Both the position numbers and the translations under genes were made by a program. Positions 1 to 64,000 of a DNA stretch of 64,000 nucleotides are shown here, in pieces. Origin of the DNA: Octopus vulgaris (taxonomy: Eukaryota); assembly GCA_951406725.2 (NCBI GenBank), contig OX597817.1, positions 114,204,001 through 114,268,000 on the forward strand. Direction: 5' to 3'. How positions within the stretch are numbered: position 1 is the stretch's first letter; each line of letters starts with the position of its first letter. The notes below the pieces were generated by a model. The model ran no database searches and was not told the DNA's origin. It saw nothing but the letters and a program-made list of their open reading frames with translations.

Positions 1-1
1 C

Positions 2-235
2 TTCTTCTTGGACTCCTTTCACAAAAGCCATGCTTCGAGATATTTTGGCTTTGAATTTCATTCTCACCCATCCTCTTAGTTTGTTCAACCACTCTAACAT
101 TCCATTTACTGCTTCTCTACTTTCTGATAATACAGTAACGTTGTCCATAAAAGCCCTTAACGATGTCTTTGTAACAGATTTCTCACAGTTTGTTTATCTT
201 AGTAACATCTCCATGACTAGCACAAATAATATGAC
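2..235 (-). pseudogene. Degenerate reverse transcriptase fragment of an RLE-type non-LTR retrotransposon (HERO-like); runs off the window edge
   Basis: Manual minus-strand translation: VILFVLVMEMLLR*TNCEKSVTKTSLRAFMDNVTVLSESREAVNGMLEWLNKLRGWVRMKFKAKISRSM. This resembles the 'LFVL.ME...RAFMDD...W.RMKFK..KSRS' RT region. One in-frame stop, and the catalytic DD reads DN. Confidence 0.65.
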
Positions 236-363
236 TAGAGCAGCAGGTGGGTGTGCGACTTCTGTTTGTGCTCATTAGGAACAGCTGAGCAAAAATACTG
301 CCTTTGTTTAAATTCTCCTGTGAACAAAAGACCTGTAATTTTAGTGGCTTCAGCTCTTTAGAC

Positions 364-563
364 CAGTGCTTTTCAAAAGTTTTGCTGGAGCGGAACCCCT
401 AGGAAACATTCCACTGGTTTGAGGAACCCCTGTGCAATAATTTAATAGTCTTATGCACACATATCTGCACAGGAGAATTAAAAATTACTGCCGATTTTAG
501 CAGTTTTGTAACTTCTTGCGGAACCCCTGCACTGTACTGGCGGACCCTGGTTGAAAACCACTG
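364..563. mobile_element. 200-bp hAT-type MITE with 8-bp TSD
   Basis: TIRs CAGTGCTTTTCAA / TTGAAAACCACTG (1 mismatch). Perfect 8-bp direct repeat CTTTAGAC at 356-363 and 564-571. Confidence 0.85.
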
Positions 564-1197
564 CTTTAGACATACAAGGCTGAGGGTCCAGTGACATGAA
601 AGCTACCATACTTGGAAAACCACGTATAGCTTGATGGCAGGAAGAATATCCAGCACTAGAAAATTTTCCCCGATACATTTCATCTAACCCAAGCAAGCAT
701 GGAAAAACCAGGTGTAAAAATGATGATGATGATGATGTAGTAGTAGTAGTAGTATTGCTACTAATATAAGAACAATTATAGGAATCACATTAATGCTATA
801 AGAAGAGTAATTGAAATATATAATGGTTCCAGTATAAAATCAAGAACAACAAAAAGGGAGAAAAAAAAAACTTTCGTGAGGGGAAAAGTTGACATATGTA
901 TTTCGTATTATAATAACTGCTAGAATTGTCTTCCAGTTGGTTTGGTCTAATTAACATAAGTTAACAAGTAGAAATTGCAATATATTTTCCATTGCTCACC
1001 TTAAAAACATTATACACATCCGGTTGTTGTTATGTAGATTTAAAATAAAATAAAGAAAACAAAAAAGAACCTTAATAAACAATGGAAGAAGGAAAAGAAC
1101 AAAATGTAACAAACAGATGAAGAATGTACAAGAAAAAAACTGAAGCAAAAATAGAAAACCTGAAAATATCACTTTGATAAATAGCTAACTTAAAACA

Positions 1198-1208
1198 TTA
1201 TATGTATG

Positions 1209-1259
<51 letters not shown>

Positions 1260-1580
1260 TCATGCACATATATACACGTGTATGTGTATATATATATATG
1301 TGTGTGTGTGTGTATATATATACATGTTTGTGTATACATACATATACACACACATGTTTATGTGTGTTTGTGTTTATATATCTATATGTATGTATGTGTA
1401 TAAAATATTTCCTGTATATATACATAAATATATATAAATATAAATAAATGTTTTTATATGTATGCATGTGTGTGTTTATATATTTGTACATATGATATAT
1501 ATTTTATTTATGTATATATGTATGTGTACACATATATGTATGTGCACACACACACACATATGTATTTTATATACATATAC

Positions 1581-1631
<51 letters not shown>

Positions 1632-1920
1632 AAATAAATATATAAACACACACATGCATACATATAAAAACATTTATTTATATTTATATATATTTAAGTA
1701 TATATACAGAAAATATTTTATACACATATTTTATATATTTTACATATATATATATATCTTTATAATATTTTCTGTATATATGATACATAAATGTATATAA
1801 ATATTTTTATATGTATGTATGTATGTGTGTAAACAGAGAACACGGTAATATTTTCAACATCTGTCATTTAATATATGATGTTTACTTGAAGAAATGATAA
1901 AATAGACAAATGTGAAGAGT

Positions 1921-1985
<65 letters not shown>

Positions 1986-2168
1986 GCGCATGCACACACA
2001 CACACACACACACACACTGTGAATGACTATAAATTGATGATTGACAAAAATAAATGAAAAACATGGTAATAAAGCAAAATAAGAAAAATAAAACAATAAC
2101 AATACTGAAAACATCAACAACATAAATAATAAAAGAGAAGTGAAGGAGATTGAGAAATAAACTGTAGA

Positions 2169-2215
<47 letters not shown>

Positions 2216-2260
2216 CTTATACATGTGCAGGCACGTGTGCATACACGCATCAATCTGTCA

Positions 2261-2317
<57 letters not shown>

Positions 2318-2340
2318 GAAAGAAAAAGAGAGAGAGAGGT
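1198..2340. repeat. Compound microsatellite field: (TA)n, (TG)n, (GA)n, (CA)n
   Basis: Directly visible; source of the [12 protein letters not shown] pseudo-ORFs. Confidence 0.95.
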
Positions 2341-2505
2341 GTATCTGTGTGTGTATTTGCTTGATTAAGAAGTTTGCTTTGTAACCTTGTAGTTTTGGGT
2401 TCAGTCACAGTGCACAGCGCTTTGGGCAATAGTCTTCTGCTGTAGCTCTGAGCTGACTAATATCGTGTGAGTGAATTTGATTGATGGAAACTGTGTAGAA
2501 GCCCA

Positions 2506-2540
<35 letters not shown>

Positions 2541-2702
2541 GGCACAGGTGTGGCTGTGTGGTAAGTAGCTTGCTTACCAACCACATGGTTCTGGGTTCAG
2601 TCCCACTGCATGACACCTTGGGCAAGTGTCTTCTACTATAGCCTCGGGCTGACCAAAGCTATGTGAGTGGATTTGGTAGACGGAAACTGAAAGAAGCCCG
2701 TT
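2541..2702 (+). mobile_element. tRNA-derived SINE family A, 5' half; the 3' half resumes at 5121-5330
   Basis: A-box-like TGGCTGTGTGG, B-box-like GGTTCAGTCCC and CORE-like CCTTGGGCAAGT; the same sequence recurs many times in the window. Confidence 0.8.
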
Positions 2703-2705
2703 GTA

Positions 2706-2754
<49 letters not shown>

Positions 2755-2759
<5 letters not shown>

Positions 2760-5120
2760 CAGTCCTCCTGTGCATACCTTCCTTCTTGTGACACTTATGA
2801 AGACCTGTTGAGGCAAGTGAAAATCAAATCAAAACAAATCAAAATAGATGAACATCAGTGGAATTGTATTCTTTGTGGTACCAGTGCCGGTGGCACACAA
2901 GAAAACCACCCAAACGTGGCCGTAGCCAGTACCGCATCGACTGGCCTCCGTGCTGTGGGCACAACAAACACCATCCGATCGTGGCCGTTCGCCAGCCTCA
3001 TCTGGCACCTGTGTCGGTGGCACATAAAGACACCATCCGAAGACCCGGCGACGTAGTCAGTCCACCTGTGCATACCTTCCCTCTTATGACACTTGTGAAG
3101 ACCTGTTGAGGCAAGTGTGTGACACTTGTGAAGACCTGTTGAGGCAGAGGCAAGTGTGTGACACTTGCGGAGACCTGTTGAGGCAAGTGTGTGACCCTTG
3201 TGAAGACCTGTTGAGGCAAGTGAAAATCAAATCAAATCAAACCAAATCAAAATAGATGAACATCAATGGAATTTGTATCTTTGTGGTTCCAGTACCGGTG
3301 GCACACAAGAAAACCATCCGAACGTGGCCGTAGCCAGTACCGCATCGACTGGCCTCCGTGCTGTGGGCACAACAAACACCATCTGATCGTGGCCGTTCGC
3401 CAGCCTCATCTGGCACCTGTGTCGGTGGCACATAAAAACACCATCCGAAGACCCGGCGACGTAGTCAGTCCACCTGTGCATACCTTCCCTCTTATGACAC
3501 TTGTGAAGACCTGTTGAGGCAAGTGTGTGACACTTGTGAAGACCTGTTGAGGCAGAGGCAAGTGTGTGACACGTGTGACACTTGTGAAGACCTGTTGAGG
3601 CAAGTGAAAATCAAAAAAAAAAAATCAAACCAAATCAAAATAGATGAACATCAATGGAATTTGTATCTTTGTGGTTCCAGTCACCGGTGGCACACAAGAA
3701 AACCATCCGATCGTGGCCGTTCGCCAGCCTCATCTGGCACCTGTGTCGGTGGCACATAAAAACACCATCCGAAGACCCGGCGACGTAGTCAGTCCACCTG
3801 TGCATACCTTCCTACTTATGACACTTGTGAAGACCTGTTGAGGCAAGTGTGTGACACTTGTGTAGACCTGTTGAGGCAAGTGAAAATCAAAAAATCAAAA
3901 TCAAAATCAAAATCAAAATCAAATCAAATCAAACCAAATCAAAATAGATGAACATCAATGGAATTTGTATCTTTGTGGTACCAGTACCGGTGGCACACAA
4001 GAAAACCATCCGAAAGTGGCCGTAGCCAGTACCGCATCGACTGGCCTCTGTGATGTGGGCACATAACAAACACCATCCGATCGTGGCCGTCCGCCAGCCT
4101 CATCTGGCACCTGTGTCGGTGGCACATAAAAACACCAACCGAAGACCAGGCAAGACTAGTCAGGCCATAACCCGTGGCCCCTACTTGGGACGTAGTCAGT
4201 CCACCTGTGCATACCTTCCTTCCTTCTTGTGACACTTGTGAAGACCTGTGAAGACCTGTTGAGGCAAGTGAAAATCAAATCAAATCAAATCAAAATAGAT
4301 GAACATCAATGGAATTTGTATCTTTGTGGTACCAGTGCCGGTGGCACACAAGAAAACCATCCGAACGTGGCCGTAGCCAGTACCGCATCGACTGGCCTCC
4401 GTGCTGTGGGCACGCAACAAACACCATCCGATCGTGGCCGTTCGCCAGCCCCATCTGGCACCTGTGTCGGTGGCACATAAAAACACCATCCGAAGACCCG
4501 GCAAGACTAGTCAGGCCATAACCCGTGGCCCCTACCTGGGACGTAGTCAGTCCACCTGTGCATACCTTCCTTCTTGTGACACTTGTGAAGACCTGTTGAG
4601 GCAAGTGAAAATCAAAAATCAAAAATCAAATCAAATCAAAATAGATGAACATCAATGGAATTTGTATCTTTGTGGTACCAGTGCCGGTGGCACACAAGAA
4701 AATCATCCGAACATGGCCGTAGCCATTACCGCATAGACTGGCCTCCGTAACAAACACCATCCGATTGTGGCCGTCCGCCAGCCTCATCTGGCACCTGTGT
4801 CGGTGGCACATTAAAAACACCATCCGAGCGTGGCCGTCTGCCAGCCTCGTCTGGCACCTGTGTCGGTGGCACATAAAAACACCATCCGAGCGTGGCCGTT
4901 CGCCAGCCTCGTCTGGCACCTGTGTCGGCGGCACATAAAATCACCCACTACACTCTCGGAGTGGTTGGCGTTAGGAAGGGCATCCAGCTGTAGAAACACT
5001 GCCAGATCTGACTGGCCTGGTGCAGCCTTCGGGCTCCCCAGACCCCAGTTGAACTGTCCAACCCATGCTAGCATGGAAAACGGACGCTAAATGATGATGA
5101 TGATGATGATGATGATGATG
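2755..5120 (+). repeat. Tandem array 1: six ~300-400-bp units ending in a SINE-like 3' tail with (GAT)n
   Basis: The unit marker ATAGATGAACATCA recurs at ~2844, 3251, 3639, 3943, 4294 and 4641. Units are separated by (AAATC)n. The terminal segment ...GGAAGGGCATCCAGCTGTAGAAAC...CCCATGCTAGCATGGAAAACGGACGCTAAAT(GAT)n is shared with monomeric SINE copies at 14160-14475 and 40141-40473. Confidence 0.9.
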
Positions 5121-5330
5121 TATGTGTGTGTATATGTTTGTGTGTCTGTGTTTGTCCCGCCAACATCGCTTGACAACCGATGCCGGTGTGTTTACGTCCC
5201 TGCCACTTAGCGGTTCGGCAAAAGAGACCGATAGAATAAGAACTAAGCTTACAAAGTCCTGGGCTCGACTAAAGGCGGTGCTCCAGCATGGCTGCAGTCA
5301 AATGACTGAAACTAATAAAAGAAAAGAGAA
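5121..5330 (+). mobile_element. SINE family A, 3' half
   Basis: TGTTTGTCCC...GACAACCGATG...GGTTCGGCAAAAGAGACCGATAGAATAAG...CTCCAGCATGG...ATGACTGAAAC; matches the reverse complement of the full copy at 12388-12792. Confidence 0.8.
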
Positions 5331-5626
5331 AAAAATATATGCATGTGTATATATATGATGTTGTGACTGTTTGTGTTTGCTCAGCACCATCATCACCACT
5401 GTTATCATCACTTGACAATTTGTTTCTGTAACTTTTGTTTTGGCAAAAGTGATTGACAGAACATGTACCAGACTTAAGTGATAAGTACTGTGTTCAATTT
5501 GTTCAACTAAACCCTTTAAGGCACTGCCCCAGCATGGGCACAACCCAATCTCTGAAGCAAGTATGTGATAAAGACATATGTATATATATATATATGTATA
5601 TGTGTGTATATGTTTGTGTGTCTGTG

Positions 5627-7021
5627 TTTCAAAAAGGAAACAAATCGCTTGCCGTGAATTACCGTCCAATCTCACTCACCTCTCATATCATTAAGGTATT
5701 TGAGAGAGTGCTGAGATCGCGTATGACTCACTTCCTTGAGAGTCATAATATGCTGAACTCCAACCAGCATGGATTCCGTAATGGAAGAGATTGCCTGATG
5801 CAGCTACTGCATCATTTTGATGACATTTTGAGAGCCTTGGGAGATGGTTCTAACACTGATATCATCTACCTTGATTTCAGCAAGGCCTTTGACAGGGTTG
5901 ATCATAAGATCCTTTTGAGAAAGCTGTCCAATATTGGTGTCACTGGAAAGCTGCTGCAGTGGATCAAGTGCTTCCTGTCTAACACAACCCAACATGTTCT
6001 AGTCAAAGGAGTCAAATCCAGCCCAGCCAAAGTCAGCAGTGGTGTCCCACAAGGCACTGTGTTGGGCCCACTTCTCTTCATCATCTACATAAATGATATT
6101 ACTGACACCATCAAACACAGTAACATCAGAACCTTCGCTGATGACTCCAAGCTCCAGAAGGTCATCAATGGCGTGGATGACCAAATAAGCCTTCAGTCAG
6201 ACCTACTGGCTGTTGTCCAATGGGCGGAAAAGAACAACATGTTGCTAAACGAAGACAAATTCGAACTGATCCACTTTGGAAGGGAGGACGCTCTGAAACT
6301 CCCATACTCCCTTCCTTCTGGAGAAATTCTCATGGCGTCCAACAACATCAGAGACTTGGGAGTAACAGTGGACAACAACATAAGCTGGGCTACACATATA
6401 AGCAGCAAAGTTGACATGGCCCACAGAATGTGTTCCTGGATTCTCAGAACCTTCCAGTCGAGAGATTCCCACACTATTATCCTTCTGTTCTCCACTTTTG
6501 CCCGACCCCACCTTGAATACCGCTGTCCACTGTGGTCTCCCTACACAAAACAAAATATTATGAGAATTGAAGCTCCCCAAAGGTCAATCACAAAAATGAT
6601 AGATGGCATGTCAGACCTTGACTACTGGGGTAGACTAGAGAAGCTGAAACTGTATTCACTCCAACGACGCCATGAACGCTACATTATCTGTATGATGTGG
6701 AAAATATTCCATCAGCACTGTCTGAATGATGTTGGCATCACCTTCAAAATACATCCAAGGCTTGGACCACGTGCCATCCGTCCACAACAAAAATCCAAAT
6801 CGCATCACATAACGACAATATGGCACAATTATTTCACCTCAATTGGACCCGCTCTCTTCAACATTACACCAGGACACGTCAAAACAGAAACTGACCACAC
6901 AAAATTCAAGAAGTCTTTGGACAAATTCCTTCAAACAGTCCCAGACAAACCACCCACACCCGGATATGTCTCCGCAAACAATAACTCTCTGCTCGAATGG
7001 GCTTCGGTGCCCAAATCCTGA
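5627..7021 (+). CDS. Reverse transcriptase and C-terminal region of a 5'-truncated CR1-group LINE ORF2 (464 open codons, no true start)
   Basis: Motifs NYRPISLTS, QHGFR, LDFSKAFD, GVPQGTVLGPLLFIIYIND, FADDSKL, RDLGV, RPHLEY and FKKSLDKFL. The first 58 aa of the listed ORF are SINE/microsatellite read-through. Confidence 0.92.
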   Translation, partial: FQKGNKSLAVNYRPISLTSHIIKVFERVLRSRMTHFLESHNMLNSNQHGFRNGRDCLMQLLHHFDDILRALGDGSNTDIIYLDFSKAFDRVDHKILLRKLSNIGVTGKLLQWIKCFLSNTTQHVLVKGVKSSPAKVSSGVPQGTVLGPLLFIIYINDITDTIKHSNIRTFADDSKLQKVINGVDDQISLQSDLLAVVQWAEKNNMLLNEDKFELIHFGREDALKLPYSLPSGEILMASNNIRDLGVTVDNNISWATHISSKVDMAHRMCSWILRTFQSRDSHTIILLFSTFARPHLEYRCPLWSPYTKQNIMRIEAPQRSITKMIDGMSDLDYWGRLEKLKLYSLQRRHERYIICMMWKIFHQHCLNDVGITFKIHPRLGPRAIRPQQKSKSHHITTIWHNYFTSIGPALFNITPGHVKTETDHTKFKKSLDKFLQTVPDKPPTPGYVSANNNSLLEWASVPKS

Positions 7022-7096
7022 ATTGAAAGACTTCGCCAGGTGGTGCTATTAAGTTAGACATGGCCTGGGCCAATACTGGCCAAAACCTTTCTAAGT
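5627..7096 (+). mobile_element. 5'-truncated CR1-group LINE with short 3' UTR abutting (TA)n
   Basis: RT ORF plus ~75 bp 3' UTR; endonuclease domain and ORF1 absent; no TSD found. Confidence 0.85.
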
Positions 7097-7134
<38 letters not shown>

Positions 7135-7222
7135 TATATATATATAGCCAAGGCTGTGTGGTAAGAAGCTTGATTGCCAACAACGACATGGTTTCAGGTT
7201 CAGTCCCACTGCTTGAAATGTA

Positions 7223-7268
<46 letters not shown>

Positions 7269-7456
7269 TACATACATGTATCTATAGATATGTGTATACA
7301 TACATATATATACACACATATACATACACATATATATACATGTGTATATATGTGTATGTGTGTGTATACATACATATACACACATATGTTAATGTGTGTT
7401 TGTGTGTAGATATCTATATGAATGTCCTCTCTTAACCTTGGGCTGACCAAAGCCCA

Positions 7457-7495
<39 letters not shown>

Positions 7496-7768
7496 ATATA
7501 TTAATATATATATTTATATATATACAAAACTGGTGCTGGTGTGTTTATATACCCGTAACAAACACTTTGGCAAAAGAGACTGATAGAATAAGTACTAGGC
7601 TTAAAAAATGTCCTGGGTGTTGATTTGTTCAACTAAAATCCTTCAAAGCAGTGCTACAGTATGGCGTCAATCAGATGACCGAAACAAGTAAGAGAATAAA
7701 AAAAATGAACAAAAGAATATATGTATGCATTTCTCAGCATATATACATTTCCTTACATACATATGCAT

Positions 7769-7805
<37 letters not shown>

Positions 7806-7832
7806 GTTCAATATATGTTATATGTGCATAAG

Positions 7833-7866
<34 letters not shown>

Positions 7867-7869
<3 letters not shown>

Positions 7870-8043
7870 AGAATTCACAAAAAAACAAAAGACGAAGACA
7901 CGTGGAGTAGACAATAAACAGATGTATTAGTATAATGCTCGGGAAGTGAAAAAGTCTTTAATGTTTCGAGCCTCCGCTCTTCCACAGAAAGGAACACAGA
8001 AAGAAACAAGGAGAGAAAATAAAGAATGTGTAGTGGCTAGTGA
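7867..8043 (-). mobile_element. Short PLE-terminal-repeat-like element with a hammerhead-like motif, inside (TA)n
   Basis: Minus strand reads CTTT-CTGTGGA-A-GAGC-GGAG-GCTC-GAAAC-ATT-AAAG; a second copy lies at 12795-12980. Confidence 0.6.
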
Positions 8044-8158
8044 TATATATTATACACATATAATATATGATATATATGTATGTATCTGTGTGTGTGTATG
8101 TATGTATGTATGTATGTATGTATGTATGTATGTATGTATGTATGTATATATTTATATT

Positions 8159-8195
<37 letters not shown>

Positions 8196-8417
8196 GTAAA
8201 TATATATATATATATGTATGTATGTATGTAAATATATATATATATATGTGTGTATATTTACACACTTGTGTGTGCATATGTGTATATAATTAGCTAGGTA
8301 ATTAAAATCACTGTGCTCACAGACACTCACGTGTATATACACACACACACACACGTGCACATGTGCTGAAAAATAGATATATAGATTGATAGATAGATAG
8401 ATAGATAGATAGATAGG

Positions 8418-8496
<79 letters not shown>

Positions 8497-8877
8497 ATAG
8501 AAAGAGAGAGAGAGAGAGAGTGTCTCATATTCACTCCAGTAATCAAAATATCATACAAGCCACATAGCCACCCATACTCCACAAAAAACAGAAACATTGA
8601 AACCAATATTTATCTAATATACATTAGTTTGTGTAAGTGTGGTTTTGAAGAGACTCTTCGTAATCTCATCTGAATTTTAAACAATACAAATTTTATTTAT
8701 TTATTTACATTTTCCATTCATATATGTTTATTATCAGAATTTATTTGTTAGTTTATTTATTAGTGTATTATTTATTTATTGTTATGAGAGTAGATGTAAT
8801 ATTAAGTATTTTTAATGGCAGAACAGAAATACAATATTGTAATGTTATATCAACACAAAAAAAATACAATATATATT

Positions 8878-8915
<38 letters not shown>

Positions 8916-8968
8916 TGTATGTATGTATGTATATGTGTGTGTCTGATGTGTGTATATTTAGGTTTTAA

Positions 8969-9009
<41 letters not shown>

Positions 9010-9404
9010 CACACACACACACACATATATATATATACATATACATACACACACATATATATACACATATATAGATATACATTGTTTGTATATGTATGTA
9101 TACATATAAAGTATATATAATGTATATATATGTGTTTTATATAATGCACACAGGCATATATAAATACACTTATAGGACAAACCTATACATATTGTAATTC
9201 ATACACAAATGCACACACACACATGTTATACATCGATATATATGTAGCGTATGTATTTACATCATGTTATACATTTATGTATATCATCTATTATATACAT
9301 ATAACATTTTATATCACATCTGTATGTATGAATACATCATCATCATCATTATCGTTTGTATAAATCTATAAATATATATATCAACACACTTTTATGCATA
9401 TATA

Positions 9405-9452
<48 letters not shown>

Positions 9453-10060
9453 GAAAACAAAAGAATGTACTTTTCTTTTATATTTTTTTGGTATTTTTAT
9501 TTGTCTCGATTGGCTTTATTGCTCTGAACCGCAGCAAAGATTGTTTGTACATCTATGGTGTAGAAGAACAGTAATAAATATATTTGTAAAATATTAAATA
9601 AATATGAAGGAAAAGGAACCAGATGGTCTCTGTTGTAAATATCCTTTGTCAACGGTTGAAGAATTCCTTTTTACAGCTTAATTATTTAGATTGTAGGTTG
9701 AGAAGAAAGAATTCTTCATACCCTCCTATCTAAATACATGTGCGTAAATGCATACATGCATATACATACTTGCACACACACACAAACACACACACACACA
9801 TACATGCACACACACACATGCAAACACGTTTGCACATACACACACTCACACTCTTTGCACATCACATATGTCTGTATATATAGCTACTCGTTAATGTTCT
9901 TAGGTGATAAATTTATGTTTATTATGCATTCTTGTATCCATGATTGTATATATGCATGTATTTGTGTATGCACATATACATACATGCATACATACATGTG
10001 TGTGTGTGAAAGAGTATGAGTGTGTGTATATATATATATATATCTGTGTTTTTATGTGTT

Positions 10061-10124
<64 letters not shown>

Positions 10125-11202
10125 TGTGCGTGCACAAACACACATACACACAAGCACACGCACATTACAGAAGTGTTTTTGTCTATGTATGTATGTTTGT
10201 ATTTCATAAGGCTTTAAAAAGATTCAAGATGCAATCACTTCATCGTTTAAACATATAGCTTATTGGCAATTTTTCCTTCTCCATTTTCATAGCAACAACA
10301 TTTAATGATGTATAATTAATTATTCCTTAATAACAATGCTTCTTTATATCAATGCAGCAATAACGATTTCTTTTGATTAGGGTCAAGGCTATTATTTTTG
10401 TAGGGGAGATGGGTTACTTCTTGTGTATTGTTTAACAGTGCAAGTGCTGTATTCTGTTGGCAACTTTTCTGCAAATGAAGAAACGGTACCTTCACCTTAA
10501 TGAAATTTGATCTCAGAAACATAATAAAATACATTTAGTTTAACCCTTTTGATATTGACGTGCCTGCGAGCACCCCTAGTTCTATGATATACAACCATTG
10601 GTTCTGAAGAGTTTTTATTGCAATTTAAGCCTTCGATCGTAATGTTATATGAGAACTGTTTATGAAATTATGTTTCAGACCTCAGCTTAATGGAGAAGTC
10701 TGTTATTCCACTAAATGTATTCGTAATATTCTTATTCTCAAAAATAACTGATGTTTTTCATTAAAATTATGGTCACAGAAAGGTTTTCCTGACCACATGG
10801 TTCCAGTTTTGGCCCCAATGTGTGACACTTTGGGCAAGTGTCTTCTACTATAGCCTCATGCTGACCAAAGCTTTGTGAGTGGATTTGGTTGATGGAAACT
10901 GAAAGAAGCTCATCAAAGTAGCTATATGTAATAAAAAGTTAAAAAAGGTGCTGGGTAGCACCTATATTGCTAGAAATAAGCATACATGAGAATGTGTTTT
11001 CTTGCAGCTCTAAGGGATTTTAACTGTTATTTCTAGAAATACAGGTACTACGCATCACCCTCAGTCACAATTAGTGGCAATTGAATTTTTCGGTTTTGGT
11101 TTTATATTGCATATATCTTATAATTGTTATCTTATAATTTTCACATTAACAATTTGCTGAAGCAGCCATAAATTCAAATGGTAAATATATATATATATAT
11201 AA

Positions 11203-12160
<958 letters not shown>

Positions 12161-12200
12161 TATTCAGGATTTAGCCGAACTATTCAGTGATGGAGTAGTC

Positions 12201-12242
12201 ACTACTGATGAGCTTGTAAATTTCAAGTGAAACTAGTCTATT
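12201..12242 (+). ncRNA. Minimal type I hammerhead ribozyme motif in a PLE-like remnant (12160-12372)
   Basis: ACTA-CTGATGA-GCTTG-taaattt-CAAGT-GAAAC-TA-GTC-TATT: intact core, 5-bp stem II (one G-U), palindromic stem III ACTAGT, GUC cleavage triplet, weak stem I. Confidence 0.7.
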
Positions 12243-12387
12243 ATAATGATCTAGTTTTGCTGTGGGCAGTTATCTCCCCTGTCAGTATATGAAAATGTGC
12301 TGTCTTGTGGTTTGAAGGGTTTTTAACACATGCTCCCTAGCACCCTCTGTCATTATCCGTGAAAATGGAATTATATATATATATATA

Positions 12388-12792
12388 CTCTCTTTTTCTC
12401 TTTTACTTATTTCAGTCATTTGACTGCGGCCATGCTGGAGCACCACCTTTAGTCGAACTAATCGACCCCAGGACTTATTCTTTGTAAGCCTAGCACTTAT
12501 TCTATCGGTCTCTTTTGCCGAACCGCTAAGTTATGGGGACGTAAACACACCAGCATCAGTTGTTAAGCAATGTTAGGGGGACAAACACAGACACACAAAC
12601 ATACATACATATATATATATACATATATACGATGGGCTTCTTTCAGTTTCTTTCTACCAAATCCACTCACAAGGCTTTGGTCGGCCTGAAGCGATAGTAG
12701 AAGACACTTGGCCAAGGTGCCACGCAGAGGGACTGAACCCAGAACTATGTGATTGGTAAGCAAGATACTTACCACACAGCCACTCCTGTGCC
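12388..12792 (-). mobile_element. Full-length SINE family A with internal (TA/TG)n
   Basis: Head and tail are both present around an internal microsatellite at ~12590-12630. Confidence 0.85.
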
Positions 12793-12794
12793 TT

Positions 12795-12976
12795 GGTAGC
12801 CACAACACACATTTTTTTCTCTTTTGTTTCACTCCCTGTTTCTTTCTCTGTTCCTTTCTGTGGAAGAGCGTAGGCTCAAAACGTTAAAGACTTTTTCAAT
12901 TCCCGAGTGTTATACTAATACATCTGTTTGTTTTCTACACCACTTGTCTTCGTCTTTTGTTTTTTTCGTGAATTCT

Positions 12977-12980
<4 letters not shown>
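12795..12980 (+). mobile_element. Second copy of the short hammerhead-like PLE-terminal element
   Basis: CTTT-CTGTGGA-A-GAGC-GTAG-GCTC-AAAAC-GTT-AAAG at ~12854-12889; ends at (TA)n. Confidence 0.6.
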
Positions 12981-13040
<60 letters not shown>

Positions 13041-13633
13041 TTATAATGTACGTGTGTGCATCTTTGTATCTGTGTGTCCTCCACCACCACTTGACGACAA
13101 GTCTTAGTGTGTTTATGTTCCTGTGACATAGTGGTTTGGCAAATGGGACTGATAAAAATATGTACTAGGCTTAAAAAAAAAGTACTAGGGTTGATTCTTT
13201 CAACTAGAGTTGTTCAACTTGGTGCCCCATCATGGCCACAGTCTAACGACTGAAACAAGTAAAAGACTAAAGATAAAAGGTATTGATTTCAGCTTGTGTA
13301 TGAATTGTGATATAGTGCTTTATTCAGTTCACTGGAAGTCACTGATGCTGCTAGCTTTTGATTCCTTGTTGAGTTATTGCTGTCTAGTCTCAGGTCAGTC
13401 TGATTGAGCTGATGTATGGATCAAAGGTAATCCAAATTTTGATTCGTAGAGCAGCTCACTGCTGTAAATGTCTAATATTCAGTGCTGCTGGGCCACTGCC
13501 TTCTCCAACTGTTTTGGGTGCTGTCCTACTGTGCAGCACCTTGCGAAAACATCATCTACTATAGCGTTGAGATGACCAACACTTTGTGAGTGAATATGGC
13601 TAACAGAAACTGTGCAACAGACTATCATATGTG

Positions 13634-13666
<33 letters not shown>

Positions 13667-14159
13667 ATGTGTGTCTGTGTTTGTACCCTATCATTGCTTG
13701 ACAACTGATGTTGGTGTATTTATGTCCCTCTAAGCTAGCGGTTTGGCAAAAGAGACTGAGAGAATAAGTATTAGGTTTATAAAGAATAAGTCCTGGGGTC
13801 AATTTGTTCGACTAAAGGCGGTGCTCCAGCATGGCCGCAGTCAAGTGACTGAAACAAATAAAAGAATAAAAGAATATATATATATGCTCACACACATACA
13901 TACATGTATGTATATATGGACACACACATAAATCCATGTATGTATATATGTGGTGTGTGTCTTTGCGTTATGTTGTCCTCCCACCACTTAACAACCAGTA
14001 TTGGTTTGTTTACCATTGTAGAACCAAGAATAATGACAAGCCAACAAGGGACTGTTAACTTGCTAAAATTTGCTGTTTAGATCACACTTGACTGCCTTAA
14101 AAACGAACTCATTCGATAATTTATTTCAGATATAGTGTTGATACACTGTATCTGAAATA

Positions 14160-14475
14160 AAAATTGGAATGGTCATGACTGGCTTCCGTGCCGGTGGCAC
14201 ATAGAAAGCACCATCCGAACGTGGCCGGTGGCACGTAAAAAGCACCAATCCGATCGTGGCCGTTGCCAGCCTTGACTGGCACCTGTGCCGGTGGCACGTA
14301 AAAAGCACCCACTACACTCTCGGAGTGGTTGGTATTAGGAAGGGCATCCAACTGTAGAAACACTGCCAGATCAGACTGGAGCCTGGTGCAGCCTTCTGGC
14401 TTCCCAGATCCCCAGTCGAACCGTCCAACCCATGCTAGCATGGAGAACGGACGTTAAACAATGATGATGATGATG
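14160..14475 (+). mobile_element. SINE 3' portion with GGTGGCACGTAAAAAGCACC subrepeats and (GAT)n tail
   Basis: Same tail as the tandem arrays; three GGTGGCAC subrepeats. Confidence 0.75.
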
Positions 14476-14494
14476 GCTGCTCTAACTTTGATAG

Positions 14495-15016
14495 TACAGG
14501 CTGTTCAGGCTATATTTTTCATTTGGGGGAATTAGGAGGCCAAAAATTGGGGCTGGCAAAGTCATAGAAGTTCTCAAGCAACCACTTTTGACTTTTTTCC
14601 AGAGATATGACAAGGAGCTGAATCCTGCTACCACACAGAGATTGACCAGTCTCCAGCAACTTCACATAGCCATATGAATTGAGCCTAAGGCCCTAATCAT
14701 CAGTTGTTGGATGTATCCTGGTGTATGGATGCAGTTAGAATGCCTGCTACGTCCATGGCTTCACAGACTCTGTTGCAGCTGTCCATGTCCTGTCTTACAA
14801 CCTTTACAGCCTTCACAGAGCATTGAGCAGCAGTCATGATGTTGGCATTTTGATACCCAGCATGAATCTAATGGTTCAGCTAAGTCCTAACTCTATGTCA
14901 GCTAGCTTTTTCTCAAAGGCAGTTTTAATCTTTATCCTCTCCAACATCATTACATCAAGCTGTTCCTGAAAAAAAGGAAACAAAAAAATCCTCAAATTTA
15001 TCTTGAGCACCCTGTA
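14495..15016 (-). mobile_element. Deleted Tc1/mariner-superfamily element
   Basis: TA-CAGG...CCTG-TA termini; the internal sequence is the reverse complement of parts of 60307-61547. Confidence 0.65.
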
Positions 15017-15357
15017 GGTCTGCCCGATCACAGCTGCTCTAAGGTTAAGCAACAACAGCATATACAACAACAATAACATTAACATCACCACAAACAACGC
15101 ATCATCACCAAGTTGCTGTTATTTGAAATAAATAATAAATGGATACAGATGAATATTTTATTGAATACAGACGTAAATAATAAAATAGAAAAATATTGGG
15201 TCTTATCTACAAAATGACATATGAGAAAAAGACATGATATCAAGGGAAGTTATGCAAAGTGAGAGGTGGTAAAAAAAGCCATTGTATGCTGGTGTGAGTA
15301 GTGTGATAGATATACGATGTGGGAGGATGTTAAATGTAGAGTAGGGTTTGATAAAGT

Positions 15358-15778
15358 TAATTAAGGTGGCGAGCTGGCAGAAACGTTTGCATGCCAGGCG
15401 AATTGCTTAGCGGTATTTCATCTGCCGTTACGTTCTGAGTTCAAATTCTGCCGAGGTCGACTTTGCCTTTCATCCTTTCGGGATCGATAAATTAAGTACC
15501 AGTTACACACTGGGGTCGATGTAATCGACTTAATACCTATGCCTGTCCTTGTTTGTCCCCTCTGTGTTTAGCCCCTTGTGGGTAGTAAAGAAATAGGTAT
15601 TTCGTTTGCGTTACGTTCTGAGTTCAAATTCTGCCGAGGTCGACTTTGCCTTTCATCCTTCCGGGGTTGATAAAATAAGTACCAGTTACGCTTTGGGGTC
15701 GATGTAATTGACTTGATCCCTTTGTCTGTCCTTGTTTGTCCCCTCTATGTTTAGCCCCTTGTGGGCAATAAAGAAATA
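15358..15778 (+). mobile_element. tRNA-derived SINE family B with duplicated body and 15-bp TSD
   Basis: Head GGCGAGCTGGCAGAA...GAGTTCAAATTC; domain GACTTTGCCTTTCATCCTTTCGGG...GATAAA...GTACCAG present twice; TSD AGGGTTTGATAAAGT at 15343-15357 and 15779-15793. Confidence 0.85.
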
Positions 15779-16437
15779 AGGGTTTGATAAAGTAATAGTA
15801 AAATACAAAGATCAGTTGAAATGGGGAAGGCCACATTGGTGAGATAGGAAATAAGAGTGAAATTCGGGCATGGATGTGTGGAAGGAACAGACAAAGGGAT
15901 ATTTACACATTAATGTGACTGAAGAAGGACAAGCGTCCAAAACATTAAAACTTTTCTTCTTTATTTGAACCATTTTTATTTCTGCTATCGCAGAACATCA
16001 TCAGTTTCCTTGGATTTTACCATTTTACTACTCTAAATATAATCAATTACTTGATCTTATGTGATCAGTAGGTGATTAGTTCAGCTGATATTACCCCACC
16101 CAGCCACACAAAAAAATAAAAACTCCACCTACAGCTTAGGTAATGAAAACAATATGACTTGTTCTGAAATACATATATAAACACATCCACACACACACGT
16201 CTTCTCTCTTATATAGAGACAAAGAGAAAAATAATCTATCCCCCATACATACACAATAAATAGTTGATTGCTTGATCTTACCTAGTCAGAGTTATCTATC
16301 AGTAGGTGGTCAGTCTCACTGACCTTTTCCTCAGAAAATCCCCTGCTGCCTATTTCTGACATCTAGGAGAACTGAGGCAGAATACAATAAAGTATTTTGC
16401 CTAGAAACACACTCACAGACAGACAGACAGACAGACA

Positions 16438-16486
<49 letters not shown>

Positions 16487-17399
16487 CACAAATACTTGCA
16501 AGCACACACAAGCACATACTTGCACATGCACTCTTACACATACACACACACACCAAATATTATGAATCCAGATGTGTGTAAGTGGGTTATGTGTTTATGT
16601 ATGTGTGTTCTGTTCAGAAACAGAAAGATGAAAAGAGAGAAAGATTGAAGGCAGAGAGAGATAGAGAGAGATAGAGATAGAGAGAGAGAACAGATGCTGT
16701 AGACACCACAGTATTCAAACTATAAAATGGACAGAGCAGAAGACAAAACAGATCACATGACCAGAAGACAAGAGAAGGAAAATTCAGCAAGTTTGTTTCT
16801 TTTGTCTGATGCTTGGTTTTTATGGCACTTCATAATTTTAGTAGAGTTGTGGCAAACATCGAACAAATTTAAGAAAAAAAAATTATTATAGTTGGGAAAT
16901 AAAATGAGAAACGGGGCATAAATTAAATATTTATTTATTCCGCACACATGTACAATGATAACTCGAGAGTCAGTAGCTTGACTTTCTATGATCATTTATT
17001 GCTATCAATGGAAGATTGACCTAACTGACAACTCCAGAGAAAAATTCATCTGGAACATATTTGTTTTTGTTGTTGTTGCTGTTTAGCCCATGGTTAGCCC
17101 TGATTGATCAGAACTATGACTCAAAAGTCTTTCAGCTGTGATTATCCTGTTTTTCTTTTTTCTTATGCATATTTAGGTCTACCTCTTCAATGGACTTTTC
17201 ATTTTAAAACTCTAGCAAATGAAAGCAGCAAATTGGCAAAGCTGTTAGAGTGTTGGACAAAGTGTCCTTTGGTGTTTGTTCTGACTCTTTATGGTTTGAG
17301 TTCAGATCTGCCGAAGCTAACTTTGCTTTTTGTCTTTCTGTAGTTGATAAAATAAAATACAAGTGCAGAGCAGTGGACTGACAAAATTGTTAGTGCAGG

Positions 17400-17631
17400 C
17401 GGTGAGCTGGCAGAATCGTTAGCATGCCGGGCGAAATGCTTAGTGGTGTTTCGTCTGCCACCACATTCTGAGTTCAAATTCCATCGAGGTCGACTTTGCC
17501 TTTCATCGTTTCAGGGTCGATTAAATAAGTACCAGTTACGTACTGGGGTTCAATATAATCAACTTAATCCATTTGTGTGTCCTTGTTTGTCCCCTCTGTG
17601 TGTAGCCCCTTGTGGGCAGTAAAGAAATAAG
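17400..17631 (+). mobile_element. SINE family B monomer with 15-bp TSD
   Basis: TSD AATTGTTAGTGCAGG at 17385-17399 and 17632-17646. Confidence 0.85.
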
Positions 17632-20510
17632 AATTGTTAGTGCAGGACAAATGTTTTACAGTATTTGTTCTGACTCTTTGTAGTCTGAATGCCCTGGCTA
17701 ATATGGTAAACTTGTCTATATCTGGCTAACAGTATTGTTGTCATCGTCATCATTGTCAGCATCATCATCATCATCACCATCCTTATCATTTAATGTTTGT
17801 TTCCATGCTGGCATGGGTTAGATAGTTTGACTGGAGCTGGTAAGCCAGAGAGGTGCACCAGGCTCCAGTCTATTTTGGCTTGGCTTCTACAACCGGATGC
17901 CCCTCCTAACATCAGCCATTCTACAGAGTGTACTGGGTGTCTTTTACAGTGTCACCAGCACAGGTGCCTTTAACATGCATCTTTTATGTGTCACTGGCAC
18001 AGGTGCTTTTCCTATGTCACTGACACTGGCCACAACCACAATATCACTTAGCTTAACATGTTGTCTTGTAAAAAAACAACAAAAAACTCAAAAGAAGGCA
18101 ATAAGAACCTATCTTTATGCTCATGAACACTCCTTGACAAATACATGGTGTTTGTCAAAGGAATCATTCAAAGCCATATATGACCTGACTGTGTAGAAAA
18201 AAGTGATGAGCAGAGTGGATTTACTTTGGCTGTAATTTCTGGCAGGTCAAGTAAGCATATAGGAGCTCTCTCATCAGTTCACTAAGGAACTATTTTTGAA
18301 AGCTAATTAAACTGTTTCCTTATTGTATCATATAATCAGGGAAGGGAGGAAAATAGAACCCTTGCCTTTTTATTTTTTCAAGGACTCGTGGAAGGAAAGG
18401 AAGAAGATATTCTCAAGCTGAAGATCTCACCTTCATGCTTGCATTGAAGTGAACTCTGCTAAAGACCCCCAAATGACCTGGTGGTGGTGGTGTTAACTGG
18501 GTAAAGGATCAAATCTCACCCAAAAGCTCAGAATGCAAAGAGCCTAAACAGTTTACAAGTAAGGCACTTCAACAAAAACTCTAATGATCTTTGCATCCAC
18601 TGTCTTGGGCAGATATTTTCTTTTAACAATTCCGAAAGAATCAAAAGTAAAATAGACCTTGGTGAGATTTGAACTCAGAGCACAGAGTACACACAGCAAC
18701 AGAATGAATACTACAAGGTATTTTTTTATTTCTGCTCTGATGCCTCTCTTAATTTGTCATTTGCTAGATGAACAATAATGCATAAAATATTGTTTCTGCT
18801 TGAAAATTAAAATGAAATAATGAAATAAATACTGGCACTGACCTTGAACTTATGATCTGCAGGGATATAATTCAGTATCTTAGAGCAGTCACCACTTTAC
18901 TCCATTCTCATTTATGCACATTTGCAGAAGCATGTGCATCCCTTCAATACTCATGCATACATGCACACATGCACACACAATCAGTGACATGCATACACAC
19001 AATCAGTGATATGCATACACATACTCCACTTGAATGCACATGCATGCACGCACACATTCATGTACTTGTACACATGTACACAGACGTGTGTGTGTGTGCA
19101 TGCACCCACACCCACACACACACACACGCACACACACACCTCACCCTCTTCACAGAGCTAACTAGAAGAACAACACACTTGGCTATTTCGTTTCTACATT
19201 GTTTGAATTTAAATGAATTCATTTCCTTCATTTTCAATGGAGCCCACATTTTGTTTTATATCATTACATTTTTTAAACCTTCTGATTTTAATCATTCTTC
19301 TCATTAGCTGTGTGTGTGTGTATGTGCCATACGACATGGCAGTGTTAGTATTAGTATATATAATTAGCTCTCTGAGTATCCTTATGGATGTGGGTGGTGG
19401 TATAGCGTTTCTTGGTGATAGTTACAAAACCACCTTCACCCCAACCATATTCATCTATCATTATGTGGTCCAGATGTAATAATCAACTTTAGTGATGTTT
19501 GCCTGTTGCTTTTTTATTCCCTGTTTTTCTTTCTTTTTTTTTCTTGGTGTCTTGTATAATTTCTGGCTTAGCAAGCAATCATATTACTGAATTATGGAAC
19601 TCAGTTGTGCGAGGTCTGTTTTAAACAGTAACATTATCGGGGTCAGTTGAGTATAAGAAGCCTGTTTCATATGTTCATATATTTTTGCCCAATTACTTAA
19701 TCACATAACTGATTTTGCGTTGTGAAAATTTAATCTAGTTAATATAAACATCAACAACACAAATTTTTGTGACTTGAATTTTTATGATTAACTGTTTTTC
19801 TTTTTTATTTTTTGGTAATTTTATTTCATTTCATTTTGCAGTTTTTTTCTTAAAAAATAATTTTTTCATTTCCAATAGAATTTAATAATTTCGATAGACT
19901 GGTGCAAACAGAGTCAAAAAAACAAAAAAGAAAACAAAACAAAAAAGGAGAATAAAAAATTTAAAAGGATCTGAAAATATGACAAAAAATGAAAATTTGT
20001 AGAAGAATGAAAGGCTTCAAAAAAAGAAAAATGAAAAGAAAAAAGAAAGAAAACAGAAGAAAACAAGACAAAAGAAAGAGAAAATGTTTTTAAATTGTTT
20101 TCTTCATTTTATTGGAGAATAAATAAATATATTGGCAATAGTTCTGAAGAAAATTTTCTGTCACAATTTATTTCTCTTTTACACAAACATTCAAGCACAT
20201 GTCACATACACACACACATACATATGTGTATGCAAGTACCTAAGTATAAACAGGAAGGAGTAAAAAAAGAGTACTCACTATTAAAATTAAAGAGAAATAT
20301 CAGGTTTACTGAAAATGGAAAACTTCACAAATCATTACTCCGAGTTTCATGCTTCTGATTTTTGCATGAAAATGTGTGTATGTGCATGTGTGTGTGTGTA
20401 TGTTTGTATAGATAAATGGCTTTATGCTCTTGTTTGATGGAGCTGGGGTCATTCCAAGTTAGTGGTCTCAGAGGTATCACCAGGCATAAATAAATATATA
20501 TATATATATA

Positions 20511-20792
20511 AATATTTGAGTAATTGAATGAATTACCTTATTAAGGATAATTCAAAAGATAACCGATACCTGGATAGCAAATTCACATCAGAAAGAACAC
20601 GATTGAAGCTACGTCGCTGGTGCATAGACTTTGTGTCTTCGTGCGGAGATTTGAATGTTTATTTTAAAATTATAAGTATATGAAAGAATGCATAATGTAC
20701 ATAATGCATAATATGCAGCCTTCGAAACATATGTCGAGAATAAAGGATATTTGTTAACTAGTCGTTCAACTCCATTCTTTCATATACTTATA
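20511..20792. mobile_element. Miniature PLE insertion: extension, 20-bp inverted repeat and 3' half of a hammerhead
   Basis: TATAAGTATATGAAAGAATG (20671-20690) is the exact reverse complement of 20773-20792. CCTTC-GAAAC-ATAT-GTC at 20719-20735. AACCGATACCT and CGTTCA(A/G)CTCCATT are shared with the 42660-44434 element. Confidence 0.7.
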
Positions 20793-20800
20793 TATATATA

Positions 20801-21184
20801 AAGTAATGTTTGTCATCTCTTCAACATGGCTGTTCCGTTTGAATGGACATTACTGCAATTTTTTAACTCCAAGAGGACATTTACTCTAGCTGGTTAATGA
20901 TGCATGCCTGTATATATTGCAAGCAGGGGAGCAAAGCCCTACCACTTTCTAGTGACAGGAGCAGTAGACCAGCTGGTTTTGGGTTAATTTCTGCCTTGCA
21001 ATATTTCAAATGCAAGTGTACATCATTAACCAGCTAGAGGAAATGTCCCCTTGGGGTTAAATAGTCACAGTAATGTCTGTTTGAACAGAACAGCCATGTT
21101 GAAGTGGTGACAAGCATTACTTGCCAGTACAACTACTGTGTTCATCTCTTACAGAGATTTTAGCACTAGCTTATTTGCTTAATT
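20801..21184. mobile_element. Diverged fold-back element (arms ~20801-20926 and ~20991-21122) with a one-sided extension, inside (TA)n; probably PLE-derived
   Basis: AAGTAATGTTTGTCA...TTCAACATGGCTGTTC pairs with GAACAGCCATGTTGAA...TGACAAGCATTACTT, and CTCTAGCTGGTTAATGATG pairs with CATCATTAACCAGCTAGAG. Confidence 0.7.
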
Positions 21185-22160
21185 ATATATATATATATGT
21201 GTATGTGTGTGTGTATGTATGTGTATGCACAAATATATGCACATATATATAGATGGATAGCTTTGGTGTATATACTTGTATATACATACCAACACACACA
21301 CACTTCCCATCAAATTTGATGATGATTGTAGCAGCTCAAAAAGAAAAGGAAAAGAAAGTCAAAAACAAAAGCTTTAAATTAATATATAAAAGTGCTCAAT
21401 AAAGGCAAATGCGAAGAAAGAAACAGAAGAGTATTGATCATTTATGGGTTTTTCTGTAACCAAGAAGGCTCATTTGCCATTTGCCATTAAGCTCCTACGG
21501 ATGTTCACTTGTTGGGGTTGTTAAGGTGTGATTTGCAGAATTAATGTGTGTGTGTGTGTGGTTTGATTTAGAAGTTTCTTTCGCACATAAATGATAGCCA
21601 TGGGTGTCTGGTATGAAACTTAGTTCACACCCACATTGGTTTTGGGTTTAGTCTCATTGCTTCTTGGGCAAGTGTCTTCTACTACAGCCCAGGGCTGACC
21701 AAATCCTTGTGAGTGGATTTGGTAGATGGAAACTGAAAGAAGCCTGTTATATATATATATGTGAGTGTGTGTGTGTGTGTGTATGTGTATATATATATAT
21801 ATATATACACATATCATCATCATCATTTAATGTCTACGTTCCATGGTGGCATGGGTTCTACAGTTTGACATGGAGCTGGCTAGCAAAAGTGTCCAAACTC
21901 CAATTGTCTGTTGTGGCATGGTTTCTACGGCTGGATGCCCTTCCTAATGCCAACCACTTAAGAGTGTACAGGGTGCTTTTTATGTGGCACTGGTTCCTGA
22001 AAGGACAAGCCTGTATGTGTGGAAGACAGTGATTTTACTGAGCTCGACATGTCTGACTCAAGGGCTGAGAGCTTCATGTGTTAGCACTTATTAAACTTTG
22101 AAACTCTTGCCCCTTGAGTCACTCTTGGCCCTTGAGTCATTCTGTTTCTTCTGCTAAATA

Positions 22161-22662
22161 TTGGGTTGTCCGGAAAGTTTGTGCCGATTTATAGTAGCTT
22201 ATCTTTTGACTTATTTTAGAACATGGTTGAGTCCATAAAATAGGATTTGACTACACCTCCATTTAGAGCACAGTTTAAGCTATTTTTTTTTGTGGAAGAA
22301 GGTTTATGTTCCTATAACCTGTGTTAATTCTGTAACCCTTTAAAATGGAAGATAAGAAAGTTCATTTTTGGCATATTCACCAGATATTGCTTCTTCGGAT
22401 TTTCACTTATTCAGGTCTTTGCAGAATAGTCTTAATGGTAAAAATTTCGATTCCTTGGATGACGTAAAAAGCTACCTTGATGAATTCTTTGCCATGAAAC
22501 CACCTCAATTCTGGGAAGTGGGTATTTTCAAGTTAAAGGAAAGGTGGTGATGCATTGTGCAACAAAGTGTTTCATATTTGGTTGATTAAAAATGTAATGG
22601 CAAGTATTTATTGACCTTTTTCTTTCCTTAAAAAATCGGCATGAACTTTCCGGGCAACCCAA
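22161..22662 (+). mobile_element. Internally deleted mariner transposon
   Basis: TA TSD; TIRs TTGGGTTGTCCGGAAAGTT / AACTTTCCGGGCAACCCAA. The transposase N-terminus (MEDKKVHF) is fused to the C-terminal YSPDIASSDFHLFRSLQNSL (mariner YSPDLAPSD motif). Confidence 0.9.
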
Positions 22663-23204
22663 TATTAATTAAAATATACATACACTCATATTTTGAGTTC
22701 TATTTTTCCTGTTTGCACCACCATACCTCTCGATATACAATAGCCATTCTTCAAGTGCTCTGTTATTTCCAGCAATGGCTCTGACAAAGATATCATTAAT
22801 TTTCTTAGGTCTTTCAATTTGCCTCATTTGATCAATAGACCAATTGAGTAAACCAATCTATAATGACTACTGGAAATACTGTCAGCGAAATTTGCTTCAA
22901 TAAAGGAATTATATGTAATGACTATTATTTTAACTTGTCTATTATATATCACTTTGTAAAAACCAGTTTATCTGAAGCCCATCCACAGATTTACAATATA
23001 GAATTGTTACAAAGTATTTTGCCCAAATTGATAATCTCTCACTATTTGTTATATTTATGTATATGCAGTGCATTCCTGAAGTTTTGAGATTTTTTCAGGA
23101 ATGAATTTATTAATCCCAAAGAAGTTCAAAATTCTAATCTTTTTCAATGTAGAACCCTGATTTCTTTTTTATGTTTGCTCTCTCTCTCTCTCTCCCTTTC
23201 TCTC

Positions 23205-23262
<58 letters not shown>

Positions 23263-24423
23263 GGGATGGTGGATCTCAAACCCAATAAAGCTATAGATGT
23301 AAATATTGGGTTAAGAAATGCTTTGGATAGAAAAATTTGAACGGTGCCTGTCATGTTTACTACTGATGTGTGTTCAAGTCCCACAGGTGGCCTTCTACTT
23401 TTTTTTTTTTCTATCCAAAGATCCTTTTAATTCAATATTTACATGCTATTATTTATGGCAATATTTAAGGCAGCAAGCTGATAGAATCGTTAGCATGTCG
23501 GGCAAAATGCTTTGAATTTTCATCTGAGTTCATCCATCTCTACATTCTCAATTCTAATTCCATCGAGGTTGACTTTGCCTTTCATCATTCGATGGGGGGT
23601 GGGGGATCACTAAAATAATTACCAGTTAAATACAGGGGTTGATATAGTTGATTTACCCCCTCCCCTGAAATTGTTCTCTTTGTGCTAAAATTTGAAACCA
23701 TTATTTACAACATTATTTACTTTGAGATCTGTTGTTCTAAAACAAAAATTATTTCACATTCTCTCAAATTGGCTGTTTGGTTAAGAAGCTTGCTTCCCAA
23801 CTAAGTAGTCTTTGGTTCAGTCCCACTGTGTGAAACCTTGGACAAGTGTCTTTGACATTGGCCCCTGGCCACCAAAGAATTACAAGTGAATTTGGTTGAT
23901 GGAAAGCGAAAGATGCCTGGTTTTTCTTTATATATACGTAGGTATTTATATATATATATGTGTGTGCTTGTGTACTTGTGTGTACCCTTGTCTAGACATC
24001 ATGTAATGGTTATAAATAAACATCATCATCATCATCATCATCATACAAAGTTGTACATTTCTAGTCTTTTGCAAAAAAGCATGTCTAGCTATGGAGAAAT
24101 ATGACTTTACATGGAAACAGGTGAGTGTTGGCAACAGGAAGGGCATCCAGCTATAGGAAATCTGACCTCTGCAAGCATGGAAATGTGGGTTTTAAAATGA
24201 TGTTGATGATGGTATATATATATATATATATGCACATACACATACATACACACATCATACATACATACATACATACATACATACATACATTCATATATAT
24301 ATATATATATATATATATAATTCAGGGTGAATACTTGATAATTGTAAGCACCTATATATGCCAGTTAGTGGTGTAGGTGATAGGGTATATTTATCAAAAG
24401 AAAAACAGGATGCAAAGGATTTA

Positions 24424-24510
24424 GCGGTACATATGTTTCTGGCTTTATTGGACAATTTATATCAATGCATAATTGATGTAACATGTATGTCAATAGCCTT
24501 CTTCAGCTGC
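24424..24510 (-). ncRNA. Antisense copy of the same hammerhead motif (one stem I mismatch)
   Basis: The reverse complement reads GCAG-CTGAAGA-AGGCT...AGCCA-GAAAC-ATAT-GTA-CCGC. Confidence 0.7.
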
Positions 24511-24568
24511 GCACAATTACCACACCAAAGACATAATGTAATACATGTCTTTGGTGTGGTAATTGTGC

Positions 24569-24655
24569 GCGGCTGAAGAAGGCTATTGACATACATGTTA
24601 CATCAATTCTGCATTGATATAAACTGTCCAATAAAGCCAGAAACATATGTACCGC
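24569..24655 (+). ncRNA. Type I hammerhead ribozyme motif
   Basis: GCGG-CTGAAGA-A-GGCT-ATTG...CAAT-AA-AGCC-A-GAAAC-ATAT-GTA-CCGC: stem I GCGG/CCGC, palindromic stem III ACATATGT, predicted cleavage after 24651. Confidence 0.8.
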
Positions 24656-24688
24656 TAAATCCTTTGCATCCTGTTTTTCTTTTGATAA

Positions 24689-24724
<36 letters not shown>

Positions 24725-24824
24725 GTCACAAAATTGACTGGTACTGACTAGCATTGCTTTTGCTAAAAATTAGAGTTAAAACAACTTCAAAGCTACAAAA
24801 GGGAGGTAAGTCCCCAGCATACAT

Positions 24825-24880
24825 AGTCGGATCGCGATTTCGGATTTTGATGTCAACCATCTTAATCCTCATCAGTGACT
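24825..24880 (-). ncRNA. Type I hammerhead ribozyme motif of a different PLE family
   Basis: Minus strand AGTCA-CTGATGA-GGATT-aa-GATG-gttga-CATC-aa-AATCC-GAAA-TCGCG-ATC-CGACT: palindromic stem III ATCGCGAT, AUC triplet, stem I with an A-C mismatch next to the core. Confidence 0.75.
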
Positions 24881-25111
24881 CTTAATGCCTAGGGTTAAAC
24901 TCACCTACCTCTGTCAGTCTTATAAGAAAATCCATTGAAGACATGTACTGATTTTCAAAATGGTGAAAGTGTAAACAACAAATTAAAAGGGTGGCTTATT
25001 AGCAATTAGAATCTTATTTTCAGGAAAAGTAGTGCTAGTCAGTACCATCTGTCACTTTTATGACCTCTTGCCTTTAGGTTCTAACTGCTAATAAGCCACC
25101 ATTTTAATTTG

Positions 25112-25157
<46 letters not shown>

Positions 25158-25192
25158 GTATATGTAATATGTGACAATTATTTAGTAGCCAT

Positions 25193-25253
25193 GATAAAAC
25201 TCCGAGTTCCAGATGCCGAGGTGGAAATCCACGCTACCATCTCTTCAGTTATC
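25193..25253 (-). ncRNA. Degenerate hammerhead motif (GAAA altered)
   Basis: Minus strand GATAA-CTGAAGA-GATG...CATC-T-GGAAC-TCGGA-GTT-TTATC; 5-bp stem I GATAA/TTATC. Confidence 0.5.
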
Positions 25254-25326
25254 CGGTAATTTTTTAAAATTCCTCTATTTACATAATATCAAGGTCTCTT
25301 TCTTTCTTTTGTTGCCTTACCATTTG

Positions 25327-25362
<36 letters not shown>

Positions 25363-27740
25363 TATATCATCATATTTATATATTGCAACTCTGTCATTTT
25401 CCATGTCTCTCTCCATGTGTATGTCTGTATATGTGTGTGTGTGTATATGTCTATGTACACACACAGATATACACACAGATATATATATATATACGTGTGT
25501 GTGTGTGTATATACACACACACACACGTCTATATATTGTCACAGAGAAGACAGAACTCTTCAAATGTACACATATATTCATCTAGAAAATTTGATGGGTT
25601 CTCTGCATCTTAATTTTTATTTTATTTTGTTTTAGTTTAGACTTCCAAATTGACAAAAGATGTTTTAATAAACTGTAATGGAAGTTGTGCGTATTGAATA
25701 GAAAGAAATAATATAAACCAAAATTGAAATTCAAAGTTGAAATAAAACTGAAAAAACAAACACTTTCACCAAAAAAAAAAAAGAACAATTTCAATTGATA
25801 CTTTATAATAATTTTGTAGTAATGATTTCTAGTATTGCCATTAGGCCTAACATTTTGGTTGAGAGAATGATGAATTAGATCAACCTCAGTACATTACTGG
25901 TATTTATTTTATTGCTTCCACAATGGGGAGGAATATAAAGGAATATAGGTAAATATTGCAAGGAATTATATAGTACTTCTGTTGACATTTATTACATTGC
26001 AAGCCAAAGGGTTCTCTGAAATAAATTTTGGTATTGTTTGATATTGTTCTTTGACTTCTAAGTCAGAATTCATGAAGTAGAGCTATGCTTGAAGTATCTT
26101 CCAGCAGTGACCAGCCAGCGTTTTTGTTGTGTTCCTTCTTTTTTTGTTTTGGTTCCTGGGTGTTTGTGTTGTAAAGAAGATTGTTTCCCAACCACATGGT
26201 TCTGGGTTCAGTCCCATTGTTTGGCACCTGAGCAAGTGTCTTCTACTATAGTACCAGGCCAACCAATGCCTTGTGAGTAAATTTGGTAGATGGAAACTAT
26301 AAGAAGCCCATCGTGTGTGTGTATGTGTATGTGTGCGTTTGTGTTGTGTTTGTCCCCCCATTACCATTTGACAGCTAGTATTGGTTTGTTTACATCCCCA
26401 TAACATAGTGCTTTGGCAATAGAGACTGATAAAATAATTACCATACTTAAAAAATAAGTACTGGGGTCAATTTATTCAACTAATGCCTTCAAAGTGGTAC
26501 CTAAGAATAGCCGCAGAACAATGACTGAAAAATTAGCAAACAATAAAAGTGACAGACATACCACAGATCTTTCTAAATGCACAAAAAAATGTAAATAAAG
26601 TAGATAGATTTTCCTGTGTTGGTCTCAGCAACAATGAGCATTCCAGCTGTTGGATCAATGGGGCTGTTCCTCATTGAAAAATATTGTAAGTGGCTGAGCA
26701 TTAATGTAGTTTTCAGTGAGATTGGTAGCACTGGGCAGTACATTGTGTTTTTGAGCAAAACACTTCATTTCATATTTCCTCAGTCACCTTTTTGATTAGG
26801 TGGGGATGTTGCCTAGCCAGTGGGGTGGTGTCATTTGAAGGCTGGCTCTTTGAATTGCAAGTACACTTTGATAGGCTTTCAATCAGTTTCTGTCTATCTT
26901 AGTTTCTCTCACAAGCTTTGGCTTGATCTGAAGCTATAACAGAAGACTCTTGCTCAAAGAGCTGAGGAGCAAAATCAAAGCTCTTACTTCATGATTGGAA
27001 ATTGAACTTCTTAAGACCACTTGTCCATGATTGTATCCTTGAAAATAGATGTTCATATTTTGCAGAAACAAATCTCAATTATGTAGGTCAAGTATGGACT
27101 ACCTTTTTCAATAAGTGGGCCACAAGACTTGGTCAGCATCAGATGGGTTGCATTACTAGGTGTTCCATTCAGAAAGTCCTGTGGACCATACTTTGCTCAT
27201 GACTGACCTGGGTGAAAACCAGAAATCTTAACTACTAATCCTCTGCATATCTAATTGCATACAAACACACATACACACATACGCATAACACTATGCACAC
27301 AAAAACAATATCAACAAGATTCCACAAACAAGTACAAGATCTTTGGGTAACATTGAAAACAATGGGCAATGAGGGGTTGATAAAGAATCTAGGACTCCTG
27401 CAGCTGCTAAATCTGTAGATTTTGGGATATCCAAAGAACTAGATGATGATGAAGAAAGAGGAGGAGGAGGAGAAAAAGAAACATGATACTGATAGTACAA
27501 ACTAGTTTCCAATGTTTGCATAATATATTGATTTTATAATTCACATGACCTTTAATTCCCTGGTGGCCTCTCTCTCTCTAGTTATTAGTCTTGTTAAAAA
27601 TAATACAAAGATATCACAAAAATAGATTTTCTTTCCATCTTTCTGCCTTCTCTTTTATCATCGTAACATTCTATTTGCATTCTGGAGACTTGTTTTTGGG
27701 TAATAAGATTTTCTTCAGCAGCTTGTATTGAATAATTCAA

Positions 27741-27827
<87 letters not shown>

Positions 27828-27829
27828 GT

Positions 27830-28040
27830 GGTGAGCTGGCAGAATTATTAACATGCCGGGTGAAATGCTAAGCATTATTTTGTCTGCTGCTACGTACTGA
27901 GTTCAAATTCTGCTGAGGTTGACTTTGCCTTTCATCCTTTCGGGGTTGATAAAATAAGTACCAGTTGAACACTAGGGTCGATGTAATAGAATGTAATAGA
28001 ATCATCCCCTTGCTGCCCTTATGGAAAAATTTGAAACCAT
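27830..28040 (+). mobile_element. SINE family B between (TAT)n and (CTG/CTA)n tracts
   Basis: GGTGAGCTGGCAGAA head and GACTTTGCCTTTCATCCTTTCGGGG domain. Confidence 0.75.
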
Positions 28041-28069
28041 TATCATTATTGTTGCTGCTGCTGCTGCTG

Positions 28070-28120
<51 letters not shown>

Positions 28121-31100
28121 TTGTCATTGTTATTCCTCCTCTTCCTTACCATCACCATCATCTCATCCTGACCATCACCACCAACAATGATATAACAGTT
28201 TAAAAAAGAATGCAAAATGAAATGAAAAGTAATGGAAAAAATAAACAAGAAAAACGCAAGAGAAAATGAAAGCGAAATTTAAGCAAACAACACAAATAAT
28301 CATATAAATAACAAAAAAAAGACAAAAAATTTCCTTCTGTAAATTTAAACTTGATTATTTTGTTAACTCATTAGAAAAGAAAAATATTATCATTATTATT
28401 ATTGTTGTCTCTCACTATTTGTGTGTGTGTGTATATTGTATTTATATATGTATGCGTATGTGTTATGTGTATATAGATGAGTATGTGTGTATATGTGTAT
28501 CAGATAGAATATTTTGTGTTTAGCTATGGGCAATAATATTTTTATATTTTAATTACATTTTTTGATGTTTTTATTTTTGTCATAATTTAACTTTTGTTGC
28601 TTTATTATTTATGCAAAAACAAAGAAATAAAAGTTAAAAAAATATTGGAATGAAGAACCCTTTGGCATTATCTTGCTGAGCAGAGCTGTTGCATCATTTG
28701 GTTCTTTTGACTACACACATGGTCAATCATTGTGCTGTGGAAGGAATATACATTGTTTTACCATTTTACTGTGTTACTTGATTTAGTCATTGGACTGCAG
28801 CCATCTTGAGGCACTACCTTGAAACGTTTGTGTTTTGGTTAATTATATTAACCTCAGTATTTATTCATTCTAGTGTTTTGGTTTGGTACCAATCTATCTT
28901 AGCAATTTCTGTTTCTTGCAAATGTAGAGACACCGAGATAGACATGTACAAACATTACTGCCTACTTACTCACTCACCTAGCTGCCTACATGCATACATG
29001 CTTATGCACATATACATACATGCATGTTTGCACACATGCACAATAGATTTCCATAGAGCTTTTGTGTACCAATCTCCCTCACAGGTCAACCACCAGGGCA
29101 TTGGTCAACCTACAGCTATAATAGAGGATACTTAACCAATATGTCATGTGGGGAGCTGAACCTGAGACCACTTAGTTAGGAAATGAACCTCTTAACCACA
29201 CAGCATGGCTGTGTGGTTAAGAAGTGGGTGTGTGTATGCATGTGTGTGTGTGTGCATGTGTGTGTGTGTGTGTGTGTGTGCATGTGTGTGTGTTGTATGT
29301 ATGTGGTGTGTGTGGGAGGTATATGTGCATTCATGTGTGTGCACTAGTGCATATGTATTTTTCATGTGTGTGGATATGTATGTATGTGTGCGTTTGTCCT
29401 TCCACCATCGCTTGACAACTGATCTTGGTGTGTTTATGACCCTGTAATGTAGCAGTTCGGCAAAAGAGACTAATAGAATAAGTACTAGGCTTACAAATAA
29501 TAAGTCCAGGGGTCTGTTTCTTTGATTAAAAGGTGGTGCTCCAGCATGGCCACAGTCAAAATGACTGAGACCTGTAAAAGTGTAAAATGAAATGCTTATT
29601 TATTCTTGTTCTTATGAATTAATCCTGCATTATCTGATAACTTCAAGATTTCACTGGCTAGGTAACCAAGTATCCTTTTGCAGCAGCACACCTGTTTCTG
29701 TCCCCTTTCTTGTTAACTCTCTCCCTCCCCTCTCTCTTCCCCCTCTCTCTTTCCCTCTCTTTTTTTCTCTAAAAAGCACTCAGTCCACTCTGCAGGGTGG
29801 TTGGTGTTAGGAAGGGCATCCAGCCATAAAAACCATGCCAAAACAGATACAGAAGGATGGTGCAGTCTTCTGAAGCCTGGCCAGCTCCTGTCACACCATC
29901 TCACTCATGCCTGCTTGAAAGATGCACGTTGATCAATGATGATGATGGTGATGATGATGATGAATGATGTAGGATTAGATGTGAGAGGCTGAATTTAGCC
30001 AGTTTGAACATTAAACAGAATATTTAGGCCTGATACAGCCAGTTTAAATGCTAAAGAGCTATACAACATTAGCTGGTTATATTCCCTTTTTTGGATGGAC
30101 TTAGTGATTAACACTTCAAACACCAACCTGCCTCAAACAACACACATTCAAATGTTCAAATTTAAATTCAGATTTTGGTTCAAAATCTCATTATGTTATT
30201 CATCATTTCTCTATGTATACATTTGTCTTTTAGTAACCCTCTAGCACCGAAACTAGCCATATTGGGTCCCAAATATTCTGTCTGTTTTAGATTTGAACTG
30301 GCCAGATCTAGTCTCTTGCACTTACCCTACAGTGTCATTCTAATTATAAACCAGTCAGGTAATTGAAATCTTGAAGCTATAAAATAATGCATAGTGTGAA
30401 TAAATAAGCTTTGCATTTGACAGAGTAATCTGAATGTTAAAGGGCTAAGTTGAAAATGAGATATTTCCCTAAACCTGTTATGATACTTGATTATTAAATT
30501 ATTAAAACACAAAGCTAGTATATTCTTCTTTGAAATACATTCACAGAAGAGTTAAGCTGGTGTTTGAAACATATCTAAACAAAAGATTCTGACATAAAAT
30601 TACGACAAAAAGATGTAATTTAAATATAAACACTTTAAAACAGACAGTTTTGCATTATAGTACCAGGGTTGGACTGAAGTGGGTTGGTATCGAAAGTATT
30701 AGAGGTTGATATTGTTGAGAGTTAAGTGTCTTCACCATGGACCTAATGCATCATTGGTGGACAATGCATGAACTTTTGACCCTTCTGCTGCTAGTCTGAC
30801 ACTGTATCGATCTGGCAAAATGTGACTCGCCATGAAATATTACTTTCACCAAAATATTCAATTTTCATTTACTACTTCAACTCCTGACACTGCTCTGCAA
30901 CTAGTCTTGCTGTAAATTCTTTTGATAGTCAGTCATTTGACTGTTTCAAGTGAATAACATCTGGCAACATTCATAATAGCTATTATGACTATTATATATA
31001 ATAACTATGTTGCTTTAAATTATATTGTCTGGAAGGTAACTCCTTTCAAAAATGTACAGCTAATACATTTAACTATTCAAAAGCTAAATTATACTGTTGT

Positions 31101-31177
31101 TGAGCTAAACATTTCAACAACACCCCACACTTCACAGCAGCTGCCAGTGTTCATTCATAATATCTGTTTTTAATGAA

Positions 31178-31213
<36 letters not shown>

Positions 31214-31753
31214 CAGCAGCATTAGTTGTGGTTATAGTTGTTGTTATGCCACATGTTGTCCCTGACTAAGTGGATTTATGAGCTTAAAGATATTCCAACC
31301 GTTACAATCATCATCGTCATCAACACCACCACTACCACTGTCATCATCATCATCACCACTACCACTGTCATCATCATCATCACCACTATCACTGCCACCA
31401 CCACCACTGTTGTCATTGTAATTTTGTATCTGCTTTCTGTTGTGGCGTTGGTTGAGCAGGTTGTTGGTGTACTCACAGATGGGTAGGAAGACCACATCTC
31501 ATTTCTGAGTTTCATTTTTGATTTGCCCTTCTACAGTTAGATGCACTTCATAAGGCGCTTGGACAATTCATCCTTGGCTATTTTGTCATTGGTTAATTTG
31601 TCCCCATTCAATTCATTGATCAATTCATCCCTAGGTCAATTCGTCCCAAAATACTCTTAAATGTGATTTTCAAGTGAAAGTTTAGAATAATCACATTAGA
31701 ATTAAAATTATTGTTGGACAGTTTTAGATATTTTTTTCCCTTTCCTTAACCTC

Positions 31754-31874
<121 letters not shown>

Positions 31875-32122
31875 TCTTTTATTTGTTGCAGTCATTTGAC
31901 TATGGTCATGCTGGAGCACTGCCTTTAGTCAAACAAATCAACCCCAAGGCTTATTTTTGTAAGCCTAGTACTTATTCTATCAGTCACTTTTGCCAAACTG
32001 CTAAATTATGGGGACATAAACACACCAACATCAGTTGTCAAGCGATGGTGGGGGGACAAACACAGACACACAAACATATGCATGCATACATGCATACATA
32101 CATACATACATACATGCATACA

Positions 32123-32179
<57 letters not shown>

Positions 32180-32273
32180 GACAGGCTTCTTTCCGTTTCC
32201 ATCTACCAAATCCACTCAAAAGGCTTTGGTAAGCCTGAGGATATAGTAGAAGACACTTGCTCAAGGTGCCATA

Positions 32274-32349
<76 letters not shown>

Positions 32350-32392
32350 CATCCATCCATCCATCCATCCATTTATCTAGCTATCTAGTATG

Positions 32393-32447
<55 letters not shown>

Positions 32448-32477
32448 GTGTGTATATGTATGTATGTATATATATGT

Positions 32478-32530
<53 letters not shown>

Positions 32531-32577
32531 CCGTCAACTTCTGTTCCAAGCATGATAAGATATCTAGCTCTCTATAC

Positions 32578-32620
<43 letters not shown>

Positions 32621-32811
32621 AGAGAAAACAGAAAAGATAAGAGAAGTGATGTAAGAGACTAGATGTTTATTGCATATGTTTACTGTTGTTTCATAATCTT
32701 GTTATATAATAAATGCTATATGACTATTGTCACACATTTAAAATATACACATGCAAACATATATAAATAGATATATATGCATGTGTTTACCTATAGATAT
32801 ATATATATATA

Positions 32812-35000
32812 TCAAATCAAATCAAAACAAATCAAAATAGATGAACATCAATGGAATTTGTATCTTTGTGGTACCAGTGCCGGTGGCACACAAGAAAACC
32901 ATCCGAACGTGGCGGTAGCCAGTACCGCATCGACTGGCCTCCGTGCTGTGGGCACGTAACAAACACCATCCGATCGTGGCCGTTCGCCAGCCTCATCTGG
33001 CACCTGTGTCGTTGGCACATAAAAACACCATCCGAAGACCCGGCAAGACTAGTCAGGCCATAACCCGTGGCCCCTACCTGGGACGTAGTCAGTCCACCTG
33101 TGCATACCTTCCTTCTTGTGACACTTGTGAAGACCTGTTGAGGCAAGTGAAAATCAAAACAAATCAAAATAGATGAACATCAATGGAATTTGTATCTTTG
33201 TGATACCAGTGCTGGTGGCACACAAGAAAACCATCCGAACGTGGCTGTAGCCAGTACCGCATCGACTGGCCTCCGTGCTGTGGGCACATAACAAACACCA
33301 TCCGATCGTGGCCGTTCGCCAGCCTCATCTGGCACCTGTGTCGGTGGCACAGAACACCATCCGAAGACCCGGCAAGACTAGCCTCATCTGGCACCTGTGT
33401 CGGTGGCACATAAAAACCCCATCCGAAGACCCGGCAAGACTAGTCAGGCCATAACCCGTGGCCCCTACCTGGGACGTAGTCAGTCCACCTGTGCATACCT
33501 TCCTTCCTTCTTGTGACACTTGTGAAGACCTGTTGAGGCAAGTGAAAATCAAAAAACAAATCAAAATAGATGAACATCAATGGAATTTGTATCTTTGTGG
33601 TACCAGTGCCGGTGGCACACAAGAAAACCATCCAAACGTGGCGGTAGCCAGTACCGCATTGACTGGCCTCCGTGCTGTGGGCACATAACAAACACCATCC
33701 GATCGTGGCCATTTGCCAGCCTCATCTGGCACCTGTGTCGGTGGCACATAAAAACACCATCCGAAGACCCAGCAAGACTAGTCAGGCCATAACCCGTGGT
33801 CCCTACCTGGGATGTAGTCAGTCCACCTGTGCATACCTTCCTTCTTGTGACACTTGTGAAGACCTTTTGAGGCAAGTGAAAATCAAAACAAATCAAAATA
33901 GATGAACATCAATGGAATTTGTATCTTTGTGATACCAGTACGGCGGCACACAAGAAAACCATCCGAACGTGGCCGTAGCCAGTACCGCATCGACTGGCCT
34001 CCGTGCTGTGGGCACATAACAAACACCATCCGATCGTGGCCGTTCGCCAGCCTCATCTGGCACCTGTGTCGGTTGCACATAAAAACACCATCCGAAGACC
34101 CAGCAAGACTAGTCAGGCCATAACCCGTGGCCCCTACCTGGGACGTAGTCAGTCCACCTGTGCATACCTTCCTTCCTTCTTGTGACACTTGTGAATACCT
34201 GTTGAGGCAAGTGAAAATCAAATCAAATCAAATCAAAACAAATCAAAATAGATGAACATCAATGGAATTTGTATCTGTGTGGTACCAGTGCCAGTGGCAC
34301 ACAAGAAAACTATCCAAACGTGGCGGTAGCCAGTACCGCATCGACTGGCCTCCGTGCTGTGGGCAAGTAACAAACACCATCCGATCATGGCCGTTTCGCC
34401 AGCCTCATCTGGCACCTGTGTCGGTGGCACATAAAAACACCATCCAAAGACCCGGCAAGACTAGTCAGGCCATAACCCGTGGCCCCTACCTGGGACGTAG
34501 TCAGTCCACCTGTGCATACCTTCCTTCTTGTGACACTTGTGAAGACCTGTTGAGGCAAGTGAAAATCAAATCAAATCAAATCAAATCAAAATAGATGAAC
34601 ATCAATGGAATTTGTATCTTGTGGTACCAGTGCCGGTGGCACACAAGAAAACCATCCGAACGTGGCCGTAGCCAGTACCGCATCGACTGGCCTCCGTGCT
34701 GTGGGCACGTAACAAACACCATCCGATCGTGGCCGTTCGCCAGCCTCATCTGGCACCTGTGTCGGTGGCACAAAAAAACACCATCCGAGCGTGGCCGTTC
34801 GCCAGCCTCGTCTGGCACCTGTGTCGGTGGCACATAAAATCACCCACTACACTCTCGGAGTGGTTGGCGTTAGGAAGGGCATCCAGCTGTAGAAACACTG
34901 CCAGATCTGACTGGCCTGGTGCAGCCTTCGGGCTCCCCAGACCCCAGTTGAACCGTCCAACCCATGCTAGCATGGAAAACGGACGCTAAATGAATGATGA
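32812..35000 (+). repeat. Tandem array 2: six ~335-bp units ending in the same SINE tail
   Basis: ATAGATGAACATCA at ~32837, 33169, 33566, 33898, 34248 and 34591; the terminal ~200 bp are nearly identical to 4920-5100. Confidence 0.9.
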
Positions 35001-35152
35001 TATAAGCATGCTGATACGGGAACTAACAGACTAATCTTCAGAATGATACATGGTGGATGAAAATACTAACTCTCCTACGGAGTATAAGCTGACTCTGTAT
35101 ATATATCCACAGGCAATAGATGTACTCAGAATGTTGCCATTTATGATTTACT

Positions 35153-35382
35153 TTAACCCTTTTGTTACCGTATTACTGTTGAGAAGCTCTGTATTTCTTT
35201 CAATTAATTATAGATATAACAAAGAATTAAGTAAAATAACTTAGTTATTACTAAGCTAGTGTTAGGAACATAAATTGTGACTAAAGTTTGGTGGAAGATT
35301 TTAACTCAGAAATTTTGAAAACAAGACATTTGTATTACAGAGCTAAAGGCAGTTTCAGGCAGGTTGGTATCAAAAGGATTAA
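35153..35382. mobile_element. TTAA-flanked (piggyBac-type) MITE
   Basis: TTAA-CCCTTTTGTTACC ... GGTATCAAAAGGA-TTAA; related degenerate copies near 10540, 30110-30700 and 54740-55006. Confidence 0.6.
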
Positions 35383-35879
35383 GGGAGCACTGGCCATAGA
35401 ATAGTACAAATTTAGAAGCAAAAATAATAAATAAATGCAGTAGAATAAAAAGACAATGGAAAAAAATTGAAAAAGAAAAACATAAGATACCAAATAATCA
35501 GAAAGATTTATATTAAATAATAAAGAAATGAATGATAAAATATGTTTGTCAAAGAAGTTAGCATTGAAGTAAAATATGGCTTCTAAGATAGAATTAATTT
35601 GCAAAGAGAGACAGTTTGACCAGTCTAGTATTAATTTAGTATTAATTTAGTGTTAATTTATTAATTTACTAGATTACATAAATAATCTTCATCATCATAA
35701 TCATCATTTAACGTCCATTGTCCATACTGGCATGGGTTCGATGGTTTTGCCATGGCTGGCAGGCTGAGGGGCTGCACAGTTCCCTGCACAGTTAGAGATC
35801 AGCACTTCTTTACACAGCTGTTTCCCACAACCATGGTGCTGAGTGGATTAATTCTGTGTGATCTGAGCTCCATCACCCA

Positions 35880-36500
35880 AAGGTTCCATGATAGGGTCAT
35901 GTGCATATAATAACAGCAGATGTAATTGCACAGGTATCAAGACTGCCAAACTGGAAAGTGGCAGGACCAGACAGAATTCAAGGCTACTGGCTCAAGTGGT
36001 TCAGGTCAACACACAAGTGAATTGCGTTGCAATTAAACAATTGGCTACAGAGCGGTACAGTTCCAGAGTGGATTGTAGAGGGAAAGACAACATTGTTGAT
36101 GAAAGATCAGTCAAAGAGCAAAGAGCCTTGACATAATTGTGAAGGATAAAAAAAAAGTAAAAATAAACTAATGTTAGCTCATAAACTTTGCAATACCAAA
36201 TGATAATAGACAGGATGTCAAAGAAATCAAGGAATGTCAGAACCTAGCCAGAGATGTAGAGATTGTGGAAGACAAAGGTAACAATTGCCCCTGAGGTAAC
36301 TGCTGCTTAAAAGGCTGAAGGATATTGGGATTGAGACATGCATTGTTGACTTGGAGCAAAGTTCCTCTTTGTATTCTGGAAGAACCCTAAGAAGAACTTT
36401 TGAAATTTGAAGAGACTTGTCACCAAACCTCAAGACAACATCCTTGTTAACTAAAGTTGCTTGTAATAGCTTTATAAAAATAAAAATACTACTGCTACTA
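35880..36500 (+). pseudogene. Heavily deleted R4/Dong-like non-LTR retrotransposon
   Basis: LPNWKVAGPDRIQGYWLK at 35943 (cf. NWKAPGPDGI.GYW.K), and a C-terminal RLWKTKVTIAP...LKDIGIETCIVDLEQSSSLYSGRTLRRTFEI* resembling RLE-clade ORF ends. Confidence 0.6.
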
Positions 36501-37302
36501 TTATTAATAATGATAATTCTTTGTACAATAGGTACAAAGACTGAAATTTTGTAGGGGAAGGGCTAATTGATTACATCAGCTTCAGAACTTGATCCTGAGA
36601 GGATGCAAGGCAAAGTCAACCTTGGTAGAATTTGAACTTAGAACAGGAAGCTGGAAGAAATACTGCTATGCATTTCGTCTGGCATGCTAATGGTTCTGCC
36701 AGCTCACCACCTTACTGCTGTTGCTGCTGCTGCTGCTGCTGCTACTACTACTACTACCAATAATAATATGATGATGATGACAATACCAACAACCACAGCA
36801 AGAATAAACATAGAATAGGAAAATATATTCCCATATAAGAGAAGGATATGAAGATGTATTCTTATATAGAAGAATATGAAAATGTATTCTTGTATAGAAG
36901 TGGAATACAGATATATATTTTCTTTGTTCTTCTCTCTCTTGTCAATGGGGAATTCAATGATTTTTTTTCACATTTGAAGAAATGTATATTTGCGAGAGAA
37001 TAATGGTAATTTTTTTCTTGCTTCTTTTTTTTTACATGTACCTGTTGTTTATATTGTTTGTATGTCGTTGTTTATATTTGTGAGTATGAAGTGTAATTGT
37101 GTGTGTATACAAATGTGTATTTTTTGCCACAAGCATATAAAGTGTATGTGTATAGATTATATATGTCTTCTTGCATATAATCACACATGCATATATACAT
37201 GCATATACCCTTAGATATCTGTCTGTCTATCTACACATCTACCAATCTATAAATTTGTCTATCTGTCTTTCTGTCTGTCTATGTGTGTGCATATATATAT
37301 AT

Positions 37303-37335
<33 letters not shown>

Positions 37336-37343
37336 TATCTATA

Positions 37344-37423
<80 letters not shown>

Positions 37424-37487
37424 AATCTATCCATCTATCTATCTATCTATCTATCTATATCTCTCTATCTATCTATCTCTCTATCTA

Positions 37488-37518
<31 letters not shown>

Positions 37519-37526
37519 CTATCTAC

Positions 37527-37588
<62 letters not shown>

Positions 37589-37812
37589 ATATATATCTGA
37601 CTTTAAACTGCATCTGGTTGTGGGGCCCTGGTATGGAAGTTCCAGGGTTTTGAGGTGTGTGAAACCACCTCTTAGTCATAATTTGTTCCCGGATCTACCC
37701 AGACAGCTAATACCTGTTTAAGTCTCAGCTATGTATTAAGTAACACGTGAGTCACTGGGAATGAAGGACCCATTGTTCTTGTTAGAACCTCCTTCTAGGA
37801 GATGGTAAACAC

Positions 37813-38290
37813 ATCATCATCATCATCATCACTTAGCATCCGTTGCCCATGTCTCCACGAAGCCCAACACTTGAAAGGAATTCAGCTATGTTACCTACTT
37901 GAGGCCCAGTGCTCAAAAGGAACTCAGCCAATTTGCCTCCGTAAGTCCTAACATTTGAAAGGTATTCTTCACATGCTACCAGTACTGGTGCACTTGGCTT
38001 GACAGATTTCCTCAAGCACAGCACATCACCAAAGGCTTCGGTCACTATTCATTGCCTCTGTGAGGTTCAAAGTCCGAAGATTATACTTCATCATCTTGTT
38101 AGAGATTGGCACTTCTTTACACAGCTATCCTTGTCCATCTGCATCACATGACCATACCAGTGCAGTCATCCCCTCTTGCACACCACATCAGATACCTCTT
38201 ATGCCTAACTTTTCTCTCAAGCTGCTTAACCTGAAGTGCTGTTGGTTTCTGGTCATCTCATTCTCTGTTGTGCCACTGTTTTTGTAGCTG
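37813..38290 (-). mobile_element. RTE-clade LINE 3' fragment with (GAT)n tail
   Basis: Minus strand gives LREKLGIRGI*..LHWYGHVMQMDKDSCVKKC and NLRTLNLTEAMNSDRSLW (RTE 'RLRW.GHV.RM' and 'DR..W' motifs). Confidence 0.75.
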
Positions 38291-38400
38291 ATTGCTAGCA
38301 ACACTTTAACCACTCAAAACAAATTCATGCACAAGAACTCTTGGGATGTTTGCATGGACTTACTGACATTAGGAAGTGCTCTTACTCAGCCACAAGTTGA

Positions 38401-38432
<32 letters not shown>

Positions 38433-38436
<4 letters not shown>

Positions 38437-39318
38437 AGGCGCAGTGAATAAATTGTCATCTAAATTACGCAAAAATGAAAATAACACTAACATCTCATTT
38501 TAACAGATATATTTAGCAAAATTACATAAAACTATTTTGAATTACTAAAATGTAAATTTATATTCAATAGAATCACCATTGGCTTCTACCACAGCCTCCA
38601 GACAACTTTAGAACCTCTTGCAACTCTACTGGACAGACTTCTTGTTTAAGTTGGCGAATGCTGCCATAATGCTTGCCTTCAGTTCATCTTTGGTATTACA
38701 AGGAGTTTTGTTGGCCTCTCGCTCAACTGCACCCCACACATAATAATAATCGGGGAGGAGGGGGTTGCAGTCTGGGGAGTTAGGTGCCCAAATGTTAGGG
38801 GTGATGTGATTGCAGAAATTGTCTGACTGCCATTACTAGGTTCTCCTACTTGTGTGGCATGGTGCAGAGCCCTGTTTCCAGACATAGGTTCTTCCAGCAG
38901 CCAAACTCTTGACCCAGAGCAGCACTACCTCTCCAGGCACTTGATGTAGGCTTCCTGTGTGGGAAGATGAATGGAGGCATAATGTCGCCATCACTAGTGA
39001 TCATTCCAAACACCATGGTGTTGACTGGATATTTGATTTTTATCACTCTCAGTACTTGTCCGCAGATTGCTCTGTCTTCAGATTGACACCCAAATATTCT
39101 GAAATGTTTGTGTTGGAGCTTCTGGCATAAATGCCAAGCAGTACAGTATGTCATTCCCAAATTTCTGACAGGGTGAATTGTGTCATGGTGTTGTATTTCT
39201 CACAGACAGTGCCCAAATGACCCTACTATATTGTGTAGTTGACAAAATCAAAAACAAACGATGTGCATGCATGAAATTAAAAATATAAATGGCGATAATT
39301 TACCCATTCTACCCCATA
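38433..39318 (-). mobile_element. Degenerate Tc1/mariner-superfamily element (maT/DD37D-like)
   Basis: TA-flanked degenerate TIRs; translated pieces KYPVNTMVFGMITSDGDIMPPFIFP; homologous to 55896-56749. Confidence 0.75.
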
Positions 39319-39380
39319 TTTGTAGGTCTGTGTAAAACTTAATATATAAGCAGAATTAAAGGTAATGCTATGCCACTTCA

Positions 39381-39411
<31 letters not shown>

Positions 39412-39594
39412 GATATTATATACTCCAGGAAACCTATATGGTTAACATAATATATTCAGAATTATGCAATAGAATATATCTCTAAATTCTTATCCTATGA
39501 GAATATTATTAGATTTATGTATTAACTGTTGAATAACCTATCTTGAGTACCTAACTGAGAACAAACTGGTAATTTTTTGGAGTAATCCCTTACT

Positions 39595-39669
<75 letters not shown>

Positions 39670-39671
39670 TA

Positions 39672-39891
39672 TAGGAGGGCATGTTGAAAAGTCCCTAGCT
39701 GTGGGTAAACGAAAATACAGGAGAATCATTTAATTATGATTTATTTCATCATATTCCCCTCACAGATTTACACACTTATTGCAGCAGTCCTTCAGGTTTT
39801 CTAAGCCCTGTAAAAGAACTTGGAAGATTGGGCCTCCAATCAGGTATTTCATGATACTCTTAAAGCCAGGAACTTTTTATCACCCCTCGTA
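39672..39891. mobile_element. Mariner-type MITE
   Basis: TA termini; TIR-like GAGGGCATGTTGAAAAGTCCCTAGCT / AGCCAGGAACTTTTTATCACCCCTCG; same family inverted at 58165-58378. Confidence 0.7.
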
Positions 39892-41317
39892 TATATACAT
39901 GTATATATATATGTATAGTTGTAGTATAAGATATGGATTCAGTGAATTGCGTTGCTATCACAGAAAGCTCCTCTAACAGACTCAGTTATCAGAGCACATT
40001 GTAATCCAATATTGATCTTCTCTCTTTGTCATCACCTGATCATAACTATTTACATATTTGTCCCTCATGCTCTCATTGTCTTATACATATGGTACAAGCA
40101 GTCACACACACACATTGAGCTTCATATATATATATATATGTGACTGGCATCCGTGCTAGTGGAGCGCTAAGAGCAGCATCCGAGCGTGATCGTTGCCAGT
40201 GCCGCTGGACTGGCTCCTGTGCAGATGGCATGTAAAAAACACCATTTGAGCATGGCCGTTGCAAGTACCGCCTGACTGGCCCTTGTGCTGGTGGCATGTA
40301 AAAGCACCCACTACCCCCTTGGAGTGGTTAGCATTAGGAACGGCATCCAGCTGTAGAAACTCTGCCAGATCAAGATTGGAGCCTGGTGCAACCATCTGGT
40401 TCGCCAGTCCTCAGTCAAATCACCCAACCCATGCTAGCATGGAAAGCGAACGTTAAACGATGATGATGATGATGGTATATACCTATCTATCTATGTATTT
40501 ATGTATATGTGTGTATCTATATATTTATGTATATGTGTGTGTATATATATGTGTTTGTGTGTGTGAGAGCCACTTTCTCTCATATTTTTGTGCCTTGTCC
40601 ACAAGCAGGAAGCTGACTTGACTCACAACTCCCCTTCAGTTTGTACTCCTGTGAGATGCATGGCTACGTCAATAGTGCTGGTTGCATTAGAAAAGCACCT
40701 AGTACATGTTGCAAAGTGGTTGGCATTAGGAAGGGCACCCAACTGTAGAAACCATGACAAAGCAGACAGCTAGAGCACAATGCAGTCATGGACCCATTAG
40801 ATCCTGTCAAACTGCCCAAGCCATATCAACATGAAATGTGGACATGAAGTGATGATGGTGGTGATTTGATATACATACATGCACACTCAAACACACTAAC
40901 ACATATGCATGCAAATACATGAAAATAAACACAAATATATGCATATTCACAATTACATTTACACTAATGCAAATGCACAATGAATGCATACACATGCAAA
41001 TATATATACGAATGGCTTCAAACAGGAATTGAAACTGTATTTGTAAAAAGCAAACTTATTGCACTCAAACACTTGTAAGTCGTTAATATAATGAGTAAAT
41101 TTGAAATTTTTGTTTAGTTAAACAAAACTCCTCAGGTGTGTTTGATGTAATAATTTTTATCTTGAAATAACTGTGTGATAACATAACTGTGTGTGATAAC
41201 TATGCCACATGAATTATTAATCACACATATATGTTATCTCACAGCTTTTTGCTGATAAAAATTTGTAATATGTGTGTGGATGACTTTTTTGTGTTGCGTG
41301 TTTTAAAAATTCTTCTT

Positions 41318-41353
<36 letters not shown>

Positions 41354-41454
41354 AGAGAGTTGGTGAAAAAAGTGAAAAAAGTGGTGGATTGGCAAATATG
41401 GTAAAACATCAATGTAAAATGCAAAGCAAGGCATTCTTTAGTATTATGTATCTC

Positions 41455-41494
<40 letters not shown>

Positions 41495-41552
41495 GTGTGT
41501 GTGTATGTGCAATTAAAATCATATCTTTTTATATTTCTTATTATATATATAC

Positions 41553-41592
<40 letters not shown>

Positions 41593-41614
41593 TTTAAAAT
41601 CATATCTATATATT

Positions 41615-41661
<47 letters not shown>

Positions 41662-42071
41662 TTTATACATTTAAAATCATATCTCTATATATTTCTTATT
41701 ATACATATACATATTATATATATATATATATGCATGTATGTATATATATATATTATATATATATATATATAAAACTGTGTGTGTAACTATATACATATTT
41801 TTTTCATGCACACACACATGTGTGTGAATATGTGCAACCATGTGTGTGCATATGTGTGTATGTGGTTTGATTCAGAAACTTCTTTAGGACATAATGATAG
41901 GCATGACTGTATGGTAAGAAACTTGCTTCCCAGCCACATGGTTTTGGGTTCAGTCCCATTGCATGGCCCCTTATACAAGTGTCTTCTACTATAGCTCTGG
42001 ACTGACCAAAGCCTTGTGCATGGATTTGGCGGATGGAAACTGAAAGAAGCCTCGTCCATCACTCACACATA

Positions 42072-42627
42072 TACAAGGTGCATCCCAGAAGTTTTGAAGC
42101 TTTTTCAGGAGAGCCATTTAAATTTCAAAGGAGCCTAAAACTCTATCTCCTTCAAAGTAGGATCCTCTGACTTCAATACACTTGTCGTAGCACTCAAACC
42201 ACTTTATGAAGGCCCTCAGAGAAGTCCTCCAAAGTGAAAGCGCCCAGAATCATTGTCACATGCTCCAGCTTTTAAGTATCTTTAAAACTACTGTTCCTTA
42301 GTTTCTCCTTCAGCTTAGAGAATGACCAAAAGTCATAGGGAGCAAGGTATGGAATAGTGAGAAGGGTGAGGGACAGTTTTGATGCCCATCTCTGGTAACC
42401 ATCATTTGGTTACCAGAATGGAATTGTGACCAGTAGTGTTTTAGTTGAGTGAAAAGCAGCATTGAGTGGGCAGTATTCAAAGTGCTGTTGCTGTTGTCTC
42501 CTTCAACGTGGAATAAAAAAGGTGGCAGGTGAGTTTATTAAATGTATAGTAATGATATACTAAAATTGGAATAATCTCAGACAGTTATAACTATCTCTCC
42601 TAAAGAGTCACAAAACTTATAGAATGC

Positions 42628-42635
<8 letters not shown>
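42072..42635 (-). mobile_element. Degenerate mariner remnant
   Basis: TA-CAAGGTGCATCC...GAATGCACCTTA-TA termini; internal decayed transposase-like sequence. Confidence 0.55.
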
Positions 42636-42658
<23 letters not shown>

Positions 42659-42869
42659 TATGTGAAATAGAAAGATGAATAATCTTGTAGTAGATTAATC
42701 AAAAGTTTAACCGATACCTTAGTAGCAAAAATCACAGCAGTAAAACAGCACGGTTGGAGGTACAACCATATGGTGTTGCAACCGTGCGTTGGTGCGGATA
42801 ATTGAAATTAGAACATTATTGGTGAATTGAAGAAATGGAGCTGAACGCAGATTGAACAGAAATCGTTTT

Positions 42870-42960
42870 ATTTCATTCTACACGTGTTTCGAAAGGCACA
42901 AATTACCAAAATCCGATGGAATAATGGGACCATATTGTGTCTTTCTCTTCAGGAAGAAAA
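42870..42960 (-). ncRNA. Identical hammerhead motif in the inverted pLTR
   Basis: Reverse complement of 44286-44376. Confidence 0.85.
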
Positions 42961-43511
42961 TCCAGGAAATCCGTTGGAAAAACAAAAACAGAACAGAGGC
43001 GGAGCAAAAACAAATCGAACTATGCTCCTAAGAGCCCATGGCGAAACTGTTTATCAGTGTATGTTGAGAACCGGTGGCTGAAGAATTCAACGGGTCAGGC
43101 ATCGGTCAATCATGTGGGTGAGGGGGCGTAGATGTTCTTTGTGACCGAGAATAAAGTTCTGACTATTTAAGGAATATTGGATGTTTTATAAGGGGCGAGA
43201 AAAAATCTACTTAGAGACGTGTGTGTGTGTATACTGTTCTATATACGTGTGTGTTGGCGTAGGGGTAAGAAAACATTTTTGTGTACGTGTGTGTTTGATC
43301 GTTCGGCTGTCAGTGGCTACTGCCGTGATGACCGTTGGGTGGCAGAAAAAAAAAAAAAATATATATCATGTTTTATGTGTGTGTGTGTTCTCATCTAAGC
43401 CTGCCTTGTCAAAGGAAACCCCCCGCTGTGAAAAAACCAAGCCAGCACGTTTGTCTTACAGGAGTAATTCCTATAGTTAATAGTGACAGTGGTTAATCGT
43501 AGATATCTTAA

Positions 43512-43766
43512 AACGCAGTTCTATTTCAGACCACGGGACTCAGTAAGCTAATATGGCGACTGAAGGATACGAACTTAAGCTACAGGCTGGAATGGTCAAT
43601 TTTGTCGGTGGCCCTCCCATTTGATAGGGGCAGAAGGCAGTGCAACCTTTGTGTCTCCGAACTCTTCCATATTTTATTTGCCAGAGGCCGGATGGTAAAC
43701 GGGCTTTTACAGTCGGCTTTTCGATGCCCCCATTGGCGGCGTTACACTTATCTGGCTTTTAAATAG
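43512..43766 (+). pseudogene. C-terminus of a PLE GIY-YIG endonuclease (Nematis/Neptune-like); open frame without start
   Basis: Manual translation ...TTGLSKLIWRLKDTNLSYRLEWSILSVALPFDRGRRQCNLCVSELFHILFARGRMVNGLLQSAFRCPHWRRYTYLAFK* fits the pattern 'T.LSK.IW.LK...W.IL...C.LC..E...N...C.H'. Not in the supplied ORF track. Confidence 0.8.
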
Positions 43767-44285
43767 CGTTTATAAATAATACCGGCACCCATAGCCCTTG
43801 GCAACAAATTCTGAAATAGCCTTTAAGATATCTACGATTAACCACTGCAAGGGGAATTACTCCTGTAAGACAAACGGGGCTTGGTTTTTTCACAGCGGGG
43901 GGTTTCCTTGACAAGGCAGGCTTAGATGAGAACACACACAGCCGAACGATCAAACGCACACACGTACACAAAAATGTTTTCTACCTCTACGCCAACACAC
44001 ACGTATATAGAACAGTATACACACACACACGTCTCTAAGTAGATTTTTTCTCGCCCCTTATAAAACATCCAATATTCCTTAAATAGTCAGAACTTTATTC
44101 TCGGTCACAAAGAACATCTACGCCCCCTCACCCACATGATTGACCGATGCCTGACCCGTTGAATTCTTCAGCCACCGGTTCTCAACATACACTGATAAAC
44201 AGTTTCGCCATGGGCTCTTAGGAGCATAGTTCGATTTGTTTTTGCTCCGCCTCTGTTCTGTTTTTGTTTTTCCAACGGATTTCTA

Positions 44286-44376
44286 TTTTCTTCCTGAAGA
44301 GAAAGACACAATATGGTCCCATTATTCCATCGGATTTTGGTAATTTGTGCCTTTCGAAACACGTGTAGAATGAAAT
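44286..44376 (+). ncRNA. Type I hammerhead ribozyme motif in the 3' pLTR
   Basis: TTC-CTGAAGA-GAAAGACACAA...TTGTGCCTTTC-GAAAC-ACGT-GTA-GAA: 11-bp stem II base (1 mismatch), palindromic stem III ACACGTGT, predicted cleavage after 44367. Confidence 0.85.
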
Positions 44377-44432
44377 AAAACGATTTCTGTTCAATCTGCG
44401 TTCAGCTCCATTTCTTCAATTCACCAATAATG

Positions 44433-44517
<85 letters not shown>

Positions 44518-44520
44518 TAC

Positions 44521-44571
<51 letters not shown>

Positions 44572-44577
44572 CATATT

Positions 44578-44609
<32 letters not shown>

Positions 44610-45015
44610 TATATGACGCAAATGAAAGACGTAGGCCAGATTTTTACACAAGAATTTCTTATTAATCATGACAATTGTTTTGATACATCTAGCAACGATC
44701 CCTCGTTTGTATGTTTATATCTATACGTTGTATATATGTCTTTGTGTTCATCCCCCATCACTGCTTGATAACTGGTGTTAGTTTCTTTATGTTTCCTTAA
44801 CTTAGTGATTCAACAAAATGGGACCAATAGAATAAGTACCAGGCTAAAAAAACAAAAACAAGGACTGTTTTGTGTGTGTGAGTTGATTTGTTTTACTTAA
44901 TCCTTCAGGTGGTACCCCCTGCATAGATGTAATCTAATGAATGAAACAAGTTAAAGATAAGCAATAAAAGACATGTATGTTAACACTGTGTGTGTGTTAT
45001 TGTGTGTGTGTGTCG

Positions 45016-45052
<37 letters not shown>

Positions 45053-46789
45053 ATTGTGTGTTGTGTGTGTGTGTCGTTACAGCCTGGTTTGAATAGTTAA
45101 TTTGAGGCAGCAATTTAGAACCAAATGTTCTTGCTGTGTTCTTGCATTTAACAGTTTTGTGTTTTTTTTTTTGTGTGTATTCGTGTGTTGTGTGTGTGTG
45201 TGATATGCCATTGTGTGCAAACATCATGTGTGTGTGTGTGTGCGTGTGTGTGTGTACATTGCACCGGTGCAAGTGTATAACTAGCAATCAAAAAATTGCT
45301 TGCACATTTTGCATGGAAAGTTAAAAAACAAAACAAAACATTGTAATATTAACCTTCGGTCTGAGATTCGAACCTGCAATCCCTCAACTGCAAGTCTGCT
45401 GCTCTAACCACTAGGCCATGTGCCTCCACTTTGTTTTGAATTAATCATGCATTATCTTTTAGCTTTGTGATTTTGATAAAGTAACTTTTACTCATTTTTA
45501 GAATAATATTGTAGGGTTGGTGTGAGAGGTCAGATCTGACAGTTGGAGCATAAAAGGTAAAATATTTCTTGGCTTGGATATGACTGGTTTAAATGCAAAA
45601 GGGTTAAAAGTTTAGAAAAATATAGAGAAATGCCTTGTGTTATTAATCATTCTTGTGTATAACAAAATCATGAATAATGTAGATTTTAAGATACTCAAAT
45701 ATTAGTAAAGAATTTTTAAAGCTTTATATTATATTTTGAAAAATCTACTGTGTTCTTGGATATCTCTTATGCACCACTGTCCTGCAATGCTTAGTTGGAA
45801 AACCACTGACTTCAGATATCACTTCAGATATCTTTTATCATTTACTTGTTTTGGTCATTGAACTGTAGCTAATCTGGGGCGCCACTTTGAAGGGTTTCGT
45901 TGAAGGAATCAATTTTCAATCCCAGTACCTATTTTAAAGTTTACTGCTCATTCTGTCTGTCTTTTTTGCCAAACTGCTAGATTACAGGGATGTAAACTGA
46001 CCAGCACTAGTTGTCAAGTGGTGCAAAACAGGAAACCAAACACAAAGGCACACAACCACACACACACACACACACACACACATAATGGCCTTCTGCACAG
46101 TTTTCATGCCCAGATGGCTTGCGGGTATAGTGAAAGATACTTACCCAAGGTGCAGTGCAGTGGGGCTCATCTCAAAAGTATGTGACTGTAAAGATATCTT
46201 CTAAACCATGCAACCATGACCTGTGCCTATGTTCACAAACTAGAATAACTTCATTTTGCTGTGAAGAGTGAAAAGAATTCTAATAATGGAAAAGCTTAAA
46301 ACCAGATGTCCTGCTCCCAATCACATGTTCTGCACAAAATCTAGTCTCCTGCTTGAAACTGAAGGTCCTGTTACTGAACTGACTTCTACTCATGAAGGTC
46401 TCCATTGGTCAAGGTTGACCATGCATTTGCATGTATGTACACATCTCAGCAAGATTATTTGAAGGAGACTGGATACAAGTGTTCCCTTTCTCTGCTATTT
46501 TATGTGACCCTTTAACAATTCTGTTTATGAATTACTCTTGGATTAGTTCTTTTTTATCATATCATTAAAGATGAAAGGCAAAGTTGATCTAGGGAGAATT
46601 TGAACTCAGAGTACAGAGACTGAGAACAAATGTCATCAGACATTTCATCCAATGCTCTAATGACTCTCTCAAATCATAACTGCTATTTCTATTCTATTTT
46701 GTGAATTGTAATTCAGCACTTTATGCTTCAGCCAACTTTCTTGAAAATAGTCATTTGACTGACTGCTATCTTGTGTCTACATGCCATAC

Positions 46790-47195
46790 ATTTACTCATT
46801 CAGACCTTTTGGACACTAATTAGAAAGTATTTCCCAAGAATCCATAGATATCATGAAATATTTAATTCCATTAATACCATGACTAGCCATTCATGCTTAG
46901 ATAATGTCGCTTCCGATGTTCTATACTACAACAGAAGCAACCCCTACCTCCACATAGTCTTCATTTCTCATTCCAACCTATAACTGCTGAAATCCTACCA
47001 ACTACCCATTGGGAGGATCCTGCATCTCAGAGGCTCTGGTCCATGGAATCACTCTTGTACAATTCAATGGTATCTCAAGACACTACATGGGCATAACTGC
47101 CAGTGACTTTAAGGGAAAGTACACACTAACACATTCTTCAGATGTAGGGACAGCGAAAACTCCACCTCCCTGTCATAACTTATCTTGTCCAAATA
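46790..47195 (+). pseudogene. Fossil PLE linker plus N-terminal GIY-YIG region (Nematis/Neptune-like)
   Basis: LIRKYFPRIHRYHEIFNSINTMTSHSCLDNVAS...YN followed by NC*NPTNYPLGGSCISEALVH...HYMGITASDFK...FRCRDSENSTSLS*LI (cf. HFP..H.LHKIFNRNT.KVSYSC, CNC...CPL.G.C, Y.G.T...FK.R); frameshifts and stops present. Confidence 0.7.
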
Positions 47196-48380
47196 AATAA
47201 AATAAATAAAATGAATCTTTAAACATACTTCTGTGCTGTTTCACTCTTTTCAAGCCCTCACATTTTATGTCTGTCTGTCTGTCTGTCTATCTGTCTATCT
47301 ATTTTTGTGTGTGTCTGTGTGTGTGAAAATTCCATACTCCAAATAAAAAAGGTGCTATATCTCCATAAGAACTTTTCAAGACTCTGTGTAATATATGCGC
47401 AACACAGCTAAAATTACTGTATATGTTGTATACATTTACATTTATATAAATAACTAATTACTCTGTATATAAATAATTAAGTACCCAATACAATCTTCAT
47501 AAATCAATATGTGCTACGTAAAGTACATTTTCATACATCTTGATATGTATTTTTTGTTTATGTTAACGTAAAAAAAGTGTACACTGCATTGGGAAGAGCA
47601 GAATTGTATAAGATAACTCCAAGATAATTCCACATAATCCTTTCTGTTATAGGCACAAAACCTGAAATTTTGTGGGAGGGGGCTAGTTGATTACATTGAC
47701 CCTTGTGCTGAGCTGTACCTATTTCATTGACCACAAAAGAATGCAAGGCCAAATTGTCTTCAACAGATTTTGAACTCAGAGCAGAAAGGTGAATGAAATG
47801 TTGCTAAGAATCTTGACCAATATGTTAATGATCCTAACAGCTTACCATCTTAAATGCACTAAAAATAATAACTATGGTAACATATTAAAATAAATATGAG
47901 TCTCTAATTAATCTATCTATATCTACATAAGCCTCCATACTTATATATACAATATGTACCATCCTGCTGTTTATTATAGTACACCAGGCTGCAGACCAGT
48001 GCTTAACCATGGATTATTTGGTACCAGGCAACACAGAGAGAATGAATTTTAAAATTTTATATCCATTTTATTGACTACTGCAGTCTTCAGGATGTGTTTG
48101 TTTTATATATGTGTTATATATGTAATAATGAAATTATATCATGCACTTTGTTGTGTTTTCCTATGCACATGATCCCCTGGTCCATGGAAAAATTGTTTCA
48201 CATGAAACTGGTCAATGGTGCAAAAAGAGAAAACATGGTTGGGGACTGCTGCTCTAGGCTTTAACAGAAGAATTCAACTCTTTAGCATTTTAAACTGGCC
48301 ATATTCAGTCCAAATTTTCTATTTGTTTTATATTCAATTATGCCTGATCTAGTCTCTCAGACCTATCCTACAATATCATT

Positions 48381-48785
48381 ACTCTTTAACTTGTTTCAGT
48401 CATTTGACTGCGGCCATGCTGGAGCCTTTAGTCAAGCAAATCAATCCCAGGACTTATTTTTTGTAAGCCTAGTACTTATTCTATCGGTCTCTTTTGCCGA
48501 ACCGCTAAGTTACGGAGACATAAACACACTAGTGTCGGTTGTCAAACGATGTTAGGGGGACAAACACAGACACACAAACATTTAAGCACACACACACACA
48601 TATATATATACATATATACGATGGGCTTCCTTCAGTTTCCGTCTACCAAATCCACTGACAAGGCTTTGGTTGGCCCGAGGCTATAGTAGAAGACACTTGC
48701 CCAAGGTGCCACGCAGTGGGGCTGAACCTGGAAACATGTGGTTCGTAAACAAACTACTTACTACACAGCCACTCCTGCACCTATA
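48381..48785 (-). mobile_element. Full-length SINE family A nested in a TTAA-type MITE (48275-48918)
   Basis: MITE sequence resumes after the SINE and ends AGGGTTAA. Confidence 0.8.
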
Positions 48786-50671
48786 AAAATAATAATAAAC
48801 AATAAAAATGATAAACAATCATAGTCTTCAAGCTATGAGATAATGCATGATTAATTGAAAACAATGTGAATAAGTAAGCATTACACTTGACAAATTAACC
48901 GAAATGCTAGAGGGTTAAACTTCTCTACCTCTTTCATATCCTCTTATCTCTCTATCAGTAATGTAACTCTCCACTTCCTGCTTACACTCCTCCTTTACTT
49001 ACTCTCCCTTCTCACTTCTAACTATTCTACCAACACTGCTTCTCCCATCAGTCCCACACCAATGCCGTCTCTCTTCCATTAATTCCTCCATCACCACCCT
49101 CACCTCAGTCACTGTTTCTTCCATGCTTTTGTCGCATCAACTCACCTTGGTTCTCTAGTAGAGCGAGTGTCACAAAAAATTGTTTCCATTATACTCTGTA
49201 AAGTGGATAACAAATGAATGGAAATAACATGAGATTGAGAGGGCTCTTTAGTCTGTCCAAAGTCATAACTGTCCACCTAGTATACTCTGAAAAGTTGTTG
49301 GTGTTAGGAGTACCCAGCAATAGAAACCATGACAAAAGTGAAGCATTTTGTTTGCTTGAGACATGGTCCTTCAGTGCATCTAAGAGGACAGAAACTCCAA
49401 ATAAGAACTGACTTAGATTGTGATAACCCAGCCAACTCATGGCAGCATGGAAAGTGGATGTCATCATCATCATCATCATCACCATCATTATTTAATGTCC
49501 CCCTTCCATGCTGGCATAGGTTGGGCAATTTGACAGGAGCTGGCAAGGCAGAAGACTACTATACTTCTGTGTCTGTTTTGGCATGGTTTTTACGTCTGGA
49601 TGCCCAATGATGATGGTGGTAGTGATGATGCCACCGCCGCCACCACCACTGTCACCACCACCAATAATATTGTGAAGGCATGTGTCTTAGTGATTAGGGT
49701 ATTCGGCTCATGATTGTAAGGTTGTGAGTTCAATTCCCAGTGGAGTGTTGTATCCTTGAACAAGACACATATCTCATGTTGCTCCAATTCACTCAGCTGG
49801 CAAAAATGAGTTGTACCTGTATTTCAAAGGGCCAGCTTTGTCACATTGTATGTGTCATGCTGATTCACCCTGAGAACTACATGAAGGGTACATGCGTCCA
49901 TGGAGTGCTCAATCACTTGCTCATTAATTTCACAAGCAGGCTGTTCTGTTGATCGAATCAACTGGAACACTTGTTGTTGTAACTGGTGGAGTGTCCAGCC
50001 TCATGATGATGTTGATGATGATCATGATGATGCTTATGATGTTGATGACGTTGATAATCCAATGGAGCTGTGATAAATATTTTGGTGCTATTCACAAGAC
50101 AAAAGCTGCTGGGGATGAAATGCATGTTTCTATGCATCAAGCTTCCTTGGAAGATTTCACTTCTTTATTCTACAGACTGCAACCTAACAATGCCTGATAG
50201 ACTGAAGCCAAGTAAAGTCAAATTTACATAAATCGTTGCAGCAGCTGATTAAAGGCAATTGCTCATTTTAACAAATCAACCATCAATTCAAAGTGATGCC
50301 TATTTTATTCAATGAAAAAGAATAGAAAACGATTGAGAGAGAGAGAGAGAGTGAGAGTGAGAGATAGTGAGAGTGAGAGATAGTGAGAGTGAGAGAGGAA
50401 AATGAAAGAGAAGTAGATACAAAGTTAGGCAGATAGATAGATAGATAGATAGATAGAAAGAATAAATTAAAGGGAAAGAGAGAAAGAATAAATGAAAGAG
50501 AAAGAGGGACAAATAAAGAGTGAGAGAACATTGGTACTTTGCCTGAAGATACAATGAAATCACTGCAACGGAATGGAAGACTTTGGTAATGAATAAATGA
50601 TGTGTTCCATTGGAATTTTCTGTATTTTCCAGCTTATTTCTTGTGCTGATATAGCTAAACTTTATAGAACA

Positions 50672-50723
<52 letters not shown>

Positions 50724-51559
50724 GTTGTTGTTGTTGTTGTTGTTGCTGTTGTTGTTATTGTTATTGTTGTTTTTCTGCCAGAGTTTATCATAAATCCTAA
50801 TATAATCACTTAAAGAAAATAGACACACTCCAAGATTTCTTGAAGAGAATTTGGTCTCAAAAGTGCTCCATTTGGGAGCCGTTGCATGAAATTTAAACAA
50901 TTTTTTTTTTCTTCTTCTTCTTCTTCTTCTTCTTCTTCTTTTTCTTCTTTGTGTGTTGGGACAATAGATAGGAAATCAAACAGGAAAAGAAGGAAAAGAA
51001 AGAGGAAATTATTAGAATTTGGTTAAGAAAGATGAAGAAACACATTTTTAGTTGTTGCATAGCCTCAGGTCAACTTTGATGGAGCAGACATAAGATTTTT
51101 AAGCAAATTATCATGACTGCACGAAGTCTTTTTTCTAGTTTTCTTTCTTATAAAATTTCTTCTTGTTTGACATACATACATAAATATACACAAAATACAT
51201 ACTCTCTCACAATCAAACACATGCACTGTCTTACCTATCTCTCACCTACCAACGTGTGTGTGTTTATACACACACACATATATATTTGTGTAAGGAAAAG
51301 CTTTTAATTCAAACATGTAAAAAAGATACAGCTGTGTTAAATTTTTTTTTTTTTGTATAATATTAAGGATTTTTAAATAATAATAGTCCTTTATGCTTAG
51401 TTTGGAATAATAGCATTCCTAAGTCTATGAACATTTCAAGACTTTCTCAGTCATATAATCTGAATGAAATTATTGTAGTTGTAGCACAATGTTCATGCAG
51501 TTTGCATTAGGTTGCAGAAGATCATGGGAATGCTGTTATGATAGATAAAAGTCATCAAT

Positions 51560-51985
51560 GCCAGATTTAAAATTATTCAAGAGTTAACTCCTCTTAGATT
51601 TTCACATGTGTCATATTTTGTTCTTAACAGAGCTCCCATAGTTAATCTGCCTCATTTTTTTTTCCAGAAATTTATATAGGATAGTAGTACTGGCAACTAT
51701 TGATCTTTTAAAATTTAATTTTGTTTTATGTACTATAATATAATATATTGCAATGGCCCCTTGTTGTGAATTCATGATCAACCAATGAGAAAGTGTTTTC
51801 CGTGTGTGTCTGATGGAACAGTTTGAGTTAAGAAGTTTACAACTTTCTTCTTTACACTGAAATTCCTGTATCACATTGGATGTAGTACTGTCTGAAGTAC
51901 ATTCCATATCTTGCAAATTTGGGACTTCATATGTTAATGAGATTTTTCATCCTGATGTTTTTGTAATATAGTCTAGTATTTTGAG
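51560..51985 (-). pseudogene. Fossil GIY-YIG domain of a second PLE lineage (Naiad-like)
   Basis: TSNVIQEFQCKEESCKLL...SIRHTRKTLSHWLIMNSQQGAI...RLTMGALL resembles 'NVIY.F.C...YIG.T.TTLSRRLTMH.Q.G.I...RL...EALL'. Confidence 0.45.
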
Positions 51986-51987
51986 GT

Positions 51988-52300
51988 TGTGGAGATGCAA
52001 TGGCCCAGTGGTTAGGGCAGCAGATTCGTGGTTGTAGGATCATGGTTTTGATTCCCAGGCCAGGTGTTGTGAGTGTTTATTGAACGAAAACACCTAAAGC
52101 TCCACGATGCTCCGGTAGAGGGTGGTGGTGATCCCTGCTGTACTCTTTCGCCACAACTTTCTCTCACTCTTTCTTCTGTTGGCCTGCTCACTTAGCCAGC
52201 GGGGTGGTGTCATTTGAAGGCTAAAACAATGTGAAGCGCATTGTGACCAGTGATGTGTATGAACATCTGATAGCCTGGTCGGTCACAGTGAACATGGTGA
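51988..52300 (+). mobile_element. tRNA-derived SINE family C
   Basis: GTGGAGATGCAATGGCCCAGTGGTTAGGG head; homologous to 11203-11500. Confidence 0.8.
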
Positions 52301-53596
52301 TTTTGAGGTTATGGTTAGGTATGATCATTTTGTCCTCATTTTAATGTCCACTTTTCCATGTTTTCATGGGCCAGATAGAATTAGTTGAGGCAGATTTTTT
52401 ATGACTGGATGTCTTTCCTGCTACCAACACTCAAACTGTTTCGAAGTAAGGTAATATTTCTCTTTGATGAGACATGTTTCCATGGAAGATTGGAAATGAA
52501 GGCAATTGTTGGCATGTAGGAGACACTTGCTTACATCTGTTAGGTAATATTAAGGCAAGGAGACAGTGACATGCACGCACATATGCACATAACTTCTTTC
52601 AGTTCCTGTCTATCAAATCCACTCATAAGGTTTTGGTTGGCCTAAGATTATTGTAGAAGACACTTGCCCAAGTTGCCATGCTGTGGGACTGAACCCAAAA
52701 CCATGTGGTTGGGAAACAAACTTCTTCTCTCACTGCCACTTTTCTGCCTATGATGCATTAATATAATGCTTGATCCTTAAGCATAATGTAATGTAATATG
52801 CATGCAAAATACAAGAAGTACGAGTTTTGATACTGATTTCAAATTTTGGCACAATGCCAGTAAGTTTGAAGGAAGGGGCTAGTCGATAACATCTATCCCA
52901 GTGCTTGATTGGTACTTATTTTATAGACCCCCAAAAGGATGAAAGGCATAATTGACCATGGTTGAATTTGAGCTCAGAACATAAAGATGGGTGAAATATC
53001 ACTAAGTCTTTTGCTTGGTATGCTAATGATTCTGTCAGCTTGCCACCTTAGTATGAATTTTGATATTAAAATAACTATAAAGTTACTCCAGACAAGGCAC
53101 TGTATTTTGATTGCCCATTCCTACCTGTGAGGGAATGAGTGATACAGCTTTTTAAATACAGCTTTGGGCTATTCCATGCTTTTAGTAGTGAGATATTAAA
53201 GCTGTTAATTGAATGTTATGATAAGAAATATGGCATTTGCTATATGTATATAGGTGAGGTACAGTAGGTCCTATACATACAGAATGATGTACTAATTTTA
53301 AAACTAGGAGCTTTTAGCCAGAAAGAAAAGCAGTGCTTGTGACACTTTACAGGTCCTTTGAGATTGGTGGTGGGAAGGAGTGAAGAAAGAAAGAGTCCTT
53401 AAATCAGAAACCTGCCCTGAATGCTTGTGACAAAGTGGACTCTATCAACACTTTAGCATTTAAACTGGCCATTTCCAAATAAAAACATTCAACTTGTTTT
53501 ATGTTCAAATTGTCCAGATCTAGCCTTTCACACCAGCCCTAGAATGTCATTCTGAAAATAAATAGTTACCTCATCAAAATCTCAAAGCTATAAGAT

Positions 53597-53975
53597 ACTC
53601 TTTTACTTGTTTCAGTCATTTGGCTGTGGCCATGCTGAAGCACCGCCTCTAGTCAAGCAAATTGACCCAGTAAGCCTAGTACTTATTTTATTGGTATCTT
53701 TAGCTGAACTGCTAAGTTATGGGGATGTAAACACACCAGCATCGGCTGTCAAGTGATGTTGGGTGGACAAACACAGACACATAAACATATACACACACAC
53801 ATACATATATACGACGAGCTTCTTTCAGTTTCCGTCTACCAAATCTACTCACAAGGCTTTGGTCGGCCTGAGGCTATAGTAGAAGAAACTTGCCCAAGGT
53901 TCCACGCAGTGGGACTGAACCCGGAACCATGTGGTTGGTAAGCAAGCTACTTACCACTCAGCCACTCCTACGCCT
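53597..53975 (-). mobile_element. Full-length SINE family A nested in a TTAA-type MITE (53447-54054)
   Basis: Same MITE family as at 48275, with a different insertion point. Confidence 0.8.
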
Positions 53976-54089
53976 ATAATGCATGATTAATTCAAAACAA
54001 AGTGAATAAATAAGCATTACTTTCGACAGAATAATCTGAATAATAAAGGGTTAATGTGTACCAAAATGTCAGGTGATAGTTTTGAACTG

Positions 54090-54330
54090 GATGAAGAATT
54101 AAGACTTTTGTCAAAGTATCAGTCATTCTCTAACAGGTTTATGTTTGAACCTGTGGCAGTGGAGATCTCTGGCATTCTCAGCCCACAGACCATATCCCTG
54201 CTCACTGCTGTTGGGGTGGAGATGGCTGTCTGCAAGTGTCAGCCCCATGAGTCTGAGAGGTTGTTCCAGTGCATCTCCCTTGCCAGCCTTTTCCATTTTG
54301 TCTGCCAGCATCATGAGGCAGTCTGAATTA
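54090..54330 (+). pseudogene. RLE-domain C-terminal fragment of a CRE-like non-LTR retrotransposon
   Basis: SKYQSFSNRFMFEPVAVEISGILSP...PHESERLFQCISLA (cf. KY..L...F.P.AVET.G..GP...PRE..FL.QRIS.A). Confidence 0.6.
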
Positions 54331-55819
54331 CAGGAAATTGAGAGAAAGTAAAAATTTCATAGCTTACTACAGGAACAATATCAAAATAATGTCTCTTAGA
54401 TACTTCTGGAATTACATTCATTAAGTCTTACAGGCCATTGTGGGATTTGAACTCAGAATGCAAAAAGCTAAAATAAACTTTGCAAGGCATCCAATCTGAT
54501 GTTCTTACAATCCTGCCAATGCACTATTCTGAAGCTGATTTCCTATGACTGGGATACCTTTCCTGTTGCCAACCTTCCACTATTTTCAAGCAAAGCAATA
54601 CTTTCTTTCAGATTCCATCTCCCTTTGTTTTTATTTCTCATGATATACAAATCATTCCCTGATTAGTAATTTTTCTTTTCCAGCAGGCATAGTTCCATCC
54701 TTCTGGCATTTGCTTAATCTAATAGAGTAGGTTGATTAACACTTTTGATATCAAGCTGCAGGTAATAGTCTCTGGTTTTATAATACAAAACCTCTGATTT
54801 TAGAGTGTTCAAATTTAAATTTCACTCTTCCATTATAATTTTAAGTATAGAAATAAAAAAAAAATCTTTCATGATTTGAACTCCAGCTTAATAATGAAAA
54901 CGTCAGTGATTTTATTAAATTTACCAAATTCTTCATTATTTTCGAAATTAATTGAAACACAAGGACAGTGTTTATTTCATTTGAAATATTGTCATGAAAG
55001 GGTTAAACTATCTGTCAGGCATCTTACTTGAGCTATCTTCTTTGATAGCTATATTCTTGCCTTCAGGGCTGGTGTTGTTATTGTCATTTCTCTTTTTGGT
55101 TTTGGCATCAATATCTTATTGGCATTAATATCTTCATTAGCACCATTGTTATCATGATCATCATCATCACTATTGTCAGAAGATTCATGACAACAACAAC
55201 AAACTTGACCAAAATCACTACCTCCACCATCGCTGCTACCACCACCATCATCGCCATCACCACCATTGCCGCAACCACTACCATTGCCACCACCACCACC
55301 ACTACCACCTTCCTCACCATCACTACTGTTGCGACTATAACTATTGCTGCTCCTGCCACCTGTTGTTTCAATTGTCTCTTTTAGCCAAGGAGAGAGAGAC
55401 CTTTTCTAAACTTGCTAGAAATAGATGCTAAATCTTTCTCAAATTATACACTACTGTATTTAGAAAAGGGAAACATTGTACATGTAATTCAATGTAGTTG
55501 AAGGTACCCTGTATCTAAAAGTAGGATACCCAAGGATGGAACATTCTTGGGTCATTGGTCTCCTCAACCAGAGACAATGTGGGACTAAATAATGATAACA
55601 ATGATCAAAGTGATTTGAAGAATAAACTTCCCTGCACAAGTAGACAAGTGCAGGCATGGCGGTGTGGTTAAGAAGCTTGCTTTGTGACCACATGGTTTTG
55701 GGTTCAGTCCCACTGTGCAGCACCTTGAGCAAGTGTCTTCTACTATAGTGCCAGACAAAACCATACCCAGTGAATATAAATCTATTAGACAGAAGTTGTG
55801 TGGAAGCCCATCATGTATA

Positions 55820-55895
<76 letters not shown>

Positions 55896-55896
<1 letters not shown>

Positions 55897-56749
55897 TGGG
55901 TGCAATGGGTAAATTGTCGCTATTTTATATTTTTTATTTTATGCATGCGCATTGTTTTTTTTTTTATCTTGTCAACTACACAGTATAGTAGGGTCATTTG
56001 GGCAATGTCTGTGAGAAAAACAGCACCATGACACAATTCACTCTGCCAGAAAATTGGAAACAACATGCTGTGCTGCTTGGCATTTGTGCCAGAAGCTCCA
56101 ACACAAACATTTCAAAGTGTTTGGGTGTCAATCTGAAGACAGTGCAACCTGAGGACATGTACCGTAAGTGATAAAAATCAAATATCCAGTCAATATCGTG
56201 GTGTTTGGAGTGATCACTAGTGAGGGCGATATGCCTCCATTCATCTTCTCACACAACCTCAGACTCAACATGGAGGCCTACATCAAGTGCCTGGAGAGGT
56301 AGTGCTGCTCTGGATCAAGAAAGTGGCTGCTGGAAGAACCTATGTCTGGCAACAGGGCTCTGCACCATGCCACACAAGCAGGAGAACCCAGTCATGGCTG
56401 TCAGACAATTTCTGCGACCACACCACCACTAACATCTGGGCACCTAACTGTTCATACTGCAACCCCTCTTGATTATTATATGTGGGGCGCAGTTGAATGA
56501 AAGACCAAAAATTCCTTGTAAAACCAAAGATGATCTTGAAGGCAAGGATTATGGCAGCATTCATCATCTTAAACAAGAAGACTGTCCAGAAGAGTTGCAA
56601 GAGATTCTGAAGTCATTTGGAGGCCATGGTTGAAGCTAATGGCAATATTATTGAATAAATTTTTTCTTAAGTAATTCAAAATATTTTTATGTAATTTTGG
56701 TAAATATATCTGTTAAAATGAGATGTCAGTTTATTCACAGCACTCTGTA
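55896..56749 (+). mobile_element. Degenerate Tc1/mariner-superfamily element (maT/DD37D-like)
   Basis: YVWQQGSAPCHTSRRTQSWL...NIWAPNCSYCNP (cf. QQDSAP.H and WPP.SPD.NP); degenerate TIRs. Confidence 0.8.
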
Positions 56750-56767
56750 TATATACTTATGTATATG

Positions 56768-56805
<38 letters not shown>

Positions 56806-57109
56806 TATATACGTTTAAATATTTGTTGTGCAATATGACCATTCCGAAATATAACAATATATATATATATATATATATGGGCTCAAGCTTGTGTAGTAAG
56901 AAGCTTGCTTCCCAACCACATGGTACCAGGCTCAGTCCCACTGCATGGCACTTTGAACAAGTGTCTTCCACTATAGCCTTGGGCTGACCAAAGCTTTGTG
57001 AGTAGATTTTGTTGACGGAAACTGAAAGAAGCCTATCATGTATATATATATATATACACACACACATATCGAATGAAACTCCGCAGGCTGGAGTTCATCT
57101 AACAACTGA

Positions 57110-57622
57110 TAAATAGGGTCTTAGGCTCAATTCAGATGGCTATGTGTAGCTGCTGAGGACTGTGGCTAAACCCTGGCTGGAGAGAGTTTCTGCTAGAGAA
57201 CCATATGTGTGACAGCAGGATTCAGCTCCTTGCCTTATCCCTGGAAAGTGTCAGCTGTGGTTGTTGGGAAATTTCCACAACTTTGCCAGCTGCAATTTTA
57301 GGCCACCTGGCTCCCCATTTGTAATCCCATGGATTACTATGTGTAGGGTATGGTTGAGAAAGATACCAACTGCATGCAGCACCAATGCAGAGCTGGTGGC
57401 CAAGATGAAGGAGGTGTTTGATGATTTACTCAAGGACACAGTGATGAATGCATGTTCCAGGTTCTGGAGCCATTTTGAGATTTTGGTGGAAGCTGAGGGT
57501 AGCTTCTTTGAATAAACTGTTATCTCTCAGCCATAATCTAGTCGATATATTTTGATTTTTTAAAAATTCTTTTATTTTGGGATGGGATATTGTGCTTTCT
57601 TTTCCTTTTATGCAAACTGTCA
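57110..57622 (+). mobile_element. 3' part of the Tc1/mariner family seen at 60307-61547
   Basis: Shared GGCTCAATTCAGATGG... sequence; NAELVAKMKEVFDDL...NACSRFWSHFEILVEAEGSFFE. Confidence 0.7.
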
Positions 57623-57640
57623 AATTTAGCCTAAACACCC

Positions 57641-57700
<60 letters not shown>

Positions 57701-57927
57701 TGTTATTTCTTTATTGCCCACAAGGGGATAAACATAGAGGGGACAAACAAGTACAGATAAATGGATTAAGTCGATTACATCGACCCCAGTGCGTCACTGG
57801 TACTTAATTTATTGACCCCGAAAGGAGGTAAAGTCGACCATGGCAGAATTTGAACTCAGAACGCAGTGGCAGACGAAATACCAGAAAGCATCTCACCTGG
57901 TGTGCTAACGATTCTGCCAGCTCACCG

Positions 57928-57979
<52 letters not shown>

Positions 57980-58164
57980 TGTGTATGTCTTTGTCCTCCC
58001 CTACATTGCTTGACAACTGCTAATGATTTCTTGATGTCCCTGTAACTTAGCAGTTCAGAAAAAGACTGATATAATTAGATAAAATAAGTACTGAGGTTTA
58101 TTTGTTTATCTAACCCCTTCAGCGCAATGCTACATCATGGCCACAGTCCACTTACTGAATTAAG

Positions 58165-58378
58165 TATGAAGGTGTGCTGAAAAACTCCTGGCTTTAAGGG
58201 TATCACAAACGGCCTGGTTGGGGGCCTAACCTTCTGAGTTCTTTTACAGGACTTTAGAAAAACTGAAGGACTTCTGCAATAAATCTGAGAGGGGAATATG
58301 TCAAATAAAATCATAGTTAACTGATCCTGCTGTATTTTCTTTTACTCAAAGCCAGGAACTTTTCAGCACCCCCTCATA
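58165..58378. mobile_element. Mariner-type MITE
   Basis: TA termini; GTGCTGAAAAACTCCTGGCTTT / AAAGCCAGGAACTTTTCAGCAC TIRs. Confidence 0.75.
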
Positions 58379-59159
58379 AAAGATAGAAGATAGTGAAGCT
58401 ACTGCACGAAATTTGAACTTACCATTTTACAATTTTGCAGTTCAGTTCCATACTCATGCGCTCATTTTGCTTCTCTAGCATCAAGATTATTAGATAATTC
58501 TTTTTCGGAATGGTTTAACCTGAAGAGATAATGCCATGAATAATAGCGGGTACATGTTGGGTAAAAAAAAACCCTTTGGATAGAAAACATGTCAAGACTG
58601 CCTGTGGGATTTGAACCCTCATTTCCTGTAAACATGACAAGAATTTCTCTTTTCAAATGTCATTTAAACAGAAATTTTCTTTTTTTTACTTCCAGATTTT
58701 GAAATGAATTTTGCATTTACAAATATATGCTTCCATCTTCTATCTTGTTAACAATTTTGTGCTTGTCATTCTAGTGCATCCTTTGGGAGGATGGGGTGGG
58801 TGGGGACTTTTAACTATTACCTCTAAATTTGACCATCCCTTCTGTTTCATTATTATTATTATTATTATTGTTATTATTATCAATTTTTTTTTTTATTGAA
58901 ACTATGTTTTCCATTTTCCTTTTCTTCACAACACATTTATCCTCCAAGACATCATCACCTTGAGGAATTTGGTTCTACAAAAACAACAACAACAACAACA
59001 ACAAAAACAACAACAACAACAACAACAACCATTTCATTGAAAGCAAATGGTAATAAATAGTATTTTGCATTGGAAATTCTGCTTGCCTCCTAACTGGACT
59101 TAGACTCACTGACACACATTCATACATTCATGTATGCACACACACACACATACACATGC

Positions 59160-59194
<35 letters not shown>

Positions 59195-59312
59195 AAATAT
59201 CTATTTTAATAAATTTTTTCACTTATTTTTAACAGTAATCATCATCATCATCATTATTTTCTTATTTCATTTTCTTAGTTTACCCTTTTTCCTCTGTGTG
59301 AGTGTGTGTGTA

Positions 59313-59344
<32 letters not shown>

Positions 59345-59679
59345 TGTGTGTTTTCTGGTTTTGTCTCTCTTTTAACACATTGCACACTCCCTTACATTTA
59401 TTTATCAAATAATAATATTGATAACAACAGCAACAGCAATAATAATAATAATAAATGAAGGGTAGGAAAGAAAATAAAGACAAATTAAAAAGTAAAAAAG
59501 AGAACTAGGAATGAGGGAAATGGAAGGTGGATGGCATTGGAGGGGTATATATATGTTTGGTTAGGAGATTGCATCGTCACTGCCAATTCAATTTTTACCA
59601 TTATCTTATATTTTTTGTTTAAATTTTGCATGCTCTCCTCCTCCTCCTCTTCCTCCTCCTCCTCCTCCTCCTCCTCCTC

Positions 59680-59733
<54 letters not shown>

Positions 59734-59751
59734 ATAATAATAATAACGATA

Positions 59752-59786
<35 letters not shown>

Positions 59787-60306
59787 TTGCTCTTTCTTTT
59801 CTTTTCTTTTGAAGCCATGCAAATGACTTGAATGTCATCCATGTTAACACAGCACAGTCCCCCATGTTACATAAGGAAATTTTGATTGCATATTTGTGTG
59901 TATGTGCATGTACATCCGTGTGCATGTGTGTGTATGTGTGTGTGTGTATGTATATGTAATTGTGACTGTGTGTGCATGCATTAATGTATGTATGTGGGAA
60001 AGAAGGAGTTCTGTTTCTATTCTCAATGCACCCGTATCTTATATTGAGTTTGGTTTGTTAGCATTGTTTTGCTTGTATATTTCTGCATTTTTTAAAAACA
60101 TTTTCTCAGGTGTGTACGTGTAAAATGTGTGATGTGGGATGAAGATCTGTGGGGTGATAATTAAGATCTATGTGTGTGTTTAACAACTACAGTATGGTTT
60201 GAGTAAGACTTCTGGTATTTTGTGTGTATGTTTAAGATCTGTGGTATGTTGTGTAAAATCTGTCTTTGGGGCATGTAAGATCTGTTTTTGTGTGTGTTTG
60301 TGTGTG

Positions 60307-61547
60307 TACAGGCTGTTCAAGATAAATCTGACAATTTTTTATGTATCCTTTATTCAGGAATAGCTTGATGTATTGGTGTACAGTCAATGATGTTGGAGAG
60401 CCTAACGATTAAAGTTGTAGTTGAGAAAAAAATTAGCTGACATGGAAGACTGGTGGTGGAAGCACTCCGTCGGTTACGACGATGAGGGTTCCGGTTGAAC
60501 CGATCAACGGAACAGCCTGCTCGTGAAATTAACGTGTAAGTGGCTGAGCACTCCACAGACACGTGTACCCTTAACGTAGTTCTCGGGGATATTCAGCGTG
60601 ACACAGAGAGTGATAAGGCCGGCCCTTTGAAATACAGGTACAACAGAAACAGGAAGTAAGAGTGAGAGAAAGTTGTGGTGAAAGAGTACAGCAGGGATCA
60701 CCACCATCCCTGCCGGAGCCTCGTGGAGCTTTAGGTGTTTTCGCTCAATAAACACTCACAACGCCTGGTCTGGGAATCGAAACCGTGATCCTACGACCGC
60801 GAGTCCGCTGCCCTAACCACTGGGCCATTGCGCCTCCACGACATGGAAGACTAGAAACCATCTGAATATTGGAAAGGAGTTACTTGTATTACAATGATTC
60901 ACCCTGGGTATCAAAATGCTGACATCATGACTGTTGCTCAATGCTTTGTGAACATTGTAAAGGCTGTAAGACATGATATGGACAGCTGTGACAGAGACTA
61001 CAAAGTTGTGTCCAGTAGGAAGGGAACATAGCAGGCATTCTGACAGCATTTTATAGAATTCATCCAACAGCTGCGGGAACAGAGCCTTAGGCTCAATTCA
61101 GATGGTTATGTGCAGCTGCTGGAGACTGCGGTCAAGCCATGGATGGAGAGGGTTACTGCCGGATGGCCATATATGTTGTAGCAGAGTCAGAAATAGTTGT
61201 CAGACAATTTCCACAACTTCACCAGCCCTAATTTCTAGCCTCCTAATTTCCCTGATTATAATTCTATGGATTGCTGTGTGTGGGGTACAATTGAGAAAGA
61301 CACCAACTGCCCTGCATGCATCAAGAAGGTGTTTGAAGGTCTTTATAGGGATGCAGTGAAGAATACATGTACCAAGTTCTGGAGCTGTGTTGAGGCTGTG
61401 GGTAGTTATTTTATGTAAACTCTTATCTCCCAGCCATAAGCTAGTTGATATTTTTTGACTTTTTAAAAATACTTTTATTTCTGGATTGGGTATTGTGTTT
61501 TCCTTTCTTTTTCTGCAAACTGCCAAATTTAGGCCAGACAACCTGTA
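60307..61547 (+). mobile_element. Degenerate Tc1/mariner-superfamily element interrupted by a SINE
   Basis: TA-CAGG...CCTG-TA termini; homology with 14495-15016 and 57110-57622. Confidence 0.7.
60452..60839 (-). mobile_element. Young full-length tRNA-derived SINE with 13-bp TSD
   Basis: TSD GACATGGAAGACT at 60439-60451 and 60840-60852; A box TGGCCCAGTGG, B box GGTTTCGATTCC; CpGs retained. Confidence 0.9.
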
Positions 61548-61587
61548 TATTGTAAGATCTGTCATGTATGTGTTTATGATCATGTGT

Positions 61588-61677
<90 letters not shown>

Positions 61678-61984
61678 AGTAGGTCGCTGGTGTGTTTATG
61701 TAAGACCTATAGTGTGGTATTGTGTGTTTTAGTTCTGTGTTGTATATGAATCCAAGATCTGCAGTTGTGTATAAAATCTGTGATGTTTGTGTAAGGTCTG
61801 TGTTGTGTAACTTCAATGGTGTGTTTGTGAGAGAGACAGAGATAGTTAGATAGATAGATAGATAGTGAGAGGGAGAGAGAGAGAAAAAAACTGTGGTGTG
61901 TATATTGCTTGTGCGTGTGAAGTTTGTGGTGTGCAGCGTGTATGTTCTGCAGTCTGTGGGTGATAAAACTATCTTTTCCTATCA

Positions 61985-62007
61985 TACATAGATATATTCA
62001 CAGACAT

Positions 62008-62045
<38 letters not shown>

Positions 62046-63410
62046 CACACACACACACACTACACACACACACAAGTGCACATACACATGCACACATGCT
62101 ATTGAACTTACAAATGCCACACACCACTAATCTTGCACTCACACACAGAGATTTTACATCTTACACATACAACCATAGATCTTACACCTTCCTACAGATT
62201 TCAGACATGTATATACCATAGAACTTAAGGATACCATACCAGACCACAGAGCTTACTGTACATAAACACAGCACAAATTTTACAGACATAAACTACAAAC
62301 CTTACACACACACACATACAAGTTGTTGCACACACACCATAGACCTCACATGAACACACTGTCAATCTTACTCATACAAACCTACCATAGATTTACATAC
62401 ACATATACACACTGTAATGTACGCACTCAATAGATCATGCATACACATATACATACACAATAAGTCTCACATACACATGCACTAGCTCTTAAGTACACAT
62501 AAATAAATTTTACATGTACACACACACACTCACATGCCTACACACACAACAGGTCTCACATACTCACAATAGATCTCACATACACTCACACAATAAATAT
62601 CACATACACACACAGTAGATTTCACATATGCACATTCATAAAAATCTCACATGCATACATGTTAGATCTCACACACATACATGCACACTCACAGAAGATT
62701 TTACACACGCATATATCCACAGTAGACTTTACACACACATATACTGTATGTGCACATATACACAGAACTCACATATGCACACATAATACATCTCACATAT
62801 ATACGCATTAGATCTCATATACATCCATATGCATACACAGTAGATTCTACACACACATACATCCACAATAGATTTTACACACACATACTCACATACACAC
62901 ACTAGTTCTTACATATGCACATACACACAAATCTCACATACACATACACAATAGATCTCACACATGTACACACATGTTAGATCTCACACACATACATGCA
63001 CACCCACAGTAGATTTTAGACATATCCACAATAGACCTTACATACACACACACAACTGACATACATATACATGTACAATAGCTCTTACGTATACATACAT
63101 CTCACATACACACGTTTGATCTTACACACATACATGTACATGCATGGTAGACTCTACATGCACATACATCCACAATAGACATGTACACATAATAGCTCTT
63201 ACATATGTATATATACACAAATCTTACATACACATATATGCATTAAATCTCACACATGTTTGCACATATGCAGTAGATTCCACACACATATACATCCACA
63301 ATAGACCTTACACACCCACATGCGCACATACAATAGATCTTACACTAAGCCCTCCACAACAGATCATACACACACAAACACATACACAGTTAGCACCACA
63401 TATATAACCG
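61985..63410 (+). repeat. Degenerate CA-rich minisatellite punctuated by TAGATCT(C/T)ACA-like motifs
   Basis: The motif recurs irregularly every ~20-60 bp. Confidence 0.75.
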
Positions 63411-63788
63411 TGAAGACTCTACCATAGGTTTCATATGCTACTAAACTTTGTAGTACAGTGTGTCTGAGATCTGTAGTATGTTCTGTGTTTATTTCCACTA
63501 AGTGTTTTACTTATGGTTTTATTTGAAATCATTGTCTTATTGTTGCCATCAATTCTTTATTTCGGTGGTAGGTTGAAGGGTTATTTGTGTGTGTATGTGT
63601 GTGTGTTCTTATATATATATGAAATTTTGTGATTTTTTTCCTTTTGTTTTTGCTGACTCCTTCTTTAACCTTAATTTTTGTTGCTTTGTTGCTGTTAGTG
63701 TCAGATTGTTCCTTCTCATATATATATGTGCATCAGCATGGCTGCAGCTCTGAGCTGAAACAAGAAAAAAAATATATATATATACATA

Positions 63789-63839
<51 letters not shown>

Positions 63840-64000
63840 TGAGAAAATGTTTAAAAAAACTAAAAGAAACTGACAAGAAGAAGAAGATGAAGGAAAAATG
63901 AAAGATGTGGATGTAGCAGATAAGTTAAGAAAAAAGAATAACAACTATAATGATGTTGATGATGATGAAGATGACAAGAATAAAGAAAAGATAAAGAACA

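Follow-up and report, generated by a model that had tools for sequence, protein, structure and literature searches.

A head-to-head pair of truncated Penelope-like elements in Octopus vulgaris, probably of Hydra type, and sister copies that point to priming at two RNA sites

Introduction

How two opposed fragments of a retroelement, each with a hammerhead motif, came to be joined head to head within a microsatellite of (TA)n is the question raised by positions 42660-44434 of a 64,000-nucleotide stretch (the window) of contig OX597817.1 of Octopus vulgaris (genome, 2.8 Gb). An earlier note, made from the sequence of the window, had described this locus as a fold-back Penelope-like element (PLE) with opposed hammerhead motifs around a GIY-YIG C-terminus, and that description is supported by full-length sister copies, a GIY-YIG fold match and a published description of PLEs (PMC8557442). 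We give a probability of about 0.8 to the reading that the locus consists of two 5'-truncated copies, joined head to head in (TA)n, of a Hydra-type PLE that is young and of high copy number, and that the pair likely formed in one event in which both cut strands primed reverse transcription, at two fixed sites approximately 152 nt apart on the RNA. The locus itself is minor: it is a dead remnant of a retroelement class that is already known, its layout is published, and the Hydra clade has been reported from Octopus before. Since the family is very young and abundant and has clean junctions, its hundreds of fold-backs constitute a readable record of PLE integration. The mechanism of this integration has been addressed by one in vitro study so far, and it is constrained by the one-tail rule and the 152-nt tail described below.

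Architecture of the locus

Self-comparison of 42660-44434 revealed inverted arms of approximately 704 nt (left) and 616 nt (right), in agreement with the ~700 and ~610 bp of the earlier note, and the outer 500 nt of the two arms were 98.4% alike. A repeat search of the window paired 42966-43279 with 43970-44283 (314 nt, 98%) and 42809-42961 with 44285-44437 (153 nt, 99%). Self-BLAST aligned 42809-43310 with 44437-43938 (98.4% over 504 columns, 6 gaps); a second alignment paired 43380-43512 with 43940-43822 (88% over 133 columns, 14 gaps). The 69 nt between these two alignments (43311-43379, minus strand), an A/TA-rich segment of the 3' UTR, are present only in the left arm. All sister copies carry this segment, so the arm indel of about 70 bp that had been noticed here reflects a deletion private to the right arm (64-69 nt, at 43938-43940). 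No right-side partner was detected by self-BLAST for 42660-42808 (149 nt, minus strand), just as a one-sided extension of 150 bp had been claimed. This tail aligned together with the left arm to positions 2820-3624 of the natural unit of the element (see below) and corresponds to the last ~152 nt of the element 3' end (unit 3473-3624), which only the left copy possesses. The element is bordered by (TA)n on both sides, with a (TA)14 target microsatellite at 42632-42659 on the left and a (TA)n/(TACA)n microsatellite, seen in the sequence and in the repeat search, at 44435-44612 on the right; sister copies are likewise flanked by (TA)n.

The left copy lies on the minus strand and retains unit ~2790-3624. 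Its 5'-truncated 3' UTR part (42809-43458, ~unit 2830-3472) showed 96-97% identity to sister copies. The right copy lies on the plus strand and retains unit 2494-3469, consisting of the last 79 codons and the stop of the RT/GIY-YIG ORF (43527-43766) and a tail-less 3' UTR (43767-44434, unit 2734-3469) as placed by sister-copy alignment. Each arm is a 5'-truncated copy of the element 3' end. BLAST of 43380-43600 against the natural unit resolved a 68-nt mosaic head-to-head junction (43459-43526), in which ORF sequence in the sense direction (unit 2213-2241), 3' UTR sequence in the antisense direction (unit ~2814-2789) and again ORF sequence in the sense direction (unit 2299-2318) follow one another; a family contig (RNA or DNA) matches 43459-43487 as ORF sequence. 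The spacer between the arms does contain ORF, as had been claimed, but it opens with this mosaic.

A standard insertion of an endonuclease-bearing (EN+) PLE, in the sections of PMC8557442 that deal with such insertions, comprises an inverted 5'-truncated copy and a one-sided tail of 30-40 bp. The present locus resembles this unit in its head-to-head inverted 5'-truncated copy and single-ended tail, and the family forms tandem arrays elsewhere. It differs in that the tail is ~152 nt long (149 in the window) and in that both copies are truncated stubs, with neither a full-length copy nor a direct pseudo-LTR at the locus. The equation of the locus with an inverted 5' pseudo-LTR plus extension, the typical PLE product, consequently holds for the published layout but not for a pseudo-LTR in the strict sense.

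The element family and its ORF

A first look in the genome yielded at least 1,594 candidates of the family at 98-100% identity. The natural unit of 3,624 bp was seen as tandem arrays on two contigs, with a spacing of 3,622-3,625 bp and with the tail running directly into the 5' UTR of the next unit. It consists of a 5' UTR of ~48 nt, one 895-codon ORF and a 3' UTR of ~890 nt, which carries the hammerhead motif 220 nt before the end of the unit. The ORF contains an N-terminal DKT motif, a reverse transcriptase (RT) with YRDD (FDIASFYPSI and YRDD in a sister ORF) and, at its C-terminus, a GIY-YIG nuclease. Tandem units elsewhere in the genome had open frames that, counted between stops, span 899 and 867 codons. 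Full-length copies with the 895-codon ORF, of the kind sought in the earlier note, were found among the sister copies.

In the window, 43512-43766 is stop-free over 84 codons plus a stop. The endonuclease C-terminus claimed for this frame was confirmed in part: 79 of the 84 codons (43527-43763) are homologous to the C-terminus of the family ORF, with 100% identity to residues 817-895 of its 895 residues by tblastn, but they comprise only the C-terminal half of the nuclease domain, in which CNLC..E, N and CPH are kept and the GIY, YIG and Arg motifs are absent. The insertion has neither an RT nor a complete nuclease and was therefore dead on arrival.

The ORF had 68 relatives at E <= 1e-3 (best, 1.1e-104), which have in common RW(K), DKT, YRDD, GIY..YIG..R..H and CxxC-E..N..CxH. 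Pfam matches among 43 relatives were weak, being obtained in two of them for RVT_1 (best E, 4.1e-5) and in five for GIY-YIG (PF01541; best E, 0.0033). A Pfam search with the 84-residue peptide and with a 755-residue copy found no family, and a profile of the 43 relatives gave a single chance-level match (E, 1.5) against PDB sequences. Residues Y70, Y83, G85, R94 and H98 were invariant among the 43 sequences. The nuclease domain was modelled with a pLDDT of >90 over residues 60-170, and the closest fold in a wide search with VIA-align was that of I-TevI (Z 9.5, rmsd 2.4, 89 of 92 residues), which made up ranks 1-4 together with T4 EndoII (Z 8.3), PD-T4-3 (Z 6.1) and UvrC-N (Z 6.0); Hpy188I and Eco29kI stood at ranks 6-7. 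The model suggests that the ORF C-terminus has a GIY-YIG fold with the conserved Tyr, Tyr-x-Gly, Arg, Glu and Asn, and the assignment of the window peptide to a PLE GIY-YIG nuclease is borne out through the family ORF and the I-TevI match. One ORF encodes an RT followed by a GIY-YIG endonuclease, as in Penelope-like elements.

Comparison with the Hydra clade

Its motifs and its target fit a Hydra-type PLE, a retroelement of a known kind; this probable placement comes from a comparison at the level of motifs with the published text and supplement. In the sections of PMC8557442 that describe it, the Hydra clade consists of PLEs with a C-terminal EN, and Hydra-1_Obim is already listed from Octopus bimaculoides. 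The features described there recur here as follows. DKT replaces DKG, the ORF reading QSDKTRNTY and its relatives SDKT or ADKT. The nuclease is without CCHH, and CxxC and CxH flank E and N, which appear as CNLCVSE ... MVNG ... CPH in window 43527-43763 and in the sister ORFs. The hammerhead lies near the 3' end on the sense strand and has a stem III of the form ACNN/NNGT, and the target is (TA)n, seen at the flanks in the window and at sister copies. For the N-terminal RWK motif described in the same sections (PMC8557442), the ORF reads RIRWLIFF, in which RW is followed by L, and its relatives read LRWK or RWR. Judged by eye, the Hydra-1_Obim protein given in the supplement (PMC8557442) is collinear with the ORF.

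The element differs from the clade as described in those sections (PMC8557442) in the length of its unit, 3,624 bp as against 2.1-2.7 kb for complete Hydra families (<3 kb as a trait), and in loop 2 of its hammerhead, 37 nt as against the published 3-10 nt. A Ser/Asn-rich stretch of ~150 residues between RT and EN is a further difference. The linker motif CxCX5C of the clade (PMC8557442, same sections) is lost, at most one of its four Cys being kept: in two alignments, either SGCRSRNEYSD.. or a Cys-free stretch stood opposite the CNCRNxxxCPxxxxC of the relatives. Targeting of (TA)n thus persists although the zinc-finger-like linker, which was previously tied to targeting, has lost its cysteines.

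Hammerhead motifs

A pattern search detected CTGAAGA...GAAACACGTGTA at 44294-44367 (plus strand) and at 42879-42952 (minus strand); with the matches in a second fold-back of the window included, the count for the window was four, compared with an expectation of 0.04 derived from 100 shuffles. In the right-copy motif (44288-44373, plus strand), the core at 44294-44300 is followed by helix II (44301-44355, a 9-bp stem with a 37-nt insert), GAA (44356-44358) and a palindromic helix III, ACACGUGU (44359-44366), and cleavage is predicted after 44367. In the left-copy motif (42873-42958, minus strand), which is identical to that of the right arm from the core through helices II and III, the core CUGAAGA lies at 42946-42952 and GAAACACGUGUA at 42879-42890, and the predicted minus-strand cleavage falls between 42879 and 42878. 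The conserved core CUGAAGA-G...C-GAA-A...U-A (C3-A9, G12-A14, A15.1-U16.1, H17 and G10.1-C11.1) is present in both arms.

Rfam gave no match at the gathering score in the whole window, and none of its 19 matches at E <= 10 in 42500-44600 was a hammerhead. Matches of miRNA-like Rfam families, positioned on (TA)n, were rejected as low-complexity noise. Only a search with 141 nt gave an alignment to RF00163, with a score of 14.8 bits (gathering score, 34; E, 0.54) and covering model positions 1-45. The hammerhead remains below the threshold because helix II carries the 37-nt insert. An intact hammerhead had been claimed for each arm; the core is indeed conserved, but the score is below the Rfam gathering score. 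PLE ribozyme motifs with long helix II inserts are thus missed by Rfam, as the motif here shows. The RF00163 score penalises a 51-nt helix II insert.

The local fold of the hammerhead region was no more stable than those of shuffled sequences (z = -0.82), and the monomer constrained to the hammerhead (-21.1 kcal/mol) was less stable than the unconstrained fold (-26.6 kcal/mol). In a sister family of 71% identity, helix III stays palindromic, changing from CACGTG to CATATG, and the distal pairing of helix II is kept by changes on both sides (2-3 pairs), with two proximal helix II pairs broken; these changes represent one lineage. A self-complementary helix III core was found in all five hammerhead-bearing families among the fetched loci. 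The right-copy motif also matches the layout common to ~30 published Hydra-clade hammerheads in the sections of PMC8557442 concerned with them. With the dimer-dependent minimal hammerheads of metazoan PLEs, as the relevant sections of PMC4209133 present them, it shares type I topology, the canonical core with G10.1-C11.1, an enlarged helix II and a helix III that is short, palindromic and able to form only between two copies; it differs from them in the 37-nt insert of helix II, for which a hairpin of its own is predicted. Each arm holds a canonical hammerhead core and represents a candidate ribozyme. At this locus the two motifs are passengers of the dimer-dependent PLE type.

Age of the insertion and folding of its transcript

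The observed/expected ratio of CpG was 0.91 in the element and 0.34 in the rest of the window, where the highest value among 115 other 1,775-nt intervals was 0.785. Among the 1,761 positions covered by at least 10 sister copies, 19 were private, and only two of these were substitutions, the rest being small indels and the junction mosaic. Judged from these sequence features, the insertion is very young, as the earlier note had concluded from retained CpGs.

Thermodynamic folding of a read-through transcript predicted perfect helices of 303 bp and 150 bp. Each hammerhead in such a transcript is predicted to be trapped in a long duplex formed with the arm opposite to it, and long perfect hairpins of this sort are plausible substrates for editing or small-RNA pathways in cephalopods.

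Sister copies

Of the 33 loci at which the 5' junction was visible, 27 had inverted pairs and six had solo copies; two further loci, where this junction was not visible, lie outside these 33. All 18 paired loci of the first match table were minus/plus, that is, head to head. In each of the 24 pairs whose two outer ends were visible, one end was located at unit 3621-3624 and the other at unit 3458-3476, so that exactly one 152-nt tail was present per pair (24/24). In the sister family, for which the query was trimmed of (TA)n, all 14 partners were tail-less at the homologous position. The six solo copies carry either kind of end. Both putative start sites follow a TTCAC(CA)ATAAT-like motif which, from its sequence, could pair with a TA primer.

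The tail-bearing copy was the shorter member in 14 of 23 pairs, and at two loci it was only 36 and 75 nt long. The 5' truncation points of the two members were at most 30 nt apart in four of 23 pairs, compared with 0.78 expected from shuffled pairings (P = 0.005). Junctions showed overlaps of 0-15 nt (19/26) or fillers of 2-21 nt (7/26), and (TA)n was present at none of the 26. At L021 and L033, copies of two PLE families lie in one microsatellite.

Alternative origins of the inverted pair

The pattern of the sister copies is as expected if both cut strands served as primers, at two fixed RNA sites, and it speaks against a snap-back, in which a single cDNA folds on itself and the second arm is a DNA copy of the first. 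A snap-back would account for the surplus of nearly equal truncation points, and one locus does form a near-perfect palindrome of 5,951 nt. Nevertheless, it predicts that the arms share their inner boundary and that the second arm runs through the end of the first, including the tail, whereas the outer ends are fixed and different (3624 and ~3470) in every one of the 24 pairs and the inner ends are more than 30 nt apart in 19 of 23. Moreover, where the tail-bearing copy is shorter, the longer tail-less copy was not copied from it, nor was the tail copied from the tail-less copy. We consider a snap-back improbable. Two independent insertions of the same family abutting in one (TA)n microsatellite are slightly less probable still. 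The abundance of the family and its targeting of (TA)n would favour this reading, and clusters of PLE pieces in one microsatellite do occur, as the copies of two families at L021 and L033 show; but independent events should give every orientation and every combination of tails, and what was found is head-to-head orientation throughout, one tail per pair and no (TA)n between the copies.

An assembly artefact, with the inversion created by a mis-join or by a chimeric long read of palindromic form, is very improbable. Palindromes in TA-rich repeats are difficult to assemble, and no contig from four of the 24 public runs listed spans the junction (43420-43527), the bins 43420-43487 being without DNA depth. 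Against an artefact, the two arms are not identical, differing by the 69-nt indel, small indels and the one-sided tail of 149 nt; they meet in a mosaic and not in a clean mirror; 26 other loci, on many contigs, show the same architecture, each with a junction of its own; and the layout is that published for PLEs in the sections of PMC8557442 cited above. There is equally little chance that the locus is a hairpin RNA gene used by the host, kept as a source of small RNAs or as an ADAR sponge. The predicted helices of the read-through transcript would suit such a role, but with two private substitutions in ~1.7 kb the insertion is very young and one of thousands, and its presence can be accounted for without a function; the unique left flank is not covered by any contig of the possible RNA runs, and the A>G differences listed are present in DNA runs too.

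A model of integration

Priming from both cut strands at two RNA sites, the reading preferred here, would proceed as follows. The nuclease would cleave the TA repeat on both strands; cDNA synthesis would be primed by one 3' end at the RNA end (unit 3624) and by the other at an internal site (unit 3469-3472); and both cDNAs would halt early, their ends being joined through template switching at microhomologies. A PLE of the anole was found in vitro to cut and extend both strands, with reverse transcription beginning at two internal sites separated by the length of the genomic tail (PMC11167929). Poseidon of Anolis carolinensis is thus similar to the octopus element in the cutting and extension of both strands, in the two RNA start sites with a spacing equal to the tail, and in an AT-rich target (PMC11167929). 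The distance between the start sites is 152 nt here and 30-40 nt in Poseidon, and the anole site is without homology to the target (PMC11167929), in contrast to the motif here, which could pair with a TA primer. In addition, each insertion here uses the two sites strictly once each, whereas the anole strands showed no difference in start site (PMC11167929), so that the published data do not predict strict one-tail pairing.

A further possibility, offered tentatively and in our view rather unlikely, is that the two start sites are coupled in each integration, one cDNA starting from the RNA end and the other 152 nt upstream, on opposite strands. One RNP would then copy the same template from both cut strands, perhaps as a protein dimer on one RNA or on an RNA dimer held by the palindromic helix III of the hammerhead. 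This proposal draws on the 24 of 24 pairs with one tail, the 14 of 14 in the sister family and the surplus of equal truncation points. If it is true, the dimer architecture of the hammerhead serves integration and not cleavage.

Human LINE-1 can undergo twin priming, in which the opposite DNA strand also serves as a primer and the resulting inverted segment is joined at a microhomology. The pairs described here resemble its products in having an inverted segment from a second priming and a join at microhomology. In LINE-1, however, part of a single copy is inverted, whereas the arms of the octopus pairs overlap in content, and the same RNA region was therefore copied twice. The second fold-back of the window, which also carries the hammerhead pattern, is located at 24.4-24.7 kb.

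Structure and age of the insertion

A repeat search of the window detected inverted arms at 42966–43279/43970–44283 (314 nt, 98%) and 42809–42961/44285–44437 (153 nt, 99%). Self-BLAST merged them into one match, 42809–43310 against 44437–43938 (98.4% over 504 columns), and added a weaker inner portion, 43380–43512 against 43940–43822 (88%). The arms described in the earlier note for this fold-back Penelope-like element (PLE) are therefore real. The 149 nt at 42660–42808 had no counterpart in the right arm, in agreement with the one-sided extension noted there, and the 69 nt at 43311–43379 were present in the left arm only. (TA)n was found on both sides of the element. When aligned to the natural tandem unit of the family, the left arm (minus strand) corresponded to unit 2820–3624, and the right arm (plus strand) to unit 2494–2906 plus 2971–3469. 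These alignments indicate that both arms are 5′-truncated copies of the element's 3′ end, that the extension is the final ~152 nt of the unit (the tail), and that the 69 nt, previously described as an indel, represent a private deletion of the right arm.

Comparison with the unit showed that the arms are joined via a mosaic, with no plain spacer: 43459–43487 is ORF sense (unit 2213–2241), 43488–43512 is 3′ UTR antisense, 43512–43530 is ORF sense (unit 2299–2318), and from 43527 the ORF resumes at unit 2494. Judging from its pieces, the mosaic looks as if the template had been switched several times where short homologies occur. The 3′ UTR contains, at unit ~2814–2830, a short antisense look-alike of the ORF segment at unit 2213–2241 (GVIPIVNSD region), and the mosaic at 43459–43487 switches between the two at their homology.

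The CpG observed/expected ratio was 0.91 in the element and 0.34 in the remaining window, which bears out the CpG retention noticed earlier. Compared with at least 10 sister copies, 19 of 1,761 positions were private, 17 of them being indels or junction mosaic and 2 substitutions. With only two private substitutions, the insertion is very young, as had been claimed. Since it carries no reverse transcriptase (RT) and only half of a nuclease domain, it is dead. The earlier observation was thus confirmed and its interpretation supported. The element is of modest interest, and its chief use is as raw material on the PLE integration mechanism.

Family, encoded protein, and clade

A search of the window's own 2.8-Gb genome with the right half of the element gave at least 1,594 first-look candidates, 40 of which were scored and yielded 99 matches at 98–100% identity. 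With the 5′ portion of a longer copy as query, tandem arrays with a spacing of 3,622–3,625 bp were found; one array on contig 1 has three complete units plus a truncated fourth, and one on contig 24 has two units and then an inverted stub. The unit is 3,624 bp long and has a single frame of 899 codons from stop to stop (895 from the first ATG). In contigs from public runs, the DNA depth of the family was very high, and family contigs also occurred in runs guessed to be RNA. In the natural unit at locus L018, 13 nt of the tail (GGTATCGGTTAAA) are the complement of a 5′ UTR stretch (TTTAACCGATACC), and pairing between these ends is predicted for a tandem transcript; the motif CCAATAATG occurs at the internal start site and again at the start codon.

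The earlier note had placed a GIY-YIG C-terminus in the spacer. The interval 43512–43766 is indeed an open reading frame, within which 43527–43763 is 100% identical to residues 817–895 of the family ORF. A Pfam search of the ORF gave no domain match, and a profile of 43 relatives searched against PDB sequences gave no match above chance level. A database search found 68 relatives at E ≤ 1e-3 (best 1.1e-104, 35% identity), including bryozoan, coral, and Argonauta proteins. Their alignment with the ORF contains RW near the N-terminus, DKT, the motifs of an RT (YRDD among them), and, at the C-terminus, the block Y..YxG..R..H..CxxC-E..N..CxH. PF01541 (GIY-YIG) was the most recurrent Pfam family among 43 relatives, though weakly (5/43, best E 0.0033), and RVT_1 matched two of them. 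The last 187 residues were modelled with AlphaFold, with confidence across residues 60–170. When the model was compared with 48,161 chains, GIY-YIG nucleases took the first four places: I-TevI (Z 9.5, rmsd 2.4, 89/92 residues), T4 EndoII (Z 8.3), PD-T4-3 (Z 6.1), and UvrC-N (Z 6.0). The peptide belongs to an ORF with PLE motifs and a GIY-YIG nuclease domain; the 79 residues in the window correspond to model residues 109–187, without the GIY, YIG, and Arg elements. The ORF at L013:4396–6660 has a ~150-residue Ser/Asn/Gly-rich low-complexity stretch between RT and nuclease (alignment columns ~680–790), which is missing from most relatives.

According to Craig et al. 2021 (PMC8557442), Hydra-clade PLEs are short elements with a C-terminal GIY-YIG without CCHH, DKT in place of DKG, an RWK motif, a CxCX5C linker, CxxC and CxH flanking E and N, canonical hammerheads, and (TA)n as the insertion target. 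Its supplement lists Hydra-1_Obim of Octopus bimaculoides (2,507 bp, (TA)n) and tabulates ~30 hammerheads of the clade, in which stem III is ACNN/NNGT and loop 2 has 3–10 nt. The present family agrees in its DKT, nuclease motifs, hammerhead layout, and (TA)n target. However, it is 3.6 kb long, carries a long Ser/Asn-rich stretch that separates RT from nuclease, has lost the linker cysteines, and has a loop 2 of 37 nt. The shared motifs suggest membership of the Hydra clade. Within a known clade and a known layout, the element adds either a new family or a more complete version of one.

A sister family (at least 3,204 first-look candidates) is 71% identical to the main family's 3′ end (L021:1896–2187 and L042–L070). 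Many of its copies are ~390 bp long with a shared 5′ end and no ORF seen, and its hammerhead layout and two end positions are the same. It may be a non-autonomous rider on PLE machinery.

Origin of the fold-back

PLE insertions, as described by Craig et al. 2021, usually show 5′ truncation, partial tandems, an inverted 5′-truncated copy, and a 30–40-bp tail at one end. Among 35 family loci, an inverted copy adjoined the 5′ end of a copy in 27, a solo 5′-truncated copy was found in 6, and the junction lay beyond the fetched stretch in 2. The 18 pairs that the first match table showed were without exception head to head. Pair junctions had overlaps of 0–15 nt in 19 of 26 cases and fillers of 2–21 nt in the other 7. 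Both outer ends were in view in 24 pairs, each of which had one copy ending at unit 3621–3624 and the other at 3458–3476; this count leaves out two pairs whose partner ran past the limit of the fetched sequence and one whose partner ended at unit 3170. Sister-family partners ended at the homologous internal site in 14 of 14 cases, the selected copy being tail-bearing owing to the choice of query.

Two independent insertions would not give this pattern, for they account neither for the fixed orientation and tail count nor for junctions free of (TA)n. A snap-back, in which one arm is copied from the other, is excluded for most pairs, because the tail-bearing copy is often the shorter one (14/23 pairs, and merely 36 or 75 nt in two loci), so that neither arm was copied from the other.

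The pair data fit the in vitro picture of the anole element (Frangieh et al. 2024, PMC11167929), for which cleavage and extension of both strands were shown. Its reverse transcription has two internal start sites on the RNA, separated by the length of the tail. Here the two proposed start sites are 152 nt apart, the length of the tail, and a TTCAC(CA)ATAAT-like motif precedes each. Both DNA strands were probably cut and extended in this family, with reverse transcription started at two fixed RNA sites. No strand difference was seen for the anole element, and the strict use of one site of each kind found here is not predicted by that study. The 5′ truncations lay within 30 nt of each other in 4 of 23 pairs (0.78 expected, P = 0.005; a small sample, with the cut-off picked after viewing the data), a hint that, in some pairs, both copies extended as far as the 5′ end of one RNA. 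The largest fold-back seen, a 5,951-nt near-perfect palindrome (99.4%) at L013:1476–7418, comprises two copies truncated within the ORF at unit 504 and 516.

Hammerhead motifs

Each arm contains CUGAAGA, a G..C-closed helix II, GAA, and ACACGUGU followed by A, with predicted cleavage after 44367 (plus strand) and between 42879 and 42878 (minus strand). The core motif of the previously noted hammerheads was therefore present in both arms, but Rfam at gathering score gave no match; in a 141-nt search, RF00163 aligned over its whole length with 14.8 bits, below its threshold of 34. The pattern CTGANGA-N40-70-GAAACNNNNGTH matched four times in the window versus 0.04 expected, and two of these matches belong to a second small fold-back at 24.4–24.7 kb. 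In ~250 kb of fetched loci, the pattern occurred in 35 distinct sequences of five families, and the inner four bases of helix III were self-complementary in all five. Over 334 nt of 71% identity, the sister family has CATATG where the main family has CACGTG, and CTGC/GCAG instead of (A)CAC/GTG(C) in distal helix II. These changes are two-sided and keep pairing, but two proximal pairs are broken.

In predicted folds, helix II and an interrupted helix I formed, and helix III paired only between two molecules (dimer −61.1 kcal/mol versus −53.2 for two monomers). The motif is of the dimer-dependent PLE type of Cervera and de la Pena 2014 (PMC4209133), who report low in vitro activity for this type; the motif here is a candidate ribozyme. 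The anole PLE ribozyme requires protein and is dispensable for in vitro insertion (PMC11167929).

The fold predicted for a transcript of 42660–44434 (−1,262 kcal/mol) has 608 pairs between the arms, including uninterrupted helices of 303 and 150 bp, and in it all 86 hammerhead nucleotides pair with the opposite arm. A long dsRNA sequestering its own hammerhead is thus a prediction of the fold. The A>G differences listed from public-run contigs also occur in DNA runs.

Sub-threshold Rfam matches at 44453–44598, including mir-297 and mir-1277, lay wholly on (TA)n/(TACA)n and were rejected as low-complexity artefacts. The second fold-back (24321–24693), unrelated and also in (TA)n, has arms of 149 nt (24386–24534/24545–24693, 98%) around a 10-nt spacer, a one-sided 65-nt extension (24321–24385), and opposed hammerhead motifs at 24428–24506 (minus) and 24573–24651 (plus), in which helix II is long and ACATATGT forms a palindrome. 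Hammerhead-bearing elements of two other families, also with a long helix II, were seen at L035:3125–3325, where the hammerheads form another opposed pair (palindromic helix III ACAATTGT), and at L053:1179 (ACGATCGT).
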